This document shows positions 1 to 64,000 of a DNA stretch of 64,000 nucleotides, piece by piece. This stretch comes from Naegleria gruberi (taxonomy: Eukaryota). Location: assembly GCA_000004985.1 (NCBI GenBank), contig GG738931.1; one strand, written 5' to 3'. The position numbers were made by a program, and so were the translations under genes. Each line of letters begins with the position of its first letter. Within the stretch, counting starts at the first letter, position 1. Under the pieces are notes generated by a model. That model was not told where the DNA came from and ran no database searches. It saw only the letters and a list, made by a program, of their open reading frames with translations.

Positions 1-388
1 CCAAACCCAAACCCAAACCCAAACCCAAACCCAAACCCAAACCCAAACCCAAACCCAAACCCAAACCCAAACCCAAACCCAAACCCAAACCCAAACCCAA
101 ACCCAAACCCAAACCCAAACCCAAACCCAAACCCAAACCCAAACCCAAACCCAAACCCAAACCCAAACCCAAACCCAAACCCAAACCCAAACCCAAACCC
201 AAACCCAAACCCAAACCCAAACCCAAACCCAAACCCAAACCCAAACCCAAACCCAAACCCAAACCCAAACCCAAACCCAAACCCAAACCCAAACCCAAAC
301 CCAAACCCAAACCCAAACCCAAACCCAAACCCAAACCCAAACCCAAACCCAAACCCAAACCCAAACCCAAACCCAAACCCAAACCCAA
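1..388. repeat. Terminal tandem array of about 64 CCCAAA units (TTTGGG on the G-strand). This is a candidate telomere at the contig/chromosome end.
   Basis: Perfect hexamer periodicity from base 1 to ~388. The C-rich strand reads 5'->3' on the + strand, as expected at a left chromosome end. Confidence 0.8.
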
Positions 389-961
389 CCTCCACCATTA
401 TAATAACTTCCAAATAAATATTATTCCAATTCCGAAACATCTTCTAAATAATTCCAATCAATATATATTTTTAAAATTATTATGAAACAACTCCTGATGA
501 TATGATGATATGATACGATGATACGATGATATGATGAGATGATTGAATGAGGAAGAGAAAGAGAAGACATCACATTTTTTTTGTATGTTACTTTTCCGTC
601 TCACAATTATCTATTCTATTTTTAAATTTTTCGGTTTGAAAATTATCATTGAAGATGAAATTTTGCAAATATTTAGAAACCTTCCTTCTTGATAATTACT
701 TAGTCGATCAAGGAGGAACAACGTTCTTTATCCATCATTTGGTCTGTTCCCCGATTTTAAATTATAAAATTTTCATTTTTACTCGCTTTTCTAACTTTCA
801 ATATTTGTCTTTCAAACCTGTGCCTTATTGTTCGATGAATATTTGATTTAAAGATGTCATCCTTTCAGGGTAGCTCCTCCTAAATATATAGAACAAGTTT
901 GTAAGATATCATAATGAATGGTTAAGTAGTTTTTCATTGAATAATCAAAGAGTATGTATTT

Positions 962-976
962 CCAAACCCAAACCTT
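962..976. repeat. Short interstitial telomere-like CCAAACCCAAACC tract.
   Basis: About 2.5 telomere units sit immediately 5' of the dispersed repeat. Confidence 0.5.
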
Positions 977-980
977 GAAC

Positions 981-1090
981 AATATTAAATTTCACTAAAA
1001 TATTAATATTATCAGATTTCCACAAATATTACTATTATAATGATGATAAATAACAATGATGATGGTTGGTAGTTGTTCCGATGTGATGGA
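981..1090 (+). repeat. Dispersed ~110-bp repeat, copy A. Copy B is at 54744-54856.
   Basis: About 95% identity over ~110 bp with 54744-54856 (aatattaaatttcactaaaatatta...gatgatggttggtagttgtt). Both copies lie 5' of +-strand F-box/LRR genes. Confidence 0.6.
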
Positions 1091-1108
1091 ACACGGTAGT
1101 ATCTGGAA

Positions 1109-1564
1109 TTGAAAAAAATGACTCAAGTTAAAGGTTTGTGTGATGATCAAAGTTTGCTAATGATTGTAATAGAAATATTTTCTGATGATGTAATTTATGA
1201 AATTATTTCCTATTTATGTGATGATTGGAAATTCGTATTATTAAATTGCGTAATGGTAACAAAACAATGGTTGAACGTCATCCGAGATCGATCCGAGCTT
1301 TCAATGATGGCGAATAATCATTTGGTCAATCAAGTAAATAATGAATTTTTGGATTGTTTTGTATCAATAACATTTGCACGCAATATTTTAAATGACAATT
1401 GGTTTAACATGTTAGGACGTATGACTCAATTGACCACTTTGGAAATTGGAAATAATCTAATTGATGACAATATGGTTAAATTAATTAGTGAAATGAAACA
1501 GTTGACAGGCCTTGATTTGGAAATCAATCAAATCTTCAATGAAGGAGCCAAATCCATCAGTGAA
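1109..1564 (+). CDS. F-box-like/LRR protein of the RNI-like family B. It is a 3'-truncated fragment that stops at the gap and the interstitial telomere array.
   Basis: ATG at 1109. F-box-like motif IFSDDVIYEIISYL...VTKQWLNVI, then LRR units (LTTLEIGNNLIDDNMVKLISEMKQLTGLDL). It is a paralog of the 28351-29335 gene. The tracked ORF continues into N's and CCCAAA, which is an artifact. Confidence 0.6.
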
Positions 1565-1614
1565 NNNNNNNNNNNNNNNNNNNNNNNNNNNNNNNNNNNN
1601 NNNNNNNNNNNNNN
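1565..1614. other. Assembly gap (50 N).
   Basis: Run of n. Confidence 0.95.
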
Positions 1615-1865
1615 AACCCAACCCAAACCCAAACCCAAACCCAAACCCAACCCAAACCCAAACCCAAACCCAAACCCAAACCCAAACCCAAACCCAAACC
1701 CAAACCCAAACCCAAACCCAAACCCAAACCCAAACCCAAACCCAAACCCAAACCCAAACCCAAACCCAAACCCAAACCCAAACCCAAACCCAAACCCAAA
1801 CCCAAACCCAAACCCAAACCCAAACCCAAACCCAAACCCAAACCCAAACCCAAACCCAAACCCAA
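1615..1865. repeat. Interstitial (CCCAAA)n telomere-repeat array, about 42 units.
   Basis: Same hexamer as 1-388 with a few variant units (AACCCA). Confidence 0.8.
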
Positions 1866-1921
1866 GCCTAAAAACCCAAGCCTAAAAACCCAAGCCTAAA
1901 AACCCAAGCCTAAAAATCTAA
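1866..1921. repeat. Four copies of a 14-bp CCCAAGCCTAAAAA telomere-associated satellite.
   Basis: Direct tandem repeats, with degenerate copies continuing to ~1990. Similar motifs recur at 5281-5310. Confidence 0.6.
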
Positions 1922-2525
1922 ACCTTTGAACCTAAAATTGAAATACCAGACCCAATGTTTCAAAGTTCAAACCCTAGCCCAAATTATTGAATATTATATC
2001 ATTCGATTGTAAATGATGAGTAGAACAATGTATTATATTTAGTTTTTCAATTTATAAAATATTAACTTTGTAAATAATGTCAGATTAAAAATTATAAAAT
2101 GAAACCATAGGAAGAATGATAATTTCAAAATCCTTTAATGAGATTATATAGTATATATCTTCACTAACAACATTCATAATCACTCTCATATGAAATTTCT
2201 AAACTTCATGTCTGTAGGTATAAAAGTATCAAGTGAAAAGGGAAGATGTGAGGTAAAAGAGGTCAACAATAACTTTTGAGTTTCTCATCAAAACATATTG
2301 AATCCTAATATGAAAATGTTCCATTTGATTATTAAACATCGAATATCAAATTTATTTTAACTTTCATATTTAAAGATTTCTTCCCTCAACCACACATGGT
2401 CAACTATGATGAAAAGGTGGAAATCTTGATAAAGGACCACCTATTGAAACTTTACCAAAATGATTTATATGATCTATAGTGATATAGAATTCAATTTCAT
2501 ATCATAAGAATTAGAAATGGTACCA

Positions 2526-5162
2526 NNNNNNNNNNNNNNNNNNNNNNNNNNNNNNNNNNNNNNNNNNNNNNNNNNNNNNNNNNNNNNNNNNNNNNNNNNN
2601 NNNNNNNNNNNNNNNNNNNNNNNNNNNNNNNNNNNNNNNNNNNNNNNNNNNNNNNNNNNNNNNNNNNNNNNNNNNNNNNNNNNNNNNNNNNNNNNNNNNN
2701 NNNNNNNNNNNNNNNNNNNNNNNNNNNNNNNNNNNNNNNNNNNNNNNNNNNNNNNNNNNNNNNNNNNNNNNNNNNNNNNNNNNNNNNNNNNNNNNNNNNN
2801 NNNNNNNNNNNNNNNNNNNNNNNNNNNNNNNNNNNNNNNNNNNNNNNNNNNNNNNNNNNNNNNNNNNNNNNNNNNNNNNNNNNNNNNNNNNNNNNNNNNN
2901 NNNNNNNNNNNNNNNNNNNNNNNNNNNNNNNNNNNNNNNNNNNNNNNNNNNNNNNNNNNNNNNNNNNNNNNNNNNNNNNNNNNNNNNNNNNNNNNNNNNN
3001 NNNNNNNNNNNNNNNNNNNNNNNNNNNNNNNNNNNNNNNNNNNNNNNNNNNNNNNNNNNNNNNNNNNNNNNNNNNNNNNNNNNNNNNNNNNNNNNNNNNN
3101 NNNNNNNNNNNNNNNNNNNNNNNNNNNNNNNNNNNNNNNNNNNNNNNNNNNNNNNNNNNNNNNNNNNNNNNNNNNNNNNNNNNNNNNNNNNNNNNNNNNN
3201 NNNNNNNNNNNNNNNNNNNNNNNNNNNNNNNNNNNNNNNNNNNNNNNNNNNNNNNNNNNNNNNNNNNNNNNNNNNNNNNNNNNNNNNNNNNNNNNNNNNN
3301 NNNNNNNNNNNNNNNNNNNNNNNNNNNNNNNNNNNNNNNNNNNNNNNNNNNNNNNNNNNNNNNNNNNNNNNNNNNNNNNNNNNNNNNNNNNNNNNNNNNN
3401 NNNNNNNNNNNNNNNNNNNNNNNNNNNNNNNNNNNNNNNNNNNNNNNNNNNNNNNNNNNNNNNNNNNNNNNNNNNNNNNNNNNNNNNNNNNNNNNNNNNN
3501 NNNNNNNNNNNNNNNNNNNNNNNNNNNNNNNNNNNNNNNNNNNNNNNNNNNNNNNNNNNNNNNNNNNNNNNNNNNNNNNNNNNNNNNNNNNNNNNNNNNN
3601 NNNNNNNNNNNNNNNNNNNNNNNNNNNNNNNNNNNNNNNNNNNNNNNNNNNNNNNNNNNNNNNNNNNNNNNNNNNNNNNNNNNNNNNNNNNNNNNNNNNN
3701 NNNNNNNNNNNNNNNNNNNNNNNNNNNNNNNNNNNNNNNNNNNNNNNNNNNNNNNNNNNNNNNNNNNNNNNNNNNNNNNNNNNNNNNNNNNNNNNNNNNN
3801 NNNNNNNNNNNNNNNNNNNNNNNNNNNNNNNNNNNNNNNNNNNNNNNNNNNNNNNNNNNNNNNNNNNNNNNNNNNNNNNNNNNNNNNNNNNNNNNNNNNN
3901 NNNNNNNNNNNNNNNNNNNNNNNNNNNNNNNNNNNNNNNNNNNNNNNNNNNNNNNNNNNNNNNNNNNNNNNNNNNNNNNNNNNNNNNNNNNNNNNNNNNN
4001 NNNNNNNNNNNNNNNNNNNNNNNNNNNNNNNNNNNNNNNNNNNNNNNNNNNNNNNNNNNNNNNNNNNNNNNNNNNNNNNNNNNNNNNNNNNNNNNNNNNN
4101 NNNNNNNNNNNNNNNNNNNNNNNNNNNNNNNNNNNNNNNNNNNNNNNNNNNNNNNNNNNNNNNNNNNNNNNNNNNNNNNNNNNNNNNNNNNNNNNNNNNN
4201 NNNNNNNNNNNNNNNNNNNNNNNNNNNNNNNNNNNNNNNNNNNNNNNNNNNNNNNNNNNNNNNNNNNNNNNNNNNNNNNNNNNNNNNNNNNNNNNNNNNN
4301 NNNNNNNNNNNNNNNNNNNNNNNNNNNNNNNNNNNNNNNNNNNNNNNNNNNNNNNNNNNNNNNNNNNNNNNNNNNNNNNNNNNNNNNNNNNNNNNNNNNN
4401 NNNNNNNNNNNNNNNNNNNNNNNNNNNNNNNNNNNNNNNNNNNNNNNNNNNNNNNNNNNNNNNNNNNNNNNNNNNNNNNNNNNNNNNNNNNNNNNNNNNN
4501 NNNNNNNNNNNNNNNNNNNNNNNNNNNNNNNNNNNNNNNNNNNNNNNNNNNNNNNNNNNNNNNNNNNNNNNNNNNNNNNNNNNNNNNNNNNNNNNNNNNN
4601 NNNNNNNNNNNNNNNNNNNNNNNNNNNNNNNNNNNNNNNNNNNNNNNNNNNNNNNNNNNNNNNNNNNNNNNNNNNNNNNNNNNNNNNNNNNNNNNNNNNN
4701 NNNNNNNNNNNNNNNNNNNNNNNNNNNNNNNNNNNNNNNNNNNNNNNNNNNNNNNNNNNNNNNNNNNNNNNNNNNNNNNNNNNNNNNNNNNNNNNNNNNN
4801 NNNNNNNNNNNNNNNNNNNNNNNNNNNNNNNNNNNNNNNNNNNNNNNNNNNNNNNNNNNNNNNNNNNNNNNNNNNNNNNNNNNNNNNNNNNNNNNNNNNN
4901 NNNNNNNNNNNNNNNNNNNNNNNNNNNNNNNNNNNNNNNNNNNNNNNNNNNNNNNNNNNNNNNNNNNNNNNNNNNNNNNNNNNNNNNNNNNNNNNNNNNN
5001 NNNNNNNNNNNNNNNNNNNNNNNNNNNNNNNNNNNNNNNNNNNNNNNNNNNNNNNNNNNNNNNNNNNNNNNNNNNNNNNNNNNNNNNNNNNNNNNNNNNN
5101 NNNNNNNNNNNNNNNNNNNNNNNNNNNNNNNNNNNNNNNNNNNNNNNNNNNNNNNNNNNNNN
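2526..5162. other. Assembly gap (2637 N).
   Basis: Run of n. ORFs called across it are artifacts. Confidence 0.95.
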
Positions 5163-7606
5163 CACCCAATCCATATAATAATTGAACACAATATTTAACG
5201 TAGATAAAATCGATTTACTTTGAAAAGTAATTTTAAAAATTATACGCCAAAATAGAGCAGCTTTCTTGTAGTGTTGAATTTATTTGTCCGAAAACCCAAG
5301 AATCTAAACCTAAAAACCTATGCTAATTGAATATTCAATCTCATACCGGAAAAGATTCTTATTTGCGGAAAAAGATTCGAATCTTAGCGAATCTTCAATC
5401 AATTTCGAATGGAAACTGAATCTAAGAATCCAAGAATATCGAAATCTTTACCACTTTCCAAATAACAACGCAAACAACAAATACACCAAATCTCGATATC
5501 TAGATAGAAAGTATTTACTTTTTTTAAAACTTTACTGAAAAACCTTTCCAAAAGCCCAAGATTCACTTAAAGACTCTATATTAGATCATAAAGACCATGG
5601 TGCCACCGAAGTAACAAATCAAAACAACTCTAATCCATACCCAACCAACCTTTTATATTCATGATTTCAACTCTAACATGCCATCTGATAAACTATGGAC
5701 ACGGATGAATTTCTGGAAAATGACCACCCTATGAAACATTACCATCATGTTCCACATCTCAAATAATGTATATAATTCAGTTTTTAGACGTTTTGGTGAA
5801 CATTCCATCTTTCAGTAAGGTAAAGAGTGATTTATCAAGGTTGACTTAGGAAATCTTGAATATAGAAAACCATATCCTCAATCAACAAAATACATATCAA
5901 TCGATTGGAAATCATTAGTACATCTCGAAAATATCATTTATTTTATGTTTTGAAATCTCTCCTTTACCTCTTTTGGTCAATTAAGACAATTAAGGATGAG
6001 AATATAGGAAAAATTACCAATCTCAAAATAATTGATAATATCGAGTTCTACATCTCAAATAAAGTGGACTTTCATCAAATTATATGTTTTCATTTCAAGA
6101 AATGCATTCAGTAGATAGTACATGGTGATATTTCAAGAGAATGGAAATCTGAAGGATACAGAAACAACTCCATTTTCACTGAAATTGATATCATGGTATG
6201 CAGACACTCCAATTAGTATGTGGTATCAATTTCATGAATATTGGTTCAGTAGATGTCGAGATGTCAACTCTATCAATTTACTATAGATATTTGACATGAT
6301 ATCATAGATTATACTCCAACTCACTCATTTTACATATAACAAGTCTAGAATTGATACCACATAGTCTATATATCAATTAAATACATCTACAATAGTTTAG
6401 AAACATTTCAAACTACTTTCATAAAACTANNNNNNNNNNNNNNNNNNNNNNNNNNNNNNNNNNNNNNNNNNNNNNNNNNAGTTGAACACCATCGATAGCA
6501 AATCATCTCTAGTATGACATATATTTTTTATTGATCAATTTCTGATCATTCTTTTACCTTTCCCTAGGAATAGTAAAATCGCAATATATTGAGTGAGGAA
6601 TTGCTGATTATCTCAATAATTAGATAAGAAACCATACACAATCTATAGCCCACTGGATAGCTGAGATTGTAACCTATTTAATGATGTATATCATTGATTA
6701 TGTATTTCAATAATAATGAAGATCCAATGAGTACGAAACGATAACCAACCTCTCAGGTCTTTACGATACAAGAGACGTTAATAAATATTACAATTTACAT
6801 GTTACTTATTCATATTGCATGCAAATCAACCTGATTCAATCTACAAAGGTTGGTAGTTGCACCACTTCGTGGCGAAACTACCCATCCACGATGAATCAAC
6901 ATTAGATTCACTTCCATTCAACTCAATTTGACCGTTATAATCAATAAATCAATGAAATGTTTCTTTATTAGCAAACCCTATTCAATCTAATGAGTAGATT
7001 CACGTCCCAAACATTTGACTTCTAAAAGTCCATAATTCAAAAGTTAGTACTGACCTGACCTTTAAATATCTATCAATACAAGAAATGAAACCATCAAATT
7101 TACATCATTAATAGATGATAAGAAATATAATCAATGATATAAATCTTCACTAAGTAATCTCTTAAATAACCCAAATAAATCAACTCTGAATACTAAGTAC
7201 ATTATTTGGAAGAGCCACATAGATTTTGGATACTATCTGAACTGAAATGAGGTAGAAAGAGTACAATCTTCAACACCAAACAATTTATGTCTTATTAATA
7301 TTGTTCCAAGTGCGATAATTAGGACACAACATGAAATTTTACAAAATACCAATTATAATTTCGAATTAGTTGGTGAAATACGTAAAAATAATGCTAATGT
7401 TGCATATATTTGCTTCGGATTCTGAATTATTGATTTTAAAATCCGGGGAAATAAAGAAGGCCGAAAGCAAAATATCTAATATTGAAATAGAGGAACCATT
7501 CGATGGAACTACCACTTTACTATCAAAATGTTATGAAAATTAAGAGTATCATTCAGTTGATGCTTCTTCATCATATAATTTTCAATTTCCATTCATCATT
7601 CAGAAT

Positions 7607-9019
7607 TTAAACAATTTGATTGTACATAAAGTTTCCTTTCTCTTCTGCCTTAACAGCTCCATCCATTCTATCCACATAATAAATTCTATCCAATGGCTGT
7701 TCATCCCATTTTGCATAATGTGTCAGGTAATGGTCCCATCTTCCAGCATTTCCTCCATTCACACCTTCATTTGCAATGGTTCTTACACGAGGAGAACAAG
7801 GCACAAGAGTGTATCGTTGTTCACTTACTCTCAGTTGACTCATTCCATAATCATAAATTCTACCATTGACCTTCCATTGACTGTAATATTCCATAAATAT
7901 TTCCCTGGTAATTCCACTTCCCCATCCAGGAAAATAATCCTCCTCGACCAATTGATGCACTGAATGAATTCCACACTTTGAGGACTTGTCATTTTTCAAT
8001 TTATCAACTAGGAAATGACAATCAACAGTTGAACCTTGAGTAAATGCAGTAATTGCAAATATTTTCTTGCTATCATAATAATTAGCTTCCTTTCCATACA
8101 CCAAATGATACAAACTGTAATGATATCTGTAAAAATCAGGACTTGCTTCCAAATCATCTTCCAATGTAATCACATATGGATAATCAAGTTTTTGAGTTAA
8201 CATGTACATTCCATAAATGTAATGTGAATTCAAAATTAGTCCAATATCTTGTTTTAATTTATCCATTCCTAAACTTCTCATATCTGTCAAGTATGGGTGG
8301 AAATAAACTTTGATTTTCACACAAGTAACTTTAACTAATTCTTCCAAAACTTCATCAAAATCTCCACCATCAATTGTGACATAGAGAATTGTATCAGAAA
8401 TGTCATCAATTTGACAGATGGCAGCTAGTGAAATATCCAAAGGACTTCTTCTCTTGAATGCTTTCAACCAAATAGGTAAATGCCCCTCCTTTGGTGTCAA
8501 ATGTCCATTCAAAGTAAATCCCAAATTATTCAGCTTTAGTTTTTCAGTATTTAATTCTTCTCCGTCTAAACCTCTGGAAATTCCTTTCCAATATTTTCCA
8601 TTATTTTCCAGCCATTTAATGAAATTGGTTTCGTGAGCAAAAGTAGATGGTGAGAAATTAGGCCAAGGATCACTTTCGTCTCGTTTCTTCCTAGGCGAAA
8701 CTCTATTATAAAGAGTTCCTTCACATTGCTGGGATTGAAGAGTATACATTTGAAGAGGAGGAATAACTGCAAGTGGTTTAATATTTACTAACGAGACATG
8801 TTTCGGTAATTTATCATGGAAAGGTTTCGTATTAGATTCTTCTAATTGACGACGAGTGGCATGTTGATGCTGATGGTTATGTGTTAGAAAGACAGAAAGT
8901 ATGTAATAAAGAATGGCTGCACCTCCGATAAAGATGAATAAACGTTTCAGCGTTATCTTGCTTCGTAGCATTTCGAATATTTTTTTTTGAAAGGTTTCTG
9001 AGAATCCTTTCCACCACAT
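7607..9019 (-). CDS. GT13-family N-acetylglucosaminyltransferase I-like (MGAT1-like), type II membrane glycosyltransferase.
   Basis: 470-aa single ORF. N-terminal signal-anchor (LFIFIGGAAILYYILSVFL). The motif ITLEDDLEASPDFYRYH matches the GnT-I EDDLEVAPDFFEYF signature. Confidence 0.6.
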   Translation of the reverse strand: MWWKGFSETFQKKIFEMLRSKITLKRLFIFIGGAAILYYILSVFLTHNHQHQHATRRQLEESNTKPFHDKLPKHVSLVNIKPLAVIPPLQMYTLQSQQCEGTLYNRVSPRKKRDESDPWPNFSPSTFAHETNFIKWLENNGKYWKGISRGLDGEELNTEKLKLNNLGFTLNGHLTPKEGHLPIWLKAFKRRSPLDISLAAICQIDDISDTILYVTIDGGDFDEVLEELVKVTCVKIKVYFHPYLTDMRSLGMDKLKQDIGLILNSHYIYGMYMLTQKLDYPYVITLEDDLEASPDFYRYHYSLYHLVYGKEANYYDSKKIFAITAFTQGSTVDCHFLVDKLKNDKSSKCGIHSVHQLVEEDYFPGWGSGITREIFMEYYSQWKVNGRIYDYGMSQLRVSEQRYTLVPCSPRVRTIANEGVNGGNAGRWDHYLTHYAKWDEQPLDRIYYVDRMDGAVKAEEKGNFMYNQIV

Positions 9020-9114
9020 TCATGATATATATTTTAATAATTTTCAAAATAATTCAAAATAATTCACAATAATTGTAATTTATAATATTTCAAACTAATC
9101 CAAACTAATTCAAA

Positions 9115-12100
9115 CTAATCCAAGAAATGTGCAGGTGAATCTGACGTTGCTGACGAAAATATTCCACTCGGCACCTTACTCTCCACCACTCTCATCTCCT
9201 TCTCTACAGCCAAATGATTTCCACCAACCATCAATCTCTGCAAAACTCCATCAAACGGATACAAAAAATTATCTTTTTGCAAGTTTTTCACCTTTTCATT
9301 GATTTTCTTTTTGAAAATTTTCAATTTTTGTTCACCAATTTGTTTGTAGAGGATTAGTGAGAGAGTGTCCATGAAGCGATCGTAGAGTTCTTTTTGTTGG
9401 ATGGTTTTGAAGGTTGAGACTTTCCATTTGATTTGGAAATGGAGATGACAGAAGGCAACGAATAGACTTTCGAATATAGCATCCTTGAGGGAGGAATCTA
9501 CTGTTGAAGTGTTGATGAGAGATTCGGATTGTTCCAAAACTGAAAAGAGAGTTTCTTCTAATCTGACATTGAATATTAAGCAGGAATAGAGACGGCAATA
9601 AATTGCACAAATGATTACATCATAGTAGGTTTCGTCCTTTCCAGAATATTCATTTGAAAATGTAAGATTTTTGAGGTAATCCGTTGGTTTGGAGAGAATT
9701 TGGAACAACTTTGGAACTGGAAGGGATAACAAGGTGGAGAGGAATATTAATCCTTTTCCTTGAGATGTCACAAGTTTTCCACTATTGTCAGATGAAAAGC
9801 TCAGGAAATCCTTAGATGGAAAATGACATCCATAACAATTGGCAGCTGCTGATAATCCAACGACTAAATATTTAGCATCTCCCATTAGGGTTTTGAGTGT
9901 TCCTATCTTTCTTGGTTTGAAATTCAATTCTCCTAATGAAATATTTGAAGCAATGGTGGCATTGGAAAGTTGTTTCACAAATTCTTCACATTTTTGCTTG
10001 AAAATTTCTTCAGTTGGCTTGGAAAAGACGAAACTATCTGAAATGACATCATCCGGAATTGGAGTTTCAGTAGCTCCTGTCTTCATGTGTGATATGAATT
10101 CGTCAGTGGTCAATTCACCAATTAGAATCAAACCTCCATCAACTGAGCTTTTCAAAACTTGGACAATATCTTTAGGATTCATCAATTCAATTTGTTTTGG
10201 ATGTTTCATTGGAAAGACGATTGATTTTCCTTGATTTCCAATAATCCAACTATCTCTATGTCTATTCACTCCATCATCATTCAAATACGAAACTCCATTA
10301 TTGAGCTCAATATCCCAAACATTGGCACGCAATGATAATCCATCAAATATGGTCATATAGCAATTATATTCGGTTTGACTGATATGTAAATCTGTAAAGA
10401 ATAAAATATCGTATGGATTTTCCTCACCTTCCTTAATAGGAACATAACTTGGAGCAATACGAATGTCCATATTGTGTTTCTCAATATCATCTCCTTTGTA
10501 AACAAGAGTAACTGAAACTGAAACTCTTTCAAAATAGCTCACATGTTCAGAGATTGAAAATTCTACTTTCTGTTCAAATGTTGAAAGTGATGAAATGTTT
10601 GTCACATCAATAAATAGTGAACTGTTTTGCTTGTCCATGACACATGATGGAATTCCAAAATCACTGACTTGGATTTTAGGATCATAATTGAGTCTCAATC
10701 CAATCTTTGATCCATCTCCTCCCTTATCGAGACCTGACACATTTTTCACAATAATTGAAATGTTTCCTCTTCCTTTCTTATCCAAAACTCTTGTGGACGA
10801 AACGGATTGAATTTCAATTGGTAATTGAATAAACATGGAACCTTCCTTTCCAGAATGGTGTACTCTATCAAAATATTTGGTACATGTTGTAAAAGAGGCA
10901 GTATCTCTATATGAACCGTAATTCATAACTTGTGTTCTTGCTCTTTCAGCTATTTTCCCCTTAAATTCAAAATCCTTTACAGTAATTTCTTCATCTGGTG
11001 CCAAAGCTTGACCAAGTAAATAAACCATTCCGTTGGATGTGAAATTCTCTCCATTATTCACTTGGAAGACGGCTCCTGGTGGTGCAGTCAATCCTCCACT
11101 ATTTCTAATTTTGAATGATTTGATTAAAATTTCTTCACCTGGTTCAATAATTCCATCATCCACAACTGGAATAATCTTGAAATCAGACATGTAAATTTTG
11201 TACTTGATTGGAGATTGCTCTTTCACTAATCTGGTTTGTGGATCGAGAATTCGATATAAAATTGTTCCAGAACTTCCATCAACTCCTTTGTGACCATTAA
11301 ACCCACTTGTTCCATTTCCTCCTATACTTCCAGTTTTACCATTTAATCCTGATCTTCCTTGAATTCCTTTTTCGTATTTGATTTCTTCTTCAATTGGTGA
11401 ATTATCTTTCGGATTTATACTGACAATCTTTTTGGTTGATTCTCCAGGTTCTCCTCCTTCTCCACCAGATCTGTTTTCACTCATGTAAACAATTTTGAAT
11501 AATTAAACTAAAAAACTCACCCTCCAATGCCAAATCTTGATTATTGTCACATTAAGGTAATTATTAATGTGTCACAATAGAATACTTACTCTCCACCCAA
11601 TCCACCTTGTCCTGCCGATCCTGCAGAACCTCCCAAACCATATTTACCTCCACTACTCGTTGCAAAACAATAATCTAACAAGTATGGATTGATTGCATCA
11701 ATGTGAATTATTCCACCATTTCCTCCATTTCCACCTCTGAATTTTAATAATCCAAATGCAATGAATTGTGTCAACTTACCTTCCTCCGTAACCACCACAT
11801 CCACCATAACCTCCACTGTGTAAAATTTGTGTAAATTTTCTCAAGTAGATCAATAAAAAACTTACTCTCCTCCATCAGCACCACTTTTTTGAAATGATTA
11901 ATCAAAAATTTTCAAACATTTTACTTACTCTCCACCACTGATTCATCATTAGAATTTTGATCAACATCTTGTAAACTTACGATTTTCCTCTAAATTTAGT
12001 TTAGGATTTTGAATAATTAACAGTCAACTTACTCTTCACCATTGTGCCCTTTTGTTCCCTTCTTTCCCTTCCCGCCAATACCACCATTTCCTCCTCTAAA

Positions 12101-12806
12101 GTTTGAATAATGTATTCCAATAAATAATTGAGGCTTTCTACTTACTTTCCACCATTTCCACCACTTTAAAAACATTCGAAAAGATTCACATAAACTACTT
12201 ACTTTCCACCATTACCTCCACTTTTTTCATTAAATAACTTTACAAATCCATCAATAACTTACTCTCCTCCATTACCACCACTTAAAATATTCAATCAACA
12301 TTACAAAATTTCTCAAACACTTACTCGCCTCCATTCGAAACACATGAAATTTCACAAACACATCCTTTATATTCCAAATCTCCACTCACTACCATATTAT
12401 TAGAACTGATATCACCCTCCAGAATGATCTTAATTGGATTTCCATTCATGCCACTCTCTGCATCCTCACCATGCCCTCCATGTCCACCACTATAACCATT
12501 TCCACCTCTTCATAAAGTAAATCGACACATAATAGAAGCAAAACTACTCACCTCCCACCACTCTCACCTTCACACCCATACGTTGCATTCAATGCATGCT
12601 TTCCCTCTTCTCCGATTGCTCCGTGCAATCCACTGTTTTATCCCACACATGATGAGATGAACAAATTGATCACGATCAAAAACAGTTCAAACAACCCAAA
12701 AACAACACACAACAACTTACTCACTTCCTCTCTTCCCAGAGCGACCCTTCACTCCCGTATGATCAACAATCTTTTGTTGTTGATGATTAGCTCCAATTTC
12801 TGACAT
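9115..12806 (-). CDS. Collagen-like, Gly-rich protein. The N-terminal region is encoded by about 11 mini-exons, followed by a 2.4-kb terminal exon.
   Basis: ATG at 12806 (MSEIGANHQQQ...GVKGRSGKRGS). Exons at 12806-12721, 12632-12552, 12507-12325, 12280-12263, 12220-12203, 12163-12146, 12095-12033, 11937-11929, 11883-11866, 11815-11780, 11736-11590 and ~11479-9115. Every intron starts GTAAGT (one GTGAGT) in phase 2. Exons encode GGNGG and G-X-Y units. The last exon carries 11 perfect G-X-Y triplets (GIQGRSGLNGKTGSIGGNGTSGFNGHKGVDGSS). Confidence 0.55.
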
Positions 12807-13002
12807 TTTTTTCAAGATGAAAAGATTTGATTCTTACGCGCAAGTCGTTGATTTTTCAAGCAATGGTGTGTTGGAAAAGGTAACCTTTGCTTTTGGAGTG
12901 TTACGGTGTAATTTTGAGAATAGTGGTAGATAACCTTCATTGTGTCAGAACTGTGAATATATTGAAATTGTAATAAATTAAGTTTATTTCAAGATTGGAT
13001 GA

Positions 13003-14287
13003 TTAAACGAGTGGAACTGCAAAAGCACAGTCAGTTTCAATGGCAAGATTGTAATCTTGATTACCTCTAACAATTCTGTTGTAAAAAAAGTATTAACATA
13101 TTTGGAATTTGTGTGAAATTATTAATAAAATATAAAAATTGAAATATTATTTAAATAATATTAAAATAAGTTGTTCTAATTTACATACCTGAAAAATCCT
13201 TGTTCACCCCAAGGTTGTCCCCAACTGTTTCTAACAATCCAAAACTTCTTTCCATTTTCTTCTCCCCAACCCATAACTGAAATGATGTGATTGATGGAAG
13301 GATCTTCTCTGTATTGAGCAAAGATACCACCAGTGTAAGCTTCCAAAGCAGAGGTAGCATCAATACCACAACTGATTGGTCCTCTAGCATAAATCTCACT
13401 CATCATTTGATGTTCTCCATCGATTTCACCATATTCCTTTGCCTTCCAAACTTTGTAATTTGAAATGGAATGACATCCAGTTGAATTACAGAATCCACAT
13501 TCAGCAAAAGCAGAACAATCTTGATTAACGGCCTTGTAATTGTTGCATGATTCATCAGGAATACCGTGATCATGAGCATATTGATAGACAGCTAATTATT
13601 CCAAAATTATTAAATTCATTCATCAATTCCAATATGATCAAATAATAAATTAAAATACTAATTAGTATTTTAAATTAATATCAATAATACATACGAGTAT
13701 CTTCACCACCTTTACATCAAGTCAATTATAACAACAATAACAAGAATAAAACTTACCATAACAGCTGCCTGCATCAGCACAAGCGATAACGTGTTGAACA
13801 CTCAACAAGACACGTGGGAATTGACCCTTTCTAGCAATGTTAATTCTATCAGCCAAAGCAGAAGTACTACCGTGAGCTATTTTCAAAGTAGATCATCCAA
13901 AATCATCACCATGAATTTTCATCAATTAATATATTGTTCAACAACAATAACAATAACAAGAATATTAAAATTATAAATTACAAAGAATAACAATAAAAAC
14001 TTACCCCAACAACTTCCACAATAAGTTGGAATGTGTTGATTACGTGTCACGGACAAGTAATTAACTCCAGAAACATTTCTCCAATCCCATGATGATGGCA
14101 AATCTTGTGGCTTCAAATAGGTATGAGGCTTTGGTGAAACTAAATGTTCACGGACGTACTTTGGATCGTTTTGATCAAATCTTTTATCCCTCTTGTAGCA
14201 TGGATTACGTTGATGGAAGGATAATTCCTCTGCACCAATAAAACCAATCATCAACAAGACGAGTACAGCAGTGATGAGTTTTTGCAT
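13003..14287 (-). CDS. Cathepsin Z/X-like papain-family cysteine protease with 4 exons.
   Basis: Exons 14287-14005, 13876-13757, 13591-13189 and 13075-13003. Spliced protein: signal peptide, then [32 protein letters not shown]|[18 protein letters not shown]...[14 protein letters not shown]|[23 protein letters not shown]. It matches human CTSZ block for block. Introns have GTAAGT/GTATGT donors and AG acceptors. Confidence 0.75.
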
Positions 14288-14407
14288 TTTTTTAATATTT
14301 AATGTTTTTTAGCGGGGTTGGATTGCGTTATTCTCCGATGAGTTTATTTATCATTTGCTCATAATTGGCAAGATATTGAAGATATCTTAAGCATCTTGAA
14401 AAATTCA

Positions 14408-15786
14408 TCACTTCTTGAGATAGAGCTCAAAGATGGCACTCAATGTGAGGGGTGTATCGCTGAGGCTCTGTTTGCTGTAGGCATTAAAGAGAGATTTAGC
14501 ATGAAGTGATCCAAATGAAATGATGATATTTGTAAAGGGTAGGAATGTGTCATGCCAAAAGAATTGCTCACAAAATTGAAACATTTCTGGAACGTTGGAG
14601 AGACGAATGAGTTGTCTCAAAAGAGGAATACATTGTTCCATCAATGAAGGAATGTCATGTTGGTGAGCCATTTGAATGAGAGCAAGAATATTGTGTTGAT
14701 TGATGTGAGAGGGATTGAGAATTCCATAGCAGTACTCAACAATACAGCAGATGCATTGATGGAATTATCCGGATAAAAGATGCTCTTGTCCACATCCACA
14801 AAACTTGCACCACTGGAGGAAAGCATTGACTCGAAGAATAAACTATTCGATGCAAGAATAGTCTTGTGTGTCCTGATGAATATTCCATCACCAAAATCAA
14901 TGGTGAAATCATACTCTAGTGGTTCTCCTTCATTGAACAACTCCTCGAAAATAAAAGGTGATGAATTTTCGTTTGGTTTTTCATGATATTCAATGAAATC
15001 TTGTTCCTTCTTATTGTAAAAGTGAAAGATGTGTTTCTCCACACGAGGATTCAACTTGATATCGAATTCCTCATCAAATACATGTTGTCTAATAAAACTA
15101 AAGCAATACGACTTGACAGCATTCAACAAATTGTAATCATCATTAGAAGGTGAATTACCAAAGGATTGTAATGTCTGTATATGATTATCAATACTATCCA
15201 GTACATCCAATACGTTAGAAACAGTGATTTTGTGTTGTAGACACTGCAATAGATTCCTCTTCACTTCAACCAACTCTCCACTACACGATTGCAATAGAAA
15301 CAAAAACCTACACAAACAATCTACATCATCTAATTCAAACTCTAGACTTGCCTCTTGATAGATATGTTGAATAATTCGTTGAATCACTTGCCTCTCAAAG
15401 TCATCAAGTTTGTTCATCAATTGTTCATTATCTAGCACTGTTTTAACAAATGATGGAGCAACCAAATTGACATACGGACGAAATACATGAAAGCCTGTAC
15501 CATGAGCATTATTCATCAAATCCCTTTCAAAAGGCTTGATAGAAGGATTGTGATATTGCTTCAACGTACGAGAGGAGTTGGGCAGCAAACTTTGTGAATC
15601 GGTTTCCTCCTCTGATGCTCCTGTCGTATTGTTTGTTGTTGTTATTATTGATGAAGATGAAGGTAATTGTCTTTGAATACCACAATAGCTTGGTAACAAT
15701 TTGGTATTGATGACTTTGGGAATTGTTGTTCTTCTCATCATGATGTTGTTCTTTTTATGTAAGTTGAAAAGATTACTAATGGCCAT
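14408..15786 (-). pseudogene. BTB/POZ-domain protein with an internal +1 frameshift near 14690.
   Basis: The 381-aa ORF ends inside the BTB domain (DFTIDFGDGIFIRTHKTILASNSLFFESM...). The rest of the domain (NILALIQMAHQHDIPSLMEQCIPLLRQLI) continues in another frame. There is no GT or AG in the junction, so splicing cannot reconcile the frames. Confidence 0.45.
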
Positions 15787-15968
15787 CTAGATGTTTGGGC
15801 CATAATTTGCCCACATCATGATTCCCACTACATCATCACCACATTAACCAGCCAATCAAGAAGATTTGTGTGAAAAATTTGTTGATAAAGGTTGCGAGAT
15901 ATTTTTTCTAATTTAGAAAAATAAAAATTATTTGAATAAAAAATTAATAATAAATTAATTTGATATTA

Positions 15969-17154
15969 TTAGTAATAACTTTCACTTTGGAATTTTCTTA
16001 CTATTATTTTCTTATTCTTTTCAAAATAGACATGTAATTTGGAAACATAATTAGATGCTCCAGCATTGAAGAATCTTGGACACCATTCGAAACCTCGTGT
16101 ATCTGCATCTCTCGAATAACTAATTTCGTCAGATGAAATTTCAACATCGTCATCATTATCCATCAAGTTGAAGAAGCAACAATCCTTTTCACTTAATTGA
16201 ATATTTGGTCTGTCATCATCTTCAGAGGAGGAAGAATCGAATCATCTGAATCGTATGCTTTTGATTTCTTTTTTTTCTTTTTAACTTTCTTAACAGTTTC
16301 AGATGAAATATATGGAGCTACGAATAAATCATCCGAATGCTTCTTATCAAATGGAAGATTTTCCTGAGCATTTGAGAATAAAATCAACATGCAGAATGTT
16401 GGAAGAGGACAAATAAACTTGTCCTGATTTCCCTTATTCTTTTTCTTCAATGAAATAACAACATGATCTTTCAAATATGAAAATTGATATCCATTATACA
16501 TGACTGTCAATATGAGTGCCAGCTTTAAATAATTTTCTTTGAGTTTTTCAACTTTGGGAGCTCTTTCGTATGTGTATTGGAAAGAATCAATGAGTGGTAC
16601 ATCATCAGAATCTTGACTCTTTAAATGGTCAATAATTTCATAAAGTGTTTCCTTATCTTGAATTTTTCTGATTTTTTCAATACTTTCACTGGAAAGTTCC
16701 TTAATTTCTTCGAATTTCTTGTCAAGTGTTGGAAACGCCAAAGTATTTCTAAATAAATTGAACCAATACATGTCGTCTTCCCTCTCTTCACATTTTGGGG
16801 TTTCAATCTTTTGCTTTTTGGTTTCTTTTTTGTCAACAACACGACTTGCTTTCTTTCTCTTTAATTTTCCTTCTTCATCACTTTCATCAGATTCGGAATT
16901 TTCATCATCATATCCTCCTCCTGATCAATAACACTACTCATCATCGCTGATCTCCAACCAAATAAATTCTCCATAAACAATTGTTCATAAATCGCCTTCC
17001 ACAAAATATTACTTTTCGAGCATTTGTAAAATTGTGTAGAAAGTGGTGAACAGCACTTGATGATGGATTTTACATCGAGGAATAACATTAAATGTGTGAT
17101 GGTGTCCGAGCATAAAAATGATGACGGTAGTGGTGTTTTGGTAATCATTGCCAT
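15969..17154 (-). pseudogene. F-box-like protein with acidic and Lys-rich tracts, split over 3-4 reading frames.
   Basis: N-terminus LPSSFLCSDTITHLMLFLDVKSIIKCCSPLSTQFYKCSKSNILW (F-box-like). Frame changes occur near 16925 and 16200 with no plausible introns. Confidence 0.4.
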
Positions 17155-17249
17155 TTTTTTTTCTAATCTCTGATTTACAATTGTGAATTTCCCAGTTTAA
17201 ATTGGAAATTGTAATCATTTACAATTTTGTAAAATTAAAATAAAAAAAA

Positions 17250-18806
17250 ATGACTGTAATACAAAATAACAACAAGAAGAGAAAGCACGAAGAATCATCA
17301 CAATTTCCTTCCGATGATGAATTTTGTGAGGATGGAAAAATAATGGACGAATCGGATTTATTTGAAGAATTGATGGAAGTGAATTGTAAATTAATTTCAT
17401 TGGCGAAAAAGGCAAAAGTTGTTGATTGTCGTTATTTTATGTACAATAGTGGAATAATTGATGAATTTATTGGCAATTTTTATGAATTTTTAAAACAAGC
17501 TGAGTTGCAACAGAAGAAGGCTGTAAAATCCTCTTCGGAACAGTTTAATTCGGATGTTTTATCAGAGATTTATCAATTCTTGGATACATCAACGGTCATA
17601 CATGGATGTGGATTGGTTTCTAAATTGTGGAATCAATCATTAAAGGGATTGAAATTGAAAGTCAGAGCTCAAAACATTGACATTTTATTGAATAGTTCAA
17701 TAATTACAAACATCACTCAATTGGAATTGGTTTCTACCACTGATGAAACATTTAAATTACTTTCAAATTGTAGAAATTTGGATAAACTGAACTCATTAGA
17801 TTTGTCAAGTAATAAGTTAGAAAAGGCATCCATTGATCATTTAATTAAATGTCATATGCCAAATTTGACAGAATTGAATTTGGCTTATATCAAACAATTT
17901 ACAGAAACAGCAGCAATAGAATTGTTAAACAGCCGTTTTATGAAAAGCATTAAGAAATTGGATTTATGTGAATCTTTAGAGAATTGTTCAAAGAATTTAT
18001 TTGCTTCCATTTCACAATCAAAAATTTTGAATCAAATCACCCACTTGAAAATTAATAGGTCCACTTATAATAGATACATAACGGACAAAGAGCATGGAAT
18101 TGATATTTTCTTGAATGATAAATTCAGTTTAGAACATTTAGAAACAGTACATTACCAATTGGATGTTCTTCCTAATTTATTAACAAATGGAAATTATAAG
18201 AATTTGACCTCACTTGATATTTGCAGTTGTAAAATTAGAAATCAAGTATTTGCAGATTTGATTGTTTCACCAAATTTACCCAATCTCACAAGTCTAAATG
18301 CTACGTATTTGCGTGAAGTGGATGACGACAAATCAGTTGCAGAATTTCCTCCAAATAGTGAAAGTTCACTTACTGATTTGGATTTGGGTAACTTCAGAGT
18401 AGCATCATTTCCTAAACTTGTTGATCATTGTCCAAAACTAAAGAAACTCATAGTTTATCCAGCAAATACCGATGAGGAATCAAAGAAAATACTTCTCAAT
18501 ATGATGAAATCTCCAAATTTATCTAATGTAGAATATTTGGACATATTATGTTGGAACGAAACATCAGAAATTATATTTACCAATCCAATCTTGTCTAATT
18601 TGAAGGAATTACATTTATCACCACTTCATTATGATGATACCGTAGACGTAAAATTAGTATCAAATTGTACAAATTTGATAAATTTAACAACGTTAATACC
18701 TTATACTGACATGGTAACTAAAGAGTGCTTACAGGAATTCAAGAAGAATCCAACCTTTGCAAAATTGAATATACGAGATTTTATGGGACGACCATTGATG
18801 ATTTGA
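17250..18806 (+). CDS. F-box-like/LRR protein, family A paralog 1 (518 aa).
   Basis: True ATG at 17250. F-box-like motif LNSDVLSEIYQFLDTSTVIHGCGLVSKLWNQS, then LRRs (NLTELNL, LTSLDICSCK, LSNLKELHL). About 45-50% identical to the 21596 ORF. Confidence 0.75.
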   Translation: MTVIQNNNKKRKHEESSQFPSDDEFCEDGKIMDESDLFEELMEVNCKLISLAKKAKVVDCRYFMYNSGIIDEFIGNFYEFLKQAELQQKKAVKSSSEQFNSDVLSEIYQFLDTSTVIHGCGLVSKLWNQSLKGLKLKVRAQNIDILLNSSIITNITQLELVSTTDETFKLLSNCRNLDKLNSLDLSSNKLEKASIDHLIKCHMPNLTELNLAYIKQFTETAAIELLNSRFMKSIKKLDLCESLENCSKNLFASISQSKILNQITHLKINRSTYNRYITDKEHGIDIFLNDKFSLEHLETVHYQLDVLPNLLTNGNYKNLTSLDICSCKIRNQVFADLIVSPNLPNLTSLNATYLREVDDDKSVAEFPPNSESSLTDLDLGNFRVASFPKLVDHCPKLKKLIVYPANTDEESKKILLNMMKSPNLSNVEYLDILCWNETSEIIFTNPILSNLKELHLSPLHYDDTVDVKLVSNCTNLINLTTLIPYTDMVTKECLQEFKKNPTFAKLNIRDFMGRPLMI

Positions 18807-19656
18807 TTTTTTGAGGAACATTACTTGATATTGAAAAATAATTCATATAAGCATTTTGACTTAGTATTGAACGATAAAGCGAATTTGAAGCATCCTTCAT
18901 ACGGTGAAATACTGAGTTTCTTTTGTTTTGGACAATAATCCAATAGTGAAGGAAAATATACAACTCTACAATATCTAAAGCATGATGAATTTGTTGGAAT
19001 CGGATGAAAGCTTAGATATTGAACTAGTTCAATTTAACATCATTTATTACTGAATTGGTGGTCAGCAAAGAATGCTCACACAATCCGACCTTTTCCGTTT
19101 TGAAAAAAATAGATCATTTTAGGATTCCAGAATTTATTGTGTAAACGTGTGCTAGAATTCTAATGATCTTACATTAAGCACTTGTTGGATAGTTCTTCTT
19201 TCCTATCTGTAATCCAGCAATGTAAAGCTAAAATAAATCAACAAAGTGGAATGTTTTGTAGCAAGAATAGATTTTCCTCCTTCTTTCATTAAGCACTAGT
19301 GTCACTCTATTAATTAATTGTGAAAACAACCAACCTTCTCCATTAACTGTTTAATTGAATGAAGTCAATAATTTAATCCAAAATTGATTTAAATAAACGT
19401 TTCCAATCTAATTATTCAGTTTCTATGGATTGCAGGTAGGAATGGAAAATAATCACAAATTAATGTGTATTTGAAAGAACTTTAAGTTTTGACATTTAGA
19501 GCTGGAGAGAATTTTGTGCATGGTAGAAGTTGGTGATTTTCTCGATAAATACTTATCATATTTTAAGAATTTCAACTTTCTGTGATAGAACAGGACCACT
19601 ACATGATACCCATAAAAGTTGGAGGTTCGAAAAATAGTATTGAGGAAGAAAAAGGT

Positions 19657-19737
19657 TGCAGAAGGTGGGATTTGAACCCACGAAGCTTGCGCAGTAGAAC
19701 TTGAGTCTACCCCCTTTGACCACTCGGGAACCCCTGC
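19657..19737 (-). tRNA. tRNA-Leu (anticodon CAA), 81 nt, no intron.
   Basis: Minus-strand read GCAGGGGTTCCCGAGTGGTCAAAGGGGGTAGACTCAAGTTCTACTGCGCAAGCTTCGTGGGTTCAAATCCCACCTTCTGCA. It has a 7-bp acceptor stem, D-arm, anticodon stem GTAGA/TCTAC with loop CTCAAGT, a long variable arm and a T-arm GGTTCAAATCC. It closely matches eukaryotic tRNA-Leu. Confidence 0.85.
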
Positions 19738-20190
19738 TTCACATTATAAATTAAATACTTTCTATCATAAAATAAGCCTATCATTGGGATAACTATATTA
19801 CAATATCAATGATAACAATTTCAGTATGAAGTCACCACTTCAAAGAATTTGTTAATATATCAAGGGAACTTTCAACAAAAAATTCCACAAGTGCACACCG
19901 CGATTTTTTTCATCACTACAATAATTTTTATTTCCATCAATTCATCATCATTATGAACATAACACCAATAATTCAATCTAAACAAACAATCAATAGGGAG
20001 CATTAAAAGTATCTAATTCAATTCTACCGATCCGAATCATGTGGATACAATAGGTTGAACCTTCTTTGGCGGTATTTTAAGTTTTGTAAACTCAATCCCA
20101 GCAAACAACACCGATTTGCCTAAATTCGTGCTGAGCCAAAATACAGCAAAAATCCAACAAGAAAAAAACACAACAACATCAATAATAATA

Positions 20191-21509
20191 ATGATGGTAC
20201 GTACCAACACACAAATATTCTGTTCTAATAACCAACAATATAATCATTCGCACTAATTAATCATCATCATCATCATGATGACCACACAATATATTCTTGT
20301 TATCCGAACTATTCTAACACAACATTATTATAGACTGCTCAAGTTCCAGCTGGTAAATTCATTGCCTTTGACTATGTCGAATTCTGGGTTGGTAATGCCG
20401 TCCAAGCTCGTGATTACTACATTTCTCGTTTCGGATTCAAGCCATACGCATTTAAAGGATTAGAAACTGGTTCCAAGGAATTGGTGACCCACGTTATCAG
20501 ACAAAACAATACAATTCTTGCTTTCAGTTCACCACTCTTGCCTGCTTCAAAGAGTGCTATTGCCAAGGAAATGACAGCTCACCATGCTGAACACGGTGAT
20601 GGTGTCAAGGATATTGCTTTCACTGTTGATAATGCTGAAGCAATTTATAAGGCTGCTGTCGAAAATGGAGCCATTTCTGTCAGAGAACCAACTGTCTTGA
20701 CTGATGAATTGGGAAGTGTCAAGATTGCTAGTGTCAGAACTTATGGTGAAACTATTCACACTTTTGTTGAAAGAGCCGAATATAAGGGTAAATTCTTGCC
20801 AGGTTTCAGAATTATTGAAGAATCAATTGTTGAACCATTCGAAAATTTCACTCCAAGTCTTGGTTTGTTGTACGTTGACCACATTGTCGGTAATCAAGGA
20901 TGGGGAGAAATGACTCCTGTCTGTGACTGGTACGAACAAAAGCTCGGATTCCACAAATTCTGGAGTGTTGATGATTCTGTTATGCACACTGAATTCAGTG
21001 CTTTGAGTTCTACTGTTATGGCTGATTCGGAAGAAAATGTCAAGATGCCAATCAATGAACCTGCCAAGGGTAAGAAGATGTCACAAATTGAAGAATTTGT
21101 TAATTTCTATGGTGGTGCTGGTGCCCAACATATTGCTTTGAGAACTGAAGATATTATTCACACTGTCACACAAATGAGAGCTCGTGGTGTTGCCTTCTTG
21201 CCAACTCCAGACTCTTACTATGACAATTTGAGAAAGAGATTAGCTCATGCTCCAATTACTGTCAAGGAAGATATTGATGTTCTTCAAAAGTTGAAGATTT
21301 TGGTTGACTTTGACGATAAGGGATACTTGTTGCAAATCTTTACCAAGCCAGTTGAAGATAGACCAACCTTGTTCTATGAAATTATTCAAAGAGCTAACAA
21401 TTCAGGATTTGGTGCTGGTAACTTTAAGGCTCTCTTTGAATCCATTGAACAAGAACAAGAAAGACGTGGTACTTTGGTTGAAACTTGTGATTACAAGATT
21501 CAATGTTAA
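20191..21509 (+). CDS. 4-hydroxyphenylpyruvate dioxygenase (HPPD) with 2 exons.
   Basis: Exon 1 is 20191-20196 (ATGATG|GTACGT). The intron runs to TTATAG at 20333. Exon 2 is 20334-21509 (TAQVPAGKFIAFDYVEFWVGNAVQARDYYISRFGF...GFGAGNFKALFESIEQEQERRGTLV), with HPPD signatures throughout. Confidence 0.8.
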
Positions 21510-21595
21510 GTCCACAATCGATCATGACCATTGTGTAAATTTTTGTAAATAAAACAATAAAACAATTTTGTAATATTTTAGAAATAAGTAAAAAA

Positions 21596-23119
21596 ATGAC
21601 GGTAATTCAAAACAAGAAGAGGAAACATGAAGAATCATCACATCATGATGATGATGGAAAAATGTTTGATAATGCTGATAATATTGAATCGGTTTTATTT
21701 GAAGAAATGACGACAGTTAATTCCCAATTGCTTTCATTGGCAAACAAGATGAAACTGGTTGATAATATTTATTTTACAAAGAATACCGAAATGATTGATG
21801 AATTTATTGGAAATATTAACGAATTTTTGAAACAATTAGATATGCGTAGGAAGAAGGCTTTTTCTGAAAAATTGAATTCCGATATTTTGTCTTATATTTA
21901 TCAATTCTTGGATACAAATATTCTTAAAGAATGTTGTGGTTTAGTTTCTAAATTATGGAGACAATCAATAGGATTGAAAGTGAAAGTGAGAGATATTGAT
22001 ATTGATAAATTTGTAAATTGTTCACTAATTGAAAATGTAACGTACCTACAATTGGTTGATACTACTGAAGAACCAGAAACATTTAAATGGCTTGTAAATT
22101 GTAGAAATTTGGATAACTTGAAATCATTAGATTTATCTGAAATCGAATTGGAAAATGTAGAGTATTTAATGAAATGTCACATGCCTAATTTGACAGAATT
22201 GAATTTGGCGAAAAGGGTATCTGATGAGGAAGTGGTAATAGAATTGCTTACCAGTAGTTTCATGACCAGTGTTAAGAAATTGGATTTATCATATTCATTC
22301 TACGAATTTCCAATTGATATATATGAATCAATTTCAGAATCTAACTATTTGAGTCAAATCACTCATTTGAACCTTGATAATATGGAATATTTAGAATTTA
22401 CTGGGCTGGATTTACTGCTGAAAGATAAAGTGAATTTGGAACACCTACAAATACGCAAGCATTGTTTGGTTAGTTATCCAAATTTATTTACGAATGGAAA
22501 TTATATGAATCTCACATATCTTGATATTTCCAGTTGTCAATTAAGTAGAAATCAAGAATTTATAGATTTAATGTTTTCTCCAAACTTGCCAAATCTTACA
22601 ACACTCAAGGGCAAGGCGTTATGGGCCGAAGAAGATGGCAAAGAAAAAGACATAGTTGTTGAAATTCCTCCAAACAGTCAAAGTTCTCTCACTGATTTAG
22701 ATATAAGATATTGTAGGGTTGGATTTTATCCATCACTCTTTAATCACTGTCCAAAACTAAAGAAATTATCAGTTTATTCTTTACATGATGAGGAATCAAA
22801 GAAATTACATCTCAATATGATGAAATCTCCAAACTTGACAAATTTAGAATATTTGAAAATGGATAGTTGGAATGAAGCATCAGAAATTATCTTTACCAAT
22901 CCAATCTATTCGAATTTAAAGGAATTACATTTAGTAAGACCATTCAGGAATGGTGAAAACTTAAATGTAGAACTAGTATCAAACTGTAACAATTTGGTCA
23001 ATTTAACAACATTAACTGTATCTGTTGAAACACAAGACTTGCAAGAATTCCAGAAAAATCCCACATTTTCCAAACTGAAAAGAATATCCAATATTGTAAT
23101 ACCACAAAAAAGGCTATGA
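21596..23119 (+). CDS. F-box-like/LRR protein, family A paralog 2 (507 aa).
   Basis: ATG at 21596. The N-terminus MTVIQNKKRKHEESS is almost identical to paralog 1. F-box-like motif LNSDILSYIYQFLDTNILKECCGLVSKLWRQS, then LRRs. Confidence 0.75.
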   Translation: MTVIQNKKRKHEESSHHDDDGKMFDNADNIESVLFEEMTTVNSQLLSLANKMKLVDNIYFTKNTEMIDEFIGNINEFLKQLDMRRKKAFSEKLNSDILSYIYQFLDTNILKECCGLVSKLWRQSIGLKVKVRDIDIDKFVNCSLIENVTYLQLVDTTEEPETFKWLVNCRNLDNLKSLDLSEIELENVEYLMKCHMPNLTELNLAKRVSDEEVVIELLTSSFMTSVKKLDLSYSFYEFPIDIYESISESNYLSQITHLNLDNMEYLEFTGLDLLLKDKVNLEHLQIRKHCLVSYPNLFTNGNYMNLTYLDISSCQLSRNQEFIDLMFSPNLPNLTTLKGKALWAEEDGKEKDIVVEIPPNSQSSLTDLDIRYCRVGFYPSLFNHCPKLKKLSVYSLHDEESKKLHLNMMKSPNLTNLEYLKMDSWNEASEIIFTNPIYSNLKELHLVRPFRNGENLNVELVSNCNNLVNLTTLTVSVETQDLQEFQKNPTFSKLKRISNIVIPQKRL

Positions 23120-23518
23120 TCACAGAAGAATCATAAAATAATATGATAATGATGAAGGCAGTTCATTCACAATTAATTTTATTGGCAAATTTGGAAAATT
23201 TATTCAAAGAATTTATGAAACAATTTGAAGTTCTTGTGCTTGCTTGGCACACTATATCTTAATAGTGGAGGAATTTATTGCCTTAATTTCAGATCAAAAT
23301 ATACTACAATAACGAATCTATTCAGATTCTCATAATGGTGATCAAAAAAAATGGAACAACGAAATACAGGAGTTGTTACTACTGCTAATAATTTATTGAT
23401 GGTGATGATGGAGGATGATCATCATCAATGTTGTTTGGATATATCTTCCTCATCAAAATTACTGGCCACCAAAATGAGAGAAATTCCACAGAAGGATATT
23501 TGAAATTATTATCAATGT

Positions 23519-23990
23519 TTGAATATTGCTTCGCGAACGAGTGATGATTCTGTTTGGGAAGAAGATAGAGAGGCAATTGATGTACAGAATAATCATGATG
23601 AAAATCAACTAATTGATTTAAAAATTGATTGGATTAGAGATCGAAATGATTTTGAAATTGTTAGAACTGCTGTACAAGAAAATGGTGAAGCGCTGCATTT
23701 ACATCAAAAGAATTACAAATAATAAGGAAATTGTCTTGCTTGCTTTAGATTCTAGACCAAGATCATATTCATATGCATCCAATGAATTGAAGAATGACAG
23801 AGATGTAGTTTTTAAAGCTTTAACCAAAGATATCCTATTGCTCTTCAATATGCTTCTCCTTTGCATCATTGGTCAATCACAACAAGAACCAATAAATGCT
23901 TCTATTATTTAACAACACACCATGAAAGAATTTACTGCATGTTGAAAATTGCATTCACAGGAACATTCAAAGAACTCTTTTGATGTCAGT
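23519..23990 (+). pseudogene. Relic of a DUF4116-type helical repeat protein with at least 2 frameshifts.
   Basis: Repeat units ...DFEIVRTAVQENGEALHLH / NNKEIVLLALDSRPRSYSYASNELKNDRDVVFKALTKD / YPIALQYASPL are spread over three frames. Confidence 0.35.
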
Positions 23991-24048
23991 AGTAAATTGG
24001 AAGATGTGCATTTAGAAAATTGATTTTCTTCAACACAATTTAAAAAAA

Positions 24049-26216
24049 ATGTTACCATCATCATCTGCTGCCGCATCTTCGCCTTCGAAGAATAAACAAA
24101 ACGAAAAGGAAGATTCCTTGTCAAAAGAACAAGTTATTGTCGATAGAAAGTACTATGAAAATTTACCACCTCCTTCCTTTAAACAAATGTCAGAATTTTG
24201 TAGAAACATTCTCATGAAGAAATCAGGAGCCACCTTTCATAACTCCAATGCCAAGTTAATTCCCTACCGAGGATTCCCATCCATTTATCATGCAGAGACA
24301 TTCTTCATGTTGGTTTCTGATCGATTGGGATGCATGGATTGTCATTCCTTTCTTGATCGTTATGAAATAATTGAAAATCCAAGCAAGGAAAATGATGATT
24401 TGATGAGAAAGATTAAAAAGAAATCGTTGGATCAGTTGCAAAATTTGATAAAGAGCAAGCAAGTGAATGTTTCAATTTTGGATACTGGTAGCAGTGAGCA
24501 AATTAAGAGAATTCCATTTGTTGTGGGTAGGTTTTGATTTTCACACGCAAGTAATATTGAATTTTATTGATTGGATGAAATGTGATTTATTTGGAAATTT
24601 AATATTCCTTATATGGAAAATTGAAATTCTTTGATTAATTGTTGAAAATCAAATGTTAATTGGATGTGAAATTAACAGTTCATGGAAGATATTCACCTCC
24701 TGAAGCTGCATTTCTATTACTTGCTTGGTGTGATTACTTGGTTAGTGTTTTGGAAAAGTTTAAACTTGCCTCAACTGAAACAGATCAATTCTTATTGAGC
24801 AGAATTGAATTGGTCAATCGTGTGAGAAAGGCACTTTCATGGAGAGTTTCACATAAACACGCTCTAGATTTGCAAAAGTATATGAAGGATCAGAAAATTA
24901 CAGAATTTTCCTCATCCAGCATTTCCAATAAGGTTTCCTTCATGAATGACAAGTTTAAACCAATAATTTCACTTCCAAAGATTGATATTGAAAAGATTAA
25001 CAAGATTTTGAAAGATGCAGAGCTACCAACAGTCAATTATCCACGTAATTTGAGTGAATATAATTCTTTATTGGATACTCTTGAAGAATTGGCTGGAGTG
25101 AATGCAAGTTCAATTTCATTCAGATTGAGAAATAGAAAAAACTCAAAACCAACCAAAACAGCAGTCTACTCTCCTCAATTGAATCATCAAACCAGAAAGA
25201 CCAATTTACACTCCTCCTTATGGCATTTCAGAAAGTACAACAAGTTATTGGACATTTGTGGAAGAATTAGAGGAAGATTATGTAATGTCAGTCATCCGTA
25301 CATTACAGGAGTTGCCACACGAATTGATAAAAGTGGAATGACCACTTTTATTTTCAAAGATGAACATTACATGTTCGATGAGACCAGTTATGAATCCATC
25401 ATGAATGACATTGACGTTCCATCGGTGGTTTTCGTGGCCATGGCAGTAAGTCTTTTCAGTGTGAGAAAGGAATTTACCTTAAACAGTCAAATTCAAGGTA
25501 AACTCGATCCATTCCTGGTTAATATTTTGGATATTTGCAGATTGAGAAATGAAAAGACAAGATGGGATTTGATTGCCTCTGTTTATCCAATGGAAGACAT
25601 TGTTTCGAATTTATCAGGAGAAGGTAAATTGAAACTCTTGTCCAATTTTCTAGATTTACAAATTCCAATGGCATTCTTTTTACAGAAACAATACGATATT
25701 GGAGTTAAATATTGCATTGAAAAGGGAATGTCAGTTCCTAGATCTGGATCTTCCTCAGTTGACTCGACTGGTTACAATGCAGTTGTTGGAGCTTGGAATA
25801 ATTCAATTCGTTTCATTAGAATGATCACTAAAACACTCAATCAACCACCTCCAATGCTATTGAAATGCATGAAATTGACAGCTGCCGATCAAATGAAAAT
25901 GTTTTCCATGTATGGAAGAGGAGAACATGCTGACGTTGCTCTCTTTGTTGAATTGGTAAAGAAAGGCATCACTCCATGGGGTATTATCATTGGAAATTGC
26001 TCTGTTGCTATTGAGGACTTGATCAAATTATGTAAGAAATTCAAAATTGATCCAAATACTTGGTTGGGTTATACCAATTACAGAGTTTCAGATGATTTTG
26101 TGTTTAATGAATTGATTTGTGGATGTGTCATTCCAAATACCAGCATTGCACAATCTATTTTGAAAAAACTCAATGCCTATGGATACAAACCTCATAAATC
26201 CATTAAGAAAAAGTAG
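24049..26216 (+). CDS. Conserved-looking hypothetical protein, about 675 aa, 2 exons.
   Basis: Exon 1 is 24049-24526 and ends ...RIPFVVG with donor G|GTAGGT. The 152-nt intron runs to the AG at 24678. Exon 2 is 24679-26216, in phase (…VHGRYSPPEAAFLLLAWCDYLVSVLEKF…). Confidence 0.55.
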
Positions 26217-26252
26217 TTCTTAATAAGAATATATTTATTTTGGTGGCTGTGC

Positions 26253-26639
26253 TTAATTTTGATTGGTTGGCTTGTTTTCTTCAGTATGATTCATATTTAC
26301 TGGATTATTATTAACAACTGGATGGGAAGGTTGTTGTAATATTTGAGGATGTTGAGGTTGACCATTTTGAGGATAAGGAGTATATTGAGTTGGATAAGTT
26401 TGATTATTGAAAGCTTGTTGGTGGTTTGGATTGTAACTGTTTCTATTATCCCAACAATTGTGTCTATCATGAGAACCACAGAATGGACCATAATGATTCT
26501 GATGAGATTGATTGCAGTTATTGTTTCTTCCCCAAACATAGCCAACGAAACCACCCACGAGCATACCAAAGAAGAATTTTGGGAATATTCTTGGTCTCAT
26601 TCTGTAGCTGTAGTCATAGTAAAATCTTGGACCCTTCAT
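26253..26639 (-). CDS. Small Pro/Asn/Gln-rich protein (128 aa) with one TM segment.
   Basis: ATG at 26639. Hydrophobic FFFGMLVGGFVGYVWG, then a low-complexity tail. Convergent with the upstream gene. Confidence 0.35.
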   Translation of the reverse strand: MKGPRFYYDYSYRMRPRIFPKFFFGMLVGGFVGYVWGRNNNCNQSHQNHYGPFCGSHDRHNCWDNRNSYNPNHQQAFNNQTYPTQYTPYPQNGQPQHPQILQQPSHPVVNNNPVNMNHTEENKPTNQN

Positions 26640-27009
26640 TTTGTTTATATTGTTGTTATTTTGTTATCCTTGTTTTTTTCAAGAATTTCATTTGATAACA
26701 GAGCTATTTAAAAATAACAAAATATGTGCCGTGCAGGCTGTGGACTTTTTGGTGTGGTTTTTTATTATTCCATCGATGCGCTTAATTTTGATAGAGTGGC
26801 AATTTGATGGTACTATTTGATTGATTTTAGAAAGGGTGAGCATTTCACTTATTGTTGCTTCCTTACTTTGTACCAAATATGTGGAATAAGAAGATTGTAT
26901 AATTATATTCGCTTCTGATACATTAAAGGTAACAGATTGACTATTTGCAATGATACTTGTGATAACGAACTAAGTTTACAAGAATTTTTATAGTACAGGT
27001 CTATAGTGT

Positions 27010-27653
27010 TTACAATTGATTTTCTGTTGGTACATGGAAACAAGTTCCTTTTGGAGCATAATGAGGATTTCTATCAATTCTTACCATCAAGTTAATGGAT
27101 CCCTCCTTGGAAAGATATAACTGAACTTTATGATCTTTACCAACTGTATACTTTTCAGGATCAATATCAATACTTGTATTCCCAAATGAGTCCTTAAATT
27201 GCCAATAAACAATTAATTAATTAAATATTAAAATTCAAAAAGAAAACTCACATCCAATAAAACTGTATTCTTACTCAATACTTCAATCTTTATATTCAAA
27301 TTCACTTCCGTTAGCACCTGTTCCTCATCAATGAAAAATTCAAACGTTTCATTCCATTTCGGATCAGTTACACTCTCCTTAATCACCTTAGTATGCACAC
27401 TCACAGAGATCCGATCTTCATTCCAATACTTTACTAAAGTATTCCGAGGGAACATATTACATCGAAGGGAACAATAGGGATTTAGTGATTTCTTACTGGA
27501 AAAACCTTCGGCCCCCAAAACAGTCACCTTAATCAAATCTCCCTCCACTAATCTTGATTGAATTCCTGCCGGTAGCATTGGCTTGAAAAATCGAGGAAGT
27601 TGGTGACTGTTAGCAGCTGATGATGAAGAGGAAGACGAACTTGGATCAAACAT
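27010..27653 (-). CDS. C2-domain protein, 2 exons.
   Basis: Exon 1 is 27653-27252 (poly-Ser, then LIKVTVLGAEGFSSKKSLNPYCSLRCN...DPKWNETFEF...NTVLLD|GTGAGT). The intron is 58 nt. Exon 2 is 27193-27010 (DSFGNTSIDIDPEKYTVGKDHKVQLYLSKEGSINLMVRI...). Confidence 0.6.
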
Positions 27654-28350
27654 TTTTTTTTTCTGATATTAAGGCGCGAAATTCTAGAAATTTGAACAAT
27701 TAAGGAAAATCTGGCGGTGAATAGGAATTTTTCGTTGATGATTTTGCATTCTGAATTTTGATAAAGTTTAAAATTTTATTTAAAATCTAATTATTATTAA
27801 ATATTCCAATTATTCCCAACATATTTTTAATTTTTAAAAATTATTGAAAAAAATACGTGAAATGCTCAACCACCAATTACAAAGCAATGATGGAAGAATT
27901 TAAAAAAACAGCCACAATATCTGTGGTCAGGTTCTCGGCGCATTTTTGTGATGCTCCCAAAAAACATGGAATGCTCCCAAAGCTGATTTACCTGTAGGGG
28001 TAATTGGATGCGCCAATAACACCGATTTATTACTTAAGCAAATTCACTCAACTTCAACAAAGCATATCTCAATAACAACACTGGATGTTAGAGAAACATA
28101 CCGTATGGTCATTATTAATTATGTTAACAATCATAATATCAAGTTTGTTACTGATTTGGCTCTTTACTTATCGAGAAAAGTGATTTCAAAATTTTCATAT
28201 GTGGTAGTAAGACGAGCATGTTTTCTTGGTTAATACAAATAACTGATATTCAATAAAACAGAATCTTGTAGAAAACATCAATTAGAACAAGAATAATAAA
28301 TAATATTTTTATTTCACTAAGTATTAAATTTAATATTTCCTTTTTTGTAA

Positions 28351-29335
28351 GGAGCATTGCAAAAATACGGGAAAAACATTTCCACAGATATCCGAAGTAA
28401 ATTATTTACTCTTCTCCGATGATGTTCTCTATGAAATTTTTTCTTTTCATGATGATTTTAAATTTATGGTCATGAGTTGTGCATTAGTTTCAAAACAATG
28501 GTTTAATGTCATTGTTAATCGGTGCAAACTTACATTGAAATGCGAAAATAATAGGATGCAAAAGAAAGGTCAATTTTTACAAAATGTAACAAATCTTCTC
28601 TTTAAAAGAGAAATTGGTGCATTTGATTATAAATTATTAAATTTGATGAAAGGAATAACAACTCTGACAATTAATTACAATAGTATAGGAGTGGAAGGAG
28701 CCATGCATATTAGCAAAATGGAGCAATTGACAAATCTTGATATTTGTAATAGTGTTCTTTATGAAGAAGGAGCAAAATATATTAGTCAACTGGAACAATT
28801 GAAATGTCTAGATATTGGTTCAAACAGTATAGGCAAAAACGGAGCTAAATATATTAGTGGAATGAAACAGTTGACAAGATTAGATATTTTTAATAATACT
28901 ATTTGTGAGGAGGGAGCCAAGTCAATCAGTGAAATGAAGCAATTGACTCATCTCAAAATTACCTTCAATGACATTGGAACAGAAGGAGCCAAATACATTA
29001 GTCAACTGCGAAAATTAACACATCTAGACATCAGTTCCAATGATATTGGTGCTAAGGGTTCCAAATACATTAGTGAAATGAATCAATTGACCATTCTTAA
29101 TATTTATAATAATGATATTGGAAATGAAGGAGTGAAACACATTAGTGAAATGAATCAATTAACAAGGTTGGATATTGGTGATAATGAAATTAGTGCTGAG
29201 GGAGTTAAATATATTAGTGGCATGAAACAATTGACAAACCTTGATATTTCATGGAATAATATTGGAGATGAGGGAGCTCAATTTCTTAGTCAAATGAAAC
29301 AATTAATTTATCTTGAATTTATTACTTTGGATTAA
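28351..29335 (+). CDS. F-box-like/LRR protein of the RNI-like family B, paralog 2. The 5' end is incomplete.
   Basis: The open frame from 28334 encodes ...LFSDDVLYEIFSFHDDFKFMVMSCALVSKQWFNVI (F-box-like), then at least 9 units of a 28-aa LRR (LTxLDIxxNxIGxEGAKYISxMKQ). There is no in-frame ATG before the F-box. A strong acceptor (ttccttttttgtaag|G) at 28350 suggests an unseen 5' exon. Confidence 0.6.
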
Positions 29336-29786
29336 TTTATCCTGGACACAATTGGATTTCTTCTCATCAGCTGTTTACTGCTGAAAGAGATAGCACAGTA
29401 TCACTAGAGTTGTCAAATCAAAACAGTAAAGAGATTGAATAAGAAAGTACAGTTTTAAAAGGAACCTTAGTGTTCAAAATATCAGAGATGTCAATATTGT
29501 AAATTGTGTTGTAATCAAAATATCAGAGAGTTTAGGGCTGCTGGTCACACAACTTTGGCTACCACTTTCTAAATATGCAAAATGAAATCTGCCGTGATGT
29601 TGTAATTTTTTGGCACTTGACAAGAATGGCAGTTGGTTAACACATGTTTTTGAATTGGACAGTAAACTCCTCCATCAAAGATAGCACTGCGTTCCAGATA
29701 ACGGCACGAATGGGAGCCCACAGCAACACTGAATAAAACTGTCAACTGCCATCAGTTTCAAATCTCACACACATCAAAAAAAAATC

Positions 29787-30764
29787 ATGAGATTCTTTCA
29801 TCTACTACTTCTGGTTGTGCTTTTACTGTTCTGCTGCTCCTTCTCCACAGCCCAAACAACTAACAGTACCACTCCATCCTACACCATCACAAGAGATTTT
29901 GCTAATGCTGTCGATTATGCTGTTTCACAAATGATTATTGACAGTGAATTTCTTCAAGGTATGAACGATTTAGGGATGATTTTCTCCACCCCATCCTGTT
30001 CAGCACTTCCATATTCCAAACTATCCATCCCATCTGCTCCCACAACTCTCAATTTACCAAGAACTAGTCCACTAATTCTCTGCTATGAACACGACGCCAC
30101 TTTCAATTGGCCAAAAGTCCACGAATTGGCAGGAAAAATCCTAATTCGAATTTTGAACAACAAGTACAATAGAGACATTGCCTATACCTATCAAATTGTG
30201 AATACGACAGCTTTAGGATATTTCAATGCATTGAAAGCTCAGGTCGATAGTGGAGCATGTGATATTGCAATTGCTTCGACTAATTTCGATTCTATTCGTT
30301 TGCCACTGGTTCATTTCAATTGTCCATATGGAACTTCAAGTCCTGGATTTTTGAGATCTGCATTGGATAATGGAACTGTCATTATTAATTCAGAATCTGA
30401 CATTGATAATTATAATGTGACAGTTTTGACATATAAGGGAAGTTCGTATGATAATTATGTCAAGGCAAAGTATAAGAAGGCTACATTGAATAGTATTGCA
30501 TCTGGATATACTGAGATTTTCGAAAAGATTTTAAAGAAAGAAGCTCACATTGTGGTTGCAGATGCAACTGATTTGGCTGCCTTCTTGAAATCGAATAAGG
30601 ATGCTTGTGGACCATCATGTTTTTCAAAGATTTTTGGAGATCCATTCGCATTTGGACCTTTTATTACTAATAATATTAGAGAATCGAGTGCCTGGTCAGT
30701 TTCGAATAGTTTCGTATACCAAATTTTGACTCTTACTTTGCTAGTTTTGTTTTCAATTTTGTAA
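29787..30764 (+). CDS. Secreted periplasmic-binding-protein-like (SBP_bac_3 / iGluR ligand-binding-domain-like) protein with a GPI-anchor-type C-terminus.
   Basis: Signal peptide MRFFHLLLLVVLLLFCCSFSTAQ. Core GACDIAIASTNFDSIRLPLVHFNCPY resembles solute-binding family 3. C-terminal hydrophobic tail ILTLTLLVLFSIL. Confidence 0.55.
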   Translation: MRFFHLLLLVVLLLFCCSFSTAQTTNSTTPSYTITRDFANAVDYAVSQMIIDSEFLQGMNDLGMIFSTPSCSALPYSKLSIPSAPTTLNLPRTSPLILCYEHDATFNWPKVHELAGKILIRILNNKYNRDIAYTYQIVNTTALGYFNALKAQVDSGACDIAIASTNFDSIRLPLVHFNCPYGTSSPGFLRSALDNGTVIINSESDIDNYNVTVLTYKGSSYDNYVKAKYKKATLNSIASGYTEIFEKILKKEAHIVVADATDLAAFLKSNKDACGPSCFSKIFGDPFAFGPFITNNIRESSAWSVSNSFVYQILTLTLLVLFSIL

Positions 30765-30840
30765 ACTCATAAAATCCAATTATTCAGTTTCTAAATTTTG
30801 TAAAAACATTGTAAATTTCCTATATTTTGATTGGAGAAAA

Positions 30841-32323
30841 TTAATAAGATCTTCCAAAACTTTTGCCACACTTTTTAAGGTTCTTTGGTTTGGGCACTTT
30901 CAAATTCTTCACCTTTGAAAAGGTTGGATTTCTCTTGATTTCTTCTTCCAATTCAGCTAAATACTCTGTTCTCCAAAGGTCCAGGGTTTTTAAATTGACT
31001 AGAGTGGTGCATTTCGACACGAGGGAAATATCTAAAGTTTGGTTAGAGGACTCGTGTAGTTCCAAACGTAATTCCTGTAAATTGGAATAAATTGGACTGG
31101 TAAAGATAATCTCCACTGTTTCTCCACAACAGGTAATATCCAAATATTCCAAATTTGATAAGCTAGGAGACTTCATCATGTTGAGAAGCTCTTTCAGTGA
31201 AATGTATTCATCCTCACCACCAGGAAGAACTTTTAGTTTCTTTAGCTTTGGACAATGATCCAAGAGTGATGGAAATAGCACAAGTTCACAATATCTGATA
31301 TCCAAATAAGTTACCGAACTTTGACTATTTGGAGGAAATGTAGCAACAGTTTCATCGTGATATAAATTGTTAGCTTTGAGTGTTGTAAGTTTTGGTAAAT
31401 TGGGAGAAACAATCAAATTTGCAAAATCTTGATTTTTCATACTAGAATTGTTAACATCCAGAAATGTTAGATTCTTAAGGTTTCCGTTTGTTAAAAAATT
31501 CGTTTGTTTGAATCGATATCCTTCCATTTCTAAATATTCCAAATTCACCTTATCTTCAATAAATAAATCGATTCCAATAATATCTTTTTCCTCATCATCA
31601 TTTCCAAAATTATTAATTTTCAAATGAGTGAGTTGTTTCATATATTTAGAATGTGAAATTGATTCAATAAAGCTCTTTGAACAATCTCTTATAGAATGGC
31701 TTAAATCTAATTTCTTAATGCTTGCCATGAAAGGACTGTTGAATAATTCCTTTGCTATCGTATTTTCAGTAAATTCTTATCGTATCCACCAAATTCAATT
31801 CTGTCAAATTTGGTGTATGACATTTCGTTAAATGCTCAACAGCAACATTAGATAAGGAAAGTAAATCTAATGATTTCATCTTGTCCAAACTTCTACAATT
31901 AGCAAGTGATTTAAATGCATCACCAGAAATAATCAAGGTCAATTTGGCGACATTCTTAACTAACGAACCATTCAGAAAATTGTCCAAGTTTTCACCTCTC
32001 ACTCCCACTTGCAATCCATCCACTGATTGTCTCCACAATTTTGAAACCAAACAACAACACTCCTGGAGTGTAGTATTATCCAAGAATTGATAAATATGAG
32101 ACAAAACATCGGAATTCAATCGATCAGAAGAAGCCTTCTTCCGATTAAAATCCAATTGTTTTAAAAATTCGTGAATATTACCAATAAATTCATCAATCAT
32201 TCCATTGTTATACATAAAGTAACAACTATCCGCTAACTTCACCTTATTTACCAAGGAAATTAATTGCGAATTCACTGTCGTCATTTCATTATATAAAACC
32301 GTTTCAATATTTTCATCATACAT
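30841..32323 (-). pseudogene. F-box-like/LRR family A paralog 3, frameshifted and 5'-decayed.
   Basis: Two ORFs (31766-32323 and 30841-31728) align end to end with paralogs 1 and 2. There is a frame slip near 31745 (NLTELNLVDTIR / EFTENTIAKELFNSPFMASIKKLD). Homology continues upstream of the first ATG (DAFHHHDDDVK ~ ESSHHDDDGK) with no start codon. Confidence 0.55.
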
Positions 32324-32457
32324 TTTTACATCATCATCATGATGATGAAAAGCATCCCCGTATTTTAATTTATTTTTACAATAAAAATATTAAGGGATTC
32401 AATATTTAATATTTTTAAGAAAGATACGTATTCTCTACTAATCAGGTAATTTGCAAA

Positions 32458-33435
32458 TTATTGATTAACCAATCTTGCATAAATGTGAACTTCTCCACTG
32501 GTTTGTCCGCCACTTGGCAAGGAGTCACTGTCGTGAGCTTGTCTCACTCCAAAGCTTCTGGCAGGACAGAATGGGTTAAAAACTTTGTCTGTAATGCCAA
32601 TTCCTGCGATTTCTGCACTTCCTGGAAAGTTTAGAGTATCAACTCCGTAATCGGAGCTATTCCATTGATAGGAAAAGAAACCTCCGATTCTTGCTTTGAA
32701 AGTTTCGGGATATTTGTTGGAATATGCATTGATTTTCCAATAAGGAGACTTTGGAACCATAAAATTGGCCATTTCAAAGCCACTTGCCAAAGATAGAGGA
32801 TCTTGACCTTTCCTTAAATGGGCAATTTCTGTCTTGTTGGATTGGAAACGTTCTAGCATGGTTTTTGCTTCTTTGAGAACTAGATGAGCTTGTCCATTTG
32901 GAGTTACCAATAGTAATTCATTGACTTGCATCAAATTGAATTCTGGATATTTAGCCGAAAGTCCTTCGAACAGATCATTTCTTTTATCACTGTTCAAAGT
33001 TGATCCAGTTGTCCAATGAATACTATCATACCCCATATCAGTACCTGCACACTTCATAATCAAAATCCAATCAGAGTTCAAATACGGTTTCGTCAAGTTT
33101 CTAACAACATATTCCATTGCATTCTGAATCGATTCGTTTTGCTTGAAAAATGTAATTTTACATTCCTGATCTTCCTTCTTACACAAATTAACCATCTCAT
33201 GATTCTGTCTCATAACAACCAACTTTCCAGCACTTCCAACCGAAATAATTTCTCTCGCCTCTTCCAAAGAATTCTTGAAAATTGACCCTGTAATACTTGC
33301 AGAGTGGAAGAAAGCAGGCGAATCTTGAGCGCTGAGAGCAAGTTTTGCCTCCGTATCTGAAACAATGATCAATGAAAGAACCATATGGGAATTCTCACCA
33401 TGGATTGGAATTTTACAAAACTCTTGTGGTAACAT
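32458..33435 (-). CDS. Hypothetical protein (325 aa), unknown family.
   Basis: Uninterrupted ORF from ATG at 33435 to 32458 (minus strand). Complex, non-repetitive composition. Confidence 0.45.
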   Translation of the reverse strand: MLPQEFCKIPIHGENSHMVLSLIIVSDTEAKLALSAQDSPAFFHSASITGSIFKNSLEEAREIISVGSAGKLVVMRQNHEMVNLCKKEDQECKITFFKQNESIQNAMEYVVRNLTKPYLNSDWILIMKCAGTDMGYDSIHWTTGSTLNSDKRNDLFEGLSAKYPEFNLMQVNELLLVTPNGQAHLVLKEAKTMLERFQSNKTEIAHLRKGQDPLSLASGFEMANFMVPKSPYWKINAYSNKYPETFKARIGGFFSYQWNSSDYGVDTLNFPGSAEIAGIGITDKVFNPFCPARSFGVRQAHDSDSLPSGGQTSGEVHIYARLVNQ

Positions 33436-33583
33436 TTTTTTTAATTGTTTCTTGGACTTGCAAACAAACTTTCAAACTTTAATTGTTTTTCAAAAAACTC
33501 ATTTGGGCTTTATTGACATTTCACTGAAAATCACGTTTCAAAAAAGGATCACGTTTCGTTTATTGTGTAATCTTATCAATATA

Positions 33584-36500
33584 TTACACTCCAGTCGAGG
33601 AAGAAGCTGAATAATCCTTTTCCTTCTTCCTCTTTTTATACAGTAATGCAACACTCACACCAATGACAATTCCAACAACGAAGAAAATTAATGAAGAAGC
33701 AATGACTGAAACTAGAACTGCAATAATAACAGTGGAATCGTTTGAGGTTTGATCTTGTTTGGGTTGGATGGTGGTGCTTGGTGAATTTTGTTTCTTAATG
33801 TTAATGTCAATGACTGAGAAGGTGGTCAAGTGAGTGGTGAGACATTGAATGGAAACTTGGAATTGATTATTCGAAACTCGTTGAATGAAAGAAAAGAGAG
33901 TAGAAACACCAGTATCACTCCATGAATTGATGTTTGCATCAAAGAACATGCAAGTAAAGTTTCTAATGCTTTCGTTCGAATCTGCTTCAATTGAAATATT
34001 GGCAAAATTAATGATAATTGGATTTGCCAAATTCGAAACTTGGAATTTAGAACCGTCATCTTTGAGGAATGAGACAGAAACTACATCACTGTTGATGGCT
34101 CCAATTTTTTGCTTGGCACTCGTCTTGTTTTGGACTGTTGCAATGATTGTTAAATCTTGAGAAGTGGAAAGTGAACTAATGTCTGATGGAAATTTGACAG
34201 AAACTGAACTATACTTGTGGAAATGCAATTCTTCTGCATCTAGTTCAGTAAGATCAGTCACTGCTCTCTTAATTAATTCCACATCATCTGATTGAGTAGT
34301 TGTGCTACATGTCACATTTCCATTTATAACGTCAACCACAGAAACACAAACTCTATTCGAACAATTCTTTCCAAACCATCCTTCATTACAAAGGCATGAA
34401 TCTGGAGCTGGACATTTTCCATTTCCAGAACATACATTCAAATCAGATGATAACAATGAATAACAAACTGGAATTTCACAATTTGCTCCAACGTATCCAT
34501 CTTGACATTGACAATTATCTTTTGACATGCATTCACCATGTTGGCTACAAACATTTGAATCGTTGAATAACATTCCATAGCAAGTATGATTCTTGGTTTG
34601 ACATTCGTTTCCAATAAATCCTTCACTACATAAACATTGATTTGTGGAATTACACACTCCGTGTCCAGAACAAACTAATGAACTAGTAAATAAAGTTCCA
34701 AAACATTCGAATTGACTACAATCGTTTCCAGAGTATCCATTGGAGCAGGAACAAGTATTTGGAGCACTGCAACTGCCATGTCCAGAACAAACTGCAGAAT
34801 TACTTGGAACAATATCAAAGCATTTGAATGAACTGCAATCACTTCCACTGTATCCAGTTTCACATGAGCAATTATTTGATGAGAGACAATTACCATGTCC
34901 AGAACAAACTACGGAATCATTGAATAATAATCCGTAACAAGTAATTGGAGGTGTAGGTTGTGGAGGTGGATTTTGACATGAAGAGCCAGTGTATCCTTCG
35001 CTGCATAAGCATTGGTTTGAGGAGTTGCATGATCCATGTCCAGAACAAACTGTGGAATCATTAAATAAAATTCCAAAACAAGTAATTGGTGGAGGTTGCA
35101 CAATAAATTCACATGAAGATCCATAATATCCAGTGGCACAAGTACAATTATCCTTGGACACGCATTGGCCATGTCCAGAACATACACTTGTCGATTCGTT
35201 GGCCAAAACTCCAAAACAAGTCAGTGGAGGAATTGGAGCATTCTGACAATTACTTCCAGAGTAACCAACACTACACGTACAATTATCAGTCGCAATACAG
35301 TTTCCAAATCCAGAGCAAACACTGGAATCATTAAAATTCACACCAAAACAAGTATAATTCAATGGAATGACAATAGTGGACTCACAATTATCTCCATAAA
35401 ACCCATTGTAACATGAACAATTATTCTTGGAAATGCAATCACCATGAGAAGAACAAACCAAAGAAGAGTTGAAATGAATACCAAAACAGGAATGGTTTCG
35501 TGTTTCACACATGGAGCCAATGAATCCCTCATTACAAGAGCATTGATCAGTGACATTACATTGTCCATTTCCAGAACACACCAGTGAGTTATTGGCAAGA
35601 TATCCAAAACATGAGATTGGATATTCAGGTTGTAAAATTTGTTTGATTCTCTTGATGGTGCAACCCTCTGCATAGAGAATATCACCATTTGCATTCAAAT
35701 ACAAAGACTTGGCTTGATTGATGAATGAAGTGTTGGTTTGTGTGGAGTTATCATATAAGGTAATTGTAGAAATTAAATTGTCATTCAAAGTTACACGTCT
35801 AATTCTTGATTGTTCAGAAATAATGAGCTCTCCATTTTGAGTTAATAAAATACTGTTTGGAGAATCAATGGTTGCATTGATTGCAAGACCTCCATCAGAA
35901 ACTGATCCTAAATTCGATCCAGTTCCAGCAATAATTGTCAAAACTCCATTCGAATCTAACTTTTTGACAGTATGAGTCGATTTTTCACTAAAATAAATAT
36001 CCAAGTTATTGAGGTTGACGGTCAGATCCGAAATTATTACACCCATAGATCGATACAAGGTTACAATGGTTCCATTATTTGCAAATACCTTACTAATCTT
36101 TCCAGTGCTGGCAATTAGCAAATCGTCGTTAGGTAAAACAAAGAGAGATGTTGGATTGGCAAGAACTGCATTCAAGGCAGATCCTCCATCATTGTCAGAA
36201 CCTGTTGGATTACCATTACCAGCATAATCAAAAGTCATTCCACCAACTACCTTTCTAATACGATGGTTATTCGAATCCGCAATAAATAATTCATTTCTAG
36301 AGTTGAAAGCCAACTTGTTTGGTGAATTGAAAAGAGTTGAATTTCTCAAAGTGTAATTTCCACTATAACCAACCAAACCAGTACCAGCATAAATGTCAAA
36401 ATTTGAATTACCAGATCTAATTGTGGAGTAATCGGAAATGTACAAGCTTCCATCCATTCCAAATGTGAAACTGTTGAGGGAGGAGCTAAATCTCACCAAT

Positions 36501-37672
36501 GAAGATGGAACAGCATTAGAATACAAGGTTTTCGAGTTGATTATTCCACCACTCACATTTCTAATTCTTCCATTATCAGTATCTGAAATTAGAAACATGT
36601 TATTTGCTTCATCATGAAACAAATCACTTGGATTATTCAAAAGAGCTGATGTGGCACTTCCTCCATCTCCAGAAAATCCCTTAGTCATTGCTGTTCCTGC
36701 AATTGTGTAAATCTTATCACCAGTTGCATATCTCAATAAGTGATTTCCTGATTCGACAATGTATAAAGTAGTTTCGGCAGCATTTAAGAAAATTCCAGTT
36801 GGAACGCTCATTTTCTGATCTGAAATCTTGAGACCATCTGCTGTGTAACCATCTCCCTTACTACCAGCAAAATTCTTTGGTTTTCCGTCTTTAATTTGCA
36901 TCAAGGAAACCATATTCTTCATGTCATCTGACAAGTAAACATCACCGGTCGAGGAAGGGAATACTCTCGAGCTATAACCAACAGGATCTGTTCCAGTACC
37001 TGTGCAACTGTATGGAACTGTAAATGTTTTGGTAATTTGACTTGAGGAAATGTTCAATTCTCTAATGATACAATTTCCATAATCGAGAAAGGTCATAGTT
37101 GTGGCAGAAGTGAATCTGATACTTCTTGGAATGCTCAATCTCATGGATAGAGCATTTCCTGTGTTTCCATCGAAACCTTGAACTCCAGTTCCCGCCACGG
37201 TTGAAACAATTCCTGAACTGGCCGAAATCTTTCTAATACAATGGTTCCAATCGTCAGTAAAGAAAACATCACCATTTGATGAGTCGACAATGACACTAGT
37301 TGGTCCATTGATCTTGGCATTGACTGCTAAAGACCCATCTCCTGAATAACCTCTTCTCAATTCTGATCCACCAATCAAATCTACGAGTTGACCAGAAGCT
37401 GTTATTTTGCTAACGGCATTTCTCTCCAAATCGGTAAAGAAAACCTCCTGGGTAGAAGGAACCCAGAAGAGACCCACAGGTTTACCAACTCTTGTTCTCC
37501 ATTGAGCTAAATAGTTGGCACATTGAGATGAGTCACCTGCCAAAGTCTCTACTAAATAATTACTTGTTCTGAGCCATCTATTGGGTGGAAATTGTTGAGC
37601 TCTTGTTTGTTGGTGAGATATCAAGAGGCACATTACCCAAATAATTGCCAAAAACAAGTTGTTATTGTTCAT
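33584..37672 (-). CDS. Large type I membrane protein: signal peptide, NHL-like beta-propeller region, about 20 tenascin-type EGF repeats, stalk, TM.
   Basis: ATG at 37672 (MNNNNLFLAIIWVMCLLISHQQTRAQQ). NHL-like motifs (FISDTDNGRIRNV, FIADSNNHRIRKV). Repeated CSGHGxCxxxNxCxCxxGYxGxxC units. C-terminal TM VIIAVLVSVIASSLIFFVVGIVIGVSVALL followed by YKKRKKEK. Single 4.1-kb exon. Confidence 0.7.
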   Translation of the reverse strand: MNNNNLFLAIIWVMCLLISHQQTRAQQFPPNRWLRTSNYLVETLAGDSSQCANYLAQWRTRVGKPVGLFWVPSTQEVFFTDLERNAVSKITASGQLVDLIGGSELRRGYSGDGSLAVNAKINGPTSVIVDSSNGDVFFTDDWNHCIRKISASSGIVSTVAGTGVQGFDGNTGNALSMRLSIPRSIRFTSATTMTFLDYGNCIIRELNISSSQITKTFTVPYSCTGTGTDPVGYSSRVFPSSTGDVYLSDDMKNMVSLMQIKDGKPKNFAGSKGDGYTADGLKISDQKMSVPTGIFLNAAETTLYIVESGNHLLRYATGDKIYTIAGTAMTKGFSGDGGSATSALLNNPSDLFHDEANNMFLISDTDNGRIRNVSGGIINSKTLYSNAVPSSLVRFSSSLNSFTFGMDGSLYISDYSTIRSGNSNFDIYAGTGLVGYSGNYTLRNSTLFNSPNKLAFNSRNELFIADSNNHRIRKVVGGMTFDYAGNGNPTGSDNDGGSALNAVLANPTSLFVLPNDDLLIASTGKISKVFANNGTIVTLYRSMGVIISDLTVNLNNLDIYFSEKSTHTVKKLDSNGVLTIIAGTGSNLGSVSDGGLAINATIDSPNSILLTQNGELIISEQSRIRRVTLNDNLISTITLYDNSTQTNTSFINQAKSLYLNANGDILYAEGCTIKRIKQILQPEYPISCFGYLANNSLVCSGNGQCNVTDQCSCNEGFIGSMCETRNHSCFGIHFNSSLVCSSHGDCISKNNCSCYNGFYGDNCESTIVIPLNYTCFGVNFNDSSVCSGFGNCIATDNCTCSVGYSGSNCQNAPIPPLTCFGVLANESTSVCSGHGQCVSKDNCTCATGYYGSSCEFIVQPPPITCFGILFNDSTVCSGHGSCNSSNQCLCSEGYTGSSCQNPPPQPTPPITCYGLLFNDSVVCSGHGNCLSSNNCSCETGYSGSDCSSFKCFDIVPSNSAVCSGHGSCSAPNTCSCSNGYSGNDCSQFECFGTLFTSSLVCSGHGVCNSTNQCLCSEGFIGNECQTKNHTCYGMLFNDSNVCSQHGECMSKDNCQCQDGYVGANCEIPVCYSLLSSDLNVCSGNGKCPAPDSCLCNEGWFGKNCSNRVCVSVVDVINGNVTCSTTTQSDDVELIKRAVTDLTELDAEELHFHKYSSVSVKFPSDISSLSTSQDLTIIATVQNKTSAKQKIGAINSDVVSVSFLKDDGSKFQVSNLANPIIINFANISIEADSNESIRNFTCMFFDANINSWSDTGVSTLFSFIQRVSNNQFQVSIQCLTTHLTTFSVIDINIKKQNSPSTTIQPKQDQTSNDSTVIIAVLVSVIASSLIFFVVGIVIGVSVALLYKKRKKEKDYSASSSTGV
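34380..35660 (-). repeat. Tandem ~93-nt coding repeats (the EGF units) inside the 33584-37672 CDS.
   Basis: Periodic Cys spacing in the translation, and repeated TGTTCTGGACATGG-type DNA words. Confidence 0.5.
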
Positions 37673-38026
37673 ACTGTTGTTGTTGTGTTGTTTTTTCTTA
37701 ATAATTGTAGTTGTATGGAGCTGAAATGAATAGGGTCTATAAATCAAAAATTGGTGGACCTCAGATCTTCCCATTCCTTCATGGTTAGACCAGTACTTTC
37801 TAAAATGGATTTTTGTATATTCGATCTCCAAAAATATAAGTCCATGGCAAAATGAAAAGTTGTAATGAAATTGGCGGGTTGAAATCAAAAAATACTTGTT
37901 TAGAATATCATACAATTGTAGACAATTAAAATCCAAGTTTAGTTAGTCTTCATCTATCTTACAATATAAAGGTGACAATGTCTAGAAGTGGAAACCATAA
38001 ATGTTATATTTAGTGTTAATCAGTAA

Positions 38027-38977
38027 CTAGAATGAAGTGGTTGTATAATAAGTGATCATGCATCGTTCCCTTGTCTTGTGACTAGCACTCCATAAAACAT
38101 ATTGTACTGCCAATAATACAAATGAAAGTAGACCAATATTGAGGAAGAAGAGTGCAGTTACTAGAATACACAATGTAATGCAAATGAGATAACAAGTGAA
38201 TAATCGGAGAATCCAATCTCTGTGCTTGGTGAAAAAGCTCTTCATTCTTCCACTTCTGCTACTATTGTTATCTGCACTTGTTGCTGCTGCTGTTGTGGAT
38301 TGATCTGGTGCACTGTACATGGTTGTAATAAAACAGAAAATTCCCAACACGGTTACTGCAAGGATAGCAAAAAAGTATCCAACTCGTGTGCCAGCTGATG
38401 CATGAAGAGGAGAATCTATTGATGATGATGAAGAAGCAGCACCAGATCCCAAACTATTAAATTTTCTACTCGAAATTCCGAACATTCTAAAATCATATCC
38501 ATTCGGAAAGATAATTTCCAAAAAATCAAATAATAATATTAATCCTGATAATATTAAATGTAAAATTAAAAGAGCAATACAGGACCATACAGAAATCTTA
38601 TTCTGTCCCGTAACTCTATACAATAAATAGGGATTTTGGAAGAGACTTTGATTTCGTTCTTCTTCAACTTGAATGTGTCTTTCCAATGCTGATTGTCCTT
38701 CTTGAGAATCTAACATGTGTTTTCTATCAAAGAAACAATTTCTACTTCCCAAGTGTGTTGTTTTCATATCTGGTGTACGATATTCAAAAGGAACACTCCA
38801 CTGAGGAATTAAAGGTTGTGTCGGATCATCGGATTGATTAATTGTATGTGTTCTGATCACCATGTAGGTTGGATGTAATTTATAACTCATGCGAGAACGT
38901 AATTTTTCAAGACGATCACCACCATCAGTGGTGTCTTGTTGTTGTACAACATCCTGCAACTCTCTATCATCAGACAT
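38027..38977 (-). CDS. Hypothetical multipass membrane protein (316 aa).
   Basis: ATG at 38977. 3-4 hydrophobic helices (ALLILHLILSGLILLF, FFAILAVTVLGIFCFITT, ICITLCILVTALFFLNIGLLSFVLLAV). Confidence 0.45.
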   Translation of the reverse strand: MSDDRELQDVVQQQDTTDGGDRLEKLRSRMSYKLHPTYMVIRTHTINQSDDPTQPLIPQWSVPFEYRTPDMKTTHLGSRNCFFDRKHMLDSQEGQSALERHIQVEEERNQSLFQNPYLLYRVTGQNKISVWSCIALLILHLILSGLILLFDFLEIIFPNGYDFRMFGISSRKFNSLGSGAASSSSSIDSPLHASAGTRVGYFFAILAVTVLGIFCFITTMYSAPDQSTTAAATSADNNSSRSGRMKSFFTKHRDWILRLFTCYLICITLCILVTALFFLNIGLLSFVLLAVQYVLWSASHKTRERCMITYYTTTSF

Positions 38978-39475
38978 TTTTTATTATTTATATTTTTAAT
39001 ATTTTATGATGATAGAAGCCCGATTGTCATGTTTGATATTAGAGTTTTCATAATTTGAATACTATCATTAGATTGTGATAACCAGGTTAGTACCTTTTGA
39101 ATATATTATATTTGATATAATAATCGCGCCAATTTTCTTTACAGATGAAACTATTCATCCATGATGAACCCAAAATTGAAACTCTTCCTTCTAAATTCCT
39201 TCATCTCCTCAATCCAAGAATGAACGAAAGGAAATGCTGATGCAAAAGGAATTATTGTTTCTTAGCTTGATAGTTGATTCAATCTCGTCATGCTGGCAAT
39301 GAAATCAATTCTAACGAAAAAAAGGAACAAAATATATTACTATCCATTCATCATATATAAATCCAAATAATCTTGCCTTCTTAATTGTTCATACTAATAG
39401 CATTAGTAAAGGTTTTTCCGTGTAACTTTACAATCAAAGGAACAAGAAACAAGAAACAACAACATCATCATCATC

Positions 39476-40312
39476 ATGACAAGTGTTCTACCCGAACTCG
39501 AGGGCTCGATGAGTATCAAGGAGAGAAGACAATTACTTTTACAGAAGGGACTTGCTATTGCACAAGAGCAACCACAACAAGAACAATCAAAGCCTTCCTC
39601 TTCTTCTACAACAAAAACTCTTGGACGTTCTTCATCAATTCATAAAGTCAATGCTCCTGTTCTAACACCTTCATCATCATCATCCAATAATAACAATGAT
39701 TTAATAACCTCTAATACTGCTAATAATACTTCTAATAATAATGAAAGTTTTTCAAGTATAAAGGACAGAATTAAACTATTAGATAAGAAGCCTTCTTCCA
39801 TTCCAACCGAACAAGCAACAACTACAAATCCACCACCAATACAACAAACGTTTATTCCAACTCCTTCATCAGCATCATCATTTGTAATTCCTCAACCTCC
39901 TCCTTCTCTTCCTTCCACCAATAATAATACTAATACTACAAATAATAATTTAAATACAATTAAAACAACCAATACTACTGGTGCTGTTGGTGCTTCAATT
40001 ATTAATCAACAACCTTTCATTCCTCCACCTCCTTCCTCTCTCTTTTCCTTTGATAAAATCAAGGAATTGCATCGTGATGAATATGAAGAATTTGAATATC
40101 AATTAAAACAAACAGAATTGGAATTAGAAGCTTCTAATCCAAATATTCAACAATATGCACAACAAGGAGATGAAGAAGAACATGAACAAATCCCTCCTCC
40201 AACAAGTTTCCAATTAGATGGAAAAAATAGGAAGACTTTGATCAACGTTGGTGCTTCTTCTTCTCATCCTCCAATAAGTGCTAAGAGTGCTGAGAGTGGT
40301 GGTGTTGTGTAA
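39476..40312 (+). CDS. Ser/Asn/Pro-rich low-complexity protein (278 aa).
   Basis: ATG at 39476, preceded by a CAT-repeat run. Long N/S/T homopolymeric tracts. Confidence 0.4.
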   Translation: MTSVLPELEGSMSIKERRQLLLQKGLAIAQEQPQQEQSKPSSSSTTKTLGRSSSIHKVNAPVLTPSSSSSNNNNDLITSNTANNTSNNNESFSSIKDRIKLLDKKPSSIPTEQATTTNPPPIQQTFIPTPSSASSFVIPQPPPSLPSTNNNTNTTNNNLNTIKTTNTTGAVGASIINQQPFIPPPPSSLFSFDKIKELHRDEYEEFEYQLKQTELELEASNPNIQQYAQQGDEEEHEQIPPPTSFQLDGKNRKTLINVGASSSHPPISAKSAESGGVV

Positions 40313-40415
40313 TTAATAATTCATCTTGTTCTGCTATTGGAAAGGAAAAGGGTCTTCCTCCGACCATCACGAATCGAAATAATCAAATTAATAATCAACT
40401 TATAATAATAATAAT

Positions 40416-41426
40416 ATGGTAATTAGTAATAATCATATGATGATGATGAAGGAAAGGAATGTATCACCTCCTTCCTCAATGACACCTTTAACAAGTATTA
40501 GTAATAATGCTGGAAATTTGCAAACATCTCCTAGTAATCAAATATATCATTATCCAATTAAAGTACAAACTAATAATAATAATGGAAAATCTGATGAAGT
40601 GCAGTATCCATCAGCTCCTTCATTTGATGAAATTGATTTTCCAGAATATCAAATTGTAAATAATGTGCAAATGCAAACCATGACGAGCAACATTTTCAAA
40701 CCAATTATAGATTCTCTTTCGGAAGTTTCAGAAGAGGAGGATTATAGAATGTTTTCTCAATTTAAAGAGTTTATTAATTCTCAACGTGGTCCAGTAATGA
40801 ATGAGGAAAAATTGTACAGTTTGTACATTTCATTCAGGGAAAGGTATCAACAACAAGCAAATGTGAATAATGTGAAAAATAGCAAACAACAATCACCTAC
40901 TGTTGTACTTGTAAATAAGAGTCGGGTTCCATCATCTGGTAATGCTACAAAGGCAAAACCTACAATTGTAAATCCAAATTCTCCAACTGTCAGCACGACA
41001 AGTAGTACCAGCAGTACCAACAGTTCAGGAAGCAATTCTGAAAAGAGGAGAGATGGATTGAGAGATGTCAGAAAGAAATACGAAGAACAGAAACTGGAAG
41101 AAATGAGAATTAAACAAATGAAGGAGAGAAATAAGGCACACTTTGCTCAGGAAATGCAACAACCATGTATGGATTATAATGCCTTGGTGATGCGTGAAAA
41201 TACCATGTATAATGTGCCATCGAATCAACAAATGGGTGCAAGTACCAATTCGTATCCAATCGTTAATAATCCAAACGACGTAATTTCGAATGGAACGTAC
41301 ATTCCTTTCAAAGCTTCTCATCCTCAACAATCGAATAGTCATATTACTTCGAGGGCAATTAGTAATTCAACTGGAGCTGGCTATCTCAATTATAACAATA
41401 ATAATTATTGGCCAAATAATAAATAG
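40416..41426 (+). CDS. Asn/Gln-rich hypothetical protein (336 aa).
   Basis: ATG at 40416. Complex central region (FSQFKEFINSQRGPVMNEEKLYSLYISFRERYQQQ). Confidence 0.4.
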   Translation: MVISNNHMMMMKERNVSPPSSMTPLTSISNNAGNLQTSPSNQIYHYPIKVQTNNNNGKSDEVQYPSAPSFDEIDFPEYQIVNNVQMQTMTSNIFKPIIDSLSEVSEEEDYRMFSQFKEFINSQRGPVMNEEKLYSLYISFRERYQQQANVNNVKNSKQQSPTVVLVNKSRVPSSGNATKAKPTIVNPNSPTVSTTSSTSSTNSSGSNSEKRRDGLRDVRKKYEEQKLEEMRIKQMKERNKAHFAQEMQQPCMDYNALVMRENTMYNVPSNQQMGASTNSYPIVNNPNDVISNGTYIPFKASHPQQSNSHITSRAISNSTGAGYLNYNNNNYWPNNK

Positions 41427-41657
41427 AGTGACTGCTCGCTATTAAATTTTGTAAATACTTCAAATTTGGACATGTACATTTAGAGATGGCTGCCTTACTT
41501 TGGTCAACATCACCAAAACAATTATAGACTTTTTTCATTTTAATTATATTACCAAATGAATAAATTACTATTATGAAGGTTATAAAAAGCTGCAACTTTC
41601 ATCAATATTAAAATCCAACCAAATAAGAAAAAAACAAACAAACAAAACAATAACAAA

Positions 41658-41945
41658 ATGGATAACAGAAACACTTTCCAAAAGGGCTACGACGAAACAA
41701 AGGATCAACTCAAAACAAGAAAAGATGCCATCTCTGAATCACTCACCTACTCTGATCAAAAGGAAAATACTGGAGAAAAGGTAGCCGATGCCATGGTCAG
41801 ACCAAAGGAAGATGTTAAGGCTCAAACATGGTCTGAATCAGCAAAGAACATGGGTATTTCAGCTTTCAACACTGTCAAGGAAACTGTTGACAGTGCCTAT
41901 GAATCTCTCACAGGATCAGGAGGAAGTTCAACTGAGAGAAAGTAA
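41658..41945 (+). CDS. Small hydrophilic protein (95 aa), LEA/stress-protein-like composition.
   Basis: ATG at 41658. Charged, Ala/Lys/Glu/Ser/Thr-rich, with no hydrophobic segments. Confidence 0.35.
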   Translation: MDNRNTFQKGYDETKDQLKTRKDAISESLTYSDQKENTGEKVADAMVRPKEDVKAQTWSESAKNMGISAFNTVKETVDSAYESLTGSGGSSTERK

Positions 41946-42017
41946 ACATTGAATGTTACGACTGACATGGAACCAAAAGTATTTATTGTGAGATAATCTC
42001 ATTGTGAATTAATAAAA

Positions 42018-45000
42018 TTATTCCAATCTTTGGTCCTTTCTATAATATACAGAAGAGTCTTCTTCGACAACCATTGAACTTGGAGTTGCAGTTTGTTGGG
42101 TTGGTTTTCTCTTATTCTTACAAACGAACCAAACAAGAATAATACCAATGACAAGGACACCAACCAATGCAAGAGCTGTAGCACCTGCCAAAACACCTGT
42201 AGAAATGGAGAGTCCACGAAGAGCCTCTTCAGTATTGTTGGTGACGTACGAAAAGCTTGGAATGATTGGTCTTGGGTTGACTGGCATTGGAGTGAAGGAA
42301 TCATTGTTAGGATTGGGATTTTCTGGATTGATCAATTTTGGAAGAGGGAGAGTGTTCAATTCAATTTGTGAACCATCGACACCAAATGTCTTAACATTTG
42401 CAAAGTTGTCCAAATCTCTGATTGCTGTGGTGGTTGCCTTAATAGTGAAAACGCACTCAGTGACAGGAACTGTTTGAGCAAAGGTAACTTGGATAATACC
42501 ATCTGTGGTATTCTTTTCCATTGTGGAAAATTGAAGGTAATCTCCAGTGCCCAAATCGAGAATGTTAAAGTTTGGATCGACAAGACCTCTTGCAATAGTT
42601 TCTTCAAGCTTGAAAGTATCTGGCATATCCACAATCATTTTACCTCCTTGTGGAACTTCAAAGTTGAATACCATTGATGATCTCAAAGTTATTGATTGTC
42701 CAGAGGTGGCAGTAACAATACGAGGAGACAATGTACTCACAGTCATGGAAACCTTTGTTGAGAGAACATTTTCAATGGAAGAGAAAATGTGCAAATTGTA
42801 AGAAACACCAGCCTTCAAACCTGTAATTGAAATTGTAGTGTCCTTAGTGTTGAGAACAGTTGAATCGTACATTACATGGAAATCGTAATCCATTTGGTTT
42901 GGCTTTTCCCAATGCAATTGGATGGTATCTGGTGTGACACGAGTGATTTGAATATTGCTTGGTGGCAAAACATCAGAAACATTAACAGATCGAGGAACAT
43001 TCACAGTTGATTGAACACTAGCAGTTGTATCGTAAGAAGTCTTAAAGATACATGCTGAAGGAGATAATTGCTCCCAGAAACCATTTGCAATAGAGGAAAT
43101 GAATGAGAATGATTGACTTTGTCCTGACATGATTCCAAAATTCATGATTTGGATAGAGAGCATTAATGAAGAGTCAGCATTGGATGGGTTTGTGATTGGA
43201 TCAATTTCAAGCTTTTCAACATTGTTTTCAGAGTCACCGAAATCTGTCTTTCCATTAGCAATAAAAATTGACAATCCTGATGTGGCTCCTGTTGAGAGAC
43301 TTTGAACATAAGTATTGGCATAAATATCCAAGTCATGAACAAGACCACCTTGAACAGATGTACTTCCTGGATAATCGTACCAAGTGACTGTGGTTCTGAA
43401 AACGGATTTGGCAGTAACAGTCTTCTTTAATCTCAAACAGAGTCTAGCAGTTTGAGCTTGGGATGTGAATGTATTGTCAGCGAAAACCAAAGTGACTGGA
43501 TTGTTATACTTGTCATTTAAGAGGCCACCTAATTGAACCTTACCAAAACCGTCATAAAAGTTTGGAGATCCATATTTTTGTTTGATATTGAATCTTGAAG
43601 TTTCGTCATTGGAATAAGCAACAGTTCCAGTAAGTGGTGAAGCAGAATTAATGATAGCAGCCTTCAAAAGAGTACCACTTGGATTACTAATGGACAAGGT
43701 CTTTTGGAAGAATTGACGAACAAGAGCCACTGCACCAGCTGTTGTGATTAAGAAATAAATAAATTAATAACAATATAATATAAATAATATAAATAATGTA
43801 AAGAAATAAATAAAAAACAATATAAATAATTAGTAATTAATGTTAAAACAAATACTGACCTGTGATTGGTGTTGCCATTGAAGTACCACTAAGTAAATAA
43901 AGAGCAGCATTATTATTGAGTTGAGGTGATTGAGTTCCACAATTCTTTGATGTTGTTGTACCATCAGAGTGCGTAGAAATAACTGTTTGACCAACACCGA
44001 CAACATCAGGCTTGATTCTTCCTCCCATGGCTGGTCCTCTACTAGAGAAACTGGCTAAATTGTTTTCATTATAATTGTTTGGTTGACTTGAATAACCAGT
44101 TTTAATAGCTGATGGGCAACAGTATGCACGCACTTCATCTTTGTTGTATCCACTGTAGGCACAGCATTCTGCAGTTGATGTCCAAGGCAAACCAGCTTGT
44201 TGCATCTTGTGTAAGAAATCGTCGTAATTGACACCATCAACATAACCAGCATTTGAAGTTTGATGAGCACCAACAGTCAATGTGTTCTTAGAGACAGCTG
44301 GGTAACCTGTATTACCAAATTCAGAGATTGCTCCAGAGTTACCTTGAGAGAACAAGATGATGGCTTCCTTATTATTCCATAAGAATGTGTCAGTATCTTG
44401 ACATTGAGTATTGTAAACATTACAAGCTTCGCAGCATGTTGGAACACCAAAAATGAGCTTACAATCTTCATTAGTGACAACTTGTCCTTCGTCGTATCCT
44501 TGAATTGAAACTCTCAATTTACAAGATTGGCAATTGTAAGCACAATCAACCAATGATTCTGGGCCACACCCAAAACTGTTCGAGAAAATTCTAGCCCCCA
44601 TACTGTATGGAACAGAGAATAAGTTAGAGATTGGATCAGGAATCATGAGGGATCCTGGTTGTGATGTCTTTTCCAAATCAGTAAAGAATATCTTGGCTCC
44701 AGGAGCAACACCATGATATTGGTTCAAGCCAGTATTAAGATCAGCATTTTCGATGGAACCAGCAACACTACCACAAACGTGGGTACCATGGCCATCAACT
44801 CCATCATAATTATCAGCATAAGTTGTCTTGTAATAGACAACCTTTCTTCTGAGACTGTTCATAGTATCAAATGTCATTGGTCTTGAACTATCAGAGAAGA
44901 AACAGTTATCAAAATCGAGGCCAGTATCAGCAATAGCAACAACTTGATTGGTACCAGTAATACCTAAAGCATACATTGGTGAATCTGGAGAGGTAGCTGA

Positions 45001-46134
45001 TGGGTCAATGTTTTGCATCAACTTTTGAGCATATCTGTTTTGAAGAGTGAGGAAGAGCTTTCTTTCGATAAAGTGAACATTTTGATTTTCCATCAACAAA
45101 TCACCAACACGAGAGGCAATGAGAGGAGAGAAGCTCAATCCACACTTGGTTTGATCGAGGACTTTCATTGGTTTGTATTGAATACCAGAGACATAACTTT
45201 CAGCAAGAATCTTGTTGAATTGATTGGCAAAGTTTTCAGCTTCCTCCATTTCAGTACCTGCTCTGATTGCTTCAAGAGATGGAACGAGGGAAATGATCAC
45301 CTCCACCATATTTGGATCCAAACCAAAAGGTGTAGATTTTGAACTAAGTTTTTGGGTTGCATTGAAAACATTTCTTCTAGCATTATCAACTTTTGGAGGA
45401 TTTCTCTTCATTTCTGAAGCCTTTTGTTGAATCTTTTTAAAGTTAAGTGTTGACTTGAATCTATTTTCATATTCTCCAATCCATTCAATGGAATTATCTT
45501 GTCCAATATGTTCCAAGAGGTCACTGGCCTTGGCAACAATAGAGACAACTCCTGGTGCCAAAATATTGTTAAATTTGACAGCGTCCTTGGTGAAGGCAGG
45601 TTCTTCATTCTTTTCTAAACTTGTTTCCAACATGTTCATGATTGAAACCTTGGAAATACTCTTGCTCTTCAATTTGACAATGAATTGACGTTTTGGTTCC
45701 TCAATAATTTCCTCTCCTGTTGGTAATTGACGTTTTACAGCATTGGTCAATGCCAACAATTTGGCTCTGCTCAAAGCAAGATTATTTTCACTCGTCAATG
45801 AATATCCAAAAGACATTTCATTTTGACTGATGGTATTCTCTTCGTTCATGAAGGATTTAAATTTGATAGTTGGTCCATTTGGATACTTTTTCATCTTGAG
45901 CTTGAGAAATTCCTCAACATCTTGTGCAGGAGGAATATTGCTCTCCTTCCCAATATATTTTGATGAAAGTAATGATGGAATGAATGAATAAGAAACAACA
46001 CCAACAGTGGCAATAGCAATCACTAAGGCAACAACAATCATATAACTAACATATGATTGTCTTTGTTTTTTCAATTCCGCAACCGCAGCATCATCTTGTT
46101 GATGAATATTATTATTCTGTTCTTCGAGCATCAT
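42018..46134 (-). CDS. Membrane-anchored subtilisin-like serine protease (S8) with a C-terminal FN3-like region and TM. 2 exons, about 1330 aa.
   Basis: Exon 1 is 46134-43860: N-terminal hydrophobic MIVVALVIAIATVGVVSYSF and catalytic motifs AIADTGLDFDNCFF, HGTHVCGSVAG, LSGTSMATPIT|GTCAGT. The intron is 43859-43739. Exon 2 is 43738-42018 (AGAVALVRQFF...) ending with TM VLAGATALALVGVLVIGIILVWFVCKNKRK. Confidence 0.7.
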
Positions 46135-46663
46135 CAAAAGCCAAAATATTACAATAACGATAGTGTGCTTATTCTTTGCTGCACTGTTTTCAAATTAAAC
46201 TCGAGTATTAAGGCACAATTCAAATTTCTATCCAATCCTTCCGCGCCAACAAAATCAAAGTAAAAAGAAAACGGGAACAAGAGAGAGCTGCTTAAAGGCT
46301 TTTTTTCGTTGTGGTGGTGTGGATGAAATTAAGGCTCGAGAATGATCTTTCTGCTGTTGCGCGTTGGAAAATTGACCCGCCCAAAAACTATCACAATCTA
46401 ATCGCTCCCGTATTATCGAAACATTAAATAAAATGGATTTATCTTTACGGATCAGTAAATCATCATCATGGTGATTCCGATATAAATATTTAGAAAATAT
46501 TAATATTAAATATTGAATTATTTTTGATGAGAATATTGAATAAAGTAAAGGATTCAATTCTAAAATTAACGCCAGTATGAACTTGCAAGTTGAAATTGAA
46601 ATTATTTTTTCTTTTAATCAACAAAAAAATCATCCACACATCTTGTACAATATTATTTTCATC

Positions 46664-47425
46664 ATGACCCGATCATATATCAAAACAGATACCAAAGTTG
46701 ATAGTTGTAAAACAAGTCATCGCCAAGATCCGTTCAATTTTTCATCAGAAAATTCATCATCGGCCTTTAATTTGCAATCATTTGATGATAAAAAGAAGGT
46801 GAATAGAAAGAAGGAGCAAAATTCGTATAGAAACTCTATGAAAAATACAATGCAATCGTTTGAGAGAATTGAAGAGATTGTTGCTCAGGGAGTTGATCAA
46901 TGCATGTCAAAGAAAAAGTCATCAAAAGGTTTGGCACCACATCATCACAGAAAAGCTGTGGATGATGATTTGGGCAATATGTATCATCACGTTGTGACAG
47001 ATAGTATTAGACAGAAGGAACCAATCATGACACACAACTTACATTTAAAGAGACAATTGAAGGAAAATGTAGATAACGAATTGGAACAATTAAAGCAAGC
47101 TTTGGAAGAAAAGCAAGATCAGGAATTCTTAGATAAATATTTGGATAAAAGATCAAAGAAGGCTGTTAACAAGTTGAGGAAGAAAATGGAGAGAGAAGGA
47201 GAGGATTTCAAGAAGAATATTGTCGAGCGTGAGGAATACTTATTTAGGAAGGAAAATTATATTACAGCCGAGAAAAGAATTGAAGACACATTTAACAAAT
47301 TGAAAGTGAGCTACATTAACAGTCTGACCACTGAGGAAAAGGTTGCACTCAAAGAATTGGAAAAGTACAAACAAACCGAAAGTCCTCTTGTTTTCAAACA
47401 TTACAGAAAGACTAAATCCAAGTAA
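46664..47425 (+). CDS. Coiled-coil, Lys/Glu-rich hypothetical protein.
   Basis: ATG at 46664. Heptad-like charged sequence (ELEQLKQALEEKQDQEFLDKYLDKRSKKAVNKLRKKMEREGEDFKK). Confidence 0.4.
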   Translation: MTRSYIKTDTKVDSCKTSHRQDPFNFSSENSSSAFNLQSFDDKKKVNRKKEQNSYRNSMKNTMQSFERIEEIVAQGVDQCMSKKKSSKGLAPHHHRKAVDDDLGNMYHHVVTDSIRQKEPIMTHNLHLKRQLKENVDNELEQLKQALEEKQDQEFLDKYLDKRSKKAVNKLRKKMEREGEDFKKNIVEREEYLFRKENYITAEKRIEDTFNKLKVSYINSLTTEEKVALKELEKYKQTESPLVFKHYRKTKSK

Positions 47426-47487
47426 TTAAATATTTGTTGATTTTAAGTTTGAAAATGTGAGACAATATTTTTTCCCTGTCTATCTAC

Positions 47488-48683
47488 TTATTGGTTTGTT
47501 CTCAATAGTATCATTACTTGGAAATTGCAGGAGTGATTGATCCATTTTACTATAAGAACACCTGCTAATCCATAAAAAATCATAAAAAAAAAAGTATTAT
47601 TTAAAAAACGACTAAATTGATCTTTTATAAAACTATTCTTGATGAGGTTCTTACTAGATTCCCACAATTCAACTTGTTTTTCCACTTCGTAGGATTCGTC
47701 AGAGGAATTTTTCTTTTCCTTTCCATCATAATAAGATCCAGAGATTATTCCAGTTTCGTTTGGATTCACCAATTTTGCTAAATCGCCACCAGAAACAGAT
47801 AATTCTTTTCTCAAATCCTTTGCATGTTCAATCATTCCCTTTTTTCTTTCAGGATCAATATTTCTTGTCAAACTAATTATGGAAATAGTTGAATATTTAT
47901 CTGAAACTATTCGATACTTACCTTGTTTCTGGAATAAATCCAGGATTGAAACAAGTTACACGGAATTGATTCTTGAATTCACTTGAATTTTGTAATCTTT
48001 TCCATAATTCATAAGTGAAAAGAATATTCAAGAGTTTGGAAGTTGGATATCTACTTCCAATTTCTTCTGGAGTTTCGTATGGTGGTGAAATGAGTTTCTC
48101 AATGGAATCATATTTTGCTTTTGGCATTGGAATTTTCAATTTTGGATCTGTTTCGAATAAAAAGTTTCGAATAAAGTTAAATTAAACTTCAATGAAAATT
48201 CTAATAGAATTACTTACCATGAACTTCACTACTAACAACAGCAATTGAATTAATTTCCTTTTGATCTCTTTCGAATAATGGAAGCAACAAGTTAGTGAGC
48301 AAGAAATGACCTATATGATTAACACCAACTGTGATTTCATATCCTTGTTTGGTTAAAGTCAACTTTGGAGGGGCAACAATTCCTGCATTTGCTACTAATG
48401 CCTTCAATGGTGGGAGTTTGGCACTTTCGAATTCCTTCACAAACTTTCGAACAGATTCCAAATCAGATAAATCCAAAAGAATCAAACTAATCCTATCCGA
48501 AACTGATCCATTCAAAATAGTTTCCAAAGCTTCCTTTCCTCTACTTTCATCTCTACAAGCCAACACAACATGCCATTCCAATTTCTCATCTGCAAATAAT
48601 TGTTTAGCACATTCGAAACCTAATCCACAATTAGCTCCAGTTACAATTACAGTTCTCTTTCCTCTGTTTAATGTTGAAGACAT
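47488..48683 (-). CDS. Short-chain dehydrogenase/reductase (retinol-dehydrogenase/WWOX-like), 3 exons.
   Basis: Exons 48683-48217 (TVIVTGANCGLGFECAK Rossmann motif ...VHG|GTAAGT), 48147-47912 (...YPTSKLLNILFTYEL...CFNPGFIPETR) and 47872-47488. Donors are GTAAGT. Confidence 0.65.
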
Positions 48684-49050
48684 TCTTCTATTTTTTTTTT
48701 GATTTTGTGTTTTTGAAACTTTTCTTCCTTTAAAAGGTTTTTGTAAAATGTGCGTCGTCTGTTAGTGCACACGCGGATTTTTGTAATCACAAGTGAAAAT
48801 TGTTGCGCACAAATTAAGGAACGGGTGAAATTTTAATTTTGTGAGGATCAAGTGTGCTAATGGAGAATCAATTAATACTTTTCATTATTTTCGTTTGATT
48901 CACTAAATGTCCGTGGTCTGTGAGCTGTCCATCCCATTGACCAATAACTATTCGAAATTTACACTATTCTTCATCAATACTGGGTTTCTACCTTCAATTC
49001 CTATCTAAATAAATGGAGTTGGGCTGAGTTAGAACTTGGAGTTGTTTATT

Positions 49051-50559
49051 TTACAGTTTACTTGCAAATCCACCGAATGAAGGTTTGGCTGCTAAGCTTG
49101 GTTGACCGAAACTAATTAGTTCCTTATTGATCGATTCTGACCAAACCATTGGCTTACCAGTCAAGTCTCTAACATCAGTAAATAGCAGTTTAGGATAATT
49201 TCCTTTTGGATTTTGAGCCATTTTCATAAGTGGACTCTTTTTAACTTGTTTTGGATCAAGAATTTTCAAATCTTGAAATACATAGTACAATTTTGCGAAA
49301 CTTAGATTAGAGTTTCCATATGAATCAACTATAAACTTGTTGAATTGATAGTCATTCAACGTTACATAGATTACATTTGCTACCTTGTCATTTCCTAGTT
49401 TGGAAAATATAGCATGGTTGACATCTGAAATAAATTTCGAATATTGGGAAGGATCTAATGGTCTAGCTCCTTCATGATTATCATCATTGCAATTAGATAC
49501 AATGTTATTGACCATAAAACTTGGAATTTTCTCTCCAGTTTCTTTCATTTCTGTATATTTACATTTCCATAATTGGAAAGAATAATTTTCCTTCTCATTC
49601 ACATAACAACCAGCAAACGAATCATGCATATACACACAACTCAAATCCTGAATCAACAATCCATCATTCTTATACAAATCCTTCATTGCCACCACATAAT
49701 CCTTCACATCTTCAATTTCCCTGACACTTGACAAGTTCTCCAACTCTTTGCCAACATTCATTCCAACAAATGTCAACTTTTGCTCACCCACAAACATCCC
49801 ACAATTAGCACCCACTCCAATACTCTTCATATTATCTTCAAATATGTTACAATAACCAAACCTAACGCCCATTCGTTTTTGTAAAAGTGCTGCCATGTAC
49901 ATGGTTAGATATTTTGTATGATTGTTGGATCTCATCTTTTGATTGACCCATGCAGAACCGATAACTGCTATTTTGTGTTTCATTCCATCGACGAAGGCAT
50001 CCTTTATGGAGAAGGCGATCATGCTGCAGGGAGTTGCTTGGAATAGATCAGTTTCGGCTGTTTCGTCCAGTGGGTTTTCGTTGGAATGTGGTGTTGGATT
50101 CAAGACTTTGAGGTAGACGAGAAAGTGGTGAGAAGAATGTTTGAATTGTGAATATTGAGACCACCTTTCGAATATGTTATCGTGAACTTTGAGCATGGAA
50201 ACAAGTTTCTTTCCTTTCAGATAGTAAAAGTATTCGTCGAAAGATTCCTTTTCCTTGTCGATGGCCATTAATTCCTGTTGAAACCATGAGTGGAGAGGAT
50301 TAGTTTCGAGATTCGTCTTGTTTCCAATATCTTTCATAGTCTTGATGGAAGCACTGTGGTAGATATTGGCAAGCATGGGATTCTGTGGATGCAACAAGAA
50401 CAGCATGTAATATGGCTTTTCGTCTGGATTGGACGAAACTCCATTCGAATCATCAATTGGTGAAACCAACTTGAAATCCTTAGAGAAGAAAATATATTGA
50501 TGAGTGAGCAACAAGTCTGCATGTTCCTCCTTAACAATATGTTGATACGCAGCTTCCAT
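49051..50559 (-). CDS. Hypothetical 502-aa protein ending in -SKL.
   Basis: Long single ORF. The C-terminal tripeptide SKL matches the PTS1 consensus. Confidence 0.5.
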   Translation of the reverse strand: MEAAYQHIVKEEHADLLLTHQYIFFSKDFKLVSPIDDSNGVSSNPDEKPYYMLFLLHPQNPMLANIYHSASIKTMKDIGNKTNLETNPLHSWFQQELMAIDKEKESFDEYFYYLKGKKLVSMLKVHDNIFERWSQYSQFKHSSHHFLVYLKVLNPTPHSNENPLDETAETDLFQATPCSMIAFSIKDAFVDGMKHKIAVIGSAWVNQKMRSNNHTKYLTMYMAALLQKRMGVRFGYCNIFEDNMKSIGVGANCGMFVGEQKLTFVGMNVGKELENLSSVREIEDVKDYVVAMKDLYKNDGLLIQDLSCVYMHDSFAGCYVNEKENYSFQLWKCKYTEMKETGEKIPSFMVNNIVSNCNDDNHEGARPLDPSQYSKFISDVNHAIFSKLGNDKVANVIYVTLNDYQFNKFIVDSYGNSNLSFAKLYYVFQDLKILDPKQVKKSPLMKMAQNPKGNYPKLLFTDVRDLTGKPMVWSESINKELISFGQPSLAAKPSFGGFASKL

Positions 50560-50985
50560 ACTTTCGAATAAATGTTATTTTTTTGGTGTTTAGTTTGGTT
50601 TCTGTAAACACCACATTGTGAAATGGAAAGAACTTGTGTCCCGCACTGGAACTATCTATTTCGTTTATTTGATATCCTCGCGATGATGTGAAACAGATCA
50701 ACTTCCACTACATGCATTTTAACTTGCTGACAAGCGAAGGATCTAGGAGCCCAGAGATTTTTGTAAAATCAATTATTTTGAAAAGTTTGAATTAGAAACG
50801 CAAGGTCGCGCTGGAAAATAAACCATTAGGACTATATTAAGCAAAAATGCTACAAAAAATATATTTCATTACACGTGTATTACAACAATATATTGAAATA
50901 GGTATTCCTTTACAAAAAGCAATAAGTGGGCACAAGTGTATTACGATGGACTGACTGTATACAGTCATATTCAAAGAAAACAATT

Positions 50986-52110
50986 TTACATTACAGAACA
51001 TTTTTTCGATTGTTTCATCAACTTTCTCTGCTTTTTACAAGTTTCAATGAATGCAGAATCGTGTTGAATGACTTCCTTCAGGAGTTTCAGATTATCACCT
51101 GATCCATATCTCTTTAGTCTTACACATTCTTCATATACTCGAATAATGTTTTCTCCCGTCTTGGCACTTGTTTCAATGATGAAAGTATTGGTCAATTGAG
51201 ATTGTTTAATGATGGTAGCAATTTGGTTAGTAAATTTCTCAATGGTGATTGGTCGATCTGTTTCATTCAATAAATCGACCTTATTTAAGGCAAATACTAC
51301 TGGAAAGCTATTTTCCTCAAAGTCCTTAACTCTTACTAATTGTTCTACAAGTGGTTCGGCTTCTTCCACTGAATTACTATCTACCAAATCACAAACAAGA
51401 ACGAAACACTCTCCATATCTCATAAAATGATCTCTCGCGGACTTGATAAATTTAATTAGTTTAGAATGGCATTATTCTAAAGAACTTACACTGTATTCAT
51501 GTTCAGCAGAGTCCAAAACTTCAAATAATGTAGGAAAACCATCAACCAACAATTGTTTTCTATAAACATCCTCTATTGTTGGATCATATTGTTCAATAAA
51601 GAAATCTTGTATATATTTCACTGTCATTGCAGACTTTCCTATTTCAAAATAATTAACCTATTAACAGAAAATTATTAAATTCTTACCTACTCCTCCCTTT
51701 CCAATCATCACCACTTTAGTTTTCTCAATTCCATCCAATTTTTTAGGTGTTCCCCAAATGTGAAACTTAATAAATGCAGCCATCAGCACTTTCCTCTTCA
51801 ATTCTCTCTTTAGAATCATTTCCTCCTTCAGTAAACTAAACTCCTTCTCCAAAGATGGATTAATTCCAAACCAAATCTCCCAAACCTTCCACCAAAATCT
51901 ATCAAAATATCGTTCCATCTCTGGCATACTAGCAATCTTCCTATTCAATGATTGAAAATTAGCCATATATCGTACATAGGATCGTATTTCACTGCTCCCA
52001 CTCGAAAAATTCTTTTTCAGCAATTCGGAATCTCCCACTCCGAACGATAAAATGTGTTGATAAATTTCATAGGGAAGTGATGAGAATTGTGTGATGTGTT
52101 TTGGAGCCAT
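50986..52110 (-). CDS. Ras-like small GTPase with a CAAX tail and an N-terminal extension. At least 3 exons.
   Basis: Exon A is ...EKTKVVMIGKGGVG|GTAAGA, ending at 51687. Exon B is 51638-51490 (KSAMTVKYIQDFFIEQYDPTIEDVYRKQLLVDGFPTLFEVLDSAEHEYS|GTAAGT). Exon C is 51441-50986 (SARDHFMRYGECF...FALNKVDL...ETSAK...KKCSVM*). The start is ambiguous: ATG at 52110 gives a 140-aa extension, ATG at 51783 gives a canonical length. Confidence 0.6.
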
Positions 52111-52271
52111 TTTTTTCTGATGTTCAAAACCAAGTTCACTGTTGTTTTGCCGATTACAACAATTACAACGGAACGACTCTTCTCCTGGTGGGAAAGGAGC
52201 CAAACATAATATTGGCTTGCAGAGATGAATCATCGAAATATTACTCAACCACATGCCAATCCGAAGCATCA

Positions 52272-53738
52272 TTATTTTCTATTGATAATTGAAAGATCTG
52301 TAAATGGATGTGGTGACTTGACAATATAATTAAACTTGTTAGGAAATAATGTAAATTGGTTCCTTCTATAATTGACTTTAACAATGGTACCAACAGCAAT
52401 AGTTGCACGTCCATCCCTAATTATAATTCTTCCAAGTTTGTTGCAATCATTGTAGCTATCCACAAATAATGGAACAGTAGGTGCCAATTCAACAAGTGCT
52501 ACATCTCCTATTTCAAGACAGGATGGATTTTCCTCAATTATTATTGAGCTATCTGTAGGATTCAATATCCCAATCAATTTCTCAAATTTAGTATTGGCAA
52601 AAGCTAGCCCACAATGTACTATTGGAGCATAACCAGCCCTTATTGAGGGTTTAGGAGTATTAATTATTGAAATTTGTGCTATAAACCTGGATGCTGCCTT
52701 ACATGGTGAAAAATATGGATCGCTTATTATGTAACCAGTTTTAGTTGGTGGCAGATTATCGAATTCAATACCAACCAGAGAGTTGGAAAATGCTCTCTCC
52801 TTGTTGGTATGTGAAATTTGAATATTCTTCACTCTCACATTAATCAATTCTCCACTATGCACTCGTGGAATTTGAACTGTCATTCCAACCTTAACCATTC
52901 CACTAATAATATATCCAGCAAGAATGCCATTCGGCAACTTGGGTTTAAAAATTGCAATTCTCAATGGCTCTCGCAAACATTCCTCAACAGTCCTTTGAAA
53001 GTTGGTTTCCATATTATTCAACGTTTCAGTGAGTGTTTTTCCACAATACCATTTCATATTTTCTGACCTCTCAAAAACATTATCTCCACACTCTCCACAA
53101 ATTGGAATGAATGGAATTTCTTGCTTGATTCCAACTGTCTTGATTAATTTACCAATACTTGTTTTAATTTCCAAAAATCTCTTCTCTGAATATTTCACAC
53201 AATCCATCTTATTGACACACACTATGAACCTCTCAATTCCAGCAACTTTTGAATAAATTAGTTGCTGCTTATAAGAAAATGATAGATTCTCTCGGTGGAA
53301 TCCAGCTTCAAACTCTCCATCAGATGCACTAACCACCATCAAACAAACATTTCCCATCGAAATCCCTTGAATTGTCTTCTTTATAAAATCACCATGTCCA
53401 GGTGTGTCAATAATCCGAAATTGACAAGCAGACAATTCAATTACATGTTTAGCATTCACATCAGTACTTATTTCTCTCTCTGCCTGAGTTGGAGAATCCA
53501 GCATGAGTGAAGAGATATGAAAATGATTTCTATTTCCCATCCATGATTGAATTCCAAATCGTTGAAAAATCGCTTGTTGTCCTTGCTGATAAAGCTCACA
53601 TTGACGCTTTAATTGTTCATAAACTTGTGGTTTAATTTTTCTTACCAATTGACCACCAAGTGTTGATTTTCCGCAGTCTACAAATCCAATCAAGACTAGA
53701 TTAAATTCTTCGGGTTTGATTTTTCTATGATCAGACAT
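52272..53738 (-). CDS. Divergent EF1A/EFL-like translational GTPase (488 aa).
   Basis: ATG at 53738. G1 NLVLIGFVDCGKST, G3 DTPGHGDF, G4 NKMD, then beta-barrel domains II and III (LPNGILAGYIISGMVKVGMTV...). There is no N-terminal extension, so it is EF1A-like rather than eRF3/HBS1-like. Confidence 0.65.
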   Translation of the reverse strand: MSDHRKIKPEEFNLVLIGFVDCGKSTLGGQLVRKIKPQVYEQLKRQCELYQQGQQAIFQRFGIQSWMGNRNHFHISSLMLDSPTQAEREISTDVNAKHVIELSACQFRIIDTPGHGDFIKKTIQGISMGNVCLMVVSASDGEFEAGFHRENLSFSYKQQLIYSKVAGIERFIVCVNKMDCVKYSEKRFLEIKTSIGKLIKTVGIKQEIPFIPICGECGDNVFERSENMKWYCGKTLTETLNNMETNFQRTVEECLREPLRIAIFKPKLPNGILAGYIISGMVKVGMTVQIPRVHSGELINVRVKNIQISHTNKERAFSNSLVGIEFDNLPPTKTGYIISDPYFSPCKAASRFIAQISIINTPKPSIRAGYAPIVHCGLAFANTKFEKLIGILNPTDSSIIIEENPSCLEIGDVALVELAPTVPLFVDSYNDCNKLGRIIIRDGRATIAVGTIVKVNYRRNQFTLFPNKFNYIVKSPHPFTDLSIINRK

Positions 53739-54743
53739 TTTTTTTTAAATAAAATTACAAAAAATTTAATTAATTGGAAATTTAATAATTGCAACAAATA
53801 TATTAATGCATTTGTTCCAGGCAATTATATTCGAATAAAATTTATGCGAATAAATTTCATACTAAATAAATTCGCATGGTTTGGTAATGCGAAATTCATT
53901 CTTATGGTCATAACTTCCATAAATAAAGGATATGTTGAGCAAAGGTGTTTATCATTCTCCTTTTCCAATATTTGAGGAACAACCAATAAGACCAAAACCA
54001 TCGTGAAAAGTCATATTTTATATGGTGTTAAAGATTAGACTCTTTCTTCCTGATTTCAATTCAGGGAGTGTCCAAAATTTGTACAACATTTCCAAACAAT
54101 CATGATATCAATCCCTCCTCATATCATGAAGTGAGAAATCATATTTATATGAAGAATAACCTCAGAATAATTTGCAAGATTTCAAAAACCTAAATACACA
54201 AAAACACAATAAAACATGATTAGAGAATCAACAATGGATTATTTACATGTAACTTGTCTAGTTTACATCAACAAATATGGTGTAGGTGATATGAAATTTA
54301 ATTAAAAACAGAAAAATCAAAATCTTCATGATTTCAACGAAACAAGACGAAACAATTGATATAGTACATCTACAATAGTACAAATAAAAGTTTATTAATG
54401 TTTCAAGATGATTGGCTGTGTACTTTTGGCATGAATCATGATTGGTGACCATGAATAACCCGAAGTTGACAAAAACACAAAATGATGAAAAACTTATAAT
54501 AAATATATTGTTTATTATGTATTTGAATAGTAGTGATGAAAGACATTTTCCAAGTTGGTGAAGTACATGTTGAGATATAGTCTATGTACATGTGAAAATA
54601 TACATGTACCTAACATCATGATAACCAATAGGGAAATGTTCGGAAGTTATTTTACCTGATGGAATCGACCATGCTGAACAATACTAGATTGAAAGTTTTC
54701 CAAATTATCATGTGCATCTGGCAGTGATGATGATTTTAGTGAA

Positions 54744-54856
54744 AATATTCAATTTCACTAAAATATTACTATTATCAGATTTATTTCCGCAAATATTACT
54801 ATTATAATGATGATAAATAACAATGATGATGGTTGGTAGTTGTTTCGATGATGATG
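54744..54856 (+). repeat. Dispersed ~110-bp repeat, copy B.
   Basis: About 95% identical to 981-1090. It lies ~400 bp 5' of the 55265 LRR gene. Confidence 0.6.
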
Positions 54857-55264
54857 TACCAACTTGAATTTTTCCAAATAATAAAATTATTTCCAAATCA
54901 TGATGAAGAATTAAATTCCAAAAATTACTATTAATACTGTTATTTAAATCATGATGAGATGATGTGGTGAAATTCTTGGAGTTAATAGATGTGAAATCAC
55001 TCCAAGAATCAACAGAGTCGTGATGTACCTGATGTTGTTTCAATATTTTTGAAATATTTTTCAAAGTTCTTACAACTACGAATCGGTGTGTCCAAAGATA
55101 TTTTTTGCATGTAAGAATGATGCGACCGAATATTACTGAATAATTTTTTATACGGGTTTATTTCGTATATAACAGCATTATTATCAAGATCTGTTTCTTA
55201 CAGATAATAAAACCTTAATGCATTCGGTGTCCGAATTTTGCCTCTTAATAATGGAGAGAAAAAA

Positions 55265-57217
55265 ATGAAAACAAATCAACAACGAAGGAAGCCTTCGATT
55301 TTCTACGATACAATTTTTTTATTATCGGATGGCTATTTTTTTATTGATCAAGTGCTTCCGTTCTTCTGCTTTGCAGATTTTGAAAATTTATTTCTCACGT
55401 GTAGGGAGGTGGCACGATTGGTGAGCAAACAGCACCATGTTCGGTATTTGGTTAGAGTTAATGAACAGGCATTTAAGTGTCATCAACGATGGAGTGATTT
55501 TAATAATCATCATCAATATAGGAAAAGGGAATTTCCATCGTTGTTGCATTTTGCGGATGGGATAAAGATTTATCTGGAAGTAGTTGGAGGATTAGTGGAT
55601 AAAGTTATTGAATATTGTGGAAAGAGTAACAAGTCATTGAGTATTTGTTATAGAAACAACTATTATTCGAACCATGCCGAGTTGATGAAAAAGCTTGATA
55701 GCCCATCATTCAATAGGGTTAATACTTTTGGATTGTTACAGGCTGATATCGATAGTTATGAACCATTCTTAAAATTGTTTGCAGGGAAGAATGTGAAGAA
55801 GATTGAACTTTCAGCAGGATATTTCAGGAATGATTTCATTTCTATCACAAAACCAATTCTTGAAAAGATTAATTTTGGAGAGGTGCATTTTTCCATTTCC
55901 GGCTTTTATTACTCTATCGCTAGTTTGGCTGAAACCTTATCTAAAATGGATGTGAATGATAGAAATAAGATTAGGATTACAATAGGCAATGGTTGTACTA
56001 TTACTGGAAGTGATTATAGTTCCCTGAAGAACTTGGCGAATTTATTTCAATTTCAAACAATCACTATTTCAGACCCACCTCTAGTATCTCATCTTGTTGA
56101 TTGTAATTTTAGTTTGTTTGCGAATTCTTATAATGTAGAGGCAAAATCACTTACAAATATTGAAGATGTTGCTTTTCCCAAATTCTCAAACAACAAACCA
56201 CCTAGTTTTGAAATGAAGTATATTGAATTATCACTCACACCTACGAATGTTAATAACTTTCATGTATTGCACACAACAAAATATTTAACCTTATTAACCA
56301 TGAATAATTGCTCTATTGAGTTTTCTAATATAGAAAAACTAGAGTTGAATCTACTTCAATCTTTGAAATTGAATAAGTGCTCATTTATGAAAAATGGCAT
56401 AGAATCTAATATTGAATTTATTGAATGGATAGATACGGAAAGGCTTATAAATTTAACATGTGAATTCCTCAAGTTGAAAAAGATTCCTAATATCAAGTCA
56501 AAAGCACTTCACAATTTGAAAATTAGCAATAATGAAATCGAAACTATTGACCTGGAAACTTTGAATAGTCATAAATATTTGGCCTATCTGGATTTGAGAC
56601 ACAACAAATTGAGTGATCCAGATAATATTAACATGATTGTTGGAAAATATAGTCAATTGGATTTGGAAGGTAATCCAGCTTTAAATAATGTGATGATTGA
56701 CAAGAAGAAATTAGAGGTTATTACTGATTTCAAATACAATACCAATAGAGGAAGTAAGGTTATCACAAGACCTCTATTTTCAGGAACAGACACGGAGATT
56801 TTCAAATCATTCAAATCAGCTCTGAAAAGAAACAAGAACACTTTGCCTCCATTCAACAGCAAGGAGGACCTGATACAAGTAATAGAAAATCCAAAAAAGC
56901 TCACTAGCATTGAAAATACGAATGTAATATTCTGGAACAATAATTATAGCAACAACCAGAAATCATTTTCTTGTGATGGAAATTTAACTCGTGTTGGAAA
57001 AATTTCTTCACACTTTTGTCAGATTGCAATTCATCTCAATTCAAAATTACAACATCAATATGGTATGAAGTGGCTGCTATTTGGATTTAATGAATTCAAC
57101 GTAGAGCCATTGGATAATGAAAAAGTAATGTCTCAACTTTCGTATATTGTTCATGAGTGGTCCTTCATGTCTTCACACATTGAATTTGTTCGGGAATTGA
57201 GAAGAACATATCCATAG
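55265..57217 (+). CDS. F-box-like/LRR protein, family C (about 650 aa).
   Basis: The first in-frame ATG is at 55265; the track's start at 55238 is TTG. N-terminus IFLLSDGYFFIDQVLPFFCFADFENLFLTCREVARLV, then C-terminal LRRs (LHNLKISNNEIETIDLETLNSHKYLAYLDLRHNKLSD). Confidence 0.6.
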   Translation: MKTNQQRRKPSIFYDTIFLLSDGYFFIDQVLPFFCFADFENLFLTCREVARLVSKQHHVRYLVRVNEQAFKCHQRWSDFNNHHQYRKREFPSLLHFADGIKIYLEVVGGLVDKVIEYCGKSNKSLSICYRNNYYSNHAELMKKLDSPSFNRVNTFGLLQADIDSYEPFLKLFAGKNVKKIELSAGYFRNDFISITKPILEKINFGEVHFSISGFYYSIASLAETLSKMDVNDRNKIRITIGNGCTITGSDYSSLKNLANLFQFQTITISDPPLVSHLVDCNFSLFANSYNVEAKSLTNIEDVAFPKFSNNKPPSFEMKYIELSLTPTNVNNFHVLHTTKYLTLLTMNNCSIEFSNIEKLELNLLQSLKLNKCSFMKNGIESNIEFIEWIDTERLINLTCEFLKLKKIPNIKSKALHNLKISNNEIETIDLETLNSHKYLAYLDLRHNKLSDPDNINMIVGKYSQLDLEGNPALNNVMIDKKKLEVITDFKYNTNRGSKVITRPLFSGTDTEIFKSFKSALKRNKNTLPPFNSKEDLIQVIENPKKLTSIENTNVIFWNNNYSNNQKSFSCDGNLTRVGKISSHFCQIAIHLNSKLQHQYGMKWLLFGFNEFNVEPLDNEKVMSQLSYIVHEWSFMSSHIEFVRELRRTYP

Positions 57218-57234
57218 AGATATAATTACAGATT

Positions 57235-59766
57235 TTATAATTCGAACTGTGATGATTGAGAAGGAAGATTTCCCTGTTGTTTTCTATTCAATACAAACAT
57301 TACAATAGACACAATCAATGCAATCATACACAAACACATTAGAAGGAAGAAAGTTGGAACTAGAATTGCAATTAAAATGACTGATAAATCTCCAGTACTG
57401 ACCGTTGAAGAAGCTGAACGATTTGTGAGAGCTGATCTCTGGACAGCAACAGAGGAAATGTAGGAAGTAGAACAGATTATTTGATTAGAGGTGGAAAAGG
57501 ATGAGGTAACTAATTGATTCGTCCAACTATTCGAATCATAATCAAATCTCAAACAAGTATAATTATAATTGGAAACATCAAAAATCAAACCACTGAAATA
57601 ATACTTGATTTGCTTAGATAACTGAATATGAATCAACTCTGATTTGGCATTCTGAATCATGAAATTAGTAACATTCGAATAAAATTGCTCATTCGACCGA
57701 GTTGAAGAAGTGCTGAAATAAAAACTATTGGACGATAAATTCAATCCAAAAGTAGAACCATCCTCAACGTAAATCAATTGCTTTTCATTTGCCAAACTCA
57801 GAACCAAATATTCCCAAGTATTTGATGACATCTTTACAAAGGTTTCAGTTTCAGAGCCAGTGGAACATGTCAATTCGTTGCTGTCACTGTCTAAATCCAT
57901 CAAACATTCAATAATGGAACAATCGAGATATTTCCAATGAGTATTGCATGAACAAGTGTTATTGGAAATGCAAGTTCCATGATTACTGCAATTACTCAAT
58001 GCATCACATGAAATTGTTGAACATTGAGAATTACCTTTCCAACCAGAATTACATTCGCATGAATTATTCGAAACACAACTTCCATGACCTGAACATTCGT
58101 TTAAGGCATCACATGAAATTTGAGAACATTGAGAGTTTCCTCTCCATCCTGAATGACAGCTACAAGTATTATTCGAAACGCAATCACCATGATGAGAACA
58201 ATTATTAAGAATTTCACATGTGAAAAGTGAACATTGAGAATTTCCCTTCCAACCAACTTGACATTCACACGTATTATTCGAAACACAATTTCCATTACCA
58301 TAACAATCATTCAAAGCATCACAGCTAATCACAGAACATTGAGCATTTCCTTTGAATCCACTTTCACATGAACATGAATTATTCGAAACACATTGACCAT
58401 GACCTGAACAATTGTTTAAAGTTTCACAAGTAAAGTTTGAGCATTCAGAATTACCAAGCCAACCATTGTTGCATTCGCATGTATTATTCGAAACACAATG
58501 TCCATTTCCATTACATTCGTTTAAAACTTCACAAGAAAAGGAAGAACAAGAAGAATCTGATTTCCAACCTGATTCGCATGAACAGGTATTATTTGAAATG
58601 CATGAACCGTGACCTGAACAGTGATTCAAAGAATCGCAACTAATAGCTGAACAATGAGAATTACCTTTCCAGCCAGAATTACATTCGCATGAATTATTCG
58701 AAACACATTGTCCATGATTATTGCAATGATTTAAAGCTTCACAACTAAATAAGGAACAATTAGAATCTCCTTTCCATCCTGAATAACACATACAAGTATT
58801 ATTCGAAACGCATGAGCCATGACCATTACAATTATCAACTAGCTCACAAGACGGAGTTTTACAATTTTCACCATGCCAATAATCATCACATTGACATGTA
58901 TTATTCGAAACACATTGTCCATGTCCAGAACAATAATTCACGCCATCACATGAAAATTGAGAACAGTTGACATTTCCTTTCCATCCAGATTGACAGGAAC
59001 AAGTATTTGCTGATATACAACTTCCATGATCTAAACTGCAATTATCTCTGGAAATGCAATTAAAAAATTGACACTTGTTTCCATGATAACCATCAGAACA
59101 GACACAATTATTTGGAGATGGACATGAGCCATGACCAGAACAAACTAAACTAGAGGTGGACAATACATTATAACATAATGGAGTGGTGCAGTTTAGTCCT
59201 TCCCATAAATAGGTATTCGAAAGTCCAGCTGTCCAAGTGTGGGTTTCCCAACAAACTTCCTCTTGAGCTCCGTAGAGAACTAAATTACCATCATTTTGTA
59301 AAACTAATCTAAAAGGAGCTGTTCCAGAACCACAACTACTTGCTAATCCTAACAGATTAGTACTCCCACCATTTCCTTTTATGGACAAGGAACCATCTGT
59401 GGCCAAAGCCAAGACATATGGTCCACTTCCACCTGTAGCAGTATAGGATTTCTTCTCCTCAGCTGTAATAGAATTCATAAGAGACAAGACACCACTCGAT
59501 TTCATGGCCAAAGTAAAGGTTCCATCTGTGGACACGAGAGATTCTCCCTGAACTAAAGTTTGTCTTCTGTCAGCTGTCCAAGCAGAGTAGATGGAGTTTT
59601 GATAGACACTATCGACACAATAGCAAGTACCATAGTTACAGACTCCATGACTACCACACGAATCTTGTTCAGTTGCGAGAATGCCATTACAAGTGGACAC
59701 AGCCAAAGTTGTGCTTGCCAATGAAAGCAAGTTGACCAGAAGAAGAAGAGAAATTAAAAGCTTCAT
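57235..59766 (-). CDS. Type I membrane protein: signal peptide, bulb-type (B) lectin domain, about 13 EGF-like repeats, TM.
   Basis: MKLLISLLLLVNLLSLASTTLA. Lectin motif LQNDGNLVLY. Repeats CSGHGxCxSNNTCxCxSGWKGNSxC. C-terminal TM ILIAILVPTFFLLMCLCMIALIVSIVMFVL. Confidence 0.7.
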   Translation of the reverse strand: MKLLISLLLLVNLLSLASTTLAVSTCNGILATEQDSCGSHGVCNYGTCYCVDSVYQNSIYSAWTADRRQTLVQGESLVSTDGTFTLAMKSSGVLSLMNSITAEEKKSYTATGGSGPYVLALATDGSLSIKGNGGSTNLLGLASSCGSGTAPFRLVLQNDGNLVLYGAQEEVCWETHTWTAGLSNTYLWEGLNCTTPLCYNVLSTSSLVCSGHGSCPSPNNCVCSDGYHGNKCQFFNCISRDNCSLDHGSCISANTCSCQSGWKGNVNCSQFSCDGVNYCSGHGQCVSNNTCQCDDYWHGENCKTPSCELVDNCNGHGSCVSNNTCMCYSGWKGDSNCSLFSCEALNHCNNHGQCVSNNSCECNSGWKGNSHCSAISCDSLNHCSGHGSCISNNTCSCESGWKSDSSCSSFSCEVLNECNGNGHCVSNNTCECNNGWLGNSECSNFTCETLNNCSGHGQCVSNNSCSCESGFKGNAQCSVISCDALNDCYGNGNCVSNNTCECQVGWKGNSQCSLFTCEILNNCSHHGDCVSNNTCSCHSGWRGNSQCSQISCDALNECSGHGSCVSNNSCECNSGWKGNSQCSTISCDALSNCSNHGTCISNNTCSCNTHWKYLDCSIIECLMDLDSDSNELTCSTGSETETFVKMSSNTWEYLVLSLANEKQLIYVEDGSTFGLNLSSNSFYFSTSSTRSNEQFYSNVTNFMIQNAKSELIHIQLSKQIKYYFSGLIFDVSNYNYTCLRFDYDSNSWTNQLVTSSFSTSNQIICSTSYISSVAVQRSALTNRSASSTVSTGDLSVILIAILVPTFFLLMCLCMIALIVSIVMFVLNRKQQGNLPSQSSQFEL

Positions 59767-60757
59767 GTCTATTTTTTTTAATTGAATGTTGTTAGTGAGG
59801 TGAGCTGGTTAAATAGTTTTATGTCCAAGGAATGTGGAATGTTGTGAAAGGATGTTATCTTGTCAGCTGTCTTCAGTTTTGATTCATGAAATTGCAGGAA
59901 AGAAGAAGGTTCTTTCATTGACACAGAGTTCAGTAACAGTTATTTCATGAAACGTTCAAGATTCTATTTCACCTTCCTTATTACTCACAATCAACCAACC
60001 AAACTTGAGTTTCTATTAGATTGCCAAAACTTTTTATTAGATTACATTGTTGCTGATTTAGAAGAATAAGGAATAGTATTCTCTTGAACAAAATGGTAGC
60101 ACCTTGATCCATAATGAATTAGCAGTAGTCCTACAATTGGTTTCAGAATTCTACCGAATTGAAGAAGGAAAAGGGGCAAATTACGAAATTTACATTTTCG
60201 GATTTTAATTTCATGTTCTTTACAACATATAGTTTTGATTTCAACGGTATAAATACAAGACTTTATTTCAATAAAAAATAAAGAACATAATTGTTCAGAT
60301 TCTACACATTTAATCCGAGCGTGATAATTTTAATAAGCATAAACATGATGTCAATATTTATTAAGCTCAAAAAAAATGTCGACCAACAAACAAGAAACCA
60401 TCACGTGGATTCAATATTCAAAAGTAACGGAAAGATGCTGATTTTTGGTGCCTTAAATGAAGAACAGCACGAGGAAGACGAACAGTTAATGGAATTTGCC
60501 TAGGAAAACATTCAATACTTAAGATCAAATTTCGTTGTGTGACTCAAAAACCATGAGAAGCAACAACTTGATAAAAGATTAGTACTTCACTTGTTGCACA
60601 ATGATTTCTTCTCTTCAGATTGTAATAGAATCTGATACAGAATAGAATTCATAAAGGTTCTTTGGTGAATACGCAGAGTTCAGATGCTGAACCCAAACTT
60701 CCATAAAACATTGCTAATTCATTGGTACAACTTTTTATTAGAAATTGTAGTACAGAT

Positions 60758-61249
60758 TTAGAAGAACAAGGCAACAAGGATAGATAGAATGAACAAAATT
60801 GCAGCTCCTTGATTCAATGAATTAGCAGCACTCCAACAATTGGTTTCAGGATAGGCAGTACAATCAAGTAAGTTTGCTAAAGTTGGACAAACAGCTTTCA
60901 TCTCCAAACAAGCAGATTTACAGACTGAAACTTCATATTGGCCTTGAGAATATGTAACATAACCTTGATTCTTTGGATCACAAATGGCACAACTTTTTTT
61001 GGTAATTTTTGCAGTACATTCTGGGGAAAGACCTCCTAAAACATTGCTAACGGCGATTTGAGAAGTAATTAATGCATCCATTGTAGCGTCACAACAAGAA
61101 ACACCTGAACCAACACCAGTACATGTCTTACAACCAGTACAAGCAGTAGCTTGGAAAGGAATTGCAGTGTTGTTGCATGTTTGAGCATTTGCAAAACAGG
61201 AGAGAATCAAGATGAGGACAAATCCACACAAAATGGTATGTTTGAACAT
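60758..61249 (-). CDS. Small secreted Cys-rich protein (163 aa) with a GPI-anchor-type C-terminus.
   Basis: Signal peptide MFKHTILCGFVLILILSCFANA. About 16 Cys. C-terminal hydrophobic AAILFILSILVALFF. Confidence 0.5.
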   Translation of the reverse strand: MFKHTILCGFVLILILSCFANAQTCNNTAIPFQATACTGCKTCTGVGSGVSCCDATMDALITSQIAVSNVLGGLSPECTAKITKKSCAICDPKNQGYVTYSQGQYEVSVCKSACLEMKAVCPTLANLLDCTAYPETNCWSAANSLNQGAAILFILSILVALFF

Positions 61250-61540
61250 TTTTGCTATTAAGGTTATTTGTTTTGTTTTTTTTGTGTGAAAATATTAAGA
61301 TGTGCAAACTTGTCCAATTTGAAGTGTTGGTGTTGGTAAAAACTTTTCATTGTAAAATATTACTGCCCCGTAAACAAGTTTTTAACCCTGAATTGTGCAA
61401 ATCCAACTGTGTGTGGGGATGAAGCTTCAACTTTAGATTCATATTAGGAACTCAAAAATGGAAATGTACATTTGATCATCTCTTTATTTGTCGATGATCT
61501 TTGAAAAATGCAAACATTGTGCAGCATCACCTTGTGTGTG

Positions 61541-64000
61541 TTAAAAGGATATCGAAGAATCATCGTGTACGGAGGAGGACGTTGAGGCAGAGCTGATTTT
61601 TCTTTGTGTATTTGTTGTCACACTTGTTGTACCACTCTGTTCATAGTATTGGACCTTTGATTGTTGTGGGGATGGCTTGGAAGAATGGTGAAGCTTCCTC
61701 TTCTTCTTCTTCTTCATAAGGCAACAACACAAATGCTTGGTGTAGAAAATCTTAATAAAACTAGTATCACTGAGGAAGTAAAATCTGTTGCAATGTGAGA
61801 GAATGATGAAAATGTGAGTGATGGACCAAGGATAAACAGACATGAAACGATCTCCAATATTATTGAAGGTAGTGAGGAAATAAGGATAGGAAATTATAAA
61901 ATACACTGTATAGCATGTAAAATACAAGTAGGTCAAGCTTTCAAAGAGTAAATACTTTGTAAACTGATAGAGTTATTTCACAATTATTGTATCATTTAAA
62001 AAACAAACCTTGAATTGGAAGAATCTAATCTCGTTATTATTCTTCAACACTCTAAAATAAACCTTAATTCCATATCCAACCAATAGAGGGAAACAAATGA
62101 TAAAGTACAAGAACAGGACAACCAACATGATATATCTGGCCAATAGAACACTTGAATATCCACTCACAAAAATCACAGTCAGCATGTATCCAATAAATAA
62201 CATTATTGTTGATGTGAAAACAACAATAGAAAGAGCCTTAATGTGACGACCAGAATGAGAAGTTGGATCTTGGCTGTCAATCTTTCTCAAAACAACCAAC
62301 CACTGGAAGACAATTGGAATCAATCCCATCAAGGAGAGAACACAAGTTATAGAAATGAGTACCAATCTAGCATCATAGGGAAGGGATGGAATCAAACTCA
62401 AGAAACCTGCAATTAAATTTGTAATGGAAATAATTGTTGCAATAATTCTAAAGTCAAATACAGATTTGGCAAGTGATTTAAATACTCTCTTCCAATTGGT
62501 CTTTCTCCTCTTTGGAGTACCTAGGTTGAGGAGGGGTGTATCAATCTCTGGTGTGTTTTTTTCAGTCTTTTCAGTTTCATATTTGTAATATGAACTAGTA
62601 ATAGTGTCCTCACTGTCAGAACTTTGATCGAGTATTGGGAGTACAGAAGGAGAGTTGGATCTGGAACGTTGTTTGAATGATTTCTTAGGTGTAGTTTCAC
62701 TGATCAATTTGAAAGAATAGGAATTCTCATCAAAGGTCAACTTGGCTTGCAAATCTTGTGTTGAGCTGGTATCGGTGGTAATTCTCGCTAAAGATGAACG
62801 TGTTCCCAATCTAACATGCTTGTACAGTAATGGAATTAACACAATGGCAATGATGAGCAAGAGCTGAATCAAATAGAGTCCAATAAACATTCCTCTAATT
62901 CCATTCTGGAAGTCGTTAGTATAGTACAAATCACTCCACTCATCACACTTGGAAGAAAAACTTGAACTCGAATAACAATAACAAACTCTGTAAGGGAAAT
63001 AGTAGAGTAAGCGAGGATCATTCAGAGAAGAATAGGTCATGGTATTGAGGAGAGGAAGAGAATATCCCTTCTGTCCACAAATATCCTGATCTGTTTCTAA
63101 TCCCAACAAGTCACTCTTCATAGCAGCAGTGGTCATGTTTGTTGAACTGTCCTTACTGGAGGCAGAAGCAGATTTCAAAGCATTCATACTAAATGGCAAA
63201 GTACACTGTCCCTCTTCTCTCTCCTTCTTGAACAACTCAAATGAGGGATTTCCCACCTTACAATAATGACAATAATTATATAATCTAGTGAGTTGTGAAA
63301 TTGTCATTGTAATCCAACCAGTTGTTGGCTCTTCTTCTTCTTCATAATAATTACTTCCAGAAATCTCACTTGAATTTTCCAATGTCAATTTTATGGAGAA
63401 TTGTGTAGTGACGACACTTGGAAAGAATGAATTTTCACTCAAAGACCTGGACAAATTACTGAAAATCTCCTGAATGATCAATCGATTAGAAGAGTCTTTC
63501 GGATTGCAAAAGAATTGGGAACACATGGTTGGTATTTGTGAGAGAGCAACTCCAATTTCTTGTTCTTGTTGTTGATTTGTTGTTGCTAATGTACCTTGTT
63601 GATCCAACCACTTTTGGACTTGATAGCAATAACTAGTTTGATTATTAGGAATTAAAACATGCTGCTGATCATCTCGATCAATAGAAGATGTTGTTATTAT
63701 AGTTTCTTCGGATGTTGATTCCATAGAATTTACATCATGATAATTGTTTTGATTAATATTATTAATATTGTTGTGATTATTAAATAATTTAGAAGTGGAA
63801 GTAGAGGAAAGAGGATAGAGAATTGGTGGATAGGAAGTTCCATAAACAGCATCAGTTCCTCCAGTTAATCTGATGGTGAAGGTGGAGAAGGGAGAATGTT
63901 CAAGAGGAAGTGAATTACAACTTTCCAAATTCTTATTATTGTTATTATTACTATTGGAAAAGTAGGAACAATCCAAGCCTGTTGGAAATTCTTGTTGATC
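61541..64000 (-). CDS. Multipass membrane protein, partial at the window edge. Putative 2 exons.
   Basis: The ORF is open to 64000. Low-complexity N-terminus, then at least 5 TM helices. Possible donor FQFK|GTTTGT at ~62002 and acceptor tatcag|TTTACA at ~61957 join it to the 61936-61541 frame (…HLCCCLMKKKKKRK…). Confidence 0.45.

What the first reader, a model, noticed from the sequence alone, without database searches (positions are those of the whole stretch)
50986..53738. Back-to-back atypical GTPases: Ras-like with DSAEHE switch II, and EF1A-like with GFVDCGKST
The Ras-like gene has a perfect P-loop (GKGGVGKS), NKVD, ETSAK and a CAAX tail (CSVM). Its switch II reads DSAEHE instead of DTAGQE: the Gly60 and Gln61 equivalents are replaced. 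In Ras, changes at these positions abolish intrinsic and GAP-stimulated hydrolysis, so this may be a constitutively GTP-bound Ras. It may also carry a 140-aa N-terminal extension, depending on which ATG is used. Only 160 bp upstream on the same strand is a divergent EF1A-like GTPase whose conserved G1 histidine is Phe (GFVDCGKST). Both look like fast-evolving, lineage-specific GTPase paralogs.
Basis: partly seen in the sequence, partly recalled or inferred. Interest (0 to 1): 0.55.

Follow-up and report, generated by a model that had tools for sequence, protein, structure and literature searches.

The report
Two divergent Naegleria GTPase paralogues
Two neighbouring genes of the amoeba Naegleria gruberi encode a Ras-type switch protein that has lost the two residues needed to turn itself off, and a very divergent copy of translation factor eEF1A; both are real, but they are ordinary products of this genome's large, fast-evolving GTPase families.

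Summary
The window is a subtelomeric piece of a Naegleria gruberi scaffold, and both genes lie on the minus strand.

**Ras-like gene (50986-52110):** it has three exons and two 48-nt GT..AG introns, and encodes 342 aa. The motifs GKGGVGKS, YDPTIEDVY, DSAEHE, NKVD, ETSAK and a polybasic tail ending in CSVM are all present.
- The N-terminal extension is real. It is a 128-aa helical domain with an F-box-like LPxEIxxHILxF motif.
- This domain defines a Ras subfamily found only in N. gruberi and in unnamed environmental contigs.
- The NCBI model (XP_002669149.1, 281 aa) is truncated at the N-terminus.
- Subfamily members range from canonical DTAGQEE through DTAGPEE and DPAGIED to DSAEHE.
- DSAEHE arose from DTAGPEE by GGA>GAA, CCT>CAT and a 3-nt deletion. 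A second gene on the same scaffold shares it.
- My prediction is a farnesylated, nucleotide-binding Ras that cannot hydrolyse GTP and has a broken switch, comparable to RGK proteins (DxWE). That is a narrower claim than "constitutively active".

**EF1A-like gene (52272-53738, 488 aa):** it is a lone, long-branch eEF1A paralogue.
- The GTPase core is kept (GxxxxGKS, DxPGH, NKMD).
- Only 53% of otherwise conserved EF1A residues remain, and domain II is degenerate.

The adjacency of the two genes looks coincidental. Both genes fall in families already catalogued as expanded in this species (Herman 2021; Atkinson 2015). Interest is modest.

The parts
50986..52110 (-). Ras-like gene (NCBI XP_002669149.1, here with a corrected start). 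CDS 52110..51687, 51638..51490, 51441..50986 (stop included); 342 aa.
   Evidence: Splicing and translation. 100% match to P0001. Start supported by paralogues and by the homology limit of L001.
51727..52110 (-). Conserved N-terminal domain (residues 1-128), all-helical. It defines an N. gruberi-type Ras subfamily.
   Evidence: 59% identical to paralogue P0002. A profile search of 1.84e9 proteins gave 13 hits; those with a source name are all N. gruberi, apart from one plant F-box protein. AF2 model pLDDT 75.5, 8 helices.
52039..52086 (-). F-box-like motif FSSLPYEIYQHILSFG (residues 9-24).
   Evidence: hhalign against an F-box alignment: 86.9% probability, E=4e-6, but only 21 columns. Sub-threshold Pfam F-box hits in paralogues. 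The profile hits the F-box repeats of plant protein P0139.
51631..51702 (-). P-loop GKGGVGKS, interrupted by intron 1 (51639-51686).
51639..51686 (-). Intron 1, 48 nt, GTAAGA...AATAG.
   Evidence: The homologous intron in L001 is 44/48 identical.
51442..51489 (-). Intron 2, 48 nt, GTAAGT...TCAAG, directly after the switch II codons.
   Evidence: The homologous intron in L001 is 42 nt. Alternative acceptor sites break the frame or delete SAR (read directly from the sequence).
51496..51513 (-). Switch II / G3 codons GAC TCT GCT GAA CAT GAA = DSAEHE, in place of DTAGQE.
   Evidence: Derivation from GAT ACT GCT GGA CCT GAA GAA in L001.
50989..51000 (-). CAAX box CSVM, preceded by the polybasic stretch KKQRKLMKQSKK.
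   Evidence: CSVM/CSIM/CSLM/CNVM is conserved in the subfamily.
52111..52271 (.). 161-nt intergenic spacer between the EF1A-like stop and the Ras ATG. It is open in the Ras frame but is not coding.
52272..53738 (-). EF1A-like gene (XP_002669150.1, NAEGRDRAFT_75919), single exon, 488 aa, three EF1A domains.
53661..53687 (-). G1 motif GFVDCGKST (His>Phe).
53385..53408 (-). G3 motif DTPGHGDF. The histidine of the conserved DxPGH motif is kept.
53202..53213 (-). G4 motif NKMD.
52899..52916 (-). Domain II segment GYIISG, replacing the conserved GRVETG. It is part of a degenerate domain II.

Best explanation
The interval holds two unrelated, lineage-specific GTPase paralogues of Naegleria gruberi that happen to be neighbours, about 51 kb from a telomere.

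(1) The Ras-like gene belongs to a subfamily found only in N. gruberi and in unnamed environmental contigs. The subfamily has a fixed architecture:
- a 128-aa helical N-terminal domain that begins with an F-box-like LPxEIxxHILxF motif;
- a Ras-type G domain;
- a short helical C-extension;
- a polybasic farnesylation tail (CSVM).

Shown: all elements for guanine-nucleotide and Mg binding are intact (GxxxxGKS, F28, T35, D57, NKxD, SAK). The effector loop is identical to Ras except for one residue. Switch II has mutated from the DTAGPEE of its closest paralogues to DSAEHE with one residue lost. A sister gene on the same scaffold carries the same block.

Inferred: the protein is membrane-anchored and binds GTP. 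It cannot hydrolyse GTP, because it has no Gln61 and no Gly60 amide geometry. It probably also cannot perform the normal GTP-dependent switch II movement. That would make it a 'broken switch' or pseudoGTPase of the nucleotide-binding type, functionally comparable to RGK (DxWE), Rnd and RhoH proteins. Its activity would then be set by synthesis, localisation and turnover rather than by a GAP. The turnover route may run through the F-box-like domain, which is speculative.

(2) The EF1A-like gene is a singleton, long-branch derivative of eukaryotic eEF1A.

Shown: it keeps the three-domain layout and the GTPase core (P-loop Lys/Ser, DxPGH with the histidine, NKMD). It has replaced 47% of residues that other EF1As conserve, including the G1 His, the switch I GIT, the TREH motif and the GRVETG / PGDNVGFN segments of domain II.

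Inferred: it is still a GTPase under selection for an open frame, but it no longer works as the canonical aminoacyl-tRNA carrier and has a specialised or regulatory role.
For: Identity and organism:
- 100% matches to N. gruberi XP_002669149.1 and XP_002669150.1 on a 138,333-bp scaffold.

Gene model:
-.

Ras family membership:
- Pfam Ras scores 97.8 bits against a cut-off of 21.6. PDB Rap2A 1e-31 and KRas 3.5e-31.

Subfamily and the N-terminal domain:
- The profile search found 13 hits in 1.84e9 representatives. Every one with a source name is N. gruberi, apart from one plant F-box protein; several are unnamed ENA, Logan or SRC contigs.

Switch II series and polarity:
- The motif table and NJ tree place (window, XP_002669123) as sister to the DTAGPEE genes.
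- The codon-level derivation needs 2 substitutions plus one codon deletion. Deleting the Gly codon instead would need 6 substitutions.

A real gene rather than decay or error:
- The ORF and splice sites are intact and the deletion is in frame.
- The same block is present in a second gene.
- dN/dS against L001 is 0.56 overall and 0.35 in exon 1.
- Switch I shows 0/9 changes while switch II shows 9/20 (Fisher p=1.3e-4).
- Herman et al. list the gene as Ras without a pseudogene flag.

F-box-like motif:
-.

EF1A-like gene:
- Three Pfam domains. aEF1A/eEF1A score 187-201 bits against 118-154 for HBS1 and eRF3.
- TIGR00483 scores 242 bits against a cut-off of 540.
- The nearest non-self protein is 34-35% identical.
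- 80 of 150 conserved positions are kept, against 69-98% for controls.
- It nests inside eukaryotic eEF1A on the longest branch.
- Atkinson 2015 reports several highly divergent eEF1A copies in N. gruberi: 12 eEF1A plus 1 'aEF1A'.

Adjacency not conserved:
- L001 has a CrcB-like gene upstream.
Against: - There are no biochemical or expression data for either gene. Nucleotide state, hydrolysis and prenylation are all inferred from motifs.
- A dN/dS of 0.56 is only mildly constrained, and the region shows a mosaic, gene-conversion-like pattern. Partial relaxation or incipient pseudogenisation cannot be excluded.
- The sister copy also carries D38G in the effector loop.
- For the EF1A-like gene, no orthologue was found with which to test selection. 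EFL was not included in any comparison.
Confidence: 0.6

Rival explanations
1. The Ras-like gene is a young redundant duplicate drifting towards pseudogenisation. On this view DSAEHE is neutral decay of a dispensable copy, not a functional state.
For: - N. gruberi has 80 Ras-family genes. Birth-and-death evolution with disrupted copies is described for its F-box-bearing Rab-like clades.
- The locus is subtelomeric.
- dN/dS is 0.56 overall and 0.64 in exon 2.
- Switch II is a substitution hot spot.
- The sister copy has D38G.
- A more distant member, XP_002673059, shows further decay: GSERVGKS, DTIESD, SVK.
Against: - The 342-codon frame is open (chance about 1e-9).
- Both splice sites are canonical and the deletion is in frame.
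- G1, T35, D57, NKVD, SAK, the effector loop and CAAX are all intact.
- Two genes keep the same block.
- dN/dS is below 1 in all three exons.
- The curated catalogue does not flag it as a pseudogene.
Confidence: 0.2
2. The Ras-like protein still cycles as a regulated switch by using non-canonical catalysis. Either a GAP supplies the catalytic residue, as RapGAP does for Rap (which has Thr61), or His61 positions the water.
For: - Rap2A is the best PDB match and naturally lacks Gln61 (DTAGTEQ).
- The clade's closest members already lacked Gln61 (Pro or Ile) while keeping everything else. That suggests the clade works without Gln61.
- Switch I is perfectly conserved.
Against: - Gly60 is also gone and switch II is one residue shorter. 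The known DxxE family (RGK) does not behave as a canonical switch.
- No partner GAP has been identified.
Confidence: 0.15
3. The two GTPase genes form a functional pair, either co-regulated or acting together, which would explain their tandem same-strand arrangement 161 bp apart.
For: They are on the same strand with a short spacer.
Against: - The closest paralogous locus (L001) shares homology only across the Ras CDS and has a CrcB-like gene upstream on the opposite strand.
- The EF1A-like gene has no close relative anywhere, while the Ras subfamily has many members.
- The families are unrelated, and other neighbours in the window are also packed closely.
Confidence: 0.03
4. DSAEHE or GFVDCGKST is an artefact of assembly, sequencing or a wrong gene model.
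For: - The window contains assembly gaps.
- The NCBI Ras model is wrong at its 5' end.
Against: - DSAEHE lies inside exon 2, away from the gaps, and is present in a second gene, XP_002669123.
- The JGI/NCBI splice model gives the same peptide, and alternative splice sites break the frame.
- GFVDCGKST lies in an uninterrupted ORF identical to XP_002669150.1.
- A candidate GTAAGA...AG intron inside the EF1A-like insertion is either out of frame (116 nt) or would delete conserved switch I sequence (162 nt).
Confidence: 0.02

Closest known systems
Classical Ras/Rap small GTPases (H/K-Ras, Rap2A)
   Same: - The G-domain fold family is the same: Pfam Ras 6.6e-28, Rap2A 1e-31.
- P-loop, F28, T35, D57, NKxD and SAK are present, and the effector loop YDPTIEDVY differs from Ras by one residue.
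- The tail is polybasic plus CAAX, like K-Ras4B.
   Different: - Switch II is DSAEHE, with no Gly60 and no Gln61, and is one residue shorter.
- There is a 128-aa N-terminal domain.
- There are a longer G4-G5 insert and a C-terminal helical extension.
RGK GTPases (Rad, Gem/Kir, Rem, Rem2)
   Same: - They are Ras-superfamily proteins whose G3 motif is DXWE rather than DXXG, so Glu sits at the Gly60 position.
- They carry N- and C-terminal extensions.
[quoted passage not shown]
   Different: - There is no Trp at position 59 here.
- RGK proteins lack a CAAX box and have a divergent switch I, whereas this protein has a canonical switch I and CAAX.
- No RGK chain is among the 60 best PDB matches listed.
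- The resemblance is convergent, not membership.
Constitutively GTP-bound atypical GTPases / pseudoGTPases (Rnd1-3, RhoH, kappaB-Ras; Stiegler & Boggon 2020, from my own knowledge and the reference list seen)
   Same: They bind nucleotide but lack catalytic residues, and are regulated by expression, localisation and degradation rather than by GAPs.
   Different: - Those proteins keep the DxxG glycine and are changed at positions 12, 59 or 61.
- Here Gly60 itself is replaced.
- The biochemical state of the Naegleria protein is untested.
Naegleria F-box-GTPase fusions (Herman et al. 2021) and trypanosome TbFRP (FYVE-F-box-GTPase)
   Same: - An N-terminal F-box(-like) element sits upstream of a Ras-superfamily G domain.
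- Some carry a C-terminal CaaX.
- The expansions are lineage-specific.
   Different: [quoted passage not shown] In their table this gene and the relatives I looked up are listed as plain 'Ras' with no extra domain.
- The TbFRP G domain is Rab18-like, and no Naegleria orthologue was found.
- Here only the first roughly 20 residues match an F-box.
eEF1A / aEF1A, and the divergent eEF1A copies noted in protists (Atkinson 2015; Kamikawa 2013 title and abstract only)
   Same: - The three-domain EF1A architecture and the motifs GxxxxGKST, DxPGH and NKMD are present.
- The best matches are a/eEF1A.
- N. gruberi is already reported to have many highly divergent eEF1A copies.
- Acytostelium divergent paralogues also lack the G1 His.
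   Different: - It scores 242 bits against a TIGR00483 cut-off of 540.
- It keeps only 53% of conserved EF1A positions.
- It has a roughly 20-aa insertion before switch I, a degenerate domain II and a 30-aa C-terminal tail.
- It has no N-terminal extension of the HBS1/eRF3 type.

Membership tests
Ras family small GTPases (Pfam PF00071) | Profile match above the curated threshold | tested here: met
   97.8 bits against a cut-off of 21.6, residues 186-353 of the 396-aa ORF. Rap2A and KRas score 1e-31.
Ras family small GTPases (Pfam PF00071) | G1 GxxxxGK[ST], G2 Thr35, G4 NKxD, G5 SAK | tested here: met
   GKGGVGKS, YDPTIEDVY, NKVD, ETSAK.
Ras family small GTPases (Pfam PF00071) | G3 DxxG with Gly60, and catalytic Gln61 | tested here: not met
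   DSAEHE. The codon comparison with L001 gives G60E, P61H and loss of one Glu.
Ras family small GTPases (Pfam PF00071) | C-terminal CAAX prenylation box | tested here: met
   CSVM follows a polybasic stretch and is conserved in the subfamily. Prenylation itself was not tested.
RGK GTPases | G3 DXWE, non-canonical switch I, no CAAX, calmodulin/14-3-3-binding extensions | tested here: not met
   Only the Glu at position 60 is shared. There is no Trp59, switch I is canonical and a CAAX box is present (motif definition). No RGK chain is among the 60 best PDB matches listed.
F-box proteins (SCF substrate receptors) | A full three-helix F-box of about 45 aa recognised by Pfam F-box or F-box-like above threshold | tested here: not met
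   The window protein has no hit at E<=10. Paralogues reach E=0.02-0.14, below the cut-offs.
F-box proteins (SCF substrate receptors) | LPxE(I/L)xxxIL helix-1 signature | tested here: met
   SLPYEIYQHILSF. hhalign gives 86.9% probability and E=4e-6 over 21 columns. The family profile hits the F-box repeats of P0139.
F-box proteins (SCF substrate receptors) | F-box fold | tested here: inconclusive
F-box proteins (SCF substrate receptors) | Skp1 binding | not testable with these tools
   No tool here tests a protein-protein interaction. It needs a pull-down or a co-fold with N. gruberi Skp1.
eEF1A/aEF1A (TIGR00483 equivalog) | Score above the equivalog cut-off | tested here: not met
   241.7 bits against 540.1. 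PRK12317 scores 249 against 502.
eEF1A/aEF1A (TIGR00483 equivalog) | Three domains (GTP_EFTU, D2, D3/eEF1A_C) and G1, G3, G4 motifs | tested here: met
   Pfam hits are, with D2 only at E=1.5e-4 and below threshold. GFVDCGKST, DTPGH and NKMD are present.
eEF1A/aEF1A (TIGR00483 equivalog) | Conservation of family-invariant residues (G1 His, switch I RGITI, TREH, domain II GRVETG / PGDNVGFN) | tested here: not met
   All of these are replaced, and 80 of 150 conserved positions are kept against 69-98% in controls. Their role in aminoacyl-tRNA binding comes from my own knowledge and was not tested.
HBS1 / eRF3 / Ski7 | Closest similarity to these subfamilies, and an N-terminal extension | tested here: not met
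   HBS1L 154 bits, eRF3a 152, yeast Hbs1 118, against a/eEF1A at 187-201. The G domain starts at residue 11.
EFL (elongation factor-like) | Groups with EFL in a phylogeny | not tested
The NJ tree contained only EF1A-type sequences.

The most novel reading that the evidence does not exclude
The N-domain-Ras-CAAX subfamily could be a set of membrane-anchored SCF-type adaptors. The F-box-like N-terminus would recruit Skp1, and the Ras G domain would act as the nucleotide-gated recognition module. That would be GTPase-dependent ubiquitination at the membrane. On this reading, the DSAEHE genes are natural 'locked' versions that have escaped GAP control. The evidence here does not exclude this, but it shows only an F-box helix-1 motif.
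Probability: 0.12. Interest if true: 0.6.

Novelty: new member of a known kind. Interest (0 to 1): 0.3.

Why it matters
If the prediction holds, this is a naturally occurring Ras with a G60E/residue-61-His switch II that still has its effector loop, nucleotide-binding motifs and lipid anchor.

Its paralogues form a graded series: DTAGQEE, then DTAGPEE and DPAGIED, then DSAEHE. Together they offer a small natural experiment on how a Ras switch is dismantled step by step. They also add a non-animal parallel to the RGK DxWE proteins.

The work corrects the public gene model. It also shows that a Ras subfamily in Naegleria carries a conserved N-terminal domain with an F-box-like start. [quoted passage not shown]

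The EF1A-like gene is one more example of extreme divergence among the many eEF1A copies of N. gruberi. None of this overturns current understanding.

Tried and rejected
- **Genomic context of paralogues.** Look-ups for P0002, P0145 and P0007 found nothing on record. I therefore could not compute dN/dS between the two DSAEHE genes or inspect the second locus.
- **Close relatives of the EF1A-like protein.** A scan of JGI metagenome contigs gave only a 25%-identity hit.
- **Pfam scan of the N-terminal domain.** The window protein gave no hit, even at E<=10.
- **The first 53 codons of the 396-aa ORF.** I considered them as possible coding sequence and rejected them. There is no homology beyond 52116 in L001, and all paralogues start at the MAPK position.
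- **A possible intron in the EF1A-like gene.** I considered a GTAAGA...AG element inside the roughly 20-aa insertion and rejected it. The 116-nt version shifts the frame, and the 162-nt version would delete the conserved region before switch I (read).
- **Deletion of the Gly60 codon itself.** MAFFT's protein alignment suggests this. I rejected it on DNA parsimony: 6 substitutions against 2.
- **Archaeal origin of the EF1A-like gene.** Archaeal aEF1A chains top the PDB list, and Atkinson's table lists one 'aEF1A' in N. gruberi. I rejected this reading because the protein nests within eukaryotic eEF1A in 195 of 200 NJ bootstraps and is never sister to the archaeal sequences.
- **Literature.** A search for the accession numbers found no paper.


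Full report
**What is there**

The window is a piece of a Naegleria gruberi scaffold. The spliced Ras-like product and the 488-aa ORF are 100% identical to XP_002669149.1 ('ras family small GTPase') and XP_002669150.1 ('predicted protein', NAEGRDRAFT_75919). Both lie on a 138,333-bp contig.

The window begins with 384 nt of (CCAAAC)n telomere repeat, so the locus sits about 51 kb from a chromosome end. Both genes are on the minus strand.

**The Ras-like gene: model**

Exons run 52110-51687, 51638-51490 and 51441-50986. They are separated by two introns of exactly 48 nt (GTAAGA..AATAG and GTAAGT..TCAAG), and splicing keeps the frame.
- GKGGVGKS, split by intron 1
- YDPTIEDVY
- DSAEHE (51496-51513)
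- NKVD
- ETSAK
- a polybasic stretch followed by CSVM

The mechanical ORF extends to 52272 (396 aa), but its first 53 codons are not coding. The paralogous contig L001 is 92.6% identical from 52116 to 50978 and unrelated beyond that. Every paralogue also starts at the equivalent MAPK.../MQN... position.

The public 281-aa model starts too late. The 59%-identical paralogue P0002 and the 343-aa sister gene XP_002669123 show that the preceding roughly 60 residues are conserved coding sequence. The protein is 342 aa, with a 128-aa N-terminal domain.

**The Ras-like gene: family**

The G domain is unambiguously Ras/Rap-type: Pfam Ras E=6.6e-28, Rap2A 1e-31, KRas 3.5e-31.

I searched a profile of the N-terminal domain against 1.84 billion representative proteins and found only 13 hits:
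- N. gruberi proteins annotated 'ras family small GTPase';
- short, unnamed environmental contigs;
- at E=7e-4, one plant protein with four F-box repeats. It was matched inside those repeats.

The members share one architecture:
- an N-terminal domain with LPxEIxxHILxF ... FWWKV ... KRKxLL;
- a Ras G domain with a lengthened G4-G5 segment;
- a C-extension (DNLxLLKxxIxxD..I);
- a tail of the CSVM, CSIM, CSLM or CNVM type.

Herman et al. 2021 re-annotated all Ras-superfamily genes of N. gruberi, 80 of them in the Ras family. They list this gene and the relatives I looked up simply as 'Ras', with no pseudogene flag and no extra domain. [quoted passage not shown]

**Is the N-terminal domain an F-box?**

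Only partly shown.
- Pfam F-box models stay below threshold. The window protein has no hit, and paralogues reach E=0.02-0.14.
- hhalign against a small F-box alignment gives 86.9% probability and E=4e-6, but only over the 21 columns of helix 1.
- An AlphaFold model (pLDDT 75.5, eight helices) has no Foldseek match in the PDB.

I call it F-box-like. Whether it is a member of the F-box family is undecided.

**Switch II**

Across the subfamily the G3/switch II sequences form a series:

| Sequence | Found in |
|---|---|
| DTAGQEE | XP_002674622 |
| DTYGQEE | XP_002673837 |
| DTAGPEE | XP_002677816, XP_002673033, L001, and a gene Herman et al. assembled from unplaced reads |
| DPAGIED | XP_002671236 |
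| DSAEHE, one residue shorter | the window gene and XP_002669123 |
| DTIESD, also one residue shorter | XP_002673059 |

In an NJ tree of the G domains, the two DSAEHE genes are sister to the DTAGPEE pair.

At the DNA level, L001 reads GAT ACT GCT GGA CCT GAA GAA. The window reads GAC TCT GCT GAA CAT GAA. That is G60E by GGA>GAA, P61H by CCT>CAT, T58S, and loss of one GAA. Deleting the glycine codon instead, as a protein aligner suggests, would need six substitutions rather than two.

However, Gln61 had already been lost (to Pro or Ile) in this gene's closest relatives. What is recent is the loss of Gly60 and the shortening.

**Function or decay?**

Against the L001 gene, dN/dS is 0.56 overall: exon 1 gives 0.35, exon 2 gives 0.64 with a raised dS of 0.25, and exon 3 gives 0.59.

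Amino-acid differences are strongly clustered:

| Region | Differences |
|---|---|
| Switch II | 9 of 20 |
| Switch I | 0 of 9 |
| Remainder of the G domain and C-extension | about 10% |

The switch II excess against the rest gives Fisher p=1.3e-4.

The sister gene follows the window sequence through a central block (residues 146-264). At both flanks it follows the DTAGPEE type. This mosaic pattern is typical of gene conversion among tandem paralogues.

The following points argue for a gene that is still used:
- an open 342-codon frame, with a chance probability of about 1e-9;
- canonical splice sites;
- an in-frame deletion;
- two genes retaining the block;
- untouched nucleotide-binding, effector-loop and CAAX elements.

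The relaxed dN/dS and the subtelomeric, birth-and-death setting keep the decay alternative alive. I give it about 0.2.

**Mechanism proposed for the Ras-like protein**

Shown: all residues that bind guanine, phosphate and Mg are present. The two residues that Ras needs for hydrolysis and for the gamma-phosphate-coupled movement of switch II are not.

From established knowledge (my own recollection, not tested here):
- Q61H and other residue-61 changes abolish intrinsic and GAP-stimulated hydrolysis.
- G60A blocks the conformational switch and behaves as a dominant negative rather than as an activator.

From the literature read here: RGK proteins carry DXWE at G3 and are considered to deviate from the canonical switch (PMC4081519).

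Inference: this is a farnesylated, membrane-bound, nucleotide-binding but hydrolysis-dead Ras with a broken or frozen switch II. It would be controlled by abundance, location or turnover rather than by GAPs. This only partly agrees with 'constitutively GTP-bound Ras'.

A rival reading (about 0.15) is that the protein cycles with a Rap-like GAP that supplies the catalytic residue. The best PDB hit is Rap2A, and the clade had already dispensed with Gln61.

**The EF1A-like gene**

It is a single 488-codon ORF (53738-52272) with all three EF1A domains. The scores are:
- Best matches are archaeal and eukaryotic EF1A, at 187-201 bits. HBS1L scores 154, eRF3a 152, yeast Hbs1 118 and CysN 80.
- It is far below the curated EF-1-alpha equivalog threshold, at 242 bits against 540.
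- Its nearest non-self protein among 5.8 billion is only 34-35% identical.
- A metagenome scan found nothing closer than 25%.

Motifs kept: GxxxxGKST, the switch I Asp with Ser in place of Thr, DTPGH with the histidine, and NKMD.

Motifs changed:

| Conserved in EF1A | In this protein |
|---|---|
| G1 His | Phe |
| ERGITI | EREIST |
| GHRDF | GHGDF |
| NMITGTSQAD | KTIQGISMGN |
| TREH | YKQQ |
| SGW | CGE |
| GIGTVPVGRVETG (domain II) | PNGILAGYIISG |
| PGDNVGFN (domain II) | SNSLVGIE |

It also has a roughly 20-aa insertion before switch I and a 30-aa C-terminal tail.

It keeps 80 of 150 positions that at least 11 of 13 comparators conserve. The comparators themselves keep 69-98%, and they include archaeal factors and two divergent Acytostelium paralogues that have also lost the G1 His.

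In an NJ tree it lies inside eukaryotic eEF1A on by far the longest branch. It groups with other long-branch paralogues, which is probably attraction, and it is never sister to the archaeal sequences in 200 bootstraps.

Atkinson 2015 already notes 'several versions of eEF1A and eEF2' in N. gruberi that are 'often highly divergent', and tabulates 12 eEF1A plus one 'aEF1A' for this species.

An open frame of 488 codons at this level of divergence (chance about 1e-13) implies continued selection for a protein. The intact GTPase core together with the degenerate domain II suggests a GTPase that no longer carries aminoacyl-tRNA in the canonical way. That last step is inference.

**Are the two genes linked?**

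Nothing supports it. The paralogous Ras locus L001 has a CrcB-like gene upstream on the other strand. The other neighbours in the window are also unrelated: a subtilase, fn3, EGF-repeat and LRR proteins.

**Verdict**

Both genes are new members of known kinds. One is an atypical, pseudoGTPase-like Ras. The other is a divergent eEF1A paralogue. Both sit in a genome already documented to have extreme, dynamic expansions of these families.

The useful additions from this work are:
- the corrected gene model;
- recognition of an N-domain(F-box-like)-Ras-CAAX subfamily;
- the stepwise, codon-resolved history of the switch II loss.

Interest is 0.3.

Noticed in passing
window 1-384: A perfect (CCAAAC)n telomere repeat. 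The window starts at a chromosome end, so the two GTPase genes are subtelomeric, about 51 kb in.
   Followed up: partly
window 1565-1614, 2526-5162, 6430-6479: Runs of N (assembly gaps). They explain the very low GC bins at 2-6 kb and the spurious roughly 900-aa 'ORFs' listed there.
   Followed up: yes
window 51687-52110 (NCBI model XP_002669149.1): The public 281-aa gene model starts at an internal Met and omits about 60 conserved N-terminal residues, including the F-box-like motif. The sister gene XP_002669123 is modelled at 343 aa.
   Followed up: yes
L001 1915-3036 (ENA metagenome contig ERZ929261): An environmental contig carries a 92.6%-identical paralogue with DTAGPEE. It is almost identical to a gene that Herman et al. 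could recover only from unassembled N. gruberi reads. Its upstream neighbour is a 502-aa CrcB-like (fluoride-channel family) gene.
   Followed up: partly
P0145 = XP_002669123 (same scaffold, outside the window): The second DSAEHE gene also has Asp38>Gly in the otherwise invariant effector loop (YDPTIEGVY). It is a mosaic, window-like in residues 146-264 and DTAGPEE-type at the flanks, which suggests gene conversion.
   Followed up: partly
XP_002673059 (P0137; sequence from Herman et al. Table S8): A more distant subfamily member independently shows Glu at the Gly60 position and a switch II one residue shorter (DTIESD). Its P-loop (GSERVGKS) and G5 (SVK) are also degenerate. This is a possible parallel route of switch loss.
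   Followed up: no
P0039, P0055 (Acytostelium subglobosum; alignment A2): Two divergent EF1A paralogues of a dictyostelid have also lost the G1 histidine (GDVDAGKST, GEVNAGKST). The position therefore seems to be given up repeatedly in non-canonical EF1A copies.
   Followed up: no
window 19657-19737 (-): tRNA-Leu(CAA), the only tRNA gene in the window.
   Followed up: no
window 1109-1564 (+): An ORF running into an assembly gap contains leucine-rich-repeat-like sequence (LTTLEIGNNLIDDNMVKLISEMKQLTGLDLEINQI). It had no Pfam hit at E<=0.001.
   Followed up: no
window 57235-59766 (-), 43843-46137 (-), 42018-43730 (-): The neighbouring genes encode an EGF/teneurin-like repeat protein, a subtilase and an fn3-domain protein. 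These are secreted or surface-type proteins, in keeping with a variable subtelomeric region.
   Followed up: no
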